A DNA stretch of 61,785 nt, the filler included. It is 6 parts of 6 records of this genome, joined end to end, with 100 filler letters (N's around TTAATTAATTAA, not from the genome) between each part and the next. Parts side by side here need not be neighbours in the genome. Positions count along the whole stretch, not along the records: positions 48,027 to 54,855 come from DRR723986_7417; 5 more parts are not named here. The stretch is one strand, 5' to 3'. Made by a program: the position numbers and the translations under genes. Below, piece after piece: positions 1-61,785 of this stretch. The notes under the pieces are model-generated. The model was given only the letters and a program-made list of their open reading frames with translations. It did not search any database and had not been told where the DNA came from. How positions within the stretch are numbered: position 1 is the stretch's first letter; each line of letters begins with the position of its first letter.

Positions 1-1
1 G

Positions 2-385
2 CGCCCCAGCTATTATGTGGCGCGCTACCTTGGAATAAAGGGATATCGGGTGATCCCGGTGAACCCGGGCCATGCTGGAAAAGAGCTATTTGGCGAAACC
101 GTGCGCGGCTCACTGAGCGATGTGTCTGAACCCGTCGATATGGTGGATATTTTTCGCCGGTCTGAGGCGGTGCCAGCCATTGTCGAAGAATCACTGGCAC
201 AGTTTCCCCAGTTGCAGACAATCTGGATGCAAATTGGTGTCGAACACGCAGAAACGGCGGCTCAGGCCGAGGCGCGCGGCGTGGATGTGATCCAAAACCG
301 TTGCCCCAAGATTGAATATCAGCGCCTGTTTGGTGAACTTCGTATGGGCGGCTTTGCCACCGGGGTTATTTCTTCGAAGCTGTAG
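2..385 (+). CDS. CoA-binding protein (YccU-like), 5' truncated by window edge
   Basis: Frame open from base 2; motifs GYRVIPVNPG, VDMVDIFRRS, IWMQIGV, NRCPKIE. Confidence 0.9.
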   Translation, partial: RPSYYVARYLGIKGYRVIPVNPGHAGKELFGETVRGSLSDVSEPVDMVDIFRRSEAVPAIVEESLAQFPQLQTIWMQIGVEHAETAAQAEARGVDVIQNRCPKIEYQRLFGELRMGGFATGVISSKL

Positions 386-389
386 CAGG

Positions 390-707
390 TCAGGTGGGGC
401 GGGCGGCCTTTTCGGCAATGCCGCTGGTGCCCTGCCGCTTGGCCAATACGTTCAACACATCATCCAAAGCCACATCCCGCGCGGCCAGCATCACCAGTAA
501 ATGATACAGAACATCGGCGGCTTCGCTGGTCAGTTTCTCACGATCGCCTTTGGCCGCTTCGATGATCGCCTCGATGGCTTCCTCACCAAACTTTTCCGCA
601 CATTTCTCAGGACCCTTGGCAAGCAGCTTGGCGGTCCAACTGCTGTCTGGGTCCGCGCCTTTGCGGGTTTCGATTGTGGCGGCGAGTTCGTGCAGAATGC
701 TCATCAT
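390..707 (-). CDS. hisE: phosphoribosyl-ATP diphosphatase
   Basis: SSWTAKLL, KFGEEAIE, SEAADVLYHLLV motifs; directly after hisF. Confidence 0.95.
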   Translation of the reverse strand: MMSILHELAATIETRKGADPDSSWTAKLLAKGPEKCAEKFGEEAIEAIIEAAKGDREKLTSEAADVLYHLLVMLAARDVALDDVLNVLAKRQGTSGIAEKAARPT

Positions 708-716
708 TGCCCCCTA

Positions 717-1478
717 TTAAGACAGGCGCATGGGAATACCGGCGGCGGCCATGTGTTCTTTGGCCTCCTGAACGGTAAATTCCCCAAAGTGAAAGATCGA
801 GGCGGCAAGCACAGCACTTGCACCGCCTTTGGTGACCCCCTCGACAAGGTGATCCAAGGTTCCGACACCACCCGAGGCAATGACGGGCACGTTCACCGCG
901 TCTGAAATCGCTTTGGTAAGCGGCAGGTTAAAGCCGGATTTGGTTCCGTCTCGATCCATTGAAGTCAGCAAGATTTCTCCGGCACCTTTGGCGACCACGG
1001 TCTTGGCGAACTCAACCGCATCAATGCCGGTTTCTTTGCGGCCACCATGGGTAAAGATCTCCCACTTGCCGGGTGCGACCGTCTTCGCATCAATCGCTAC
1101 AACGATACACTGGCTGCCAAATTGGTCGGCTGCCTCGGCGACGACATCCGGGCGAGCCACGGCTGCTGAGTTAAAGCTGACTTTATCCGCGCCTGCCAAC
1201 AACAGATCGCGCACGTCTTCTTTGGTGCGCACGCCGCCACCAACCGTCAGCGGAACAAAACACTGTTCCGCTGTGCGACGCACAACGTCAAACATGGTGC
1301 CGCGATTTTCATGGGTGGCGTGAATGTCCAGAAAACAAATCTCATCCGCCCCCGCCGCATCATAGGCTTTGGCGGATTCAACCGGGTCACCGGCATCTCT
1401 CAGACCGACAAAGTTCACGCCTTTGACAACGCGCCCGTCGGCGACGTCCAGACAGGGGATAATGCGGGTTTTCAACAT
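717..1478 (-). CDS. hisF: imidazole glycerol phosphate synthase cyclase subunit
   Basis: [37 protein letters not shown]. Confidence 0.97.
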
Positions 1479-1511
1479 GGGATGTTTACCGTGGTTGGAT
1501 GTGAGGGCAGG

Positions 1512-2234
1512 TTAGGACGCCAAAGTGGCAAGGGCTTCTTTCAGGTCAAGCGCGCCATCATACAACGCACGTCCTGATATGGCACCATTCAAGTCAACGC
1601 CGCAGTCGCGCAGGGCGATCAGATCGGCCAGCGAACTGACCCCACCGGACGCGATCACCGGGATCGATACCGCGCGGGCCAAATCAGCGGTGGCTTCGAT
1701 GTTTGGCCCCTGCATTGCGCCATCGCGATTGATATCTGTGTAGATGATGGCGGACACGCCTGCGTCCTCGAACGATTTGGCCAGATCAGTGACCTGCACA
1801 TTGGTCTCTTCGGCCCAGCCTTTGGTCGCGACCAACCCGTTACGCGCGTCTATGCCAACGGCAACTTTCCCGGGGAATTCGCAGGCTGCTTCGCGAACCA
1901 AATCAGGGTTTTCCACTGCAACAGTCCCAAGGATGACCCGCGCCAATCCCTTTTCTATCCATGTCGCGATGGTGGCCATGTCACGGATGCCGCCACCCAG
2001 CTGGGCAGGAACGTTGCAGGCTTTCAAAATCGCCTCAACCGGGGCGGCATTGACTGGCTCACCAGCAAACGCACCGTTCAGGTCCACAAGATGCAGCCAC
2101 TCACAACCGGCTTCGACAAACGCCATCGCCTGCGAGGCGGGGTCGTCGTTAAAAACAGTCGCTTGGTCCATTTCACCGCGCACAAGGCGTACAGCTTGGC
2201 CGTCTTTGAGGTCGATTGCGGGATACAGGATCAT
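1512..2234 (-). CDS. hisA: ProFAR isomerase
   Basis: [41 protein letters not shown]. Confidence 0.97.
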
Positions 2235-2362
2235 GGTGCGCGGCCTTATGCTTATGTTCAGGCGCGATATGGCACGACTGGGGTAGGGGATGCAACGCGA
2301 CCCAAAGTCAGTCTTGCCCGAAGCGGGGAATCCACGTCACAGTGGGGCAAACAGGGAGAGTA

Positions 2363-2764
2363 ATGATGAAAAAACTGATTATCAGTGCAGTGTTTGCCTT
2401 GGGCTTCGCGGGTCCGGCGCTGGCGGATGCCGTGTCAGGCACCTGGAAAACGGCTGAGGGCGAAGAGGGTGGTTACCTGCATGTGGCGATTGCCCCATGT
2501 GGTGCAGCTGTTTGCGGAACGATCAAGGCAGCATATGACAAAGCGGGCAGCCTGTCGTCAGGCTATGAGCATCTCGGCAAAAAGATTATCTGGGATATGA
2601 ATGTCGACGGAGGCGGATCTTATAGCGGGGGCAAAATCTGGGCCCCGGATTCGGACAAGACCTATTCGTCAAAAATGTCGCTGAGTGGCAAAACCCTAAC
2701 CGTCAAAGGCTGCGTTGCAGGCGGCTTGATCTGTCGCGGTCAAGATTGGAAGCGCGTCAAGTAA
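2363..2764 (+). CDS. DUF2147 family exported protein
   Basis: RBS-like GGGAGAG, signal peptide MMKKLII...PALA, GTWKT, GGKIWAPDSDKTY, KGCVAGGLICRGQDWKR. Confidence 0.85.
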   Translation: MMKKLIISAVFALGFAGPALADAVSGTWKTAEGEEGGYLHVAIAPCGAAVCGTIKAAYDKAGSLSSGYEHLGKKIIWDMNVDGGGSYSGGKIWAPDSDKTYSSKMSLSGKTLTVKGCVAGGLICRGQDWKRVK

Positions 2765-2792
2765 CGCCCCCAGGCGCGCAAGAGCTGGGCGA

Positions 2793-3431
2793 TCAAGGCG
2801 CCCAGTTCAAGAAATTGGCGATCAGTCGCAGGCCGGTGTCTTGGCTTTTCTCAGGGTGGAACTGCATTCCTACCATCGTATCCCGACCGATAACGGCAGT
2901 AATATCCCCTGCATAGTCCACATGCGCCAATCGCTGGGCGGAATCTGCCACATGAAACTGGTACGAATGCACAAAATATGTGTGGTCGCCGGATTGAATG
3001 CCACCAAAGACGGGATGTGGATTGTCGATCACCAGATCGTTCCACCCCATATGAGGCACCTTTAGGCTCGGGTCCTTTGGTGTGATCTTGACGACGTCAC
3101 CACCGACCCAATCCAACCCTTTGGTGTCTTCGTATTCACGACCCCAAGTTGCCATCAACTGCATGCCGACGCAGATCCCCAGAAACGGGCGACCTTTGTC
3201 CTCAACAGCTTCGCGCAGCGCGTCAAACAGGCCGGAATGTCCGCGCAATGCGGCAGCACAGGCGGGAAAGGCACCGTCGCCGGGCAACACAAGGCGATCG
3301 GCACGGGCCACGACATCGGCGTCCCCAGTGACGATAACCTCACCAGAATCGGTTTCCTGCGCCATCCGCTGAAACGCTTTTTCTGCAGAATGCAGGTTGC
3401 CACTTTCGTAATCGATAATTGCCGTCAGCAT
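2793..3431 (-). CDS. hisH: imidazole glycerol phosphate synthase glutaminase subunit
   Basis: IIDYESGNL, LGICVGMQ, VPHMGWN, QFHPEKS. Confidence 0.97.
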   Translation of the reverse strand: MLTAIIDYESGNLHSAEKAFQRMAQETDSGEVIVTGDADVVARADRLVLPGDGAFPACAAALRGHSGLFDALREAVEDKGRPFLGICVGMQLMATWGREYEDTKGLDWVGGDVVKITPKDPSLKVPHMGWNDLVIDNPHPVFGGIQSGDHTYFVHSYQFHVADSAQRLAHVDYAGDITAVIGRDTMVGMQFHPEKSQDTGLRLIANFLNWAP

Positions 3432-4019
3432 TCAGAGCGCGCCTTTGGTCGAAGGAATCTCATCTGCCTTGCGCAGATCTGTTTCAACAGCGGTCCGCAA
3501 CGCACGCGCGACAGCCTTAAACGCCGCCTCGGCGATGTGGTGGCTGTTGAACCCGTGCAGCTGATCAACATGCAGGGTGATTCCACCATGCGTGCTAAAG
3601 GCTTGAAAAAATTCGCGCACCAGTTCGGTGTCAAAGGTTCCGATCTTTTGCGTGGGAATATCAACATTCCAGATCAGAAACGGACGGGCCGACAGGTCCA
3701 GCGCACACCGCACTTGGGCGTCATCCATCGGCAGATGACATTCGCCATAGCGATTGATGCCCTTTTTGTCGCCAAGCGCTTTCGCCAATGCCTGACCTAT
3801 GGCAATGCCTGTGTCTTCGACGGTGTGGTGATCGTCGATATGGTAATCGCCTTTGGCTGTGATTGTCATATCGATCAAAGAATGACGCGCCAGCTGGTCC
3901 AGCATGTGGTCAAAAAAGCCAACACCAGTTTGATTGTCATAAGCTCCGGTTCCATCGAGATTGATCTCGACTGAAATCTCGGTCTCGGCGGTTTGGCGAG
4001 TAATGGTGGCGCGACGCAT
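3432..4019 (-). CDS. hisB: imidazoleglycerol-phosphate dehydratase
   Basis: [34 protein letters not shown]; start set at MRRATI. Confidence 0.97.
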
Positions 4020-4204
4020 GTCCTGTCCCCTCAACGGTTCTTGCGCGCTTATAGGCGCAGATTGCGCCGAATTTCCAGCCCGCGCAAAGCCCCTGATGCG
4101 ATATGTTGCGGCGCGGCACTAAACAGGGGCACACCGCAACAGGGATTGCGCCTGTCAGGCCACCATGTCAGCTTGGCGGCGAACTCCAATTAAAAGGCTC
4201 CGGC

Positions 4205-4444
4205 ATGTCCACTTGTGTCTTCATCCAGATTCGCTGCAAACCCGGCACCACTTACAAAGTGGCAGAAGATATCGCGCTGCGCGAAATCCATTCAGAGCTG
4301 TATTCCACCAGCGGCGATTTCGACCTGCTGATGAAGCTGTATATCCCCGCTGACGAAGACGTGGGCAAATACATCAACAACCATTTGCTGGACATTGACG
4401 GGATCGAGCGGTCCTTGACCACGATGACGTTCAAAGCGTTCTAA
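4205..4444 (+). CDS. stand-alone Lrp/AsnC ligand-binding-domain protein
   Basis: 79 aa, LYSTSGDFDLL and IDGIERSLT pattern; no HTH. Confidence 0.8.
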   Translation: MSTCVFIQIRCKPGTTYKVAEDIALREIHSELYSTSGDFDLLMKLYIPADEDVGKYINNHLLDIDGIERSLTTMTFKAF

Positions 4445-4450
4445 GGCGGC

Positions 4451-5314
4451 TCAGCCTAGCTCAAAACTGGTGACACCAAAAATACGTGTCATGTCGATAT
4501 CCGGCGCGGGTCCCGTATACATCCGCGCCGTTTCAAAAACAGGCTCCATTTCCAATTCGCCCGCCAACGCCATCGCTGAATCATTGCAGTCGGGCGTGTC
4601 CAGATACACGGTTTGCGACCGTTGATTTGCTGGAACTAGATCCAATACAGCCGCCAACAGATCCCGAGCGATCTCTTTGTCATCGGCAAAGAGCGGCCCG
4701 ATTTTGTACCCATCCCGGCAGGGACGCAACACAGTGTATCCTCGCAATTCCCCTTTATCCCACACGGCACGGGCATGATGCCCGGGTGCGGTTTGCCAGG
4801 CCTGCAAAAAGGCGGCTCTCGGGGCAGGGAACACGCTGCGATCGTATTGTAACTGTTGGGGCGATATCTCTGACAAAGCTGCGATTTCGGGCCGGGGCGT
4901 GGGCAGTTGTGCAAGAACCGCAGCCACACTGCCGTGTTGGCGGATATTGCGATAGGCCAAAGTGAACCCAGACTTGCGATAATTCTCCTGCTCCTGAACG
5001 ACGCCATCCAGTCCAACAAGACGGCCTTCGGCATGGGCGATGGCGGTCAGCCACAGTTCCAGCCCCAACCCCTCGCCGCGAAATTCAGGGCGCACGATGT
5101 AAAGCCCGAGAAACGCGAACGCCTCATCGTAGTTCACGACCGAAATCGACGCGATCATTTCACCGTCCAGAAATCCTCCCCAAAACCCCTGTGGATCCAC
5201 CGAAAGAAAACTGTCGGCATCAGAGAGTCCGGGGTTCCATCCTTCATCCGCAGCCCATTGAATGGCGGTCTGCACTTCCATTGGGGTCATCGGGCGAATG
5301 ATATAATCAGGCAT
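4451..5314 (-). CDS. GNAT family N-acetyltransferase (YitH-like two-domain)
   Basis: EGWNPG, YIVRPEFRGEGLG, KIGPLFAD, C-terminal FELG. Confidence 0.85.
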   Translation of the reverse strand: MPDYIIRPMTPMEVQTAIQWAADEGWNPGLSDADSFLSVDPQGFWGGFLDGEMIASISVVNYDEAFAFLGLYIVRPEFRGEGLGLELWLTAIAHAEGRLVGLDGVVQEQENYRKSGFTLAYRNIRQHGSVAAVLAQLPTPRPEIAALSEISPQQLQYDRSVFPAPRAAFLQAWQTAPGHHARAVWDKGELRGYTVLRPCRDGYKIGPLFADDKEIARDLLAAVLDLVPANQRSQTVYLDTPDCNDSAMALAGELEMEPVFETARMYTGPAPDIDMTRIFGVTSFELG

Positions 5315-5410
5315 GGCGAACCTCTGATCCGAAAACGAATTGTATGGGATGCAGCATGGCTGAAACGCACAAGGCAGGCCAGAGGCCTGCCATGCAAATA
5401 CGATCTATAT

Positions 5411-5439
5411 TGGAGCGGGCGAGGCGATTCGAACGCCCG
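5411..5439 (-). tRNA. 3' fragment of a tRNA, probably tRNA-Gly, cut by contig end
   Basis: Reverse complement CGGGCGTTCGAATCGCCTCGCCCGCTCCA = T-arm (GTTCGAATC), acceptor strand and U-CCA end; anticodon not visible, so the Gly call is from acceptor stem/discriminator only. Confidence 0.8.
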
Positions 5440-5539
5440 NNNNNNNNNNNNNNNNNNNNNNNNNNNNNNNNNNNNNNNNNNNNTTAATTAATTAANNNNN
5501 NNNNNNNNNNNNNNNNNNNNNNNNNNNNNNNNNNNNNNN
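5440..5539. other. artificial contig linker
   Basis: N44-TTAATTAATTAA-N44; stops in all six frames. Confidence 0.99.
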
Positions 5540-5641
5540 GTCATCCCCGCGAAGGCGGGGATCCAGTAACAACATGAATTTGCTTTGGAAATATAATTCT
5601 CACCTCACGGTGTACTGGATTCCCGCCTTCGCGGGAATGAC
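5540..5641. repeat. REP/REPIN-like inverted-repeat element
   Basis: GTCATCCCCGCGAAGGCGGGGATCCAGTA (5540-5568) and TACTGGATTCCCGCCTTCGCGGGAATGAC (5613-5641) are inverted copies with 2 mismatches, each internally palindromic; contig starts exactly here. Confidence 0.85.
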
Positions 5642-5745
5642 AAGTGTGGTTGTGGCAGTCGCCGCGGGAACCACTTTCGGATCAGACACTCAGGATAAGG
5701 AAGTGAGTTTGGCTGAGCAAAAGCTCACCTGCTCGAGCTGCAAGA

Positions 5746-8118
5746 TCAATCCAGCGAGAAGGTGAACTCGAACAACCGGTCAATCGGGTCGAGCGGTTTG
5801 GGATCGCGGTATCGATTGAGGTCTAGCAGGCCCGCCTGAAGGATGTCTTGGTCTTTCAGGGCGGTCTGGATCCGGTCGAAGTCGGTCCAGAACTCCGGGT
5901 CGGTTCTGCGGACGCCAAAACGGTCGACGAGCTTGAGGAAATCATCTTGTGACCTGATCTCCCGAACCGTCTCCACGAAGGCCGGCAGGTGATCCTGTTT
6001 CACCTTGAACATGAAATTCGGATAGCTGCTGAACTGGCCGGGCACGACCGTCACGCTGTCGTTCTGGGGTTCGCGGCGCAGATCCTCGTTGAAGATGAAG
6101 GCAACGTTGCTGTGAGCCATGTCATGCACCAGGGTAAAGACCTGCGTGTCCCGTTCCGTTTCCACGAGCAGAACCGAGATATCAGGCAGGAACTTTGCAT
6201 ATGGCGCAGGTTTCTGGGCAAGCGGGCGTAGTTGCCCGGCAGGCGTGTCACTGGACGCACAGGCATTGCCGGTGCAGCGGTTGATAGGGTCTTGTTCAGC
6301 CCACAGGCCAGCAGGTTCGCGCAGCAGCTCGGTGAGGAATTCCTCCTTGGGATCGCTGGTGGAAAAGGCGATACCCGTCGGAGACCTGGTGTCGAGCGCG
6401 CTTTCCTTCCAGAGATCGACCATGCTGACTAGCGGACCCTGATACCAGCTTTCGTGCATGGGTTTGCGCACTTGTGGTGGCAGGAACGACAGGAAGGTTC
6501 GCTCTCCTTCACGGCGCAGGCTGTCCATATAAAGGCGTGTCGTGAGCTGGTGTTCCACGTTGCCGAAGACATCGAACCCGGCAACGAGATTGTAGTAGAT
6601 CCGCTCGAACAGCGGGAAATCGATTACCCAGGCGGTTTCGGGCACCGCGCCGATGAAGCCTGTCACCACCGAGGCGGAAGAGAAATTACGGTAGACGGTC
6701 AGACGGGCATCGACTTCGGAGCCGTCACCTTGCCAGATGTCACCGTAGTCGGGGCCGCCTTCCGCCAGGAACTTGCGTTCATACCGCCCCTTGCGAAACT
6801 CCTGATACTTGACCGGTCCGAGCGACAGGAAGCCTTCCAGACGCTTGGACAGTTTTCCCTTTGACTGGGCGACCGGCAGTTCGAGGATCGGGGTCGCGGC
6901 TTCCAGGAAGCTCGGGTCGGTGACGGAGAGATCGGCGTCGGGTGTCAGGAAGGAGACCCAGAAACGGTCCTCGATCACGTTCACCGCGACCTGGCCGTAG
7001 CAGACCGGACCACGAATGAAAGAGCGGACAAAATAAAGCGCTTCGTCCAGCAGGAACTGGTAGCGGCTGCGCGCAGGAATGGCGCGGAACGTCGACAGCG
7101 GGTTGCCGCCTGCAGCCGTTGAATAGGGCGGCTGGCTCGCAATCTCCCAGTCGCTTTTCAGGAACAGGTCTTCATAGCGCTTCAGGCGTTTGGGGCCGAT
7201 CTCATAGACCATGTGCTCCTTGTGCAGGATGGTGCCGTCAATCGGGATGAGTCTGTAATGAAAGGCGCCACCTGGATCGTCAAAGGGTCGGCGCGAGGCA
7301 ATCTCATCTGGAGGCGACCCGGTCGCGGTTCTGGAACGGATTATGCGGAAGAAGCGGTTCTGGTCATCGCCTTCCAGGTGCAGATGGGCCAGGAACAGAT
7401 GTTCATAGATATAGCGCGCGACAAGTTTCGACCGTTTGTCGCCGCGGTTGAAGAACGTTTCGACGGTGTGCACCGACTGTTCGACACTCTGTGGCAATCC
7501 TTTGCCGGCGTCCGGTGCAGGTGCCCCATCCCTGGCCCAGGACAGCAGGGTCTCGTAGTCGCCATCTGCAAGCGGCGCCATGGCAAAGGGCATGCCGCCC
7601 TGCGGGTGTTCCTCGAGGTAGTCCTTCACCTTGCCAGGCATGGCGCAGGTGTTTGCACGCAGCGTCGAAATGTCGATGTCGTCAGGAAGCGGCGCTCCGA
7701 GCTTGAACGAATTCTTGCGGCCGGCCAGCAGCAGTTGTTCCAGAACGGATGGTCCGTCCTGTGCACCGACAACGTCGAAGAAACCCTTGGCGCGCCAGCC
7801 CGGAACAGACTTTGCGTCGATCCCCAGGCGTGTCATCGGAGCATCTTCCAGACGCGAGGAATCGTAGACTTTCTGCTTGCTCGCTCCGCGCATCCAGCCC
7901 GCGGCGGATGACAGCTTGAGCTGACAAGGTGCGTCATAGCAGCCGTGGCAGACGACGCAGCGCTTGTTGAGGACATCGAGAGCTGATGTATCCTCCTGCG
8001 CCGATGCAGCGCCGGCACAGCAAATCAGAAGTATGGCGCGAAACGCCTGTTTCAGGATCCGAGGCCAGAGAGCCTGAAGGCGGCCGGCCGCAATCATGCC
8101 AGAGGCATCAACCTTCAT
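5746..8118 (-). CDS. cti: fatty acid cis/trans isomerase (periplasmic c-type heme protein)
   Basis: Signal peptide, RCVVCHGCYDAPCQLKLSS (CxxCH), YIYEHLFLAHL, FIRGPVCYGQ, YYNLVAGFDVFGN, GLLDLNRY; start uncertain. Confidence 0.9.
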   Translation of the reverse strand: MKVDASGMIAAGRLQALWPRILKQAFRAILLICCAGAASAQEDTSALDVLNKRCVVCHGCYDAPCQLKLSSAAGWMRGASKQKVYDSSRLEDAPMTRLGIDAKSVPGWRAKGFFDVVGAQDGPSVLEQLLLAGRKNSFKLGAPLPDDIDISTLRANTCAMPGKVKDYLEEHPQGGMPFAMAPLADGDYETLLSWARDGAPAPDAGKGLPQSVEQSVHTVETFFNRGDKRSKLVARYIYEHLFLAHLHLEGDDQNRFFRIIRSRTATGSPPDEIASRRPFDDPGGAFHYRLIPIDGTILHKEHMVYEIGPKRLKRYEDLFLKSDWEIASQPPYSTAAGGNPLSTFRAIPARSRYQFLLDEALYFVRSFIRGPVCYGQVAVNVIEDRFWVSFLTPDADLSVTDPSFLEAATPILELPVAQSKGKLSKRLEGFLSLGPVKYQEFRKGRYERKFLAEGGPDYGDIWQGDGSEVDARLTVYRNFSSASVVTGFIGAVPETAWVIDFPLFERIYYNLVAGFDVFGNVEHQLTTRLYMDSLRREGERTFLSFLPPQVRKPMHESWYQGPLVSMVDLWKESALDTRSPTGIAFSTSDPKEEFLTELLREPAGLWAEQDPINRCTGNACASSDTPAGQLRPLAQKPAPYAKFLPDISVLLVETERDTQVFTLVHDMAHSNVAFIFNEDLRREPQNDSVTVVPGQFSSYPNFMFKVKQDHLPAFVETVREIRSQDDFLKLVDRFGVRRTDPEFWTDFDRIQTALKDQDILQAGLLDLNRYRDPKPLDPIDRLFEFTFSLD

Positions 8119-8362
8119 CGTCTTCCATCCGTGGACGAGTCACCCGGCTCGGGTCGTCAGGCCCCTTGTAGTTGAACAGGTACGCCCAGGCGGCATAGGC
8201 GGTGATTGCCGCCATGATGTAGACCCATGTGATATTGCCGAATGCATATTCCACACCGGTCCAGCCGGCGCAAAAAGCGACCAGAACAATTCTGCGCCAA
8301 AGCGCATCGAACCAGGGATGTTCTACGGGACCAAACACAGTTTTGCCTTCCTTTTGCGTCAT
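8108..8362 (-). CDS. small two-TM membrane protein (DUF3329-like)
   Basis: HPWF..LWRRI motif followed by two hydrophobic helices; overlaps the cti start. Confidence 0.7.
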   Translation of the reverse strand: MTQKEGKTVFGPVEHPWFDALWRRIVLVAFCAGWTGVEYAFGNITWVYIMAAITAYAAWAYLFNYKGPDDPSRVTRPRMEDDEG

Positions 8363-8540
8363 CTGAGCCGAGCTGCCCGGGCTTGCTGACGTAGCGGGAG
8401 CCTCAAGAGCTTGCAAAATCAGGCAAAACTTGCCTGCCATCACCTGATTACACCTTGAAACTGGCTGCTGAACAAGGGAATGTGGCGTACCACTCCCGGC
8501 CACGGAATTTCATGTTGATAAGAGGAGCCTGGCTTCCGAC

Positions 8541-9866
8541 ATGCTGACTGCGCTTGATCTCCTGACAGCTAATGACACGCCAGGTCAACACCCACCTTCC
8601 TATTACGCTGCAACTGCCAACAGGCAAACGGCTCACCCGACACTCGATGGCTCACACACCTGCACGGTCTGCGTCATCGGTGGCGGATATACGGGGCTAT
8701 CGGCTGCATTGCATCTGGCTGAACGGGGTGTTGACGTTATTCTCCTGGAAGCCAACCGGATCGGGTGGGGCGCCTCGGGCCGCAATGGCGGCCAGGTCGG
8801 TTCCGGCCAACGCATGGACCAGACGGTTCTGGAAGAACGCCATGGCAAGTCTCACGCCAGATTGCTGTGGGACCTTGCCGAGGATTCCAAGGCGCTGGTC
8901 AAGGACCTGATCATCAAGCACCAGATCGCCTGCGACTACACGCCGGGGATACTGCATGCCGATCACCGCAAGAGTTTTGTCGAGGAAAGCCGGGACTATG
9001 TCGAGCATCTCAGGCTCGTCTACGGCTATGAGGACATTCGTTTTGTCGGTCCGGATGAAATCGGCGAACAGGTCGGCAGTCCCCGGTATTACGGCGGCTC
9101 TCTGGACACGGGCGCAGGCCATCTGCATCCGCTCAATTTCGCACTGGGTCTCGGGCAGGCAGCCGAAGCGGCAGGGGCAAGGATTTTCGAGGAAACCAAA
9201 GTCACCGGCATTGACGGCCAGGGCACGGGACGGATCACCGTGAGGACGGGGCAGGGCGACGTTCGTGCAGAGCACGTCATTCTGGCGTGCAACGGTTATC
9301 TCGGCCGCCTTGACCGGCAGACCGCCGCGCACGTCATGCCGATCAACAATTTCATCGTCGCAACGGAGCCCTTTTCGGAAGACGAGGCGCAAAAGATCAT
9401 CCGCAACAACGTCGCCGTGGCCGACAGCAAGTTCGTCATCAACTACTTCCGTCTGTCGGCAGACCGCCGGCTGCTTTTCGGTGGCGGTGAGAATTACGGC
9501 TATCGCTTTCCGGAAGACATCAAGGCCTTCGTGCGCGAACCGATGCTGGAAATCTTCCCCCAGCTCAGCGACGTGGCCATCGATTACGGCTGGGGCGGTA
9601 CGCTGGCGATTACGCCCAAGCGCATGCCCTATTTCGCAAGGATTGCGCCCAACATGCTGACCGCAGGTGGGTACTCCGGCCACGGCGTTGCCATGGCAAC
9701 CCTTGGTGGTCAGGTGCTGGCGGAAGCCGTGACGGGAACTGCGGGTCGCTTCGACGTTTTTGAAAAACTGAACGTACCGGCTTTCCCCGGCGGTGACCGG
9801 CTTCGCTTCCCGCTTCTGGTACTTGCCATGACGTGGTTCTCTCTGCGGGACAGGCTCGGGTTCTGA
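8541..9866 (+). CDS. puuB: FAD-dependent oxidoreductase, PuuB/gamma-glutamylputrescine oxidase-like
   Basis: RBS GAGGAG; GGGYTGLS, GASGRNGGQ, HLHPLN, YSGHGV; symbol tentative. Confidence 0.8.
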   Translation: MLTALDLLTANDTPGQHPPSYYAATANRQTAHPTLDGSHTCTVCVIGGGYTGLSAALHLAERGVDVILLEANRIGWGASGRNGGQVGSGQRMDQTVLEERHGKSHARLLWDLAEDSKALVKDLIIKHQIACDYTPGILHADHRKSFVEESRDYVEHLRLVYGYEDIRFVGPDEIGEQVGSPRYYGGSLDTGAGHLHPLNFALGLGQAAEAAGARIFEETKVTGIDGQGTGRITVRTGQGDVRAEHVILACNGYLGRLDRQTAAHVMPINNFIVATEPFSEDEAQKIIRNNVAVADSKFVINYFRLSADRRLLFGGGENYGYRFPEDIKAFVREPMLEIFPQLSDVAIDYGWGGTLAITPKRMPYFARIAPNMLTAGGYSGHGVAMATLGGQVLAEAVTGTAGRFDVFEKLNVPAFPGGDRLRFPLLVLAMTWFSLRDRLGF

Positions 9867-9867
9867 G

Positions 9868-11190
9868 ATGCCGCAGAGCCGTACAGAAGCGCGCCGGACG
9901 ATCGGCAGTTACTGGGAAGCCAGTGTTCCGCAGGTCAAGCTGGACCGGCAGCTCATCGGCAACGCGCTTTTCGACGTGGCGATTATCGGCGCCGGGTTCG
10001 CCGGGCTGAGCGCTGCGCTACGGCTCGCGCAGGCAGGCGTTTCCGTGTGCGTTCTGGAAGCGGAACACGTTGGTTACGGCGCCTCGGGCCGCAACGGCGG
10101 TTTTTGTTGCCTGGGTGGTACCAAGCTCGACGAGCGCCGCCTCATCAAGAAATTCGGCCTCGAGGAAGCGCGCCGTTTCGTTGCCTATCAGGTCGCGGGC
10201 GTCAATCTGGTTGCCCAGAGGCTCGACAGCTGGGGTGTTGACGCCGACCGCCATTCCAATGGGGAAATCTATCTTGCCCACCGGCGGAAGGATTACGCCG
10301 GCTTTCAGGCGGAAGCAGCGTTCCTGAAGGAGAACTTCGGTATCAAGGCCCAGGTGCTTTCCAAGACGGACCTGGACGCGGAAGGCTATGGCGGGCCGAC
10401 ATTCCACGGCGGACTGCAGGTACCCTACGGCTTTGCACTCAATCCGATGGCCTATGTCCAGGCTCTGGCGGATCAGGTGCGCCGAGCCGGCGGCAAGATC
10501 TTCGGCAAGTCGCCGGTGACAGGGATGACCCGGGACAATGACCGCTGGCAACTGGAGACCGAACACGGCTTCATTCGGGCCCGGAAGGTTGTCCTGGCGG
10601 GCAATGGCTATGCACGCGAGGATGCGCCCAAATGGTTGCACGGGCGTACGCTGCCGGTCATGTCGTCAATCCTGGTGACCCGCCCCCTGAGCGAGGGTGA
10701 ACTCGCCGCACAGGGCTGGACCTCCGACACCATGGCTGCCGACACTCGTAACCTTTTGCATTATTTCCGCCTGTTGCCCGACCGGCGGTTCCTGTTCGGA
10801 ACGCGGGGCGGCATCTTCGAAAATGCCCAGTCGCTCGCGGCGATGTACAAGCGTGCAAGGTCGGATTTCGACGAGATGTTTCCGGCCTGGGCGGGCATTG
10901 AGGCCGAACACAGCTGGTATGGACATGTGTGCCTGGCGCGAAATCTGACCCCCTTCGTTGGGGAAGTGCCCGGTCTCGGCGGCGTCTATGCCGCAATGGG
11001 GTGGCATGGCAGCGGCATAGCAATGGCATCGATTTCGGGGGAGAAGGTCGCCGGTTTGATCCTCGGCAAGCTTCAGCCGGAAGATCTGCCGGTTGCCCTG
11101 CGCCGGCCTTTTGCAAGGTTTCCCCTGCCGTCACTGCGTAAACTCTATCTTCAGGGCGCTTACTGGTGGTACGGCTGGCAGGACAGGTAA
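9868..11190 (+). CDS. FAD-dependent oxidoreductase (DAO/PuuB family paralog)
   Basis: GAGFAGLS, GASGRNGGFC, GWHGSG; 1 nt after the previous gene. Confidence 0.85.
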   Translation: MPQSRTEARRTIGSYWEASVPQVKLDRQLIGNALFDVAIIGAGFAGLSAALRLAQAGVSVCVLEAEHVGYGASGRNGGFCCLGGTKLDERRLIKKFGLEEARRFVAYQVAGVNLVAQRLDSWGVDADRHSNGEIYLAHRRKDYAGFQAEAAFLKENFGIKAQVLSKTDLDAEGYGGPTFHGGLQVPYGFALNPMAYVQALADQVRRAGGKIFGKSPVTGMTRDNDRWQLETEHGFIRARKVVLAGNGYAREDAPKWLHGRTLPVMSSILVTRPLSEGELAAQGWTSDTMAADTRNLLHYFRLLPDRRFLFGTRGGIFENAQSLAAMYKRARSDFDEMFPAWAGIEAEHSWYGHVCLARNLTPFVGEVPGLGGVYAAMGWHGSGIAMASISGEKVAGLILGKLQPEDLPVALRRPFARFPLPSLRKLYLQGAYWWYGWQDR

Positions 11191-11241
11191 ACCGCAGATC
11201 TGCATTCGCCATGATCCGGGACCATTGAAGACAGAAATCGG

Positions 11242-11874
11242 ATGCTTATGACTGATACCGTGATCGTTCGGCAGGCCGAGCTTCGAGACCTGGAAGCCGT
11301 TTACGATATCTGCCTGAAAACCGGCCAGGCCGGGCGCGACGCGACGGATCTTTATTCTGACCCCGCATTGATCGGCCATATCTACGCAGGGCCCTATGTG
11401 GCTTTGAAAGGTCCCATCAGCTTTGTCGCTGAAGATGATGTCGGCGTGTTCGGTTATGCCGTCGGCGTCAGCGATACACGGGCTTTCGAGCGCGAACTGG
11501 AGCGGGAATGGTGGCCGACTTTGCGGGAACGTTACCCGGAACCGGTGCAGCAGGAAACCGTGCAGTCAGCCGATGATCAGCGGATCCGCACGATCCACAA
11601 TCCGTCGCCCGTGCCACAGGCCGTCATCGATGAATATCCGGCGCATATTCACATGAACCTCTTGCCGCGTGCGCGCGGGAGGGGAGTTGGTACCAGGCTG
11701 CTGGACGCCTGGATTGCCGCTGCAAAACTGAAGGGTGTCTCGGCCGTTCATGCCGGGGTGAGCGCTGCCAACGAAGCCGGGCTCGCTTTCTGGACAGCAC
11801 GGGAGTTCCATCCGGTTCTGACAGTCAGCAACAGCGGATCTCATGGCACCATCTGGTGCGGACGAAGCTTGTAG
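11242..11874 (+). CDS. GNAT family N-acetyltransferase
   Basis: ICLKTG, YAGPY, YPAHIHMNLLPRARGRGVG. Confidence 0.85.
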   Translation: MLMTDTVIVRQAELRDLEAVYDICLKTGQAGRDATDLYSDPALIGHIYAGPYVALKGPISFVAEDDVGVFGYAVGVSDTRAFERELEREWWPTLRERYPEPVQQETVQSADDQRIRTIHNPSPVPQAVIDEYPAHIHMNLLPRARGRGVGTRLLDAWIAAAKLKGVSAVHAGVSAANEAGLAFWTAREFHPVLTVSNSGSHGTIWCGRSL

Positions 11875-11943
11875 TCGCCACGGGCCAACAAGGCCTTAGC
11901 TCCGCATAGTTCGCACTGAATGTTGTGGTCACGGGAGAGCGGA

Positions 11944-12489
11944 ATGCCTGCAACCACGAAAACGGAATTGCTCGCCGCAAGCGAGAGCGAGTTTTCAAAG
12001 CTGCAAACGCTCCTTGATGACCTGCCCGCGATGCTGCGTCTTGAAAAGGATGCGGACGGCATATCGCCAAAGGATATCGTCGGTCACCGGGCTCACTGGA
12101 TAGACCTGTTTCTGGGCTGGTACCGGGACGGCCAGGCCGGCAGACCGGTCTGGTTTCCGGCCAAAGGCTACAAGTGGAACGAGACGCCCAGATACAATGC
12201 CGACTTGCGGCAAAAGCAATCCGGTCTTTCCTGGCGATCGGTGCGATCCCTTCTGGAGGGAAACCACGCCGAACTGCTTGCCCTCGTGGAAAGTCTGGAG
12301 AATGACGAACTCTACGGCGAACCGATGAAAGGCTCCAACAACAAGTGGACGACGGGACGCTGGGCGGAAGCTGCCGGTCCAAGCCATTACTGGTCGGCTT
12401 CGAAATATCTTCGCCAACGTCTTTCTCAGTTTCAGGAGGAAAGAGATCGGCGCAATTCCGATGTGAGGGATCAGTCCGGGTCGATCTGA
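11944..12489 (+). CDS. ClbS/DfsB family (DUF1706) four-helix-bundle protein
   Basis: RBS GGAGAG; PATTKTELL, KDIVGHRAHW, PAKGYKWN, AGPSHY. Confidence 0.8.
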   Translation: MPATTKTELLAASESEFSKLQTLLDDLPAMLRLEKDADGISPKDIVGHRAHWIDLFLGWYRDGQAGRPVWFPAKGYKWNETPRYNADLRQKQSGLSWRSVRSLLEGNHAELLALVESLENDELYGEPMKGSNNKWTTGRWAEAAGPSHYWSASKYLRQRLSQFQEERDRRNSDVRDQSGSI

Positions 12490-13187
12490 GCCTTGCGTCT
12501 GACAACGGCTACGTTGACCTCCCGCCATATCTCGAAACCCAGCTTGCGGTAGAGGGCGATTGCTCCGTGATTGTCCGCATAGGCGTGAAGGAACGGAATG
12601 TCGCCGCGGCTCCTGATGACTTCAGTCACATGAAGAGAGAGCTCGGATGCCAGGCCTCTGCCTCGGAAATCGGGATGAGTGCAGATCCCGCTCACTTCCG
12701 TATAGCCGTCGAGGTTGATCCTGCTACCCGCCATTGCAGCCAGACGGCCGTCCAGCCTGATGCCGAAGAAAGTGCCCAGCTCCGGCGTGCGAGCGGTGAA
12801 CGGACCCGGTTTTGTAAGCGTTGCAAGCTCGACCATCTCCGGGACATCGGTTTCGTCCAGCTGCACGATTGAAGTCGATCGGGATGGGCCTGCTGACGGG
12901 GAAACTTCGACCATGAGAACACCCAGCGCGGTGATCTCTGCCTCAAGTTCATGGGGCAGGGCGATGTCGTCCGCCTGCAGTATGAAAGCCCGGTCGTCAC
13001 CCGGTTGAATCAGTTCCGCCAGCGCGGCCAGAGCTTCGGGCGAGTTGTTCGCCGCTGCCGCAAAGGGGGAGATGGCCGGATCGAAACGGCGGGCAAGGTC
13101 GCCCCCCTGGCTGAATTGCGCATGCCGGGAAGTCAGGGCTGACCAGACAACCCGCTTCAGAAGGCTGTCCCGGCTCGGTTCATTCAT
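12471..13187 (-). CDS. GNAT family acetyltransferase (FR47-like)
   Basis: TKPGPF, EVSGICTHPDFRGRGLA, PFLHAYADNHGAIALYRKLGF; start overlaps upstream stop. Confidence 0.85.
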   Translation of the reverse strand: MNEPSRDSLLKRVVWSALTSRHAQFSQGGDLARRFDPAISPFAAAANNSPEALAALAELIQPGDDRAFILQADDIALPHELEAEITALGVLMVEVSPSAGPSRSTSIVQLDETDVPEMVELATLTKPGPFTARTPELGTFFGIRLDGRLAAMAGSRINLDGYTEVSGICTHPDFRGRGLASELSLHVTEVIRSRGDIPFLHAYADNHGAIALYRKLGFEIWREVNVAVVRRKAQIDPD

Positions 13188-13500
13188 AACTGCGTGCATC
13201 TTCGAGCTCATAGTGTTGTGAAATCAGATCCCATCGCTTCAACACGTCCCGGGCGGCATCGGGCACATAACAGCGCTCGTAATCCGGGCCTTGAAACGCG
13301 ATGATGTCGTCAAGCGAGCGGAAACTCATGATGGTGATGAACTCCACCTCGGTTTCCAGGTTCCTTCGAAGGACCTCGATGCCGAGATAGCCGGGAATGG
13401 CTTTCGCCTCGATGCCCGGAATGACCTGTGTCGTGAGAACATGGGCATAGGTGTCGGCCATGCCGGGGTCCGTCCAGCCATGCCAGATGCGCTTGATCAT
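13180..13500 (-). CDS. antibiotic biosynthesis monooxygenase-like (dimeric alpha/beta barrel) protein
   Basis: MIKRIWHGWT, IPGYLG, FQGPDYERCYVP; ATGA overlap with MarR gene. Confidence 0.7.
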   Translation of the reverse strand: MIKRIWHGWTDPGMADTYAHVLTTQVIPGIEAKAIPGYLGIEVLRRNLETEVEFITIMSFRSLDDIIAFQGPDYERCYVPDAARDVLKRWDLISQHYELEDARSYE

Positions 13501-14027
13501 CGTTCAAGCTCTGGGGGCGTTTGCAGAGAGTTCCAGTCCTGCAACGGCCTGTCCTTGCAGCGGACGGAAAGCGGCCTCGTGCAAAGGGCATCCTCCAGAC
13601 CTGCAAGCTGGTCAAGCAAAGGACCTTCCAGACTGTTGCAGGCATCGGCAACGGCCAGTGTGATCGCGGGCCAGAGCGTTTCTTTCAGATGGGCGACGAG
13701 GGCTACTCCCTTGTCGGTCAGGCCGATTGTCGTCACGCGACGGTCCTGTTGCGAGGCAACGGATTCAACCAGTCCATCCGACTTCATCTTGTTGATCGTT
13801 CTGGTAACGCCCGGTTGGCTCTGGCCAAGGGTCTTCGCCAGATCGCCGATACTCAGCGGGCCTTGCCGGTCGAGTGCGGCAAGAACAGGGTTGTGCGGCG
13901 TCGGCAGACTGGTGTCGGCAAGCTCGGCCGCAACGATCTGCGTTTGTGCCTGCAGCATTTCCCCGATCCGTTTCAGCCGGCTGCCCAGGGTGGCATAGCC
14001 AAGCGCGCGGACGACATCTTCGCTCAT
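13497..14027 (-). CDS. MarR family transcriptional regulator
   Basis: LGSRLKRIGE, HTH LSIGDLAKTLGQSQPGVTR, DRRVTTIGLTDKG wing. Confidence 0.9.
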   Translation of the reverse strand: MSEDVVRALGYATLGSRLKRIGEMLQAQTQIVAAELADTSLPTPHNPVLAALDRQGPLSIGDLAKTLGQSQPGVTRTINKMKSDGLVESVASQQDRRVTTIGLTDKGVALVAHLKETLWPAITLAVADACNSLEGPLLDQLAGLEDALCTRPLSVRCKDRPLQDWNSLQTPPELER

Positions 14028-14037
14028 GGGTCACTCC

Positions 14038-14073
14038 ATTTACATAACTTGATATATAACTAGTTATGTAAAT
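14038..14073. promoter_or_regulatory. putative MarR autoregulatory operator
   Basis: Perfect 12-bp inverted repeat ATTTACATAACT-N12-AGTTATGTAAAT, overlapping palindrome ATAACTAGTTAT (14056-14067), 10 nt upstream of the marR start. Confidence 0.7.
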
Positions 14074-14133
14074 TCGCAAGGCCTGGTGGGTGAAGTAGTT
14101 GGAGACTGATCCGAGGCTGAGATGAGGAAAGTC

Positions 14134-14169
14134 AAAAACGTCGCCCCACCAGTGGCACTGGCGGGGCGA
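14134..14169 (-). terminator. intrinsic terminator after dnaJ/cbpA
   Basis: GC-rich hairpin 14141-14169 followed on the minus strand by a U-tract. Confidence 0.6.
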
Positions 14170-14200
14170 GGTGACGGTCAACAGTTGACGAGGGGGCCGC

Positions 14201-15178
14201 CTAGTCGAATTCCGGTCCGCGTGCGCGGTACGGAGTGATTTCCTTCCAGGCCCGCATCAGCGTGTCCAACTCGTCGTCGCCATGCGGCGGCATTACGATC
14301 TGCAGCTTGACCAGAAGGTCGCCATGACCACCGGTCTTGGTCGGAAGGCCCTTGCCCTTCAACCGCATGGACTTGCCGCTGGAGGCGTTGGCCGGAATGG
14401 TCAGGTTGACAGCACCGGACAGGGTCGGCGTACGCACTTTTGCGCCCAGAACAGCTTCATAAAGTGTCAGAGGCAGGTCGAGGTGGAGGTCGGATCCCTT
14501 CACTTCGAAAAGCTTGTGAGGCTTGAAACGGATCTCGACCAGGGCGTCGCCTGCAGGACCGCCGTTTTCCCCGGGGTGCCCCTGGCCCTTGAGCCGGATC
14601 TTTTCGCCTTCGACCACCCCCTTGGGCAGGGTAACATTCACCGTCTTGCCGCTTGGAAGCGTTACCTGGGTCTTGCCGGAGTTGACGATGTCCTCCAGCG
14701 AGGCGCGGGCGACGATTTCCGCATTGGCGCCTTTTGTCTTGGGCGGCGCTTTCGCACGGGCTCCGCCGCCGAAACCTGCACCGGGTCCAGCGCCTGCACC
14801 TGCGCCGGCGCGTGCACGGCCACCACCGAAACTGCCGAAAATGTCGTTCAGAATATCGTCGAAACTGCCGCCGCCACCGGATGTCTTCTGGGTGCGTGCA
14901 CCGCCGAAGTCTTCATATCCGGAAAAGCCGTCAAAACCATGCGCCTGATAGCGCTGCTTGCCCTCCGCATCGATTTCTCCGCGGTCGAACTTGGCACGTT
15001 TTTCCTTGTCGCCGACAATTTCATAGGCCTGATTTGCTTCGGAAAAACGCTGTGCGGCCGTCGGATCATCCTTGTTCTGATCCGGATGGTATTTTTTGGC
15101 CAGCTTCCGAAAGGCCTTCTTGATTTCGCTCTCGCTGGCAGATTTTGCCACCCCGAGAACGCTATAGGGATCACGCAT
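14201..15178 (-). CDS. cbpA: DnaJ class B (CbpA-like) chaperone
   Basis: [13 protein letters not shown] motif, G/F-rich linker, DnaJ_C domain, no zinc finger; symbol tentative. Confidence 0.9.
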
Positions 15179-15294
15179 TCGTCTCACCAGGTTCCTAAGA
15201 TTTTCCGGCAGGCTGCCCCGCGCACTGCTCCGTTCGGCGAGCCGAACACAAGCGTGCAAGTTTAGCAGGTCATGCTTGACCGGACTTGTCCTCT

Positions 15295-15323
15295 ATATCG
15301 GGATGGATAGGAAAAAATTCCAG
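15295..15323 (-). promoter_or_regulatory. possible RpoH (sigma32) promoter for cbpA
   Basis: Minus strand CTGGAA-N16-CCGATAT resembles the alphaproteobacterial CTTGAA-N16-CCTATAT consensus. Confidence 0.4.
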
Positions 15324-15375
15324 ACCCCGAATTCGTCTTGAGGACCTTCCGGTTTTAGCGGTTTTTTGACGGGGT

Positions 15376-15852
15376 TCAAGCTTCGGCGACAGTCAGGCTG
15401 GTGACCGCGAATTTTTGCGTGATGTCCCGGCAGGCCGTGCCGGAGTACAGCTTGATGCCGACGATGGTATTCGCCGTCGTCTGAAAGCCGAGACAGCCTG
15501 TCTCGCTGTAGGTGGAGGCATTGATGTTCGACAATGTGCCGGAATTGCCGCTGATCGCGTTGAGCCACGTCAGCGACAAGGCCTGCGTCGGCTTTCCGGC
15601 AGCAAGGTCCTGGCTGATAGTGTCGAGGTTCTGCGCGATCACAGACCGGTCGTCCTCGTTGATATCGGCATAGGCGACGTCGGATGCGGACGGAATGGAG
15701 CCGGTCAGGACTGTCGGGGAATCGATGTTGTTGCTGCCCACCGGAACGGACAACTGGCTACAGCCGCCAAGTGCGGTTGCAACGGCCATGCAAAGTGCGG
15801 CTAAGGGTTGGATCTTTATGTGCCCGGCAGTATATGAACGCATACGATACAT
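15376..15852 (-). CDS. RT0821/Lpp0805-like surface lipoprotein
   Basis: Lipobox [19 protein letters not shown]...GTACR; start uncertain. Confidence 0.7.
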
Positions 15853-15923
15853 TTTTCAGGCAGCCCCCCGGTCCGGCTTTTCGAGCCGCTTTAAAGGCTG
15901 TCGTTTCCTTCGACAGGTTACCG

Positions 15924-16559
15924 ATGACAGACCTTAAAGATCCCCCTGAAGAGTTAACAAAAGGTGACTTTACAGAGGTAGTGAAGCCATTTGAGCTTTT
16001 TGCAGAATGGCTTGAGGACGCCAGGGCTTCGGAGCCCAACGATCCCAACGCACTGGCGCTGTCGACCGTCGACGCAGACGGCCTGCCGAATGTGCGGATG
16101 GTTCTGCTGAAGGACTTCGACGAACGCGGCTTTGTTTTTTACACAAATTTCGAAAGCGCCAAGGGGCAGGAGCTGCTCTCCGCCGGCAAGGCTGCCATGT
16201 GCTTCCACTGGAAGTCCTTGCGCCGGCAGGTTCGCATTCGTGGCCTTGTCGAACAGGTTTCGAACGAGGAAGCGGACGAGTACTACCGCTCCCGGCCGCG
16301 CGGCAGCCGGATCGGTGCCTGGGCGTCCAGGCAATCGCGGCCGCTGGAAAGCCGTTTCGCGTTGGAAAAGGAAGTGGCGAAATATACCGCCAAGTTCGGT
16401 ATCGGCGACATTCCGCGGCCCGACCACTGGTCAGGCATGCGCCTGGCGCCGGTTTCCATCGAATTCTGGCACGACCGGCCGTTCCGACTTCATGACCGCG
16501 TGCAGTTCACCCGAACTGGCGCGGATCAGCCATGGTCCAAGGCGCGCCTTTATCCGTAA
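15924..16559 (+). CDS. pdxH: pyridoxamine 5'-phosphate oxidase
   Basis: [46 protein letters not shown]. Confidence 0.95.
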
Positions 16560-16602
16560 CGCGCCTGCGACCAGGGCTGAAACTTGCAAGATGCCGAACC
16601 GG

Positions 16603-17577
16603 TTATAGCAGGCGTTTCCAGCGGAAGAACAGGAACGTCAGCCCGACTGACGACACCATCAGGCCCAACGAGAACAGGAACCCGAGCTGCCAGTTCAGCT
16701 CGGGCATGTTGGCAAAGTTCATGCCGTAGATCGATGCGATCAAGGTCGGTGGCAGGAAGATCACGCTGACGACCGTAAAGATCTTCGAGATCTGGTTCTG
16801 CTCCAGCGTGACGAGGCCGACCGTTGCGTCCAGCAGGAAGGACAGCTTGTTGTCCAGTGCGTCGCCGTGTTCCTTGATGGAATGGATGTCCCTGCCGAAC
16901 ATCTTGCAGTCGGCTTCCTGCTCCTCATTCAGGTTCAGACGTTTGGCATGTGTGCTGAGGTAAAGCATCATCCGCGACAGGCTGGTGCAGACATCGTGCA
17001 TCTTGGACACATGCAGTCCTATCTGCCCCAGTTGCTTGATGGCGATCTGATAGCTTGCGGTCTTGCGCATGTTGAGGCCGTCGCCGAACACCTGCACTGC
17101 CAGCTTGTCATACCGTGCTGACGCGCTTTCCATTTCATCGGCACACCGGTCGACGATGATGTCGAGCATCGTGAAGAGGACAGCCGGCCCCTTGTGGGCA
17201 ATAGTCGAATCGGCCTGAACCTTGCGCGACAGAAGGGCGATGGATTTCGGTTCGCCATAGCGCACAGTCACCAGCCGCTTGGCATTGACGACAAATGTGA
17301 CAGACGAAAGCGCCGGGTCGATCATCTGCGTGGCGATCGGAAGCTGCGCGGTCATCACCACGGCGCCGGGTTCCAGGTAAAGGCGTTCGGAGGTTTCGAT
17401 GGAGGCGATCTCGTCCCGTGTCGGGATTTCCGCGCCCATCAGCTTTTCTGCTGCCTTTTGCTCTTCCTGCGTCGGGGCGATCAGGTCGATCCATACAGAC
17501 GTGGTCGGAAGGGGGGCGCCGGAGGCAAGCTCAAGACGCTCCAGACCTTTGACGGTCGGGCAGTAGGCAATGATCAT
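16603..17577 (-). CDS. corA: CorA family magnesium transporter
   Basis: WIDLIAPT, PPTLIASIYGMNF signature, two C-terminal TMs. Confidence 0.92.
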   Translation of the reverse strand: MIIAYCPTVKGLERLELASGAPLPTTSVWIDLIAPTQEEQKAAEKLMGAEIPTRDEIASIETSERLYLEPGAVVMTAQLPIATQMIDPALSSVTFVVNAKRLVTVRYGEPKSIALLSRKVQADSTIAHKGPAVLFTMLDIIVDRCADEMESASARYDKLAVQVFGDGLNMRKTASYQIAIKQLGQIGLHVSKMHDVCTSLSRMMLYLSTHAKRLNLNEEQEADCKMFGRDIHSIKEHGDALDNKLSFLLDATVGLVTLEQNQISKIFTVVSVIFLPPTLIASIYGMNFANMPELNWQLGFLFSLGLMVSSVGLTFLFFRWKRLL

Positions 17578-17853
17578 GCAGGCAATCTCCGCCGAAGGAC
17601 ACGGAGCGTGCCCTGTTCGGCGGCAGTTTGCCCAACAGATCGGAAGACGGCAACCGTCTGAAGAAAGTGATTTTGCGGCACCCCGACGGGGCTTGGCCGC
17701 TTCAGGATGGCGGACATTCAATCGTCACCGATTGTATGTCCGAACGCTATCCTGGACCGGTCACGCCGGCCGTCAAACAGCGTCTCGAAACGACATGGCA
17801 AGCTGGCCGTCACCAGCGGCTTGCCGCGTCTTCGGACGCTACAGCGCAGCGGC

Positions 17854-17997
17854 TCAGTTCTTCTTTTTGGCCACCGTGCCCGAATTCTTGCAAAGGGCAG
17901 CTGCATTGAGGGCTGCGATGCCGACGGGCTTGTAGAGGTTCACCAGTTTCGCATCGGCGCTTTGCTTCGGGGCAGGGCGGGCAGATTGCTCAGACAT
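17854..17997 (-). CDS. small hypothetical protein (47 aa)
   Basis: MSEQ...LYKPVGIAALNAAALC...KKKN; purine-rich upstream region; alone in a long intergenic stretch. Confidence 0.5.
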   Translation of the reverse strand: MSEQSARPAPKQSADAKLVNLYKPVGIAALNAAALCKNSGTVAKKKN

Positions 17998-18284
17998 TTG
18001 TCTCGTCCGTTGTCTTTTCCAGTGCCCGCTCTCTGGGTTAAAGTTTTCATGGCTCGCGGGCGGTGTGCATGTCGTATCCAATTGCGGCAAACGGAAGGCA
18101 GAAAACACGCTTTTCAGCCGGTTTTCGCAATGGATGTGAAAAAGCATGCGCTTATTGGCGAAAATCGGCCAGTCAAAAACAATAACAAGATGTAACGAAT
18201 CCCGGCCGGATTTGAAGTAATACAGTAAGGATTTATTTACGAATTAGGCCTGCCGGTCATTTGAGCAAGTATATGACTACCCAT

Positions 18285-18722
18285 TCATATGAAATAGCTT
18301 CTGTGATTCCGTAGTGGAGAGCCCCGCAAGGCACTGCAGAATCCTAGCAGCGATCGCGCGTAGCTGAGCAGTACCGTCGTGGCACAAAGGCCCAGTCCGG
18401 CCAGCATCAATGCAGAAGAGATCGAAGCTCCCAGAAGGATCATCAGGCCACCTGTGCCGAGGCCTATGACCAAGAGGGCAATGGTTGTCCGCAGGTAATG
18501 GTAGTGGGCCTGTAGCCAGCGTCCTCCCGGTTCGGCATAGAGGATCGCAAATGCCAGGGCGATGGGCGACAGGAGTATCGTCAGAACCAGCAGGTGGCAC
18601 AGGCAGATATTGGCAGATCCTGGCCGAAACAAGCCAAATGGTGAAAACGCCTTTTGTTTTCCGTCACCGGCAGCGCGGTGTTCCTGTTCGCTCGCCGTAT
18701 GACGGGACCGCAATCCGGTCAT
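18285..18722 (-). CDS. uncharacterised membrane protein (DUF4870-like)
   Basis: Three hydrophobic segments with a W..AHY.YL.TT motif; start uncertain. Confidence 0.6.
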   Translation of the reverse strand: MTGLRSRHTASEQEHRAAGDGKQKAFSPFGLFRPGSANICLCHLLVLTILLSPIALAFAILYAEPGGRWLQAHYHYLRTTIALLVIGLGTGGLMILLGASISSALMLAGLGLCATTVLLSYARSLLGFCSALRGSPLRNHRSYFI

Positions 18723-18911
18723 GCCTTACCCCGATTTGCAACTGTATTTCCGGCGTGTCTTGCTTGCACGTTTATCGTTTGCCCAGAAGGAATGTATGAT
18801 GTGTTCGCTGTCGAAGTGAAGTTCATTTTTGACAAATTGGCTGTAAACGAAGAAACAATCAGGTGGACACCTTGCCGCGCCGATGCGGCAAGCCAGGCGA
18901 GATAGGATCTC

Positions 18912-19910
18912 ATGAAGCGCTACGCCGTCTATAAAACAGCTTCGGCACCGGCCAGTCGCACGACCGGCTCCGTGGCGCTGGCGCTCGCGGCAATTGCCTT
19001 TCTGGCAAAGCGGTTCGGCCTGATCGACGCGGATGTGTTTGTCCTGTCTCTGATTGCAGCGGCTACGATTGCGCTCGCCGCCATCCTGCTTGCCCTGTTC
19101 GGCTTCCACCGGATCTGGACCTATGGCGGACCCGGCGTGCCGGCGGCGCTCACAGGTTTGTTCCTGGGGCTGCTGGCGCTTGCGACGCCCGTGCTTGTGG
19201 TCGGAATGCTGGTCATGCACGCGGGAGCGAGCGACCTGGCCACCAACCGAACCGATCCACCCGAACTTGAAACAAATGTGGCTTCAAGCGAACAGCCTTT
19301 TCTCGACTGGCTGAACACCGCGCTTGTTGAAGACGTCTGGCCGGCCGTAGCCGCTTATACGGGTGCCGCGCCGGGCATGACTGCTGTGGCCAATTCGGCG
19401 GAAGACCGTCTTTACCCCGATATCGTTCCGCGCCGATACCGCATTTCTACCGCTCAACTGCATGCGGCGAGTGTCAAGGCGCTTGAAGGTCTGAACTGGC
19501 AGGTCGTTGATGAATTGCCGCCCGATCTCCTCGATGCACCGACCTATCTGCAGGCCGAGGGCACTTCGCAGATCCTGGGATTGAAACACGATATCGTACT
19601 GCGCGTCCGGCCGGATTCGGTGGGGGCCCTGCTTGACGTCCGTTCGCGTTCGCGCACACCGCTGAAGGACCTGACCGACAATGCGGACCGCATCCGTCTT
19701 GTCTTCAGCGAGATCGACCGTGTGCTTCTGGAAACATACGGCGATCTGGCGCGGCTTTCGGTCGACGAGACAGAGCTGGAAGAAGACCTGCCGGCCGAAC
19801 CGGTTGAAGACTTGCGCGAAACCATTCCGTTGCCGAGCTTCAAACCCTATTTCGAGGACGAGGATGCGCCGGTTGCCGAAGGTCTGGATGCGGTCGATCT
19901 GGAAGGCTGA
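18912..19910 (+). CDS. DUF1499 domain membrane protein
   Basis: N-terminal TMs, DLATNRTDPP, LLDVRSRSR...DNADRI; acidic tail. Confidence 0.8.
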   Translation: MKRYAVYKTASAPASRTTGSVALALAAIAFLAKRFGLIDADVFVLSLIAAATIALAAILLALFGFHRIWTYGGPGVPAALTGLFLGLLALATPVLVVGMLVMHAGASDLATNRTDPPELETNVASSEQPFLDWLNTALVEDVWPAVAAYTGAAPGMTAVANSAEDRLYPDIVPRRYRISTAQLHAASVKALEGLNWQVVDELPPDLLDAPTYLQAEGTSQILGLKHDIVLRVRPDSVGALLDVRSRSRTPLKDLTDNADRIRLVFSEIDRVLLETYGDLARLSVDETELEEDLPAEPVEDLRETIPLPSFKPYFEDEDAPVAEGLDAVDLEG

Positions 19911-19922
19911 TCGCTTGCAGGC

Positions 19923-20825
19923 TCAGCCGGTGAGGTGATAGCGGGCGGCAAGAGACAGCTCCGGACTGGGCTCGACGCGGCCTCTGTCCGCAAGGTCCTC
20001 CAGGTGCGCGAATACGGACAGACCTGCTGCCGGGTGCAACGCCGGATCAACCGCTGCATAGAGCACCGAAACGATTTCCGGAATCGATCTTTCGCCTTTT
20101 GCCAGTTCATGAAGGATAGAGGCTTCCCGGTCGAGCCTGTGCTGCTTCAGGTCGCGGACGTAGTCGATGGCATTGCGAACAATACCACCGTGTCCGGGTA
20201 GATAGACGGATTCGGAACGGGCCAGCAGTTTGTCGATCGAGGCCATGTAGTCCCGCATGCTGCCGTCGGGTGGGGCGACGACCGATGTCGACCAGCCCAT
20301 GACGTGATCGGCGGACAGCAGAACCGGTTCCCCGGCAAGGGCAAAACACAGATGGTTGGACGTGTGGCCGGGGGTGGCGACGGCTTCCAGCGAAATGCCT
20401 GCGGCCTCGAACATCTCACCATCTTCCAGCAACCTGTCGGGCGCGTAGTCCTTGTCGCCGCTGGCGTCGAGAGGATTGACCTCGTTTTCAAGAAGCGCTC
20501 GTGCCGGCCGATGCGGCCCGCACCCGATGATCTCGGCACCGGTTCTTTCTTTCAAGAGCCGTGCGCCCGGCGAATGATCCACATGCGTATGGGTGATCAG
20601 GATCGCCTCGATGACTGCGCCCTGTGCAGCCTTCAAGATGGTGTCGACCTGACCTCCCAGAGCAGGCCCGGGGTCAACGCAGATCAGACGACTGGTCCCC
20701 AGCAGATAGCTGTTGGTGCCATGAAAGGTGAAAGGCCCCGGGTTGTTTACCGTTAGCCGGCGCACGCCCGGCATCAGCTCGACGGCAGTTCCATATTGCG
20801 GATCGAACGTGCGATCGTGCTTCAT
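19923..20825 (-). CDS. MBL-fold metallo-hydrolase (LACTB2-like)
   Basis: NPGPFTFHGTNSY, THTHVDH, TPGHT, DHVMGWST, PGHG. Confidence 0.9.
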   Translation of the reverse strand: MKHDRTFDPQYGTAVELMPGVRRLTVNNPGPFTFHGTNSYLLGTSRLICVDPGPALGGQVDTILKAAQGAVIEAILITHTHVDHSPGARLLKERTGAEIIGCGPHRPARALLENEVNPLDASGDKDYAPDRLLEDGEMFEAAGISLEAVATPGHTSNHLCFALAGEPVLLSADHVMGWSTSVVAPPDGSMRDYMASIDKLLARSESVYLPGHGGIVRNAIDYVRDLKQHRLDREASILHELAKGERSIPEIVSVLYAAVDPALHPAAGLSVFAHLEDLADRGRVEPSPELSLAARYHLTG

Positions 20826-20995
20826 GATGTCTCCAGTTGGTTCCGCCAGGGGTGACAGTTTCGGCAGGTCCTGCCTCGGTCTGTACGTCATGTATCTGAC
20901 GTTTGAATCGGCTAGGGAAGCGGTACTTTGCCAAGCCGGGTCCAAATGTGAAACAGTGCGTTTGGGGTTGGAAAGAACGAATTTGACGGAAAATC

Positions 20996-21481
20996 ATGAC
21001 ACATGACACCGAGTGCCGGGTTGAAGGCATGTTGAATCTGCCGCGGAGCCAGGCGTTTTCACTGTTTGTCGACCGGCTTGATCTGTGGTGGACATCGCCT
21101 TTCAAGGATGCGGGCGAGGGCAAGGTTCAGGCGGGTATCGATCCCTATGCGGGCGGTAGCTGTTATGAGATCGACAGTGAAGGCCAGCACAGGGTCTGGG
21201 GAACCGTCCTCTCACTGGAACCGCCGCTTTACATTCGTCTGGCCTGGCAGGTCAGCCGGGATGGCGAGGAAGTTGCGGATCCTGCGACGGCAAGTCGTGT
21301 TATGGTGAACTTCCGCGAGGCCGGGGACAGCACGCGCCTTGAAATCGTTCACAGTGAGTTTCTGAGACATGGCGAAGCAGGAGCGGAATATCTGGAACGC
21401 ATGCGCCAGCCTGATGGCTGGCCGCGTATTCTGGACAACCTGAAATCCGCCGCCAGACATCCCTTGCCTCAAAATCGGTGA
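20996..21481 (+). CDS. SRPBCC/AHSA1 domain protein
   Basis: AFSLF...WW, WGTVL..EPP, TRLEIVH, GWPRIL. Confidence 0.8.
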   Translation: MTHDTECRVEGMLNLPRSQAFSLFVDRLDLWWTSPFKDAGEGKVQAGIDPYAGGSCYEIDSEGQHRVWGTVLSLEPPLYIRLAWQVSRDGEEVADPATASRVMVNFREAGDSTRLEIVHSEFLRHGEAGAEYLERMRQPDGWPRILDNLKSAARHPLPQNR

Positions 21482-21725
21482 TTGGTGGGGGTATTTAGCG
21501 CCGGTTCGGAAGTTTCGGTTCACCTGACGCGAACAGCGTTGGTGGGTCGGAGCCCATTTTCAGGGGTGTATTTGATTGTCGCTTGGCTGACATGCTTTCC
21601 GTGTTAGGGGAGTGGTCCGATGCTGCCCCGATCTCCCTATTCCGGCCTTGCACATTTACTGAGACGTCGAAATAGTGTCTGCACTCGGGACACCTAACTG
21701 CTGAAACGAATTCGCTCGACCGTCC

Positions 21726-23081
21726 ATGACCCAACCGCCTTCGCCAATCGAAGAACCTGCTGAAGACCGGCAGGCCGCATCGCCGCTGACCCGACTTGGC
21801 GAGGCCCGCTGGATTCTGCTGTTCGCGTTTGCTGCTGCCGCAGGCGCGGTCATCGTCCATGAAGTGCCGTTGACGACGGCGCTGCTCGCCATGGCGGCAA
21901 TTGTTGTCGTGGCCTGTTTCGTGCCGCGCAAGTCTTCGAGCCGCAGGGTCAAGCTGAATGCCCAGCGGGAAATCCGCAGGATGTGGCCGGGTACGGGCAT
22001 GAAGGTCACCGTTGATGCGTTGCCGACACCCTGCTTCGTTGCAGACGGGCGGGGCATCACCCGCTATGTCAACAAGCAGGCGCTGTCGATTTATGAAGGC
22101 GTGAAACCGGGGGATCCTCTGTCCTTCTCGCTCCGGGCTCCTTCGCTGCTGGAAGCGTTCGACCGTGTCTGCACAACGGGTGAGGCCGAGAAAATCAGCT
22201 GGATCGAGAAGGTGCCGACCGAAACCTGGTACGAGGCTCATATCTCGCCGATCTACATGCCCGGAAGCGCAGGCCTGGAAAAGATGCCGAGCTTGCCGGA
22301 CTTCATTCTGGTGGTCATTCAGGACCTGACAGAAAATCGCCGGCTTGAACGCATGCGCACGGACTTCGTCGCCAATGCCAGCCATGAACTGCGCACGCCT
22401 CTGGCCTCGCTCACCGGATTTATCGAGACCCTGCAAGGACCTGCGCGCAACGATCCGGAGGCGAGAGACAGGTTTTTGTCGATCATGCTGGATCAGGCGG
22501 GGCGCATGCGCCGGTTGATCGATGATATTCTGTCGCTGTCGCGGATCGAGCTGAAGGCGCACGTCCGGCCCGCAAATGCTGTCGATCTGTCAGAGATCGT
22601 CCGGCATACGACCGATGCGCTGTCTCCGCTGGCCTCCGACATGGGCGTCGAGATCCGGCTTCAGCTCCCGGACACCCCTGTGCGGATCAGGGGCGACAGG
22701 GACGAACTCATCCAGGTGACGGAAAACCTGATTGAGAACGCGTTGAAATACGGCCATGACGGCAAGTTCGTCGACGTCGGTCTTGAAAGACCGCAGGCGC
22801 CGCAGGATGCACCGACCTGGCAACTTTCGGTACGCGACTACGGCGAGGGCATTCCGCGTGAGCATCTGCCGCGCCTGACGGAGAGGTTCTACCGGGTCGA
22901 TGTCGAATCGAGCCGGGCGATGAAGGGAACCGGCCTCGGGCTTGCCATCGTGAAGCACATCCTGACCCGCCACAGGGGCCGGCTGGAAGTGGAGAGCGAG
23001 CCGGGGCAGGGGGCGACGTTCAAGGTCAGTTTGCCTGCCATGGAGAACGTTGAAGGTCTGCCCGAGAAGATCTCCGCCTGA
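21726..23081 (+). CDS. phoR: phosphate regulon sensor histidine kinase
   Basis: TMs, PAS-like region, DFVANASHELRTPL, PRLTERFYRVD, GTGLGLAIVKH; upstream of pst genes. Confidence 0.92.
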   Translation: MTQPPSPIEEPAEDRQAASPLTRLGEARWILLFAFAAAAGAVIVHEVPLTTALLAMAAIVVVACFVPRKSSSRRVKLNAQREIRRMWPGTGMKVTVDALPTPCFVADGRGITRYVNKQALSIYEGVKPGDPLSFSLRAPSLLEAFDRVCTTGEAEKISWIEKVPTETWYEAHISPIYMPGSAGLEKMPSLPDFILVVIQDLTENRRLERMRTDFVANASHELRTPLASLTGFIETLQGPARNDPEARDRFLSIMLDQAGRMRRLIDDILSLSRIELKAHVRPANAVDLSEIVRHTTDALSPLASDMGVEIRLQLPDTPVRIRGDRDELIQVTENLIENALKYGHDGKFVDVGLERPQAPQDAPTWQLSVRDYGEGIPREHLPRLTERFYRVDVESSRAMKGTGLGLAIVKHILTRHRGRLEVESEPGQGATFKVSLPAMENVEGLPEKISA

Positions 23082-23237
23082 TGCCGGATTGGCGACTGTC
23101 GTATTCCTGAGACGCGAGACTGCTAGAGACTTGCCACTGCAAGATCGGAAAAGTCTTTTGTGACCGGTCAGGCGATCCGCCTAAAGGAAGGCCTGTCTTG
23201 CCGGATCGCGCCAGCATTTTTGTCCAGGAGTTTTAAC

Positions 23238-24236
23238 GTGCCGATGTATTTTTCAGCCCGCGCTGTGTTGTGTGGCGTTTTTTGTTTGGCATCCCTGACC
23301 GCCGAAGCGCGTGACCGATTGCTTATCGTCGGCTCGTCCACGGTATTTCCGTTTGCGACCGCGGTCGCAGAAGCAGTCGGCAGCAACGGCGTAAAGTTCC
23401 CGATTGTCGAATCCACGGGCTCAGGCGCCGGTTTCAACCTGTTCTGCAAGGGCGTTGGTGAACACACGCCGGACATCACGAATGCATCCAGGCGCATGAA
23501 GCCTTCGGAACTGGACACCTGTCTCGCAAACGGTGTCACGCCGGTCGAAGTGGAAATCGGTTATGATGGCATCGTGCTTGCCAATTCGCGCAATGGCCCG
23601 AAATTCACCCTGACCGTGGAGCAGATTTTCGAGGCGCTGGCCGAGAAACTCCCGAAGGACGAACAGCTTGTCGACAATGGCAACCTCGCCTGGTCGGACA
23701 TCGATGCGGACTTGCCGAATGAGGAGATCGAGGTGCTTGGACCGCCTCCGACCTCCGGCACCCGTGACGCGTTCGAGGAACTCGTCATGGAAGAAGGCTG
23801 CAAGTCGGTCAAGGATCTGGAAAAGGACGGTTGCACCCGCATTCGCCGGGACGGCAGCTTTGTCGAAGCGGGCGAGAACGACGACCTGATCGTCGGTGCT
23901 CTGGAGGCCAATCCCGTGACGGTCGGCATCTTCGGCTATTCCTTCCTGATGCAGAACCGGGACAAGATCCAGAGCGTTGGCGTCAACGGGGTCGAGCCGA
24001 CGTTCGAAAAGATTGCCTCCGGGGAATACCCGGTGTCCCGCCCGCTGTTTTTCTACATCAAGAAGGAACACGTCGGCCTTATTCCTGGCATGGAGGAGTA
24101 TGTGGCTGCCTTCACCAGCGAAGAGGCCTGGGGCGACGATGGGTATCTGGCGAGCAAAGGACTGATTCCCCTGTCTGCCGAAAAACGCAGGCAAGAGGCG
24201 ACCGACGCAATGGCGTTGCCGGCCTTGCAACTCTGA
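23238..24236 (+). CDS. pstS: phosphate ABC transporter substrate-binding protein, paralog 1
   Basis: AGGAG RBS then GTG; GSSTVFP, ASRRMK, GPPPTSGTRDAF, YPVSRPLFFY. Confidence 0.88.
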   Translation: MPMYFSARAVLCGVFCLASLTAEARDRLLIVGSSTVFPFATAVAEAVGSNGVKFPIVESTGSGAGFNLFCKGVGEHTPDITNASRRMKPSELDTCLANGVTPVEVEIGYDGIVLANSRNGPKFTLTVEQIFEALAEKLPKDEQLVDNGNLAWSDIDADLPNEEIEVLGPPPTSGTRDAFEELVMEEGCKSVKDLEKDGCTRIRRDGSFVEAGENDDLIVGALEANPVTVGIFGYSFLMQNRDKIQSVGVNGVEPTFEKIASGEYPVSRPLFFYIKKEHVGLIPGMEEYVAAFTSEEAWGDDGYLASKGLIPLSAEKRRQEATDAMALPALQL

Positions 24237-24463
24237 TCGAGCCGAACCGGGCAATGCAAAACCCGGTTCGGCCGCAGCGGCAGGTGCCTGAAAATCTCCC
24301 TGATCAGGCATAACGCTCGCCAGATGGATAAAAGGGATGCCTGTCAGCTTTGCCGAGGCAAGCGAGAGCTGCACCATGTGCACCTCGAGACGGGTTTTTG
24401 TGACCTTTTGCGACATAAAACCGTCAAGGAACAGGTTTTCTTGAGTGATTTCAGTATCTTAAA

Positions 24464-24503
24464 TTGTCACAAAACTGAAAAGGAACTGTCATAGAACTCT
24501 CAT
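24464..24503 (+). promoter_or_regulatory. tandem Pho boxes (PhoB sites)
   Basis: Four units in exact 11-bp phase: TTGTCAC-AAAA, CTGAAAA-GGAA, CTGTCAT-AGAA, CTCTCAT; upstream of pstSCAB. Confidence 0.85.
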
Positions 24504-24590
24504 CCGTGGAGCCTAGGTTCCCCGCATCGCTCGTGCACATCCAAGCGCGGTGATCATCTAGAAACCTTGACATTCAAAGGGAGTGGTCAA

Positions 24591-25631
24591 GTGAAATTTA
24601 CGACCCTCGTTAGCGCAACTGCTCTTGCCGTTGCTTCCACTGCATTCGTTGGTTCGGCTCAGGCTCGCGACCAGGTGCAGATTGCTGGTTCCTCCACGGT
24701 TCTTCCCTATGCTTCCATCGTTGCTGAAGCATTCGGCGAAAACACCGATTTCCCGACACCGGTCGTTGAATCCGGTGGCTCCTCTGCTGGTCTGAAGAAG
24801 TTCTGCACCGGCGTTGGCGAAAACACCATCGACATCGCAAACGCTTCCCGCGCTATCCGCGAGAAGGAAATCAAGGCTTGTGCCGAAGCTGGCGTAAAAG
24901 ACATCATCGAAGTCCGCATCGGCTACGATGGCATCGTCTTCGCTTCCCAGAAAGACGGCCCGGCTTTCAACGAATTCACCCAGGTTCAGTGGTTCAACGC
25001 TCTGTCTCCGAAAGTCCTGAAGGACGGTCAGATCGTCGACAACCCGTACACCAAGTGGTCCGAAATTGACGCTTCCCTGCCGGACGCGGAAATCGCTGCT
25101 TTCATCCCGGGCACCAAGCACGGCACCCGTGAAGTGTTCGAAGAAAAAGTTCTGGCTGTTGGCTGTGAAGAATCCGGCGCTCTGAAAGCCATGATCGACG
25201 GTGGCATGTCCGAAGACGACGCTGAAGACGCCTGCATCGCAGTTCGCACGGACGGCAAGTCGGTCGACATCGACGGCGACTACACCGAGACCCTGGCTCG
25301 CATCGACTCCAACCCGAACGGCGTTGGCGTTTTCGGCCTGGCGTTCTACGAGAACAACACCGACAAACTCAAAGTGGCAACGATGGCCGGTATCGCTCCG
25401 TCCACCGAAACCATCGCCAAGGGTGAGTACCCGGTTTCCCGTCCGCTGTTCTTCTACATCAAGAAGGCACACATCGGCGTTATCCCGGGCCTGAAAGAAT
25501 ACGCTCAGTTCTTCGTTTCTGACGAAATCGCTGGCCCGGACGGCCCGCTGGCCCAGTATGGCCTGGTTTCCGATCCGGAGCTTGCAGCTACGCAGGCTTC
25601 CATCGAAGCCGAAGAAACGATGGGCAACTAA
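24591..25631 (+). CDS. pstS: phosphate ABC transporter substrate-binding protein, paralog 2 (operon-leading)
   Basis: GGGAG RBS then GTG; signal peptide, GSSTVLP, PGTKHGTREVF, YPVSRPLFFY; many GCT/GGT/GTT codons typical of highly expressed genes. Confidence 0.93.
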   Translation: MKFTTLVSATALAVASTAFVGSAQARDQVQIAGSSTVLPYASIVAEAFGENTDFPTPVVESGGSSAGLKKFCTGVGENTIDIANASRAIREKEIKACAEAGVKDIIEVRIGYDGIVFASQKDGPAFNEFTQVQWFNALSPKVLKDGQIVDNPYTKWSEIDASLPDAEIAAFIPGTKHGTREVFEEKVLAVGCEESGALKAMIDGGMSEDDAEDACIAVRTDGKSVDIDGDYTETLARIDSNPNGVGVFGLAFYENNTDKLKVATMAGIAPSTETIAKGEYPVSRPLFFYIKKAHIGVIPGLKEYAQFFVSDEIAGPDGPLAQYGLVSDPELAATQASIEAEETMGN

Positions 25632-25643
25632 GCACATCTTTCC

Positions 25644-25679
25644 GGAAGGGCGGCTTCGGCCGCCCTTTCTTTCTTCTTT
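25644..25679 (+). terminator. hairpin between pstS and pstC
   Basis: GAAGGGCGGC-TTCG-GCCGCCCTTT followed by a pyrimidine tract. Confidence 0.7.
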
Positions 25680-25696
25680 GCCGGTTGGGTCGCCCT

Positions 25697-27166
25697 ATGT
25701 CACTTCCATATATTCTTATTGCGCTGCTGGTTCTGGCTGTCGCCGGATACATAGTCGGCCGCGGAAAAGCCTTAAGTTCTGCCGGAGGGGATGTGCGAGA
25801 GCTCCATTCCCTGCCTGGTTATTACGGCTGGAACGTCGTTGTTTCGATATTGGTTCCTGCCCTCCTGCTGCTCATTGCGTGGCTGATCTTCCAGCCCATC
25901 ATTCTTGACAGTCAGGTTTCCTCCAAGATTTCCGAAGAGACCATTGCCGCAAGTTCACTCGACCTCGTCATGAGCGACGTCGTACGTGTTGCCGAGGGTC
26001 TCGACCTTGCCGTTTCTCAGGGCGCCATGTCGGCCGACATGGCGTCTTCCATCCGCACCGATCTGACCGACGTGCGCAGCCGTCTCGGCGAGATAGGTGT
26101 CGCGCTCGGTTCCGAAGTGACCGCCGAAACGTTGCGGGCCGCGCAGACATACCGCAGCATCTCGGGTACAGGCCTGCTGTTGCGGACAATCGGCGTTCTG
26201 GCGGTCGGCCTGATCGGTTTCGCTGTCGGTGTTCTGCGCACCAACAAGGATTTCCGTGCCCGCAACGTCGTGGAAACGGTCGTCCGCTATATCCTGATTG
26301 CAGCAGCCTCGATCGCCATCCTGACGACTGTCGGCATCGTGCTGTCGCTGATCTTCAACACGGTCGAGTTCTTCCGGCTCTATCCGGCCGCGGATTTCTT
26401 CTTCGGCCTGACCTGGGCGCCGAGCTTCGGCGGCGGATCGGAGCTGGGGATCGTGCCGCTGATCTGGGCGACCATGTATATCTCCCTGATCGCACTCGCC
26501 GTTGCCGTACCGATCGGTCTGTTCGCTGCCATCTACCTGTCTGAGTATGCAACGCCGCACGTACGCGCGGTCGCCAAGCCGCTGCTCGAGATCCTGGCCG
26601 GTATTCCAACCATCGTTTACGGTCTCTTCGCGCTGCTGACAGTCGGGCCGCTTCTGATGAACGTCTTCGGCTCCGGCGGTGCGCTTGGCGTAAGCTGGAT
26701 GTCCGGTGCTTCCTCGGTGTTCACCGCCGGCGCTGTCATGGGCATCATGCTGATCCCTTTCGTCAGCTCGCTCTCCGACGACATCATCAACGCTGTGCCG
26801 CAGGCCATGCGTGACGGTTCGCTCGGACTTGGTGCCACCCATTCGGAAACCGTGAAGCAGGTCATTCTGCCGGCGGCCCTGCCGGGGATCGTCGGGGCCA
26901 TCCTGCTCGCGGCCTCTCGCGCCATCGGTGAAACCATGATCGTTGTTCTGGGGGCCGGCGCGGCTGCCCGCCTCAGCATGAACCCGCTCGAAGCGATGAC
27001 CACCGTGACCGCGAAGATCGTCAGCCAGCTCACCGGCGACGCCGACTTTGCCTCCCCGGAAGCCCTTGTCGCCTTCGCGCTCGGCATGACCCTGTTCGTC
27101 GTGACCCTGGGGCTCAACATCGTCGCGCTCTACATCGTGCGCAAATATCGGGAGCAGTACGACTAA
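25697..27166 (+). CDS. pstC: phosphate ABC transporter permease
   Basis: AAIYLSEYA, EILAGIPTIVYG, SRAIGETMIV. Confidence 0.95.
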   Translation: MSLPYILIALLVLAVAGYIVGRGKALSSAGGDVRELHSLPGYYGWNVVVSILVPALLLLIAWLIFQPIILDSQVSSKISEETIAASSLDLVMSDVVRVAEGLDLAVSQGAMSADMASSIRTDLTDVRSRLGEIGVALGSEVTAETLRAAQTYRSISGTGLLLRTIGVLAVGLIGFAVGVLRTNKDFRARNVVETVVRYILIAAASIAILTTVGIVLSLIFNTVEFFRLYPAADFFFGLTWAPSFGGGSELGIVPLIWATMYISLIALAVAVPIGLFAAIYLSEYATPHVRAVAKPLLEILAGIPTIVYGLFALLTVGPLLMNVFGSGGALGVSWMSGASSVFTAGAVMGIMLIPFVSSLSDDIINAVPQAMRDGSLGLGATHSETVKQVILPAALPGIVGAILLAASRAIGETMIVVLGAGAAARLSMNPLEAMTTVTAKIVSQLTGDADFASPEALVAFALGMTLFVVTLGLNIVALYIVRKYREQYD

Positions 27167-28518
27167 TGACCGACACGACCCTTACGCCACCGTCGGGCAA
27201 GACCAGTGCTCCGACCCCGCACAAGACCACGTCGATCCTCGAACTCGATCCGCTGACCAGAAAGCGCAACGCCGCTGAAGCGCGCTTCAAGCTCTACGGC
27301 ATCATTGCCATCGGCATCGGCCTGTTCTTCCTCGTTGCGCTGCTGTGGGCAATCCTTTCCAACGGCCTTGGCGCCTTCAGCCAGACCTTCCTGAAGGTGG
27401 ATGTCCCACTCAATCAGGAGCAGATTGCCGAAGCGGAAAAGTCGGTGGTCAAGACGTCCAAGTACCGGGCCATCATCGACGACGCCTTTGCCAAGGAACT
27501 CGCCGGTGCCAACATCACCACAGACATGTCGGCAAAAGACCTGCAGAAGCTGTTCTCCTCAGGGGCTGCCGCGACGGTCCGTGACTTTGCGCTTGCCAAC
27601 CCGGACAAGATCGGCACGACGGTAACCTTCGAGCTGATCGCCTCATCCCGTGTCGACGGCTACCTGAAGGGCCGCGTCAAGCGCGAGGATCTTGCCGAAG
27701 ACAAGAACCTGGATGCCGCACACCTGGATCTGGCTGACCAGATGCAGTCCGCCGGCATTCTGGAGAAGCGCTTCAACTGGGCCTTCATCACCGGGACCGA
27801 TGCTTCCGACAGCCGTCCGGAGCAGGCCGGCATCGGGGCGTCCATGATCGGGTCGCTGTTCATGATGCTGGTGGTGCTGTTCCTGTCGCTGCCGATCGGC
27901 GTGGCCGCTTCCATCTACCTGGAAGAGTTCGCTCCGCAGAACAAGTTCACAGATCTGATCGAGGTGAATATCTCCAACCTGGCCGCCGTTCCGTCCATCG
28001 TGTTCGGTATTCTCGGTCTGGCGGTGTTCATCCAGTTCATGCATCTGCCGCAATCCGCACCGCTGGTCGGTGGCCTGGTGCTGACGCTGATGACACTTCC
28101 GACGATCATCATCTCCACCCGCGCCTCCTTGAAGGCTGTTCCGCCGAGCATCCGCGATGCGGCCCTTGGCATTGGCGCCTCCAAGATGCAGTCGATCTTC
28201 CACCATGTCCTGCCGCTGGCAATGCCGGGCATTCTGACCGGCACGATCATCGGTCTGGCACAGGCGCTTGGGGAAACCGCTCCGCTGCTCCTGATCGGGA
28301 TGGTCGGCTTCATCGCCTCCAATTTCCCGGACGGTGTGGCTGCCGGTTTCTTCTCTCCGAACTCGGCCATGCCGGCCCAGATCTACGAGTGGGCGAAACG
28401 TGCCGACCCGGCCTTCTATGAACGCGCTTGGGGCGGGATCATCGTGCTGCTGGTCTTCCTCATGACCATGAACATTATCGCTATCATCCTGCGCCGCAGG
28501 TTTGAACGCCGCTGGTAA
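27166..28518 (+). CDS. pstA: phosphate ABC transporter permease
   Basis: [33 protein letters not shown] overlap with pstC. Confidence 0.95.
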
Positions 28519-28529
28519 GGATTGCTCCG

Positions 28530-28856
28530 ATGAACGAGATGCCGAATTTTGAACAGGCGAAAACCATGACCGACAGCAAAATTTCCGCGAACAAGGTGCA
28601 GGTCTATTATGGCGATACCCACGCCATCAAGGACGTGGACATCGAGATCCAGCCGCGGTCCGTGACTGCCTTCATCGGTCCGTCCGGATGTGGCAAGTCA
28701 ACGTTCCTGCGGACGATCAACCGCATGAACGACACCATCGACATCTGCCGTGTGGAAGGGTCGATCAAGATCGACGGTGAGGACATCTACGATCCCAAGG
28801 TCGATCCCGTACAGCTGCGCGCCAAGGTCGGCATGGTGTTCCAGAAGCCGAACCCG
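28530..28856 (+). CDS. pstB: phosphate ABC transporter ATPase, 3' truncated
   Basis: [24 protein letters not shown]. Confidence 0.95.
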
Positions 28857-28956
28857 NNNNNNNNNNNNNNNNNNNNNNNNNNNNNNNNNNNNNNNNNNNN
28901 TTAATTAATTAANNNNNNNNNNNNNNNNNNNNNNNNNNNNNNNNNNNNNNNNNNNN
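28857..28956. other. artificial contig linker
   Basis: N44-TTAATTAATTAA-N44. Confidence 0.99.
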
Positions 28957-30567
28957 GGCCTCTACCTCGGAATCCAGCGCCGATGTCGCCTCGTCTAGCA
29001 CCAAGATGGGGGCGTCTTTCAAAATGGCCCGGGCCAAGGCAATACGTTGGCGTTGCCCGCCCGACAGTTTAACCCCCCGCTCGCCCAAATGCGCATCATA
29101 CCCCCGGCGGCCCTTATGATCTTGCATCGCGATGATGAAATCATGCGCCTCGGCCTTGCGGGCGGCTTGCTGAATTTCGGCATCAGTGGCATCGGGGTGG
29201 CCATAGGCAATATTGTCACGAACCGATCGGTTAAACATCGCCGTTTCCTGCGTAACCATACCAATGGCGCGGCGCAGGCTTTGCTGGGTGATCGATTGTA
29301 TATTTTGGCCCGCAATCACCACCTGCCCTGCCTCGGGTTGGTGCAAGCGCAACAGCAGCGACACCAGCGTAGATTTGCCCGCGCCAGATGCGCCTACAAT
29401 GGCCAGCTTTTCGCCGCTTTTGATGGCCAGCGTAACATCATCCACGCCGCCTGCCGCCTGCCCATAGGCAAAAGAGACGTTCTGAAAAACGATATCGCTT
29501 TGGCCATCTTTCAAGCGCAAAGGCTGGGCATCGGCTGCGTCTTCCAGCCGGATCCGTGGGGTTAGGGTGCGCATGCCGTCTTCGACTTCGCCGATGTTGG
29601 AATAGATTGTCATCAGCGTAAAGCTAACCCAGCCCGTCATCTGCGCGATGCGTATCGATACCGTGCCCGCGGCCACTATATCGCCCGCGCTGGCCTGGCC
29701 CAGCGACCAATCGTGCAGGGTAATGCCTATCAGCAATACCGGCAGCACCCCGGCAAGCCCCATCAAGACAAAGCGAAACCCAGCCGCCAAGCGGCCAAAA
29801 TGCAGGGCCGTGTGGCGAAACTGGCCCAAAGCCCCCAGTGCTGCGCGGTCTTCGTGGGCGTCATGGGCAAATAGTTTCACGGTTTTAATATTGGTAATCG
29901 TATCAACAATTTGGCCCGAAACATGCGCGCGCGCGCCGGCGCGGGCCGCGGCCCTTTCGCGGATGCGTGGCAAATACCAGCGGATCGCCACAAAATATAC
30001 CGCCAACCACAGCAAAAAGGCCAAGGCCACGGTGCCATCGATCGACACCAACAACAAAACAGAGCCCAAAAGCGAGGCCAGCGCAAAGGCCACTACGTTG
30101 ATCACCTCAACCACCACATCGGTTAAGGCGCGCGCGGTTTGCATTTGCTTTTGCGCGATGCGGCCGGCGAAATCGTTGTCGAAAAACTGCACCGCTTGGC
30201 CCAATGTCCAACGGTTCAACCGCGACAAAACCAGCGGGTTCACATTGGGCGCCACCAAAATAGAATTTGCCGCCGAAGACAGCCCAAAGGCCAAGGGCCG
30301 CAGCACCATGAAAAATGCCACAGAGGCGGCCAGGATAACCAAGGTTTCACCGGTAAAATAGCCATCCGCGCTGCGCGCCACGGTGCTATCAATAACCAAG
30401 CCCATGATCAGCGCTGTTGCCGCCTCCATCATGCCTGCAAATGCCGAAACAAATGTGGCCAAACCCAGCGCAGGCCAGGCGCCGCGCAGCGCCCAACGCA
30501 TGAAAAGCCACAGGTTTTGGGGGGGCGGCCCTTTGGCCGCGGCGAATGGATCGATCAGCTTGCTCAT
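28957..30567 (-). CDS. ABC exporter, fused permease/ATPase, 3' truncated
   Basis: TM domain, GASGAGKST, LSGGQRQR, LDEATSALD. Confidence 0.92.
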
Positions 30568-30617
30568 TGCGCTAAGCTGCGCCGCGGTGCTGCAATGTCA
30601 ACCGCGAAAGCGCGCGC

Positions 30618-31772
30618 TTAGGCCAGCGCCAACAGCGCGTCGCGGCTTAGGGTAAAACCAGATTGCACCCAAAGCGTTTGCAAATGGCGCAAACGTTGGC
30701 CCAGCTCGGGCCCGCTAAAGCGCGGCATCAGATCCGCCGCCGACAGCGGAAACCGCGCCTGCGCCCCCAGGTTTGCCTGTGCAACCGCCTGGCCGTCAAA
30801 GGGCTGCTCGAACATAGCGGCACGCAACAGCGCAACAGAAACCGCCATCTCTGCCCCATGATAAAAGGCCAGGGATGCGATTGTTTCTTGCGTCTCTAAA
30901 GCGCCTTTTAGGGCCTGTAATTGGCGCGCTTGTGCCTTGGACAGGCGCAAAAGATCGCCTGTGTTTTCGCCCCCCAACAGGGCCAAGCGGCGCAATGCAT
31001 TTGGGGCGATGCCTGCGGTTTCTTCGTGATGCACAAGCAGGCCCAAAGCATGATCGCTGGCACCAGGCAAAACCTGGCCCAACACACCACAGGCCCGCAT
31101 GCCTGCCACGGCCTGCGCAGGGTTGGGCGCGGCCAGCAGTTTCAGCATCTCGGCGCCCACCCTTTCACGAGATAACTGCGCCAAGCCGCCCAGGTTTTCA
31201 GCGATGGCCGCCAGCCCATCGCTGTCTAAGCCGCCGTCTGGGTTGCCATACCAGGCATGAAACCGGAAAAATCGCAGGCTACGCAAATGATCTTCGGCGA
31301 TCCGGCGATGTGGGTTGCCAATAAACCGCACACGCCCCGCCTGCAGGTCGGGCAGGCCCAACAGCGGGTCTAAAACAGTGCCATCGGCGCGCGCATAAAG
31401 CGCATTCATGGTGAAATCGCGGCGGCGGGCATCGCTTTCAACACTGTCAGAAAAGGCCACCACCGCATGGCGCCCATCGGTTTTCACATCGCGGCGAAAG
31501 GTTGTTACCTCGTGCGGGATACCCTGCCAAACTAACGTAACCGTGCCATGCTGCAGCCCTGTTGGCACCACCTTAAAACCGTGACTAACACCCAGTTTAG
31601 ACACTGTTTCAGGCCGCGCATCGCTGGCAATATCGATATCTGTTACCGGCTGGCCCAGCAGCGCATTTCGCACGCAGCCCCCCACCAGCAAGGCCTGATA
31701 GCCGGCCTGTTCCAGCATGGCGCACAGCCGTTGCAGCCCTGCTGCCTGTAGCCAGTTACCGCAGATCTGCAT
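30618..31772 (-). CDS. cca: CCA tRNA nucleotidyltransferase
   Basis: VGGCVRN, DIDIA, EVTTFRRD, DARRRDFTMNAL, EDHLRSLRFFRF. Confidence 0.92.
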   Translation of the reverse strand: MQICGNWLQAAGLQRLCAMLEQAGYQALLVGGCVRNALLGQPVTDIDIASDARPETVSKLGVSHGFKVVPTGLQHGTVTLVWQGIPHEVTTFRRDVKTDGRHAVVAFSDSVESDARRRDFTMNALYARADGTVLDPLLGLPDLQAGRVRFIGNPHRRIAEDHLRSLRFFRFHAWYGNPDGGLDSDGLAAIAENLGGLAQLSRERVGAEMLKLLAAPNPAQAVAGMRACGVLGQVLPGASDHALGLLVHHEETAGIAPNALRRLALLGGENTGDLLRLSKAQARQLQALKGALETQETIASLAFYHGAEMAVSVALLRAAMFEQPFDGQAVAQANLGAQARFPLSAADLMPRFSGPELGQRLRHLQTLWVQSGFTLSRDALLALA

Positions 31773-32364
31773 CGTCTTGCATCCGCTGCGCCAAGCCCCG
31801 CAAAATACGCGCTGTCGCACCCCAAATATAATACGGGCCCCAGGGCACCGCAAAATAGTGGCGCATGCTGCCACGCCAGCGCCGCGACTGCACGCTATAC
31901 TGCGCAGGGTTTGCCAAATGCGCCAGAGGCACCGCAAACACCTCGTCTACCTCGCCGGGTTCGGGGCGGGGGGTAAAGGGCGCCAGAATGCGGGCAAACA
32001 CTGGCGTAACCGTAAAAGCGGTTACGGTTTCATGGGCAGGCAGGGTGCCCAATACCTGCACATTTTCAGGCTGCAGGCCAATTTCCTCTTGTGCCTCGCG
32101 CAGGGCTGCGGCGGTTACATCGGCATCGGCCGGGTCTTGCTTGCCGCCGGGAAAGGCGATTTGGCCGGGGTGATGTTTCAAATGCGAGGCGCGTTTGGTC
32201 AAGATCACCCGCGGCCCATCGGGCGCCGCCAGCAGCCCCACCAGCACACCAGCAGGCCGCAAAACCCGGCCCTGCGGCAGCGAGCCGGGGTTCAGATCGA
32301 AATCTGAGGATGCGGCGCTGTTTTTGGCCAGCGCCGCAATCACGGGCGCCAGCGGATCATTCAC
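31756..32364 (-). CDS. nudL: CoA pyrophosphatase (Nudix)
   Basis: LTKRASHLKHHPGQIAFPGG, AALREAQEEIG, IWGATA; GTG start. Confidence 0.9.
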   Translation of the reverse strand: MNDPLAPVIAALAKNSAASSDFDLNPGSLPQGRVLRPAGVLVGLLAAPDGPRVILTKRASHLKHHPGQIAFPGGKQDPADADVTAAALREAQEEIGLQPENVQVLGTLPAHETVTAFTVTPVFARILAPFTPRPEPGEVDEVFAVPLAHLANPAQYSVQSRRWRGSMRHYFAVPWGPYYIWGATARILRGLAQRMQDDADLR

Positions 32365-33352
32365 CCTGATCTGCCCCTTTGGTGGCCTCGAACCCCAGCG
32401 TGGCTGGATCCAGATCGTAATGCGCACCGCAAAACTGGCAATCAGCAGTCACGCGGCCATCATCTGTGGTCATGGTGTCGATGTCGCGCGCGGAATAGAT
32501 CGACATTGTTTGGCGCACCCGCTCGGCCGAACAGGTGCAGCCAAAGCGCACTTGCTGCGCATCAAAAACCCGCGGCGCTTCTTCATGAAACAAGCGCAAC
32601 AATAGATCTGTGGGCGCAACTGACGGGCCGATCAATTCCAGCTCTTCTACCGTGTTCAGCAAATGGTTGACGCGATTCCAGTTTTCACCGGCATCCTCGT
32701 CTAGCAGATCATGGGCTGTTAACAGCCCATCTTCGCCCGTTGCCCCACCCTGCGCAAAAGGCGAGGCTTTGGGCATATGCTGCAACATCACACCACCAGC
32801 GCGCCAATGTTCGCCGCCGCCTTTTTCGGTGGATTTGCCAAAAGACAGCGCAAAGCGGGTTGGCAGCTGCTCAGATTGCGCAAAATAGCCCTCGGCACTG
32901 TCAGACAGCGATTGCCCCGCCAAAGGCGAGATACCTTGATAGGGCCTTGTGCCCTGGCCCTGATCGATGAGAATTGCGAAATAGCCCTTTCCCACCTGAT
33001 CAAACGGTGCACCATCTGTCAGCCGTTCGGCATCGTAGCTGGCGTAGGCGCGAATCTGGGCTGTTTCGCCTTCGGCCTTGGGGCCGAAATAATCGGTGGC
33101 AATCATGCGCACAGGCCCGTTCGATTGCACCTGCAGCGATAGTTTCCAACGCAGTTTGATGGTTTGCCCGATCAACGCGGTCAGCAGGGCCATTTCTGCC
33201 ACCAGCGCCTCGACAACCGGGGGGTAGCTGTGTTGCTTCAAGACATTGTCCAACACACCATCCAGCCGTGCAACGCGGCCGCGAATATCTGATTTATCCA
33301 GCTGGAACGGCAAAACCGTATCGTCCCAGGCGATTTTTGTTCCGAAAGTCAT
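32357..33352 (-). CDS. hslO: Hsp33 redox-regulated chaperone
   Basis: RGRVARL, YFAQSEQLPT, zinc motif CTCS...CQFC. Confidence 0.93.
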   Translation of the reverse strand: MTFGTKIAWDDTVLPFQLDKSDIRGRVARLDGVLDNVLKQHSYPPVVEALVAEMALLTALIGQTIKLRWKLSLQVQSNGPVRMIATDYFGPKAEGETAQIRAYASYDAERLTDGAPFDQVGKGYFAILIDQGQGTRPYQGISPLAGQSLSDSAEGYFAQSEQLPTRFALSFGKSTEKGGGEHWRAGGVMLQHMPKASPFAQGGATGEDGLLTAHDLLDEDAGENWNRVNHLLNTVEELELIGPSVAPTDLLLRLFHEEAPRVFDAQQVRFGCTCSAERVRQTMSIYSARDIDTMTTDDGRVTADCQFCGAHYDLDPATLGFEATKGADQGE

Positions 33353-33428
33353 GGGATTTCCTTTGGCGCCAAGCCTTGGCATACCGCGCCTATATAGGTC
33401 TAGCAAGCCGGAGTAAAAGGAGAGTGCC

Positions 33429-33872
33429 ATGATACCGCGTTTTGGAACCCCGCCCGTGAAAGGCGTGCGCTATCGCCTGCGCCCCGGTGCCTATGCCATT
33501 TTACCCCGTAGAAACGATGTGTTGGTGACATACCAACACGACCCCGATGCAGAATTTCAGCTGCCCGGTGGCGGTATCGATGCGGGCGAATCACCGCTGC
33601 AGGCGCTGCATCGCGAGGTGGTGGAAGAAACTGGTTGGCACATTGCAACGCCACGCCGGCTGGGTGCGTACCGGCGGTTTGTGTTTATGCCAGAATATAA
33701 CCTATGGGCAGAAAAGCTGTGCACCATTTATGTGGCCCGCCCCGTGCGCCCTGTGTGTGCCCCCACCGAGGCCGGGCACACCGCGCTGTGGATGCAGGCA
33801 AAGGATGCCATAGGCCTGCTGGATAACAGCGGCGATCGGGCATTTTTAGAAAGCTGGTTAAGCTGGCGCTAA
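33429..33872 (+). CDS. Nudix hydrolase
   Basis: RBS AAGGAG; Nudix box PGGGIDAGESPLQALHREVVEETG. Confidence 0.9.
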   Translation: MIPRFGTPPVKGVRYRLRPGAYAILPRRNDVLVTYQHDPDAEFQLPGGGIDAGESPLQALHREVVEETGWHIATPRRLGAYRRFVFMPEYNLWAEKLCTIYVARPVRPVCAPTEAGHTALWMQAKDAIGLLDNSGDRAFLESWLSWR

Positions 33873-33883
33873 AATGGCGCCCG

Positions 33884-35143
33884 CTAGGGGCCGCCATATT
33901 CCAGCAATATGGCAGATACATCATCTTCCATGTCTGTGCCCGGGGCACGGGCGCAAAGCGATGCAAATAGCTGGTCCAGCAGATCTGGGCCGCGATGCTG
34001 GGCCAAATGCGCCATCATGGCGGCAAGCCCTGTTTCTTCTAACATCTGGCCCTGGGCATCTTGTGCCTCGCTAAAACCGTCTGAAAACAACAGCACACGA
34101 TCGCCCTGCTGCAGCTGCACCTCGATCGGTTCGAAATAGGCATCTGGCAGCAGGCCGATGGGCATGCCGCCCTGCCCCAGCAGATCTATGGCGCCATTGG
34201 CGCGCTGTATCAGGGGCGGGGGGTGGCCGGCCTGCACCATGTTTAACCGCCCTGTGCGCAGATCGAAAATACCATAAACCATTGTAAAATAGTCTTCTAC
34301 GCCCGTGTCAGCCAGCAGGCGGTTATTCAAAATCTCGGCCACTTCGCCGGGGGGGCGCAGGGCGTAAAAGCGGCCCAAGCGCTGTTCAAGCGCGATGTTT
34401 TGTTCCAAAAACCGGCCGCTAAGGTAGCTGGCCAAGCGGGCGGTCATCAGGGCCGATGTTACGCCGTGGCCTGACACATCTATCGAAAAAAAACCCAATC
34501 TGTTTTGGCCCGGTTGAAACAGGCCCACCAGATCGCCGCCGATATGACCACAGGGCTTTAGCAGCATCGATACCTGCGTGCCGCCCAGCCGCACCACCCG
34601 TTCGGGCACCAGCGATTGCTGTATCTTTCGTGCCTGCCGCAGATCGTGATCGATCGCAGTGTAAAGGCCCTGCAATTCATCCAGCGCACGGGTCAGCCCC
34701 TGCGATTTGCTGGAAATCTCGCGTTCCATCCGCAGCACACGGGCGCCAGCCGTAATGCGCGCGCGCAGTTCCGCCGGGTGCACCGGTTTGGTTAGGAAAT
34801 CATCTGCGCCGCAATCCAGCCCCTGCGCGACGGCCTGCTTTTCGGTTTTTGATGTCAGCAAGATGAAATAGCCATAGCTTACCCGCGGCATCTGGCGAAA
34901 CAGGCGGCACAGTTCCAGCCCATCCATCCCCGGCATGATCCAATCGCTGAGCACAATATCAGGTGGCTGGGCACGGCAGCGTTCCAGCGCCTGCTGCCCG
35001 CTGGCGGCCTGATCCACCACAAAGCCCCATTGCCGCAACAACACCACCAGCACCTGCCGCTGCGCGGTGCTGTCATCAACCACCAACACCCGCAGTGGCT
35101 GGCCCGTATCGTGGATAAAACTGTTGGCCGGTAAATGTTGCAT
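33884..35143 (-). CDS. fused response-regulator receiver / PP2C (SpoIIE, RsbU-like) phosphatase
   Basis: VVDD, SDWIMPGMDG, GADDFLTKP; GGDLV, DVSGHG, FSDG, DDVSAI. Confidence 0.92.
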   Translation of the reverse strand: MQHLPANSFIHDTGQPLRVLVVDDSTAQRQVLVVLLRQWGFVVDQAASGQQALERCRAQPPDIVLSDWIMPGMDGLELCRLFRQMPRVSYGYFILLTSKTEKQAVAQGLDCGADDFLTKPVHPAELRARITAGARVLRMEREISSKSQGLTRALDELQGLYTAIDHDLRQARKIQQSLVPERVVRLGGTQVSMLLKPCGHIGGDLVGLFQPGQNRLGFFSIDVSGHGVTSALMTARLASYLSGRFLEQNIALEQRLGRFYALRPPGEVAEILNNRLLADTGVEDYFTMVYGIFDLRTGRLNMVQAGHPPPLIQRANGAIDLLGQGGMPIGLLPDAYFEPIEVQLQQGDRVLLFSDGFSEAQDAQGQMLEETGLAAMMAHLAQHRGPDLLDQLFASLCARAPGTDMEDDVSAILLEYGGP

Positions 35144-35293
35144 GCATCAAAACGTTTTCTTTCCCAAGGGCCACAGCTGTGGCGGCCAAGGGTAAAGATC
35201 GGATGAAAGATAAAATGCTTTGCAGTTTGCCCGGCGCTGCATACCCAGGCTTAACCAGTTGGCCCCCAATTTTACTGCAAATGCGGGGCGATC

Positions 35294-35596
35294 ATGCTGG
35301 ATTTAGACCAATTAGAAACACTGCGCGCGGAAATTGGCGATGATGGTTTTGCCGAGGTGGCAGCGCTGCTGGTTGCCGAAATTGCCGACGGGATTGAAAC
35401 ATTAGGCTCATTGGCCACCGGGGCAGATCTGTCTGCGCAGTTTCATTACCTGAAAGGCAGCGCATTAAACCTGGGCTTTTGCGATTTTGCGGCCCTTTGC
35501 GCGCAGGGCGAGCAGGGCCTGCGCGTAGATCAGGCAGAATTGCGACAGGTTTTTGATGACTCGGTATTGGCCCTACAACGCTGGGCAAACCCCTAG
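35294..35596 (+). CDS. Hpt domain protein
   Basis: FHYLKGSALNLG phosphotransfer motif; divergent from REC-PP2C. Confidence 0.88.
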   Translation: MLDLDQLETLRAEIGDDGFAEVAALLVAEIADGIETLGSLATGADLSAQFHYLKGSALNLGFCDFAALCAQGEQGLRVDQAELRQVFDDSVLALQRWANP

Positions 35597-36831
35597 ATCA
35601 GGAATTCAGACAATGTCGCATCTTCGGTGATATCGCGATAGGTAAAACCGGCCTCATCGAGCTGGGCAAAGAGGCGCTGAAAATTCTCTGCGCGGCGGGT
35701 TTCAATGCCAATCAAGACCGAGCCGAAATTGCGGGCAGATTTTTTCAGGTATTCAAACCGCGCGATATCGTCCTCGGGGCCAAGAATATTTAAGAATTCT
35801 TTCAGCGCACCCGGGCGCTGTGGCAGGCGCAGAATAAAGTATTTCTTCACCCCCGAATATCGCTGCGCACGCTCTTTCACCTCGGGCAGGCGCTCGAAAT
35901 CGAAATTGCCGCCTGATGTTACGCAAACCACTGTCTTGCCACGTATTTCGCCTGCGACATCCTGCAAGGCATCAACCGATAGCGCGCCCGCAGGTTCCAG
36001 CACGATACCCTCGACATTCAGCATCTCTAGCATGGTTACGCAAATACGGTCTTCGGGGGCGCACAGCACCGCCGCGGGCGGAATATCTGACAGTTTTTCA
36101 AAGGGTCGCGCGCCAATGCGGGCCACTGCGGCGCCATCAACAAAACTGTCTACCTTTGGCAAGGTTACAGGCTGACCCGCCTGAATGGCCGCGGCCAAAC
36201 TGCGCCCACCCTTTGGTTCGACAAAGGAATAGCTGCAGCGCGCCCCGAAAAACCCGCGCACGCCCGCCGACAAGCCGCCACCGCCAACAGGCAGAATAAT
36301 GTGGTCGGGCGCGCCCCCCATTTGAATAGCAATTTCCACCGCCACGCTGGCCTGGCCTTCGATGACATCATCATCATCGAAAGGCGCCAAAAAATGCCCG
36401 CCTTCGGCCGCGCAAAAACGCTGCGCCTCGGCCAAAGTGTTATCGAAATAATCGCCGATCAGGCGTATTTCGATGGCATCGCCACCGAATATTTGGGTTT
36501 TTTGAATTTTTTGCTGGGGCGTCGTGACCGGCATGAAAATTACGCCGCGCACGCCAAAATGCTGGCACATATAGGCCACGCCCTGCGCATGATTGCCAGC
36601 GCTTGCACATACAAACAGCTGCTGATCGGGGCGATTTTCCAGCACCTTGCGCATGGCATTGAACGCACCGCGCAATTTATAGCTGCGCACTGGCGTTAAA
36701 TCTTCGCGTTTTAGCCAGATATCGGCCTCGAAACGTTCCGACAGATGGGCATTGCGCTGCAGCGGCGTTTCGGCAAACACCTCTCGCATCGCGCGTTCGG
36801 CCAGGCGGGCCATATCTTGAAAACTGGTCAT
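35593..36831 (-). CDS. ilvA: threonine ammonia-lyase (biosynthetic)
   Basis: [36 protein letters not shown]. Confidence 0.95.
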
Positions 36832-36980
36832 ACCTTGTCTTGCGGCGCATTTTTGGCCAATGCAAGCGGGGTTTGCGGTATTCTTTTGCGTACAATGGCC
36901 GGGTTTCACCCGCTGGCGCCATGTTGCGCTTGGCTGTTAAAACCGATACGGCAAGGAAAAAGTTTTCCATGGAGAGTCCC

Positions 36981-37412
36981 ATGTCCGCGCCCAAGAAAGT
37001 TGTGCTGGCCTATTCCGGCGGCCTTGATACGTCGATCATTCTGAAATGGCTGCAAACCGAATATGGTTGCGAGGTTGTTACCTTTACCGCCGATCTGGGC
37101 CAGGGCGAAGAGCTGGACCCGGCGCGCGAAAAAGCCCTGATGCTGGGGATCAAGCCCGAGAATATCTATATCGAGGATATTCGCGAAGAATTCGTGCGCG
37201 ATTTTGTGTTTCCAATGTTCCGCGCCAATGCGCTGTACGAGGGTCTGTATCTGCTGGGCACCTCGATTGCGCGGCCGCTGATTTCCAAGCGTTTGGTGGA
37301 AATTGCCGCCGCCACTGGCGCCGATGCCGTGGCCCATGGCGCCACCGGCAAGGGCAACGATCAGGTGCGGTTCGAACTGTCAGCCTATGCGCTGAACCCC
37401 GATATCAAGGTG
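36981..37412 (+). CDS. argG: argininosuccinate synthase, 3' truncated
   Basis: [34 protein letters not shown]. Confidence 0.97.
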
Positions 37413-37512
37413 NNNNNNNNNNNNNNNNNNNNNNNNNNNNNNNNNNNNNNNNNNNNTTAATTAATTAANNNNNNNNNNNNNNNNNNNNNNNNNNNNNNNN
37501 NNNNNNNNNNNN
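37413..37512. other. artificial contig linker
   Basis: N44-TTAATTAATTAA-N44. Confidence 0.99.
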
Positions 37513-38445
37513 CCGCGCGCCATAGGCCACGCGCTTGCCGCCTTCGAGATGCGGCAGCACGGCCGGGTGGTGCTTGAAGCGCTGGAATTCCTGATACGGC
37601 GAAATGTACGGGTTGGCGTAGTTCAGGTGAACCACGAAGCCGACCGAGATGAACGGCTCGCCATTGTCGCGGAAGTGATAGAGGAAGCTGCCGCCGCCGG
37701 TGGAGTTGTCGAGCGGCCAGCCCATCGTGTGCTGGACATAACCTTCCTGGAACTTTTCTTCCGGAACGGACCAGAGTTCTTTCAGGCCAATGCCGAATTT
37801 CTGCGGGTCGCGGCCTTCATCGAGATTGAACTTCGCGATCAGCTCTTTCGTCAGCGAGCCGCGGGCGCCTTCGGCGAACAGGACATATTTGCCCAGCAGT
37901 TCCATGCCCGGCTGGTAGTCGCCCTTGTGGCTGCCATCGGCTGCGATGCCCATGACGCCGGAGACGACGCCCTTCACGCGGCCGTCTTCGCCATAAACGA
38001 CTTCAGAGGCGGCAAAGCCCGGAAACACTTCGACGCCGAGATTCTCGGCTTCCTGGCCGAGCCAGCGGGTCACGTTGGCCAGCGAACCGGTGAAGTTGCC
38101 ATGGTTCTTCATGAAGCCCGGCATCGGCAGCAGGGACATGTCCGCCACGCCTTCCGGACCCAGGAACAGGAATTTGTCAGCCGTCACTTCCGTTTTCAGC
38201 GGACGGTCGTCGCGGGTGCGCCAATCGGGGATCAGCTTGTCGAGACCGACCGGATCCATCACGACACCCGACAGGATGTGCGCGCCGATCTCGCCGCCTT
38301 TTTCCAGAACGACCACGGACAGGTCTTCGCCTGCCTCATTGGCCAGTTGTTTGAACCTGATGGCTGCTGACAGACCGGACGGGCCGCCGCCCACGATCAC
38401 CAGGTCGAACTCCATCGATTCCCGCTCCATAGCGTCATCCGCCAT
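37513..38445 (-). CDS. electron transfer flavoprotein-ubiquinone oxidoreductase, 3' truncated
   Basis: RESMEFDLVIVGGGPSGL, GAHILSG, EGARGSL, YGAR. Confidence 0.95.
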
Positions 38446-38538
38446 TGGTTTCTCCTCGCTTCGGCCTTAGAGTTGCCGCCCATATCTGCAATTACTTAAG
38501 CACTTACAATGTCTGCCGCGAAGGTCCAGAGCTTCTGA

Positions 38539-39324
38539 ATGCCCGCCCCTACGTCAATCACTGCCATCGATGCCCTCACCGACTGGTGGGAAGAGATGGG
38601 CGTGGAGGTAGACCATGCGAGGGTCGATGCGCTCCTGAAGGCCGCAGACACTGTAGTTTCTGCTGCACCGCAGCAATCCGCGTCCGTCCGCCCGCGCCGC
38701 CGCAAACCGACAAACTGGGTCGATGAGGCCCGCTCGCAGGCCGCAGGGTGCGACACTCTGGACGCCCTGAAGACCGCCATCGAATCGTTTGAAGGCAGCC
38801 CGCTGAAGGCTGCCGCGCACTCCACCGTGGTTTACGACGGCGCCCCCGGCGCGAGCCTGATGGTCGTCGGCGAGGGCCCCGGCGCGGAAGAGGACCGGCG
38901 CGGCCTGCCTTTCGTGGGCAAGGCCGGGCAACTGCTGGACCGCATGCTGGCCGCCATCGAGCGTCGCCGCGAGACCAATGCCTTCATCACCAACGTCAAT
39001 TACTGGCGCCCGCCCGGCAACCGGAACCCGGATCAGGAAGAGCTGGACGTCTGCCGGCCTTTCGTGGACCGGATGATCGAGCTGACGAAGCCGAAGCTGA
39101 TCGTGGCGGCCGGAGGCGTGCCGGCCAAGGCACTGTTGGACACACAGGATGGCATCATGCGCCTGCGCGGCTCCGAGCACATGTTCACCACGGCGGGCGG
39201 CTATTCCGTGCCGCTGATCCCGCTGCTACACCCGGCCTACCTGTTGCGCCGCCCGCAGGAAAAGTCCCGCGCCTGGCGGGATTTGCTGCTGGTGGAGAAG
39301 CGGCTGGGAGAACTGGGCGGCTGA
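38539..39324 (+). CDS. uracil-DNA glycosylase, family 4
   Basis: VGEGPG.EED..G.PFVGKAGQLL, RPPGNR, HPAYLLR. Confidence 0.92.
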   Translation: MPAPTSITAIDALTDWWEEMGVEVDHARVDALLKAADTVVSAAPQQSASVRPRRRKPTNWVDEARSQAAGCDTLDALKTAIESFEGSPLKAAAHSTVVYDGAPGASLMVVGEGPGAEEDRRGLPFVGKAGQLLDRMLAAIERRRETNAFITNVNYWRPPGNRNPDQEELDVCRPFVDRMIELTKPKLIVAAGGVPAKALLDTQDGIMRLRGSEHMFTTAGGYSVPLIPLLHPAYLLRRPQEKSRAWRDLLLVEKRLGELGG

Positions 39325-40007
39325 TGCCTGCTCCGCTTTCCATAATCATTCCAACGCTGAATGCCGAAGCAGAGCTGCCGCTTTGTCTGGAGAGCCTTAT
39401 GCCGGGGCTGGAGGCCGGGCTGATCCGGGAGGTCATCGTGGCCGATGGCGGATCAGAGGATGCGACCGCGAAGATTGCCGGGGCGATGGGCGCCAATCTG
39501 GTCACCGGGGCGCGAGGCCGAGGAGCGCAGCTGTCTGCCGGAGCAGCGGCCGCGCGGGGTGACTGGCTGCTGTTCCTGCACGCCGATACCGCGCTTTCCC
39601 GTGACTGGGCCGAGCGCACATCGGATCATATCATGACCAAACCGGATCATGCCGCGTTCTTCGAATTGCGATACCGGTCCGATGCGCGCGCCGCACGGAC
39701 TTTGGAGAAACGTGCGAACCGCCGCGCCCGGATGCTGGGTCTGCCCTATGGCGACCAGGGCCTGCTGATCAGCCGGAAGCTATATGATGAAGTCGGCGGG
39801 TTTCTGGACGTACCGCTGATGGAGGACGTGATGATCGTCCGTGCTATCGGCAAGCAACGCCTGACCGAGTTGAACGCCGAAGCCCGCACCAGCGCCGCGA
39901 AATATGAGCGCGACGGCTGGGGCAAGCGGTCGTGGCGCAACGCGTTCCTGCTCATCCGCTTCCTGCTCGGCGCCAAGCCGGAAGACCTAGCGAAACGCTA
40001 CACCTGA
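39324..40007 (+). CDS. GT2 glycosyltransferase, TIGR04283-like
   Basis: SIIIPTLN, DGGSED, GRGAQL, LFLHADT, PYGDQG, LMEDV, TSAAKY; TGATG overlap with UDG gene. Confidence 0.88.
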   Translation: MPAPLSIIIPTLNAEAELPLCLESLMPGLEAGLIREVIVADGGSEDATAKIAGAMGANLVTGARGRGAQLSAGAAAARGDWLLFLHADTALSRDWAERTSDHIMTKPDHAAFFELRYRSDARAARTLEKRANRRARMLGLPYGDQGLLISRKLYDEVGGFLDVPLMEDVMIVRAIGKQRLTELNAEARTSAAKYERDGWGKRSWRNAFLLIRFLLGAKPEDLAKRYT

Positions 40008-40020
40008 CGAGGAGCTTCTC

Positions 40021-40323
40021 ATGCGCGACGACCGGAATTCCGTGGAACTCTACCGGCATGAGGGCGAGAACTTCCGCTCCGTCCGGGCAACGCTGAAGGA
40101 CGACAAATTCACCTTCGACACACAGGACATGGGCAAGCTGGTCGAGGAGATGTGGGGCGATTCAGACTATGAGTTCTGGACCATCGTCCCGAAGGAAGCC
40201 TGGGGCCAGTTGCTGATGGCCCTGTCGATCGAGTTCTTCGCAAACGACCCGCAGGCGACAGACCGCCTGCACGACATCTGCATCGCGCATGGCATTCCAC
40301 ATGAGCGGGGCAGCTGGGCCTAA
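40021..40323 (+). CDS. hypothetical protein (100 aa)
   Basis: GAGGAG RBS; host-like codon usage; WGDSDYEFW motif; no family recognised. Confidence 0.7.
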   Translation: MRDDRNSVELYRHEGENFRSVRATLKDDKFTFDTQDMGKLVEEMWGDSDYEFWTIVPKEAWGQLLMALSIEFFANDPQATDRLHDICIAHGIPHERGSWA

Positions 40324-40871
40324 TCGCCGTCCCACCAGGCCGGATCGTCGAAATAGGCTTTTTGCGCAGTTCGCAAGTAATCCGAAATCGAAGTCTCCAT
40401 CGGCAGGCTACACGTATAGGAATCGAGTTTGTCGATGCCATACGCTTCGCGCTCTTCCTCGCTGACATCGCCGCACCAGGGCAGTTCGACATCGAACGCT
40501 TTCAGACCATCGGCATCGAACTCCGGCGCCCGCCGTGTGACACCGACGATGTAGGCCGTCTCGTCATCCTCGACCATCCTGATCTCGGTCAGCCAGACCG
40601 GGCCGACTGCCGTATCCATCAATGGGATGAACCGGATGCCCATCGGCTCCTCATCCTCATCTTCTTCCGGCGGGGGCATCATCAGGTAGCCCTTGTTTCC
40701 CCGGTTCGGGACGGTACGGGCGCAGTCATCCTCGTCACTGCAGACCAGGATCGCCGATGCCTCGTCGAGGCGAACCGCTTCGCCTTCCGGGATGAACGGC
40801 GTTTCGCTCGTGAAGCAGGCAGACAGGAAGGCCGCGGCGCCCATGGCCAGGGCGATATTCAGGCGTTGCAT
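40320..40871 (-). CDS. hypothetical acidic lipoprotein
   Basis: AGGAGG RBS, signal peptide with lipobox LSAC, very Asp/Glu-rich. Confidence 0.75.
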   Translation of the reverse strand: MQRLNIALAMGAAAFLSACFTSETPFIPEGEAVRLDEASAILVCSDEDDCARTVPNRGNKGYLMMPPPEEDEDEEPMGIRFIPLMDTAVGPVWLTEIRMVEDDETAYIVGVTRRAPEFDADGLKAFDVELPWCGDVSEEEREAYGIDKLDSYTCSLPMETSISDYLRTAQKAYFDDPAWWDGD

Positions 40872-40947
40872 CAGGAGGCCTCCTTTTTTGGCCCGGATTT
40901 GTCCCGCACATCTTTCGCCGGGCACAAGACGAAAGTAAGGCATTGGC

Positions 40948-41595
40948 ATGGGACGTCCAACTCTTCTCGTATTCGCCAAGCCGCCGCGCATCGGCCTGTC
41001 CAAGACAAGGCTGGCCAAAGGCATCGGTCCGGCCGCCGCCCGGCGCATTGCCGGCTTCACGCAGGCGCGCACCTTCCGGGCGGCCACTCGGTCCGGCTGC
41101 AACACGATCATCTATGCCGCGCCGGACAGCGCGCTGCGTGCTGTCACCACAACAGATTGGCCGGCCCACCTGCCGCGCCGTAGCCAGGGCCACGGCACGC
41201 TGACCGAGCGGCTGGAGAAAGGGTTCGACGAAGCGCCGCCCGGCCCGGTCCTGTTCATTGGAACCGACGCACCGGACGTCTCCGCCGCCTTGCTGCGCCA
41301 GGCCGCGCGCCTGCTCGCCCGGCACGATGCCGTGTTCGGCCCGGCAGAGGATGGCGGCTTCTGGCTGTTCGGCATCAACAAGGGCCCGCGCAGGCACTCC
41401 CCATTCCGCAATGTCCGCTGGTCAGGCCCGCATGCGATGCAGGACGTCTGGTCCAACCTGCCTTCACACGCGAATATCGGCCTGTTGCCGATGCTGATGG
41501 ACATCGACGAGTTGAGCGACTGGCGCGCCTGGAGCCGCCGGCGCCACACGTGGCGCCCGCCTGCAATCCACAGGAAAAAACTCGAAGGACACTAG
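40948..41595 (+). CDS. DUF2064 / TIGR04282-like glycosyltransferase-fold protein
   Basis: VFAKPP..G.SKTRLA, IGTDAP, FGPAEDGGFWL, DIDE..D. Confidence 0.85.
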   Translation: MGRPTLLVFAKPPRIGLSKTRLAKGIGPAAARRIAGFTQARTFRAATRSGCNTIIYAAPDSALRAVTTTDWPAHLPRRSQGHGTLTERLEKGFDEAPPGPVLFIGTDAPDVSAALLRQAARLLARHDAVFGPAEDGGFWLFGINKGPRRHSPFRNVRWSGPHAMQDVWSNLPSHANIGLLPMLMDIDELSDWRAWSRRRHTWRPPAIHRKKLEGH

Positions 41596-41598
41596 TTT

Positions 41599-41613
41599 GT
41601 TCTTGATTTGTTC
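41599..41613. promoter_or_regulatory. alphaproteobacterial LexA (SOS) box
   Basis: GTTC-TTGATTT-GTTC is an exact GTTC-N7-GTTC, 24 nt upstream of the radical SAM start. Confidence 0.75.
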
Positions 41614-41637
41614 TGTTTCGCGTGACTTTCTCAGCTC

Positions 41638-42771
41638 ATGCGGACCGGACAGAAACTCTTCCCCAAAGGCCGTGTCAGCCTGATCGACACGCAGGCAGCT
41701 GCCGAACGCGCCACCCAGCGCGGGCGCGGCGCTGTCTCCAACCAGACAGGCCGGTTCGAACGGGAGACCCGTTTCGCCTTCGACGATGGCTGGGACACGA
41801 TCGAAGAGGACGCTGCGCGGATCGAAACGCTGGTGATGCCGGAAACGGCGCGGACGGTGATTACCTTCAACCGCTCGCCCGACATTTCCTTCGACCGCAC
41901 GATCAACCCTTATCGCGGCTGCGAGCATGGCTGCATCTATTGCTTCGCCCGGCCGAGCCATGCGTTTCACGGGCTCTCCGCCGGCCTCGATTTCGAAAGC
42001 CGGCTTTTCTACAAGACCAATGCGATCCGTCAGCTGGAATGGGAGCTGTCCCGCCCCGGCTATCTCTGCCGCCCCATCGCGCTCGGCATGAATACCGATG
42101 CCTACCAGCCGATCGAGCGGATCTACAAGATGACCCGCCAGGTGCTGGAAGTGCTTTCAGCGCACAATCACCCGGTCAGTCTGCTGACAAAGTCCGCCCT
42201 GATCCAGCGCGACATCGACCTGCTCGCCCCAATGGCGGAGAAGGGCCTCGTCCGGGCGGGCGTCTCAATCACGACGCTGGACCGTGCGCTCAGCCGCAAG
42301 ATGGAGCCGCGCGCCGCGACGCCGCAGCGGCGGCTGGAAACCGTGCGCGCCCTCAGCGATGCGGGCATCCCCGTTACCGTGATGACCGCACCGATCATCC
42401 CGGCGCTGAACGATCACGAGATCGAAGCCCTGCTGGAAGTTGCCGCTGCCCATGGCGCGGGAGGGGCGGGTTATGTGCTGCTGCGCCTGCCGCACGAGAT
42501 CAAGGATCTGTTCCACGAATGGCTGGTCCAGCATGTGCCGGACCGCGCGGCGAAAGTGATCAACACGATGCGGGAGATGCGCGGCGGCAAGGATTACGAC
42601 GCTCGCTGGAACGAGCGCATGCGCGGCCGCGGCCCGGTCGGGGACCTGATCGCGAAACGCTTCGCCCGGGCAACGAAACGGCTCGGTCTCAGCAATCCCC
42701 GGCCATCGCTGCGGACAGACCTGTTTGCCCCGCCCATCCAGGCGGGCGGCCAGATGGCGCTGGACCTCTAG
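41638..42771 (+). CDS. PA0069-family (SplB-related) radical SAM protein
   Basis: RGRGA.SN..GRFE, NPYRGCEHGCIYCFARP (CxxxCxxC), TDAYQPIE, MEPRA, LLRLP. Confidence 0.9.
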   Translation: MRTGQKLFPKGRVSLIDTQAAAERATQRGRGAVSNQTGRFERETRFAFDDGWDTIEEDAARIETLVMPETARTVITFNRSPDISFDRTINPYRGCEHGCIYCFARPSHAFHGLSAGLDFESRLFYKTNAIRQLEWELSRPGYLCRPIALGMNTDAYQPIERIYKMTRQVLEVLSAHNHPVSLLTKSALIQRDIDLLAPMAEKGLVRAGVSITTLDRALSRKMEPRAATPQRRLETVRALSDAGIPVTVMTAPIIPALNDHEIEALLEVAAAHGAGGAGYVLLRLPHEIKDLFHEWLVQHVPDRAAKVINTMREMRGGKDYDARWNERMRGRGPVGDLIAKRFARATKRLGLSNPRPSLRTDLFAPPIQAGGQMALDL

Positions 42772-42774
42772 GCG

Positions 42775-43158
42775 TCAGCCGGGCGCGTCGCCCAGAGCGG
42801 CCAGCTCACCCGCGTCGAAGACTCGGCTGCGGGTCAGGAAGCGCTGCTCGCGTCCATTGTCGAGCGAGAACATGCCGCCACGCCCCGGCACGACATCCAG
42901 GATCAGCTGGGTGTGCTTCCACGCCTCGAACTGGCTGGCCGAAATGTAGACCGGCACGCCGTCGATCTCGCCCAGCTTCACGTCCCGCTCGCCAACCTTG
43001 AAGTCATCCGCCGGATAGCACATGGGGCTCGACCCATCGCAGCACCCGCCGGACTGATGGAACAGGATCTCTGGATAGTCCTGCCGGATCTCGGCGATCA
43101 GGCGCCGCGCCGCATCCGTGGCGGTCACCCGCAGTGGCAATTTGTTTTCTTCTGTCAT
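42775..43158 (-). CDS. DUF779 protein
   Basis: FHQSGGCCDGSSPMC, WKHTQL, GRGGMFSL; follows aldehyde dehydrogenase. Confidence 0.9.
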   Translation of the reverse strand: MTEENKLPLRVTATDAARRLIAEIRQDYPEILFHQSGGCCDGSSPMCYPADDFKVGERDVKLGEIDGVPVYISASQFEAWKHTQLILDVVPGRGGMFSLDNGREQRFLTRSRVFDAGELAALGDAPG

Positions 43159-43239
43159 CGGATGACCTCCGAAAGGAAGCGGACGGCCCCGGCCTAAGCT
43201 GCCACCGGGACCGCCCCCTGCCGTCACACCACGGCAGGA

Positions 43240-44763
43240 TCAGAAGAAGCCAAGCTTCTTCGGAGAATAGGACACCAGCATGTTCTTGGTCTGCTGGTAG
43301 TGGTCCAGCATCTTCGAATGGTTCTCGCGGCCGATGCCGGATTGCTTGTAGCCGCCGAAGGCCGCATGGGCCGGATAGGCATGATAGCAATTGGTCCACA
43401 CCCGGCCTGCCTGGATGCCACGGCCGAAGCGGTAGCAGGTGTTGGCCTCGCGGCTCCACACACCGGCGCCGAGGCCATATAGCGTGTCATTGGCGATGGA
43501 GAGCGCGTCGGCTTCATCCTTGAACGTCGTGACGGAAACCACCGGTCCGAAGATCTCTTCCTGGAAGACGCGCATCTTGTTGTGCCCCTTCAGGACCGTC
43601 GGCTTGATGTAATAGCCGCCGGCAAGGTCGCCGCCGAGATTGGCCGCCTCGCCACCGATCAGCACTTCGGCGCCTTCCTGGCGGCCGATGTCGAAATAGG
43701 AGAGAATTTTCTCTTTCTGCTCCGAGCTTGCCTGCGCGCCGATCATCGTGGCCGGGTCCAGCGGATTGCCCTGCTTGATCTCGCCGACGCGTTTGAGGGC
43801 ACGTTCCATGAAGCGATCATAGATGTTCTCATGGATCAGGGCGCGCGACGGACAGGTGCAGACCTCACCCTGGTTCAGCGCGAACATCACGAAGCCCTCG
43901 ATCGCCTTGTCGAGATAGTCATCGTCCGCACGCATCACATCCTCGAAGAAGATGTTCGGCGACTTGCCGCCGAGTTCCAGCGTGACCGGGATCAGGTTTT
44001 CGGAGGCATACTGCATGATCAGCCGGCCCGTCGTCGTCTCGCCGGTGAAGGCGATCTTGGCGATGCGGTTGCTGGAGGCGAGCGGCTTGCCCGCCTCCAG
44101 GCCGAAGCCGTTCACAATGTTCAGCACGCCAGGAGGGAGGATGTCGGCGATAAGCTCTGCGAACACCATGATCGTGGCCGGGGTCTGCTCGGCCGGCTTC
44201 AGCACCACGCAGTTCCCGGCCGCCAGAGCCGGGGCGAGTTTCCATGCCGCCATGAGGAGCGGGAAGTTCCACGGGATGATCTGTCCGACCACGCCGAGCG
44301 GTTCATGGAAATGGTATGCGACCGTGTCATGGTCGATTTCGGAAATGCTGCCTTCCTGCGCGCGGATGCAGCCTGCGAAATAGCGAAAGTGATCGATGGC
44401 CAGCGGAACGTCCGCGGCCATCGTCTCGCGGATCGGCTTGCCATTGTCCCAGGTTTCGCAGGTGGCGATGAGTTCGAGGTTTTCCTCCAGCACATCGGCG
44501 ATCTTGTTGAGCATGCCGGCGCGCTCAGCCACCGCAGCGCGGCCCCAGCCTTCCTTCGCGGCGTGCGCGGCGTCCAGCGCCATCTCGATGTCGCTGGCGT
44601 CGGACCGGGCGATCTGGCAGATCACCTTGCCGTTTACGGGAGACGTATTGTCGAAATAGCGACCGCCATTCGGGGCGACGAACTTGCCGCCGATGAAATT
44701 GTCATACCGTTCACGGAACGGCGCCTTCATTTCGGACGTGTCGAGAATCTGTGTGTCGGCCAT
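43240..44763 (-). CDS. aldB: aldehyde dehydrogenase (AldB/ExaC type)
   Basis: [37 protein letters not shown]; symbol tentative. Confidence 0.92.
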
Positions 44764-44869
44764 GTCATTTCCTCCAGATCATTGGCGCTCTTCGTCGGGT
44801 GCGAAGACTGGGAGGAATGTTCTGCCTGCTGCAGGCCGCTGTCAGCCCGCGTCAATCCGGTGAAATGCG

Positions 44870-44897
44870 AAATGTGTCTCAGGAATGAGACACATTT
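44870..44897. promoter_or_regulatory. AcoR-type operator upstream of aldehyde dehydrogenase
   Basis: Perfect inverted repeat AAATGTGTCTCA-GGAA-TGAGACACATTT; no U-tract typical of a terminator. Confidence 0.7.
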
Positions 44898-44906
44898 GCC
44901 GGCAAA

Positions 44907-45881
44907 TCAGTCGCGCGAGAGGCCCAGCTGATCCATCCGGCGATAAAGCGTCGCCCGGCTGATGCCGAGGGCACGGGCGGCGGCGGCCATGTTGCCATTG
45001 GCGCGGGCGATGGCCCGGCGTAGCTCGCGGCGTTCGGCACTTTCAAGGCCAACACCGCGGGATTCGGAATCGCCAAACAGGTCGCCAGCCGGGCGCGGAT
45101 CGATCCGATTGCCATGACCGAGGCCATAGATCGCGCGAGCCGCACGGGTGGCGCCGACCACAAGGTCGTCACCGTCCACGGCCAGCAGCACCGCGCCTTT
45201 CTGCCCGTCTCCGGACCCGCGCAGGATACGCTGGCTGGAAAAGGCACTCTGGAAATGATCGGCCTCGATCTGGCGGGCCGCATCGGTCACGGTCTGCGCG
45301 ATCAGCGTCGCAAAGGGCTGGGTCAGGTCATCCCGGCAGGAGGAGACATCGAGCACGGCCGCGATGGCGCCATGCTCGTCGAAGATGGGCGCGCCCATGC
45401 AGCTCATCACCGTATTGCGGTCGTGGAAATGCTGGTCGCGATAGATGGTGACAGCGCGCTGCTCAGCGATACAGGTGCCGATGCCATTGGTGCCCTGCAC
45501 GGCTTCGGACCAGACACCGCCTTCGCAAAGACCAGCCGCCCGGAACAGCGCTCCGTCGCTGTCGGCCATGCGGTGGTCGATCACCACGCCTTCCGTGTCG
45601 GACAGGAACACGCTGCAGCCGGCCAGACCGAGGCTGGCATAGAGGCGGTCCATCACAGGCGCGGACGTCGCGAGGATCCGGCCGAGGCCGTCGCGGCGAA
45701 CGTGCAGTTCGGATTGTTCAAGACGCGCGTCCGAATTGCCTGGCGCATCGGGCTCCAGGCCGTAGGTCTTCATCGAGCGGGCCCAGGAGGCCGCAAGGCT
45801 CGACTGCGCTGCCGCGCTTCGCGACAGGGCTACAGAGCGCACCTTTTCGGCGTGCCCGACGGGCGGATCATCCCTTTTCAT
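44907..45881 (-). CDS. GAF + Fis-HTH regulator (AcoR-like, no AAA+ domain)
   Basis: SWARS, WSE...GTNGIGT, LDVSS; C-terminal GNMAAAARALGISRATLYRR; no Walker A or GAFTGA. Confidence 0.88.
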   Translation of the reverse strand: MKRDDPPVGHAEKVRSVALSRSAAAQSSLAASWARSMKTYGLEPDAPGNSDARLEQSELHVRRDGLGRILATSAPVMDRLYASLGLAGCSVFLSDTEGVVIDHRMADSDGALFRAAGLCEGGVWSEAVQGTNGIGTCIAEQRAVTIYRDQHFHDRNTVMSCMGAPIFDEHGAIAAVLDVSSCRDDLTQPFATLIAQTVTDAARQIEADHFQSAFSSQRILRGSGDGQKGAVLLAVDGDDLVVGATRAARAIYGLGHGNRIDPRPAGDLFGDSESRGVGLESAERRELRRAIARANGNMAAAARALGISRATLYRRMDQLGLSRD

Positions 45882-45954
45882 GTTGCAAAGAATATCACGG
45901 GCGCCCGGCAAACGCACCTTACCGAAAGGTTGTACGCCGGACCTGCAGCGGTTC

Positions 45955-46569
45955 TTACGGCTGGCCCTTGGGCAGGTGCCAGCCGAAGATCAGCGCCGCC
46001 CCGCGCAGGATGAACGCCACCAGCATGCCGGAGGCGAACGCCCAGCTTTCCGGAACACCCGCAAAATGCAGCACAGCATACAGCCCCGCACCCACCAGCG
46101 CCGCGGTCGCGTAGATGTCTTCCTTGAGCAGCAGCGGGTCGCGGTTGGCAACAACATCGCGCAGCACGCCGCCGCCTGTGCCGGTCAGGACTCCCATGAT
46201 CACCACGAACAGAGGGTCGTGCCCGAGGCTGGCTGTCTTGGCCGCGCCGGCGATGGCGAAAATGGCAAGGCCGACCGCATCGGCCCAGCGGATCGGCTTG
46301 AATGTATCGACCAGGCTGTGAAGGAAGAACGCGATCACGCCGCCCGCAATGGCGCACCAGATGGTCAGCGGATCACTCAGCCAGAAGACCGGCTGGTTCA
46401 GGATGATGTCGCGGATCGTTCCGCCGCCGACCGCCGTGATGATCGCCAGCACGACCGCGCCGAAAATGTCCATCTTGTTGCGCACGGCAACAATGCCGCC
46501 GGACAGGGCGAACACGAACGCGCCGATGGGGTTCACAATGGTTAGGATCAGGTCGAGATCGAATATCAT
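45955..46569 (-). CDS. trimeric intracellular cation channel family (UPF0126, YadS/YicG-like)
   Basis: FALSG, TAVGGGTIRD, DAVGL, TGTGGGVLRD repeats. Confidence 0.9.
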   Translation of the reverse strand: MIFDLDLILTIVNPIGAFVFALSGGIVAVRNKMDIFGAVVLAIITAVGGGTIRDIILNQPVFWLSDPLTIWCAIAGGVIAFFLHSLVDTFKPIRWADAVGLAIFAIAGAAKTASLGHDPLFVVIMGVLTGTGGGVLRDVVANRDPLLLKEDIYATAALVGAGLYAVLHFAGVPESWAFASGMLVAFILRGAALIFGWHLPKGQP

Positions 46570-46630
46570 CGCCCGCTTCCTAGTCCGATTTTGCCCTGAC
46601 TTCCAATCCCGGCGATCACCGCCTGAATTG

Positions 46631-47900
<1,270 letters not shown>

Positions 47901-47926
47901 GTGTGATCTTTCAATAGGTTGTCCAT

Positions 47927-48026
47927 NNNNNNNNNNNNNNNNNNNNNNNNNNNNNNNNNNNNNNNNNNNNTTAATTAATTAANNNNNNNNNNNNNNNNNN
48001 NNNNNNNNNNNNNNNNNNNNNNNNNN
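47927..48026. other. artificial contig linker
   Basis: N44-TTAATTAATTAA-N44. Confidence 0.99.
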
Positions 48027-48575
<549 letters not shown>

Positions 48576-48625
48576 TACATCGGCTTGATTTTCTTGTTTG
48601 TCGTTTAGACAGAAGCCAGAATGTT

Positions 48626-48660
48626 ATCCCACCCTGCTACGCAGGGTGGGATTTTTTTTT
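48626..48660 (+). terminator. intrinsic terminator after gap
   Basis: ATCCCACCCTGC-TAC-GCAGGGTGGGAT followed by a T-run. Confidence 0.9.
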
Positions 48661-48890
48661 GCTTGGTCTTTCAATGACAGCATTCAGTTAGCAAGAAATC
48701 CACCTGAAAAGCCGTAATTGTGGTACTGAAAGCCCTAATTACACTGTAAAAGAGTGACTTGCATTGTATACGCAAGCATGCATATTTTGCCAACAATTGC
48801 AGTAGATTGTAGTGGTAAAACACTACCTAAAATAGTACTTCGTACTTACTATAAGCACTAAACATTTTCCAACATTATGGAGCATTGACT

Positions 48891-49088
48891 ATGAATGACT
48901 TAGATCAGCTCCTTCGTCAGGTTGAAGTGGTTTCACCTGAGGAATTTACTGAGCTTGTAAGGTCTTCGCCAAACACTATCGCTGAATCCACATTTGTGCC
49001 GCCAGATTTAGAAAGTGATGGGTGGGGGCATTTTGAGATTAAGAAGACCTTCAACGTCGTACCAGGGCTGATGGAACCTCATGAGTAA
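48891..49088 (+). CDS. small acidic hypothetical protein (65 aa)
   Basis: GGAG 8 nt before ATG; SPEEF...FVPPDL...WGHFEI; stop overlaps the next start (ATGAGTAA). Confidence 0.7.
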   Translation: MNDLDQLLRQVEVVSPEEFTELVRSSPNTIAESTFVPPDLESDGWGHFEIKKTFNVVPGLMEPHE

Positions 49089-49545
49089 AGATAAAGCAGT
49101 CGAAAAAATCAAGCCTGCTCCCAGTGATTCATCCAAACTAGAAAACAACAGCAAACTAGATGAAGGCTTGGACAGGCTTTTCTCTGTGCTAGAGCAAGAC
49201 AGCAAAATTCGCCTGAAGCAAATCGAAATCGACGAAAAACGGATAAAAACCCGCGAGCGAGAAATTGCCTCACATGAAAAGATTGCCACTAATGCCATTG
49301 ACGCTAAACTCAAAGACAACGACTCTTCACGTGTGGCAAAGAAAAACTTTGTAAAGATGGTTCTCAATTATGCGATGGTAGCATTCGTGACATTGATAGC
49401 CTTGTTTGGTGCCCTGGCCTTAAACGGCAAGTCGGAACTAGTTGAGAAGATCATTACGTACTTGGCATTATTGGCAGGTGGTGGTGGAATAACGTCTATG
49501 ATTTCAAAGTTGAGAGGGAATGCTACAAAATCTTCAGAAACATGA
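49081..49545 (+). CDS. coiled-coil + two-TM membrane protein (DUF2335-like architecture)
   Basis: Charged helical N-half, then TM1-NGK-TM2 ending in LAGGGG and a basic tail. Confidence 0.75.
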   Translation: MSKDKAVEKIKPAPSDSSKLENNSKLDEGLDRLFSVLEQDSKIRLKQIEIDEKRIKTREREIASHEKIATNAIDAKLKDNDSSRVAKKNFVKMVLNYAMVAFVTLIALFGALALNGKSELVEKIITYLALLAGGGGITSMISKLRGNATKSSET

Positions 49546-49952
49546 CGAGAGTAAAGCAACCGGCATCTCAAAGCGATTCAAAATCGGGCCAATTACTCAC
49601 CATATGAAAACTCATAGGCTTCACTATTTCCAAGCCATGTTGATCGACTGAATCAAGTTTTTACCTTTTAACCTCAAAGTACTGCCGTTTCAGTTAATTG
49701 GCATGCTCCCGAAATCATCGGGCCACCTGCTATTAAACTTTCGCAAGAGATCGCTTTTGCCATGCCAATCGGCGTACACAAACATTAGCAACAATAACAG
49801 CTGGAGTTTTTCCACATTCAACCAGCGACAAGAAAAATAGCAAGCCTCAATTTTTCTAGTGCAACTCAACACTTTTCCCGAAATTTGCAGGCGCGGCTGC
49901 AAAACTTCGCCGCAAACTCCAGCACTTCATATCGAAATCCGCACAAGCCAAC

Positions 49953-51149
49953 ATGATCAGATCCATTGCTGACCTTGACGTCAAAGACAAACGAGTCCTG
50001 ATTCGCGTAGACTTTAATGTTCCAGTCGCCGACGACGGAACGATCAGCGATGACACACGTGTGCGTGCCACACTGCCCACCATCAACGCTATTCGCCAGG
50101 CCGGTGGAATTGTTGTGCTGATGTCACACATGGGCCGCCCCAAAGGCCAGCGCAAGCCTGAATTCTCACTGCGCATAGTCGCAGAACACCTGCAGACATT
50201 ACTCGGGCAGCCAGTCCAATTTGCTGAAGACTGTATCGGTGAACCAGCCCAAAACGCAATCGCTGCCGCCAAGGGTGGCGATGTTATCCTCCTCGAAAAC
50301 CTGCGCTACCACGCTGCAGAAGAAAAAAATGATCCAGACTTTGCGCGCGCCCTCGCACAGCTCGGCGATGTCTACATCAACGACGCCTTCGGCACGGCAC
50401 ATCGCGCACACGCAAGTACCGCCGGCGTCGCCGCCTTTGTACAGCACAAAGCCGCCGGCATCCTGATCGAACGCGAACTGCAGTTCCTGGGCAATGCTCT
50501 GCAAAATCCCAAAAGACCATTTACGGCCATCCTCGGCGGCGCCAAAATTTCCGGCAAAATCGACGTCATCACGGCGCTCCTCGATAAATGTGACACGATT
50601 CTGATTGGCGGAGCGATGATGTTCACATTCTATAAGGCGCAGGGTCTCGAAATTGGATCGTCAATGCTCGAAGCCGATAAAATTGACCTGGCACTACAAA
50701 CGCTCAAACTAGCCGAAGAAAAAGGCGTCAAGCTGCTCCTGCCATCCGATACTCTCGCTGCGCGCACCTTCGACAACGAGGCCGAACGCGAAACACTCGC
50801 CGTTACAAACATGCAGCCCGGATGGATGGGACTCGACGTTGGACCGCAGACAATCAAAACATTCAGCGATGTGATACAAAACTCGCAGACCGTCGTCTGG
50901 AATGGACCGATGGGAGTGTTTGAGATGAGCAACTTCGCACATGGCACACGTGGCATTGCGGAAGCTATGGCCGCAGCCACGGACGGCGGTGCTACAACAA
51001 TCGTTGGCGGTGGTGACTCCGCTGCCGCAGTCACCCAGTTCGGCCTGGACAGCAAGATGTCTCACATCTCCACCGGCGGTGGGGCTTCGCTCGAATTTCT
51101 GGAAGGCAAAAATCTACCTGGAATCACGGCTCTGGAAGAAACGAGCTGA
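49953..51149 (+). CDS. pgk: phosphoglycerate kinase
   Basis: RVDFNVP, SHMGRP, NDAFGTAHR, WNGPMG, STGGGASLE. Confidence 0.98.
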   Translation: MIRSIADLDVKDKRVLIRVDFNVPVADDGTISDDTRVRATLPTINAIRQAGGIVVLMSHMGRPKGQRKPEFSLRIVAEHLQTLLGQPVQFAEDCIGEPAQNAIAAAKGGDVILLENLRYHAAEEKNDPDFARALAQLGDVYINDAFGTAHRAHASTAGVAAFVQHKAAGILIERELQFLGNALQNPKRPFTAILGGAKISGKIDVITALLDKCDTILIGGAMMFTFYKAQGLEIGSSMLEADKIDLALQTLKLAEEKGVKLLLPSDTLAARTFDNEAERETLAVTNMQPGWMGLDVGPQTIKTFSDVIQNSQTVVWNGPMGVFEMSNFAHGTRGIAEAMAAATDGGATTIVGGGDSAAAVTQFGLDSKMSHISTGGGASLEFLEGKNLPGITALEETS

Positions 51150-51236
51150 ACTGGTCCGCCGCGCGCGGCAATCCATCGCCATTTTGGACGTCCAGCCCTA
51201 ATACGGCCGCCGCATGTGCAGTGGCCCATCTGAGGT

Positions 51237-52187
51237 ATGCAGATCATGCAACAAAACAGTTTCGGCTTCCGCACACCGCGGTTGATGAATGGAATTAAGT
51301 GGCTTCTGATAATAAATGTCGTGGTCTTTTTTATACACCACGTAATTCTGGGTGCAATCACGCTCGAAAGCGGTGCGAACCTGGGAGAGCTATTCGCTGA
51401 GTGGTTTGCCCTTTTCCCGATGCATGCCGACCAATTCCGGGTGTGGCAGTTACTGACGTTTCAGTTCCTGCATACCGGCCCTCTACACATCTTCTTTAAC
51501 CTCCTGGTTATCTGGATGATTGGCACGGCGCTTGAACAGCGCTGGGGAACCCGATACTTCCTCGTCTACTACCTCTTATGCGGCCTGGGTGCCGGTCTTG
51601 GACAGATCACCATATCATCGCTGGCTGGTGAGATATCCCAAACCCTTGGTGCCAGCGGCGGCGTCTTTGGAATCATCGTGGGGTTTGGCCTGACCTTCCC
51701 TAATGAGCGCCTTCTGATTTTCCCATTTTTTGTTCCTGTACGCGCCATCGTATTAATGTGGGTGCTGATTGGCATGGAACTCTTACTGGGACTCTTAACC
51801 AGTGGTGGCGGCGTTTCACACTTCGGCCACCTGGGTGGTGCCGCCATGGGATACTTCCTTATGCGCCAGGGTGCGCGTTTTGGCGTATTTCGCTTCTTTG
51901 ATTCTGCAATAGATACTGTTCGCGACATGTTCACTGGCGGCAAGTCCCGGCCCAAAGCGCCAAGGCAGCAAAGCGGCAGCGGACAGGTCTTCTCGATTAA
52001 TGAGGCGCCGCCCAAAGAGGCAACGCCCAGCTGGTTCCGCACTCAGGCGCGACGTGCCGAGCCCGAAAACACCGAGATCACAGCCGAAGAGATCGACGCG
52101 ATTCTCGAAAAAATTCATGCCGAAGGCAAAGACAATCTCAGCCCCCGCGAACGCCGTATTCTGGAGGAATACAGCAAAAAGTTGTAA
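51237..52187 (+). CDS. rhomboid family intramembrane serine protease with C-terminal helical (DUF6576-like) tail
   Basis: FLH...HIFFN, GASG, HFGHLGG; tail EIDAILEKI...LSPRERRIL. Confidence 0.92.
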   Translation: MQIMQQNSFGFRTPRLMNGIKWLLIINVVVFFIHHVILGAITLESGANLGELFAEWFALFPMHADQFRVWQLLTFQFLHTGPLHIFFNLLVIWMIGTALEQRWGTRYFLVYYLLCGLGAGLGQITISSLAGEISQTLGASGGVFGIIVGFGLTFPNERLLIFPFFVPVRAIVLMWVLIGMELLLGLLTSGGGVSHFGHLGGAAMGYFLMRQGARFGVFRFFDSAIDTVRDMFTGGKSRPKAPRQQSGSGQVFSINEAPPKEATPSWFRTQARRAEPENTEITAEEIDAILEKIHAEGKDNLSPRERRILEEYSKKL

Positions 52188-52223
52188 GTCTTCAAACTAT
52201 TTGTCATTTTTTTTCTGTGAGAG

Positions 52224-52251
52224 TGTAACCATTCTTTGCATTGCCCTGTCT
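52224..52251 (+). promoter_or_regulatory. putative ECF autoregulatory promoter
   Basis: TGTAAC-N17-TGTCT, resembling the ECF AAC...(C/T)GT pattern, about 50 nt upstream of the sigma gene. Confidence 0.5.
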
Positions 52252-52300
52252 CCTTCAGCAACACACCCGCACAGCGGCAATTAATGACGCAAACTTTACG

Positions 52301-52873
52301 ATGCTCATGAAAGCACGAACACATAGCGACACAGACCTAAGCAAGACCGTGGATGGTTTCCGTAAAGGAAGCGCTGAAGCATTCCAGGTTTTGTACAAGC
52401 GCTACCAAAACCGCGTGTATCGCTTTTGTGTTCGAATGATGAGTAGCGAAGTAGCCGGCAAAGATGCTTTTCAGGAAACTTTCATGCGCATGTACGAACA
52501 TCGCGCTGATTTTAGGGGCACAAACTTTCCTGCCTGGCTCTTTACAATTGCCCGCAATGTATGTCTCAACCTCTTGCGTAAACAGAAAGCATTCGATTCA
52601 TTCGAAGAAGATATTCACGGCAAATTGCTGTCAACTAATCGCGTTGACAATAGTGACGTCCTCCTGCGTAACAGCATCGATGACGCCATCAAACAATTGC
52701 CGTTAAAGTTACGAGAGGCGCTCATTCTCCGCGAATACGAAGAATACTCCTATAAGGAAATCGCGGAAATAACCGGCATTGAGTTATCTCTGGCGAAGGT
52801 GCGAGTCCATCGAGCACGATTGATTCTTCGCAAGATTCTCAGCCCCATTGTCCAAGAGCGTTATGAAATCTGA
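52301..52873 (+). CDS. ECF RNA polymerase sigma factor
   Basis: AF..LY.RY, DAFQETF, FPAWLFTIARN, SYKEIAEITG, KVRVHRAR. Confidence 0.95.
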   Translation: MLMKARTHSDTDLSKTVDGFRKGSAEAFQVLYKRYQNRVYRFCVRMMSSEVAGKDAFQETFMRMYEHRADFRGTNFPAWLFTIARNVCLNLLRKQKAFDSFEEDIHGKLLSTNRVDNSDVLLRNSIDDAIKQLPLKLREALILREYEEYSYKEIAEITGIELSLAKVRVHRARLILRKILSPIVQERYEI

Positions 52874-54506
52874 AGTCGACGTTCTCCTGACCAAATACCT
52901 GGATGGTGACCTGACCGCCGCTGAAGACCGCGACCTGCGGGACATGCTGTCAGTCAATCCGGATGCAAAACTCGCCTTCGACGAAAGCGTGGCAATTCAC
53001 CATGCTATTCGCAGCGATGCCGAGTCCCTTGAAGCCCCTGCCGAGCTGGTCGAACAAACCGAAGAAGCCATACTCATGCGCATCTTCGGCGAAGCTCCCG
53101 CGGCAACTGCTACCGCCAGTGCTCCAATCATCAGCGACATTCAACGCAAAGCCTTTAGCGCACTCCTGCTGCTACTGGCCTTTATGATGCCGTCTGCAAT
53201 TGGTGACAATCCCTTTGCACAGGGCCTAGAAAATTCCATTCTGCTTGCCTCGGCCGATGCCGCAGTGAGCGAGCGTGCGTCGGTCGAGGTGCAGAATGCT
53301 GCTCTGGTTCAGTCCTGGACGCAGGCCAACACCAATCGAATCGCCCGAAGCCTGGCTACGCTGGAGCAACCAATATCACAGACCCTGGCTTCAACCCCAC
53401 GGTATACGGAAACTCCTCTTTCAGCAAGCGCAGATAATACTGTGCCTGCTCAAACGGAGTCTGCTGTAGAGCTCACACCTCCAACAGACGGAGCCGATCA
53501 ACCGCCGTATTATCAAACCGCACACTGGGAAACAAACTCCATTGCCAACGCAAGTGAGTGGAGCCCTGCTAGTGCATCCGAGCCTCTGGCCGAAGATCTG
53601 GTCTACGGTGATGGCGCATTTGATGCAAACTCTCAGGATATCATCGCTGGTGACGCAGCCGGTGCCGGACCAGCCACTTCACCCAGCAGTCGCATGAAGG
53701 ACGTGCTCGCTGAAGGTTCTGGTGGTATCGTTGCGCTTACGCCGGGAATCTCACCCAGTATTGGCGGCGAGATTTTCCTCTCCGGAACCCTCGGTAGTGA
53801 TCTGCTTGCACAAAATTCCAGCGACGAAGCCACTGCGCTTTCGCTTTCGACTCTTGGCCTGGCTTATAGCGTCAGCCCCAATGGTCGCGTGGGCCTCGAA
53901 CTTGGAATGATCAACTTCTCCTACCCCTATCAAACGCTCGTCTGGAGTGAACCTGCAGTCGGCATCAACAATGATGTTAGGTCCGGCAGTAGTGTTCCAC
54001 GCTCTCAGCGTCCTATCAAAACGCAGCAGGGCTCAACCCGCTCGCCGATTATTAAACAAGACAGCGATGGTGGTACGGAAGAAGATCCTATGCATGGCCC
54101 TGGACAAGAGTCCGGCGGCAGTGAAGGTGGCGCGGAGACTGGCGAGGGCGGCACTGAATCCGGTGGTTCGGGCGGCTTCCTCAATCCCAATTTGGGTCAG
54201 GAACGCACGGCCTACTCGGTTAGCGAGATTCGCAACAAAACTACCGTTTGGGGTGGCATCTTTTACGAGCACGAAATTCCAATCCGCGAGCGCATCTCCT
54301 TCATCGGCCGCATTGGCGCTGGTGGATCAAACGAAGGTATGCTCGGTTATCTGCGCGCCTCCGGTGCATACGAAATGACCAACGATCTGTCGTTATTGAT
54401 TGGCTTCGACTCACGTGCCATGCTGCTCAGCGTATTCGAATACAAGAATGTTAACAAGCTGGACATGAGCTTCACATTCACAATGGGACTTAACGTTCGC
54501 CTCTAA
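52863..54506 (+). CDS. putative dual-membrane-spanning anti-sigma factor (anti-sigma domain, TM, disordered tether, C-terminal beta-barrel)
   Basis: Overlaps the sigma stop; LLTKYLDGDLT..E anti-sigma N-terminus; TM ALLLLLAFMM; long A/S/T/P/E-rich linker; amphipathic strands ending FTFTMGLNVRL. Confidence 0.75.
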   Translation: MKSEVDVLLTKYLDGDLTAAEDRDLRDMLSVNPDAKLAFDESVAIHHAIRSDAESLEAPAELVEQTEEAILMRIFGEAPAATATASAPIISDIQRKAFSALLLLLAFMMPSAIGDNPFAQGLENSILLASADAAVSERASVEVQNAALVQSWTQANTNRIARSLATLEQPISQTLASTPRYTETPLSASADNTVPAQTESAVELTPPTDGADQPPYYQTAHWETNSIANASEWSPASASEPLAEDLVYGDGAFDANSQDIIAGDAAGAGPATSPSSRMKDVLAEGSGGIVALTPGISPSIGGEIFLSGTLGSDLLAQNSSDEATALSLSTLGLAYSVSPNGRVGLELGMINFSYPYQTLVWSEPAVGINNDVRSGSSVPRSQRPIKTQQGSTRSPIIKQDSDGGTEEDPMHGPGQESGGSEGGAETGEGGTESGGSGGFLNPNLGQERTAYSVSEIRNKTTVWGGIFYEHEIPIRERISFIGRIGAGGSNEGMLGYLRASGAYEMTNDLSLLIGFDSRAMLLSVFEYKNVNKLDMSFTFTMGLNVRL

Positions 54507-54532
54507 GCTCAGCTTCACAAATGATTTACGCG

Positions 54533-54567
54533 CAGAAGCCGTTCCAAACGAACGGCTTTTGTGTTTT
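54533..54567 (+). terminator. intrinsic terminator after anti-sigma gene
   Basis: CAGAAGCCGTTC-CAAAC-GAACGGCTTTTG then TGTTTT. Confidence 0.75.
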
Positions 54568-54828
54568 AAACAGTTTTTTCACCGGCATATCTCTCAGCAA
54601 TACATAACCAGCGACGCACCACATTCGCGCATTTGCTGTCGCCTCTCCAATTCAAACGCAATTGCGCTTTGACGTTTACACATAACGCTTGACCACTTTG
54701 AGCCCTCGCATGAGCTTCGGTCTCAGGTTCTCTTGACCTTCTTGTTAGTTGTTGGGGCTTCATTGATCAGTCGTAGAATTGCTGAAATTTTGGGAATTAG
54801 ATGCTCAGCGTTACCAAGAATCCACAAC

Positions 54829-54855
54829 AGGATCCAGCCCTAAGGGCTGGATCCT
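54829..54855. repeat. perfect palindrome at contig end (REP-like)
   Basis: AGGATCCAGCCCT-A-AGGGCTGGATCCT, 13-bp arms; contig stops at its last base. Confidence 0.6.
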
Positions 54856-54955
54856 NNNNNNNNNNNNNNNNNNNNNNNNNNNNNNNNNNNNNNNNNNNNT
54901 TAATTAATTAANNNNNNNNNNNNNNNNNNNNNNNNNNNNNNNNNNNNNNNNNNNN
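54856..54955. other. artificial contig linker
   Basis: N44-TTAATTAATTAA-N44. Confidence 0.99.
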
Positions 54956-55147
54956 CACCAAATGCCCGTTCACACGGAAAAGCTGGTTCAGATCATGCCC
55001 GCCACCGCCACCGGCATGGTCACGCTCCAACGCCTCAATTTGCTGGCGGGCTTTGGCAACCTCGCCCCTGTCGAATGCCCTAATGCCCGCGACAAACCCG
55101 TTTTGATGGTAGTTTTGCCGCTGCTGTGGTGTCAGTCCGCCTTGCAT
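54956..55147 (-). CDS. phytanoyl-CoA dioxygenase (PhyH) family protein, N-terminal fragment
   Basis: RBS AAGGAAG; LTPQQRQNYHQNGFV N-terminus typical of the family; catalytic motifs cut off. Confidence 0.6.
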
Positions 55148-55418
55148 CACGCTTCCTTTCTGGCCCTGAGAAACCCTCGCCGATGTCACGATCTGACAAT
55201 GATGGTGGCGCGGATCAAATCCAGTTCCGCATACAAACGGCCCAAAACTTGCCCAAAAACGACGGATTTCCTTTGCGTCAGCTCTTTCTGAACCGGTTCG
55301 CCCTGTCAGCGAATTCGTGCCGACCTGCAGTTGACACGTATACGTTGAACTATATGGAGGCCTGCACAACGCAGACGCCGGCACTGCGATTCTCCAATCC
55401 TTCCAGGAAATTTAGCCC

Positions 55419-56831
55419 ATGACGACTTACAGAATTCCCGCACAGGTGATCCGCAGCAATATCTACACCGGCACCCTTGTTGGGGTCGCACCTACAGAGC
55501 TGGTGATCGTGGCACAGGACAACGAAACTGGATTCTCATATTCGGTCCCGACGGATCCATTTGGCAACCCGACCGATATCACATTCGACCGCAACGTTTA
55601 TACTGCGACCTATTTTGATGGCACGCGGCAAATCCGCGATGACGACTTTGCAATGGTTGTCGATATCAAATGGGGCGGCAATAACTTCTCCACTCTTTAT
55701 TTGACGCAGGTGATCCTTGGCGGTGAGGTTCATGAGGTGTCGGTGCTGCTTGGTGGGGCCGAGGTGCCACAATTCACCTCCGTTGCGGTTGCAGAAGCCT
55801 GGCTTGGCACTTTTACCGAAGCCGCCATACCGCGCAAAGGGCCGTTCACACCGGGCCAGCATATCCCATTTGATGCCCCAGCCGGTACTCAGGTAACCGA
55901 AGATGACTTTATCGTCGGCTCACCCGGACCTGACCCGATCAGCGCGGGCATTGGAAATGACACGATTGATCCGGGCGCAGGGCACGACACAATTGATGGC
56001 GGTGCGGGGGATGACACGGTCCTCTATACCGGAGATCAAAGCAGCTACACCCTGACCCTGTCGCCTGAGGCCACGACGATCACCAATCGCCTGTCCTCCG
56101 GCACGGATGTGGACAACTTGATTGATGTGGAGTTTCTGGATTTTGGAACAGAAATGGACGTCTTTGGCGGCCAACCCATGCATCTGGATATCTTTGACGG
56201 ACCGACCAGCCTGAATGCCGCTGAATTCTCCGAGATTGTTGAGCTTTACGTGGCCTATTTCAACCGCGCACCTGATGCATTGGGGTTGTTCTTCTGGGCT
56301 GGCAAATACGCCGAAGGGCTGAGCATTGCCGAAATGGCCGCGAGCTTTTTCACGCAGCAGGAGACGCAGGAAACATATGCGGATGTGATGGATGACGCAG
56401 GCAACCTCACCAATGTCAGCGCCTTTGTGACCGCCGTTTACCAAAACGTTCTGGGCCGTCAGGCGGATCAGGCCGGCTTTGATTTTTGGGTCAATGTTCT
56501 GGAAACCAGCCCCGACGTGACCCCGCCGAACTTTATCCTTGCGATCATTCAGGGGGCCAAGTTCCCTGCCGATCCTGTGCCGCAATCCTTTGTCGATCAG
56601 GCCTATCTCGAAGACAAAGCCGACATCGGCGCCTATTTCGCGGTGATCAAAGGCATGTCGGAGGTAGGAGATGCCAGCACGGCCATGCAATTGTTTGATG
56701 GCAGCGAAGACAGCCTTCTGGCGGCCAAAAACGCCATTGATGCCTTCCACGTCGCCGCAACAGGGCCTACTGACGGCGCGTTTTTGATGCCTTTGGTGGG
56801 CGTCATTGATGACCCGTTTGCGTTTGTCTGA
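55419..56831 (+). CDS. RTX-like Ca-binding protein with C-terminal DUF4214 domain
   Basis: AGIGNDTI, PGAGHDTI, GGAGDDTV repeats; LYVAYFNRAPD..GL.FW and YQNVLGR.AD.AG..FW; no signal peptide. Confidence 0.85.
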   Translation: MTTYRIPAQVIRSNIYTGTLVGVAPTELVIVAQDNETGFSYSVPTDPFGNPTDITFDRNVYTATYFDGTRQIRDDDFAMVVDIKWGGNNFSTLYLTQVILGGEVHEVSVLLGGAEVPQFTSVAVAEAWLGTFTEAAIPRKGPFTPGQHIPFDAPAGTQVTEDDFIVGSPGPDPISAGIGNDTIDPGAGHDTIDGGAGDDTVLYTGDQSSYTLTLSPEATTITNRLSSGTDVDNLIDVEFLDFGTEMDVFGGQPMHLDIFDGPTSLNAAEFSEIVELYVAYFNRAPDALGLFFWAGKYAEGLSIAEMAASFFTQQETQETYADVMDDAGNLTNVSAFVTAVYQNVLGRQADQAGFDFWVNVLETSPDVTPPNFILAIIQGAKFPADPVPQSFVDQAYLEDKADIGAYFAVIKGMSEVGDASTAMQLFDGSEDSLLAAKNAIDAFHVAATGPTDGAFLMPLVGVIDDPFAFV

Positions 56832-56839
56832 TCATGAAA

Positions 56840-56866
56840 CCCCTCCGCCGCCCAGCGCCGGAGGGG
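56840..56866. terminator. hairpin between convergent genes
   Basis: CCCCTCCG...CGGAGGGG stem. Confidence 0.5.
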
Positions 56867-56872
56867 CAATCC

Positions 56873-57949
56873 TTAAATCTCGATCGACACCTTGCCCATA
56901 GGGTGTGAACAACAGGCCAGGACATATCCCGCCTCGATGTCATCTTCCGAGATGCCGCCGTTGTGGACCATATGCACATCACCGCCGGTCTTTTTAACCT
57001 TGCAGGTGCCACAAACCCCGAAGGTACAGCCCGACGGAATATTCAGCCCCGCCGCCCGCGCCACGGCCAGAACCGTATCAGTTTCGGTGCATTTGTGGCG
57101 CACGTCAGACTGGGAAAAATAGACCTCGGCGGTGCTTTCTTCATCCGGGATCACGTCATCGAGGTCCGGCTGATCCGCCTCTTCTTCAACAGGCGCGCCA
57201 AAGCTTTCCTGATGATAGCGATCCATGTCAAAGCCCAGCCCCGCCAGCGCGTCGCGCACAGCTTGCATGAACGGCTCCGGCCCACAGCAATAGACCTCGC
57301 GTTCCAGATAATCGGGCGCCATCAGACCCAGCATCAGCTGGTTGAACATGCCCTGATATCCGGACCATGGCGCATAGGGATCAGGTGCCTCAACCACAAA
57401 TTTTACCTCAAGCCCCGGTGCGCGGCTGGCCATCTGTTCAAGGCGCTCGCGAAAAATGATCTCCGAAGGTACGCGGGCGCAGTTGATGAACACGGCATCC
57501 AGATCGGTGCCTTCGTCCCACAGACAGGTGGTCATCGACATCATCGGCGTGATGCCGGAGCCTGCCGAAATAAACAGATATTTGTCGGCCTTGCTCTCCG
57601 CATTGGTGAAAAGGCCCGCCGGACCAAACGCCTTGAGCCGCACGCCGGGCTTGAGGTTGTCAAGCATCCAGCGGGTGCCGATGCTGTCACTTTGCGCCTT
57701 GGCGGTGATCGTGATCGACCGGGGCCGCGAGGGCGAAGATGAAATCGTATAGGTCCGGTGAACAGTGCCGCCTGGCACCGGGATCTCAAGCGTCAGGAAC
57801 TGTCCCGGCTGATAGTCAAACAGCGCACCAGAAGGTGCACGAAAGGTAAAGCTGGCCACATTCGGCATTTCAGGAATGACCGAAACGCATTCCAGCATTT
57901 CGTCGTCCTTCCAAGTGCCGCGCAGGGGTTTGTTACTCATATCATTCAT
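56873..57949 (-). CDS. FNR-type reductase with C-terminal 2Fe-2S ferredoxin (GbcB/BmoB-like)
   Basis: RTYTISS, AGSGITP, CCGPEPFM, CTFGVCGTC...LACC. Confidence 0.9.
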   Translation of the reverse strand: MNDMSNKPLRGTWKDDEMLECVSVIPEMPNVASFTFRAPSGALFDYQPGQFLTLEIPVPGGTVHRTYTISSSPSRPRSITITAKAQSDSIGTRWMLDNLKPGVRLKAFGPAGLFTNAESKADKYLFISAGSGITPMMSMTTCLWDEGTDLDAVFINCARVPSEIIFRERLEQMASRAPGLEVKFVVEAPDPYAPWSGYQGMFNQLMLGLMAPDYLEREVYCCGPEPFMQAVRDALAGLGFDMDRYHQESFGAPVEEEADQPDLDDVIPDEESTAEVYFSQSDVRHKCTETDTVLAVARAAGLNIPSGCTFGVCGTCKVKKTGGDVHMVHNGGISEDDIEAGYVLACCSHPMGKVSIEI

Positions 57950-57954
57950 TGCCC

Positions 57955-59492
<1,538 letters not shown>

Positions 59493-59625
59493 GGTGCAAA
59501 TAATCCTGCCCGGCGCGTTCAGTCGTTTCAAATTGCGACCAATCCTGATCTTGAAAAGACACCCAAGCCGGTGTGGCAGGTTTTGACAAACCCCCACTTG
59601 AATAAAAGCGACGAGAGCGGAAAAC

Positions 59626-59671
59626 CTACCATATGTTGTGTTCAGCATGGCGTGGAATCCATATTTAGAGC
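59626..59671. promoter_or_regulatory. pair of NrdR-box-like sites
   Basis: CTACCATATGTTGTGT (59626-59641) and AATCCATATTTAGAGC (59656-59671) versus consensus acaCwAtATaTwGtgt; starts 30 bp apart. Confidence 0.5.
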
Positions 59672-59999
59672 ACCCCTAATACGAGAACGGCACTTTGACG
59701 ATCAACCAGCGACACGCCTGCCTGCTATCCCCTCTTGGTTGGTCGGTGAATGACAATGAACGCGCTTGGGATGAGGGATTCTCCAGTATATTGGCAATCG
59801 GGGCTCTTGCCGGCGCTGGCATGAAAGAGATGAACAAACGCATCTGCGTCAGGCAAGTTCGCCATCGACTTTGGTCTGGCATCATAAGACAATGCTATGG
59901 ATACCCACTTTCCTGACTGCCCGTTCCAATCAGGAAACAACATTATCCGGGCCAGGCGACATGCCCGGACCAAGACCCATTCTATGAAAGAGATTGCTC

Positions 60000-61430
60000 A
60001 TGTATTTGGGGCTGGACCTCGGCACTTCCGGTGTCAAAGCACTGTTGATTGATGACGCACAAAGCCCGATTGCCGAAGGCCATGCGCCTCTGACGGTCGA
60101 GCGCCCGCACCCCAATTGGTCAGAACAGGATCCCAACGCGTGGATCACCGCCTGCAAAGCCGCAATCGCCGCCGTTCGTACAGATGCGTCGCAGGCCTTT
60201 GCCGCCCTCAAAGGCATCGCTATCTCCGGCCAAATGCATGGCGCGACTTTGTTGGATGCATCTGACAAACCATTGCGCCCCGCGATCTTGTGGAATGACG
60301 GCAGATCCAGCGCAGAATGCGCGGCGCTGGAAGCACGCGCCGACTTTCGCGGGATTGGCGGCAATATCGTCATGGCTGGTTTCACCGCGCCAAAACTTGA
60401 ATGGGTGCGCCAGAACGAACCCGAGGTTTTCGCCAAGACCCGCAAGGTACTTTTACCCAAAGACTACGTCGGTTTGTGGCTGACGGGACGGCATATGTCG
60501 GAAATGTCCGACGCCGCTGGCACCCTTTGGCTTGACGTCGGCAAACGAGATTGGTCCGATACCCTGCTGGGCGCCACGGGCCTTGATCGCAGTCATATGC
60601 CGCAGCTTGTCGAAGGGTCTGAAAGCGTCGGAAACCTGCGGCCGGAGTTGGCGAAAGCGTGGGGCGTTGGCTCCGTCGTGGTGGCGGGCGGCGCGGGCGA
60701 TAATGCCGCGACGGCCTGCGGGCTTGGCATCACCAAACCGGGCGATGCGTTTGTGTCTCTGGGCACCTCGGGCGTCCTGTTCACCGCAACAGACCACTTC
60801 GCGACCAATATCCAATCCGCCGTCCACAGCTTTTGCCATGCGCTGCCGGACACATGGCATCAGATGGGTGTCATCCTGTCGGCCACCGATAGCCTGAACT
60901 GGCTGGCCGATATTGCGGGCCGGTCCGCGAAAGACCTGACAACCGCCATCGCTGATCTGCCCAGCGCCGCGTCACCCGTAACGTTCCTGCCCTATTTGTC
61001 AGGAGAACGCACCCCGCACAACGCCCCCGATGCATCAGCCAGCTTTCTTGGCCTCAAACGCCAGCACGGGCTGACCGAAATGACCCAAGCCGTGATGGAA
61101 GGCGTGGCCTTTGCCCTGAATGACTGCCGCATCGCGATTGATCAAAGCGGTGCCCCACTCACCAGCGCTTGGGTCGCGGGCGGCGGAAGCCAATCCAAGG
61201 CATGGCTCAACATGATCGCCGCCGCCACAGGCCTGACCTTGAAAGTCCCCAAAAGCGGAACACAAGGCGCAGCTTTGGGCGCGGCCCGATTGGCCATGGC
61301 CGCAACAGGGCGGGCAGAGGTGTTCGCCGCCCCGGATTTACAAGAAAGCATTGCGCCAGATCCGGCTTTGCTTGAGGCATATGCCGAGCGGCAAAAACTG
61401 TTCCGCGCGATTTACCCCGCCCTGCCCTAA
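60000..61430 (+). CDS. xylB: xylulokinase
   Basis: LGLDLGTSGVK, SGQMHG, ILWNDGR, GFTAPK, SLGTSG, PYLSGERTP. Confidence 0.93.
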   Translation: MYLGLDLGTSGVKALLIDDAQSPIAEGHAPLTVERPHPNWSEQDPNAWITACKAAIAAVRTDASQAFAALKGIAISGQMHGATLLDASDKPLRPAILWNDGRSSAECAALEARADFRGIGGNIVMAGFTAPKLEWVRQNEPEVFAKTRKVLLPKDYVGLWLTGRHMSEMSDAAGTLWLDVGKRDWSDTLLGATGLDRSHMPQLVEGSESVGNLRPELAKAWGVGSVVVAGGAGDNAATACGLGITKPGDAFVSLGTSGVLFTATDHFATNIQSAVHSFCHALPDTWHQMGVILSATDSLNWLADIAGRSAKDLTTAIADLPSAASPVTFLPYLSGERTPHNAPDASASFLGLKRQHGLTEMTQAVMEGVAFALNDCRIAIDQSGAPLTSAWVAGGGSQSKAWLNMIAAATGLTLKVPKSGTQGAALGAARLAMAATGRAEVFAAPDLQESIAPDPALLEAYAERQKLFRAIYPALP

Positions 61431-61667
61431 CTGTGATTGGTCAGCGCGAGAGCGTCTAACGAAACGACCTACCCAGGTTTGGCTAGCCCCTGAGCGGTCC
61501 GCTCACACTGACACAGCGGGACACAGTTCCTTGCAAGCTTGACCTCAGCCGCATCAGGGCAATCACAGAGCCGATCATGTTTATTCCTGCCTTCGCAACG
61601 GCCCCCACGAAAGTGTTTTGCAGCGCTTCCTTCAAGGCTTGCAGGTCCAGGATCGTCACAGCCAGGC

Positions 61668-61785
61668 TTATTTCTGCATGATCCTTTTGCGACGTTCCTG
61701 CATCTTTTCATTTGCCGCGACCGTGCCGTCATGGAACGAGCCGAACCATTTGTCCCAAGGGATTTCCAGACTGCCGTAGTTACAT
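61668..61785 (-). CDS. sterol desaturase / fatty acid hydroxylase family protein, C-terminal fragment
   Basis: Manual translation CNYGSLEIPWDKWFGSFHDGT...RIMQK* matches the NYG...WDxxFG tail of the family; not in the ORF track. Confidence 0.75.
   Translation of the reverse strand, partial: CNYGSLEIPWDKWFGSFHDGTVAANEKMQERRKRIMQK

Follow-up and report, generated by a model that had tools for sequence, protein, structure and literature searches.

To our knowledge, anti-sigma proteins that span two membranes have so far been studied in gut Bacteroides only. For Dma1, presence in both membranes was demonstrated by dual tags, and, according to the available text of that report, Dma proteins occur in Bacteroidota only (PMC10927553). 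Anti-sigma factors of the ECF21 group that carry a fused outer-membrane barrel were described in 2021, and the excerpted text of the survey places 99.62% of the group in Bacteroidetes (PMC7826278).

The locus described here lies on a 6.8-kb contig (48027-54855) of the window, by which we mean the whole 61.8-kb stretch of DNA analyzed, consisting of six contigs joined by N-linkers. As with Dma1, the gene encoding the anti-sigma-like protein is located 3' of an ECF sigma gene, the product is of similar size (547 aa here, ~55 kDa for Dma1), and one inner-membrane helix, a disordered region and an eight-stranded barrel are predicted for it. The ECF21 systems are alike in having the anti-sigma gene at position +1, with a product that joins a single transmembrane helix to a barrel of the outer membrane. 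We therefore consider it probable, at roughly 0.75, that this is a two-gene, autoregulated ECF sigma/anti-sigma operon in which a single-chain anti-sigma factor extends between the cytoplasm and the outer membrane. This is a known Bacteroidota design, found in a little-studied deep-branching lineage, and no new kind of system.

Results

Gene Order, Conservation and Lineage of the Locus

The features of the locus are listed in Table 1. Three related loci (L001, L002 and L003) were used for comparison, giving four loci together with that of the window. The gene order rhomboid, sigma, anti-sigma-like is common to all four, and the 11-nt overlap of the sigma and anti-sigma-like genes recurs in L001 and L003 according to the ORF coordinates of the loci. 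The anti-sigma-like gene has four close homologues (best E 9e-184) and is thus a real gene.

Table 1. Features of the sigma/anti-sigma-like locus, in window coordinates; residue numbers refer to the 547-aa protein.
Feature	Position	Strand	Remarks
Rhomboid intramembrane serine protease with DUF6576 tail	51237..52187	+	Pfam Rhomboid E 2e-28, DUF6576 E 9e-11
Putative autoregulated ECF promoter TGTAACC-N16-TGTCT	52224..52251	+	-35 GTAACC, -10 TGTCT
ECF sigma factor, 188 aa	52307..52873	+	Pfam Sigma70_r2 and Sigma70_r4_2
Anti-sigma-like gene, 547 aa	52863..54506	+	11-nt overlap with sigma gene; start ATG 52863
Predicted cytoplasmic anti-sigma-like domain, residues 1-80	52863..53102	+	four helices, net charge -12, no Cys
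Predicted single transmembrane helix/signal anchor, residues 96-114	53148..53204	+	R94-K95 before, PSAIG↓D after
Predicted periplasmic disordered tether, residues 115-303, 189 aa	53205..53771	+	net charge -18; predicted helix 142-164
Barrel strands beta1-beta3, residues 304-362	53772..53948	+	strands 304-315, 327-336, 341-362; pLDDT <=97
Insertion beta3/beta4, residues 363-448, 86 aa	53949..54206	+	Gly/Ser/Glu-rich, disordered
Barrel strands beta4-beta8, residues 449-547	54207..54503	+	ends in beta-signal G-L-N-V-R-L
Intrinsic-terminator-like hairpin, then U run; operon end	54530..54567	+	RNA folding

The taxon labels point to a Kapabacteria-like, deep-branching Bacteroidota lineage as the source of the locus contig. 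L003 is a Candidatus Kapaibacterium MAG, and four of the eight sigma homologues named with an organism are from Kapabacteria or Kapaibacterium. Candidatus Kapaibacteriota is also the label of the atlas clusters nearest to the family member P0010, with scores of 0.99 and 0.96 that serve as leads only. The tetranucleotide correlation of the locus contig was 0.58-0.73 with the window contigs and 0.74-0.79 with L001-L003. The initial annotation had spoken of a non-Bacteroides FCB-like genome; this holds for the locus contig but has to be limited to it, because the other contigs in the window carry proteobacteria-type genes. Candidatus Kapaibacterium is placed by NCBI in Bacteroidota, class Eximiradiia, so that under this placement the occurrence lies within Bacteroidota, while in older schemes that rank Kapabacteria as a separate phylum it does not. 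The Kapabacteria-like host, in place of the Bacteroidia host of Dma1, stretches, yet does not break, the published restriction of Dma proteins to Bacteroidota. A literature search for papers combining "Kapabacteria" and "anti-sigma" found none.

The Rhomboid, the Sigma Factor and the Putative Promoter

In each of the four loci an intact rhomboid gene is directly 5' of the sigma gene; the copies in L001, L002 and L003 are 57, 57 and 48% identical to that of the window. The window product has the HxxxN motif (HIFFN at 84), the catalytic serine motif GxSG (GASG at 138) and the transmembrane histidine (H198). This conserved upstream neighbor sets the locus apart from Dma1, and the NigD-like neighbor of the latter was not seen here.

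The sigma gene product matched Sigma70_r2 (E 1.3e-18) and Sigma70_r4_2 (E 2e-15) in Pfam and region 3 was absent; it is therefore an ECF sigma factor. The gene starts at ATG 52307, as set by the 188-aa homologues, with 52301 as a possible alternative, and its stop codon is at 52871-52873, inside the next gene, in agreement with the overlap that had been noted from the sequence. In NCBIfam the sigma70-ECF superfamily model scored above its cut-off, and no equivalog or subfamily model did; the best of those below were the SigM subfamily (111 vs. 148 bits) and the Bacteroides-type Sig70_bacteroi1 (TIGR02985, 100 vs. 126 bits), so the ECF assignment by NCBIfam is one at superfamily level. The closest PDB sequences were SigW, SigH/AlgU-type proteins and SigE. 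The copies in L001, L002 and L003 are 94, 94 and 80% identical to the sigma factor of the window. A core envelope function is suggested by this conservation, as it exceeds that of the neighboring glycolytic enzymes (94% identity vs. 73% for PGK).

An ECF-like promoter had been proposed ahead of the sigma gene, and such a motif is indeed kept in all four loci. It can equally be read as TGTAAC-N17-TGTCT, position 52224 being the first base of TGTAAC. When the suggested scan for this form was run on the window, it gave a single match, 5' of the sigma gene, against a chance expectation of 0.07. In L001, L002 and L003 the motif occurs exactly once each, ~55-80 nt 5' of the sigma start codon, and it is invariant while the surrounding spacer varies. 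A regulon scan with a strict and a relaxed motif over ~110 kb (the window and L001-L003) returned the promoter of the operon itself only, and a sigma-70 promoter scan gave 0 sites. Compared with the ECF21 promoter (GCAACC/CGTCT), the operon's own promoter, the only one available for the comparison, is identical at 5/6 and 4/5 positions (GTAACC/TGTCT). At the other end of the operon, the hairpin at 54530-54567 has a folding energy of -23.7 kcal/mol and a z-score of -4.19, and one of 200 shuffled sequences was as stable; it was not among the sites listed by a simple consensus terminator scan.

Predicted Structure of the Anti-Sigma-like Protein

The 547-aa protein begins with MKSEVDVLLTKYLDGDLT and ends in FTFTMGLNVRL. 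Its structure was modeled with AlphaFold2 on a 127-sequence alignment; this run replaced one made with a five-sequence alignment, in which the mean pLDDT was 33.7 and the barrel was absent.

The helices predicted in residues 1-80 are 2-14, 19-31, 33-55 and 60-76; the block pLDDT is 83-96 for residues 1-70 and 72 for 71-80. In this region the identity is 84% with P0001-3 and 59% with P0004. No anti-sigma model in Pfam or NCBIfam reached its curated cut-off for the 547-aa protein or the family members tested. Weak matches did recur, namely to zf-HC2 in 57/100 and to RseA_N in 6/100 family members (Pfam), and to the "anti-sigma factor" model NF052375 of NCBIfam in 7/30. The protein's own zf-HC2 match (E 0.064) covers the first helix only, that is, profile positions 3-25 of 35, and the HxxxCxxC zinc motif is lacking, as there are no Cys among the 547 residues. 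When the PDB was searched by sequence and by profile, no anti-sigma factor was matched and no meaningful match of any kind was obtained (best E 0.6). We infer from the helical fold and the weak family matches that residues 1-80 form an anti-sigma-like domain and predict that it binds the sigma factor. In having a presumably cytoplasmic helical N-terminus followed by one membrane helix, and in the presumed logic of sequestration and proteolytic release, the protein resembles class I anti-sigma factors of the RseA/RsiW type. It differs from them in having no zinc ligands, and in that the tether and the predicted outer-membrane barrel replace the periplasmic sensor domain.

The sole hydropathy peak of the protein (Kyte-Doolittle 1.74 over 19 residues) is found at 97-115, and the corresponding AlphaFold2 helix at 90-108. 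In the 45 family members examined, the strongest hydrophobic peak begins at residue 78-100. An N-terminal signal peptide was rejected, since the first 30 residues are acidic. The tether that follows is of low complexity (A 17%, S 12%, P 8%, T 8%, G 7%, E 7%, D 6%) and has a block pLDDT of 42-59, except for 70 at its helix. It is poorly conserved, with 37-38% identity to P0001-3 and 17% to P0004, and its length across the family has a median of 162.5 (range 106-228).

For the C-terminal part the model has eight strands, most blocks of which reach a pLDDT of 88-97. The last five are at 449-473, 478-489, 493-504, 509-522 and 532-546 (mostly 91-97), and in beta1-beta3 the family alignment shows an alternation of hydrophobic with polar columns. 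The barrel is 86-92% identical to P0001-3 and 51-69% to P0004. When the C-terminal domain was compared with the PDB by Foldseek, 43 matches were obtained at E<=1e-3, and those listed were all outer-membrane or designed transmembrane beta-barrels; a soluble beta-sandwich, which would have contradicted the proposed design, was rejected because of these matches. The best were the eight-stranded OmpA, NspA and Ail with target-normalized TM-scores of 0.46-0.64, among them the OmpA transmembrane domain 1qjp (0.64), 9fzd (0.59), 9fzc (0.56), NspA 1p4t (0.60) and Ail 3qra (0.49). Closure of the barrel by beta1-beta8 pairing is suggested by the Foldseek superpositions. OmpA, NspA, Ail/OmpX and OmpW (1bxw, 1qjp, 1p4t, 3qra, 2f1t) share with the protein the eight strands and the GxxΦxΦ beta-signal at a sequence identity of 5-12%; in contrast to these small barrels, the one described here would be the C-terminal part of a regulator anchored in the inner membrane and have no cleavable N-terminal signal peptide of its own.

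The BAM-type beta-signal is well conserved. In the last column of the 127 rows there are 82 F, 34 L, 6 I and 3 M; G542, at position -5, is found in 125 of the 126 rows with a residue, and the position before it, 541, is Y in 109 rows. The insertion between beta3 and beta4, a difference from Dma1, is acidic (net charge -6) and Gly-rich (22%) with a block pLDDT of 44-53; most blocks of the tether and the insertion are below 50. It is 66-88 aa long in a five-member subfamily, and for the 122 other members the median length is 23.5 (range 11-53). From the topology of OmpA and other eight-stranded barrels, it would be the outward-facing surface loop L2.

On these results, the features read from the sequence alone were all confirmed at their coordinates, and the interpretation given to them was supported. 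The insertion in the barrel and the rhomboid gene had not been noted in that reading. The anti-sigma-like N-terminus was recovered as a helical domain with weak family matches, the one internal hydrophobic helix as the hydropathy peak, and the ~190-aa low-complexity linker as 189 A/S/P/T-rich residues of low pLDDT. The beta-strands ending in FTFTMGLNVRL are located where they had been expected and are modeled as the anticipated C-terminal eight-stranded barrel, and the domain order of Dma1/Das1 was reproduced by AlphaFold2 and Foldseek.

The Protein Family

A profile search started from five sequences gave a family of 272 cluster representatives at E<=1e-3, and the 150 members listed were all of the same unannotated type. 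A 100-sequence profile recovered the four close homologues again and none further. In 100 members, the 547-aa protein included, no Pfam outer-membrane-barrel model matched at E<=0.1, OMP_b-brl_2 and OMP_b-brl included, except for one Toluene_X match at E 0.024. As Pfam assigns the Dma1 barrel to OMP_b-brl_2, the resemblance to Dma1 is, on these results, one of architecture. No NCBIfam model covers the family. Among 152 family proteins, the conserved N-terminal block was found in 152, the first barrel block in 142 and the second in 130. All three occur together in 126/152, and a gene-fusion or assembly artefact was rejected on this ground. The lengths of the 150 listed are nearly all 409-552 aa, and in four shorter ones, of 78-235 aa, the match is confined to the N-terminal part.

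Discussion

In the proposed mechanism, the Cys-free helical domain of residues 1-80 would hold the sigma factor in the cytoplasm. Residues 96-114, judging by their position and hydrophobicity, would act as the only export signal and as an N-in inner-membrane anchor, and the ~190 disordered acidic residues, to which low confidence, composition and poor conservation all point, would span the periplasm. The OmpA/NspA-like barrel of residues 304-547, given its fold and BAM beta-signal, would be inserted into the outer membrane with its 86-aa acidic Gly-rich loop outward. When the outer membrane or the spacing of the envelope is disturbed, the tether and/or the helix may then be cleaved and the sigma factor released, as in Dma1/Das1 and in regulated anti-sigma proteolysis; by the same analogy, the freed sigma factor would transcribe from TGTAACC-N16-TGTCT promoters, its own included. 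The presence in both membranes and the existence of a release protease are likewise predicted.

The family could be a convergent fusion of an anti-sigma domain with a small barrel, independent of Dma1/Reo, instead of descending as a divergent orthologue from the Bacteroidia proteins. The lack of OMP_b-brl_2 and OMP_b-brl matches in the 100 members, the reach of the five-sequence profile, which went no further than 272 representatives with a uniform unannotated type among the 150 listed, and the lack of any NCBIfam model would all suit such an origin, as would the rhomboid neighbor, which is absent from the ECF21 gene-context list in the consulted part of PMC7826278. The promoter, however, is close to the ECF21 motif, the lineage is within or beside Bacteroidota, and the language-model neighbors of P0010 include Bacteroidota clusters with OMP_b-brl_2 (score 0.92, a lead only). 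We thus find convergence a doubtful explanation, albeit one to be taken seriously.

A different objection concerns the integrity of the chain. Signal peptidase I could routinely cut it at PSAIG↓D, leaving an inner-membrane anti-sigma stub and a separate, "decoupled" outer-membrane protein, or the same cut could be a regulated site-1 step. The segment does look like a signal peptide, with the basic n-region R94 and K95, a 13-residue hydrophobic core and Pro at -5, Ala at -3 and Gly at -1, which suits the -3/-1 rule of signal peptidase I, and P0001-3 have a conserved PRAIG↓N. Separate genes for anti-sigma factor and barrel are listed for ECF21s9, s16 and s28 in the section of PMC7826278 consulted, and signal peptidase is reported, in the excerpts of PMC8844934 and PMC4183432, as the site-1 protease of RsiP and RsiV. 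The motif is nevertheless absent in P0004 and in seven members of the wider family, where longer helices terminate in ...EI(S/G)D, and Dma1 was detected at full length in Bacteroides membranes with both tags, according to the available text of PMC10927553. The initial annotation had named a cleaved signal peptide as grounds for abandoning its reading. The N-terminal type is ruled out, as the helix is preceded by 95 residues with a folded acidic domain, but PSAIG↓D after the helix leaves room for a cut. Altogether, we regard cleavage at this site as improbable, and prefer the intact chain, with one end in the cytoplasm and the other in the outer membrane.

The rhomboid is a candidate release protease for this chain, as yet unproven; a site-2 protease gene was not seen on the 6.8-kb contig. 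Among the titles and abstract openings returned by literature searches on rhomboids, anti-sigma factors and ECF, no experimentally proven rhomboid-cleaved anti-sigma factor was found, and the passage on ECF254 in the supplement of PMC7826278 merely suggests one. It is conceivable, though we would not expect it, that the locus represents a separate, possibly independently invented branch in which the sigma factor is freed by the upstream rhomboid rather than by a site-2 metalloprotease, or in which signal peptidase at PSAIG↓D performs the site-1 step. With the rhomboid acting here, this would be a case of rhomboid-driven ECF sigma release, with an outer-membrane tether coupled to intramembrane proteolysis in one conserved gene block.

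Finally, that the second gene encodes an outer-membrane protein with an odd N-terminal extension, next to the sigma gene by chance, is hardly credible: the failure of anti-sigma models to reach curated cut-offs would allow it, yet the gene order is kept in 4/4 loci at protein identities as low as 37%, conservation is as high in the N-terminal domain as in the barrel, weak matches to three anti-sigma models recur exactly on the N-terminus, and an ordinary outer-membrane protein would be expected to start with a signal peptide rather than a 95-residue acidic helical domain.

With the two-membrane anti-sigma factor as the preferred reading, the design would extend to Kapabacteria-like organisms, in a family of 272 representatives that Pfam and NCBIfam do not recognize. 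The family would widen the basis for comparing the export and assembly of such proteins, the parts that they need, and the protease, with the rhomboid as candidate, that releases the sigma factor. Within it, the anti-sigma domain, the helix, the barrel and the beta-signal are conserved, and the tether and the loop vary freely. An atlas search with the barrel part gave scores of 0.90-0.91, which are leads only.

Sigma factor gene, putative promoter and operon

The sigma/anti-sigma pair lies on the fifth contig of the window (6,829 bp), on which every gene is on the + strand (Table). The sigma factor contains Sigma70_r2 and Sigma70_r4_2 without region 3 in Pfam, and in NCBIfam the ECF superfamily model alone passes its cut-off. 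Its start was placed at the ATG at 52307 because the homologues are 188 aa long. The downstream gene begins within the sigma gene, with an overlap of 11 nt. The sigma gene is preceded by the motif TGTAAC-N17-TGTCT, which can equally be written TGTAACC-N16-TGTCT; in the latter form it occurs once in the window (chance expectation 0.07) and once in each of three related loci from other records (L001, L002 and L003), every time just 5' of the sigma gene and in a spacer that is otherwise variable among the loci. It is close, though not identical, to the ECF21 promoter given in the 2021 ECF classification, GCAACC (-35) and CGTCT (-10) (PMC7826278). Since this motif stands 5' of the sigma gene and the second gene is followed by a stable hairpin (-23.7 kcal/mol, z -4.2) and a run of U, the two form a two-gene operon, which is probably self-induced.

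The sigma factor is 94, 94 and 80% identical to its counterparts in L001, L002 and L003, respectively, compared with 73, 73 and 65% for PGK and 85, 84 and 79% for GAPDH. Alternative sigma factors are not usually conserved to such a degree, exceeding that of both enzymes, and this points to a core function.

Table. Coordinates of the features discussed. Positions refer to the window unless a residue range or another locus is indicated.
Feature	Position	Strand	Remarks
Artificial linkers, N44-TTAATTAATTAA-N44	5440-5539, 28857-28956, 37413-37512, 47927-48026, 54856-54955		adjacency across them artificial
Fatty-acid cis/trans isomerase	5746-8118		Proteobacteria-type
CcrM-like N6_N4 methylase + RAMA	46797-47900		Proteobacteria-type
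Fifth contig	48027-54855		GC 0.51
gap	48057-48575	+	C-terminal part only
gap-pgk spacer	48576-49952		GC-poor; block 48001-50000 GC 0.45
Small ORF 1	48885-49088	+	in gap-pgk spacer
Small ORF 2	49081-49545	+	in gap-pgk spacer; hydrophobic tail
pgk	49953-51149	+
Rhomboid protease	51237-52187	+	C-terminal DUF6576
Promoter motif	52224-52251
ECF sigma gene	52307-52873	+
Putative anti-sigma gene	52863-54506	+	547 aa; starts with ATG
Four N-terminal helices	residues 2-14, 19-31, 33-55, 60-76		block pLDDT 83-96 (1-70), 72 (71-80)
Membrane helix	residues 90-108		block pLDDT about 72-74
Linker	residues 110-300		block pLDDT mostly 42-59; 70 at helix 142-164
Strands 1-4	residues 304-315, 327-336, 341-362, 449-473		block pLDDT mostly 88-97
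Insertion, strands 3-4	residues 363-448; 53949-54206		block pLDDT 44-53
Strands 5-8	residues 478-489, 493-504, 509-522, 532-546		block pLDDT mostly 88-97
Inverted repeat	54829-54855		12 bp, perfect; 3-nt loop
RTX + DUF4214 protein	55419-56831		Proteobacteria-type
Rieske oxygenase	57955-59271		Proteobacteria-type
S8 peptidase (subtilase)	L002 10855-14430; L001 11507-15082		1191 aa; borderline type IX secretion sorting domain

Predicted structure of the putative anti-sigma protein

From the sequence alone, the initial annotation had described an ECF sigma gene behind an ECF-like promoter, overlapped at its stop by a gene for an apparent anti-sigma factor with a beta-barrel, and each sequence element it named is present. 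The protein has the N-terminus MKSEVDVLLTKYLDGDLT, a single hydropathy peak at residues 97-115, a low-complexity stretch rich in A/S/P/T/G/E/D at residues 115-303 and the C-terminal end FTFTMGLNVRL. With five input sequences AlphaFold2 reached a mean pLDDT of 33.7; the model used here was run on A3, an alignment of 127 family sequences. It consists of a four-helix N-terminal domain, a membrane helix, a linker of mostly low pLDDT, and eight C-terminal strands. Foldseek gave 43 matches in the PDB at E<=1e-3, and among the matches listed all were transmembrane beta-barrels, the best being the eight-stranded OmpA transmembrane domain, NspA and Ail (target-normalised TM-score 0.46-0.64). The model agrees with the eight-stranded outer-membrane barrel expected initially, and judging from the superpositions the barrel is probably closed. 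Along the strands, hydrophobic columns of the alignment take turns with polar ones throughout the family. The chains end in the consensus S-x-S-L-I-Y-G-L-Q-F-K-F, a BAM-type beta-signal that reads G-L-N-V-R-L in the window protein.

Strands 3 and 4 are separated by an insertion of 86 aa that is acidic and Gly/Ser/Glu-rich. Its length is 66-88 aa in the five-member subfamily formed by the window protein and its close homologues P0001-P0004, and a median of 23.5 aa in the 122 other family members; within the subfamily its sequence varies and its composition does not. If it follows other eight-stranded barrels in topology, the segment would form a surface loop.

Family and conservation

Only four close homologues of the anti-sigma protein were found in a set of 5.8 billion proteins, with identities of 60, 59, 73 (half-length alignment) and 37%. 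A profile of the five sequences, searched against 1.84 billion cluster representatives, returned 272 proteins at E<=1e-3, of which 197 reach E<=1e-10 and 35 reach E<=1e-30. Among 150 listed matches nearly all are 409-552 aa long, and they align in two or three stretches, namely the N-terminus and both halves of the C-terminal domain. Among 152 family proteins compared, the N-terminal block was present in all, the first barrel block in 142 and the second in 130, and the chain ended with F in 92 cases and with L in 37. In A3 the window protein stands together with 126 others, each of which satisfied strict coordinate limits in all three blocks; the 26 left out were four fragments (78-235 aa) and 22 proteins with blocks just under the cut-offs.

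In Pfam, weak zf-HC2 and RseA_N matches were seen in 57 and 6 of 100 family members, respectively, and neither OMP_b-brl nor OMP_b-brl_2 in any of the 100. In NCBIfam, 7 of 30 members had a sub-threshold match to NF052375 ('anti-sigma factor') and none of the 30 passed a cut-off. Judged by these sequence models, the family is unannotated. Within the subfamily, identity of the window protein to P0001-P0003 and to P0004 is 84% and 59% in the anti-sigma domain, 86-92% and 51-69% in the two barrel halves, 37-38% and 17% in the linker, and 37-42% and 20% in the insertion, a pattern that a functional head and tail on a spacer would show.

Comparison with Dma1 and proposed mechanism

In Dma1 of Bacteroides thetaiotaomicron, the partner of the ECF21 sigma factor Das1, the anti-sigma region at the N-terminus is followed by one helix, a long disordered stretch and a barrel of eight strands that is annotated as OMP_b-brl_2, and dual tagging showed that Dma1 reaches both membranes (Pardue et al. 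2024, PMC10927553). According to the same paper the family of Dma proteins is confined to Bacteroidota. An outer-membrane barrel on ECF21 anti-sigma factors had already been noted by Casas-Pastor et al. in 2021, and some ECF21 subgroups have the barrel joined to the sigma factor or encoded by a gene of its own; in the portion of the supplement to that classification drawn on here, no other ECF group has a fused barrel of this sort (PMC7826278). The present locus has the architecture of a Dma/ECF21 system, although its barrel, unlike that of Dma1, is not recognised as OMP_b-brl_2 by Pfam. On this likeness of architecture, the locus is counted as one that would work like a Dma/ECF21 system. The observation of the initial annotation is confirmed and its interpretation supported. 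What the locus adds is a Kapabacteria-type example, new and unannotated, of a kind described in 2021 and 2024 and not a new category, and it is worth noting in comparative work on Dma proteins.

In the best reading, to which we give a probability of roughly three in four, an outer-membrane-tethered anti-sigma protein would keep the sigma factor sequestered at the inner membrane, and envelope disturbance would lead to proteolysis and release of the sigma factor. The main alternative is that signal peptidase cuts the protein at PSAIG|D, either decoupling its halves or as a regulated site-1 step of the kind reported for RsiP and RsiV; however, conservation of this motif does not extend beyond the closest relatives. 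No protease is named in the portion of the 2025 Dma2 preprint drawn on here. The rhomboid encoded directly 5' of the sigma gene in all four loci has its HxxxN, GASG and His motifs intact and is a candidate for the protease that would release the sigma factor. Its involvement is nevertheless unlikely, because the four loci amount to about three independent lineages sharing one conserved housekeeping block.

Organism and remaining contigs

The order gap-pgk-rhomboid-sigma-anti-sigma is kept in L001-L003. L003 belongs to a Candidatus Kapaibacterium MAG, placed by NCBI in the Bacteroidota, class Eximiradiia. L002, a 394-kb contig, is labelled uncultured Hyphomicrobiales bacterium, yet it bears the Kapabacteria-like operon and its flank encodes a subtilase with a borderline type IX secretion sorting domain, so the label is doubtful and probably wrong. 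An organism is named for 8 of 120 listed sigma homologues: Kapabacteria/Kapaibacterium in four, and Ignavibacteria, Bacteroidota, FCB group and Chloroflexota in one each. As leads only, the Atlas clusters nearest P0010, a member of the wider family, are labelled Candidatus Kapaibacteriota (scores 0.99 and 0.96), and the next ones carry OMP_b-brl_2 (0.92).

The window consists of six contigs and is not one stretch of a genome. The GC content of the other five is 0.56-0.63, higher than that of the fifth, and they carry Proteobacteria-type genes, so conclusions on the organism must rest on the fifth contig alone; this Kapabacteria-like contig may be a binning contaminant. The gap-pgk spacer looks like an insertion hot spot. 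Counterparts of its two small ORFs were not found in L001-L003, and L001 has an XhoI-type restriction-modification pair at this position. At its extreme end, before the artificial linker, the fifth contig carries an inverted repeat, which may be a repeat element or a hairpin that broke the assembly.
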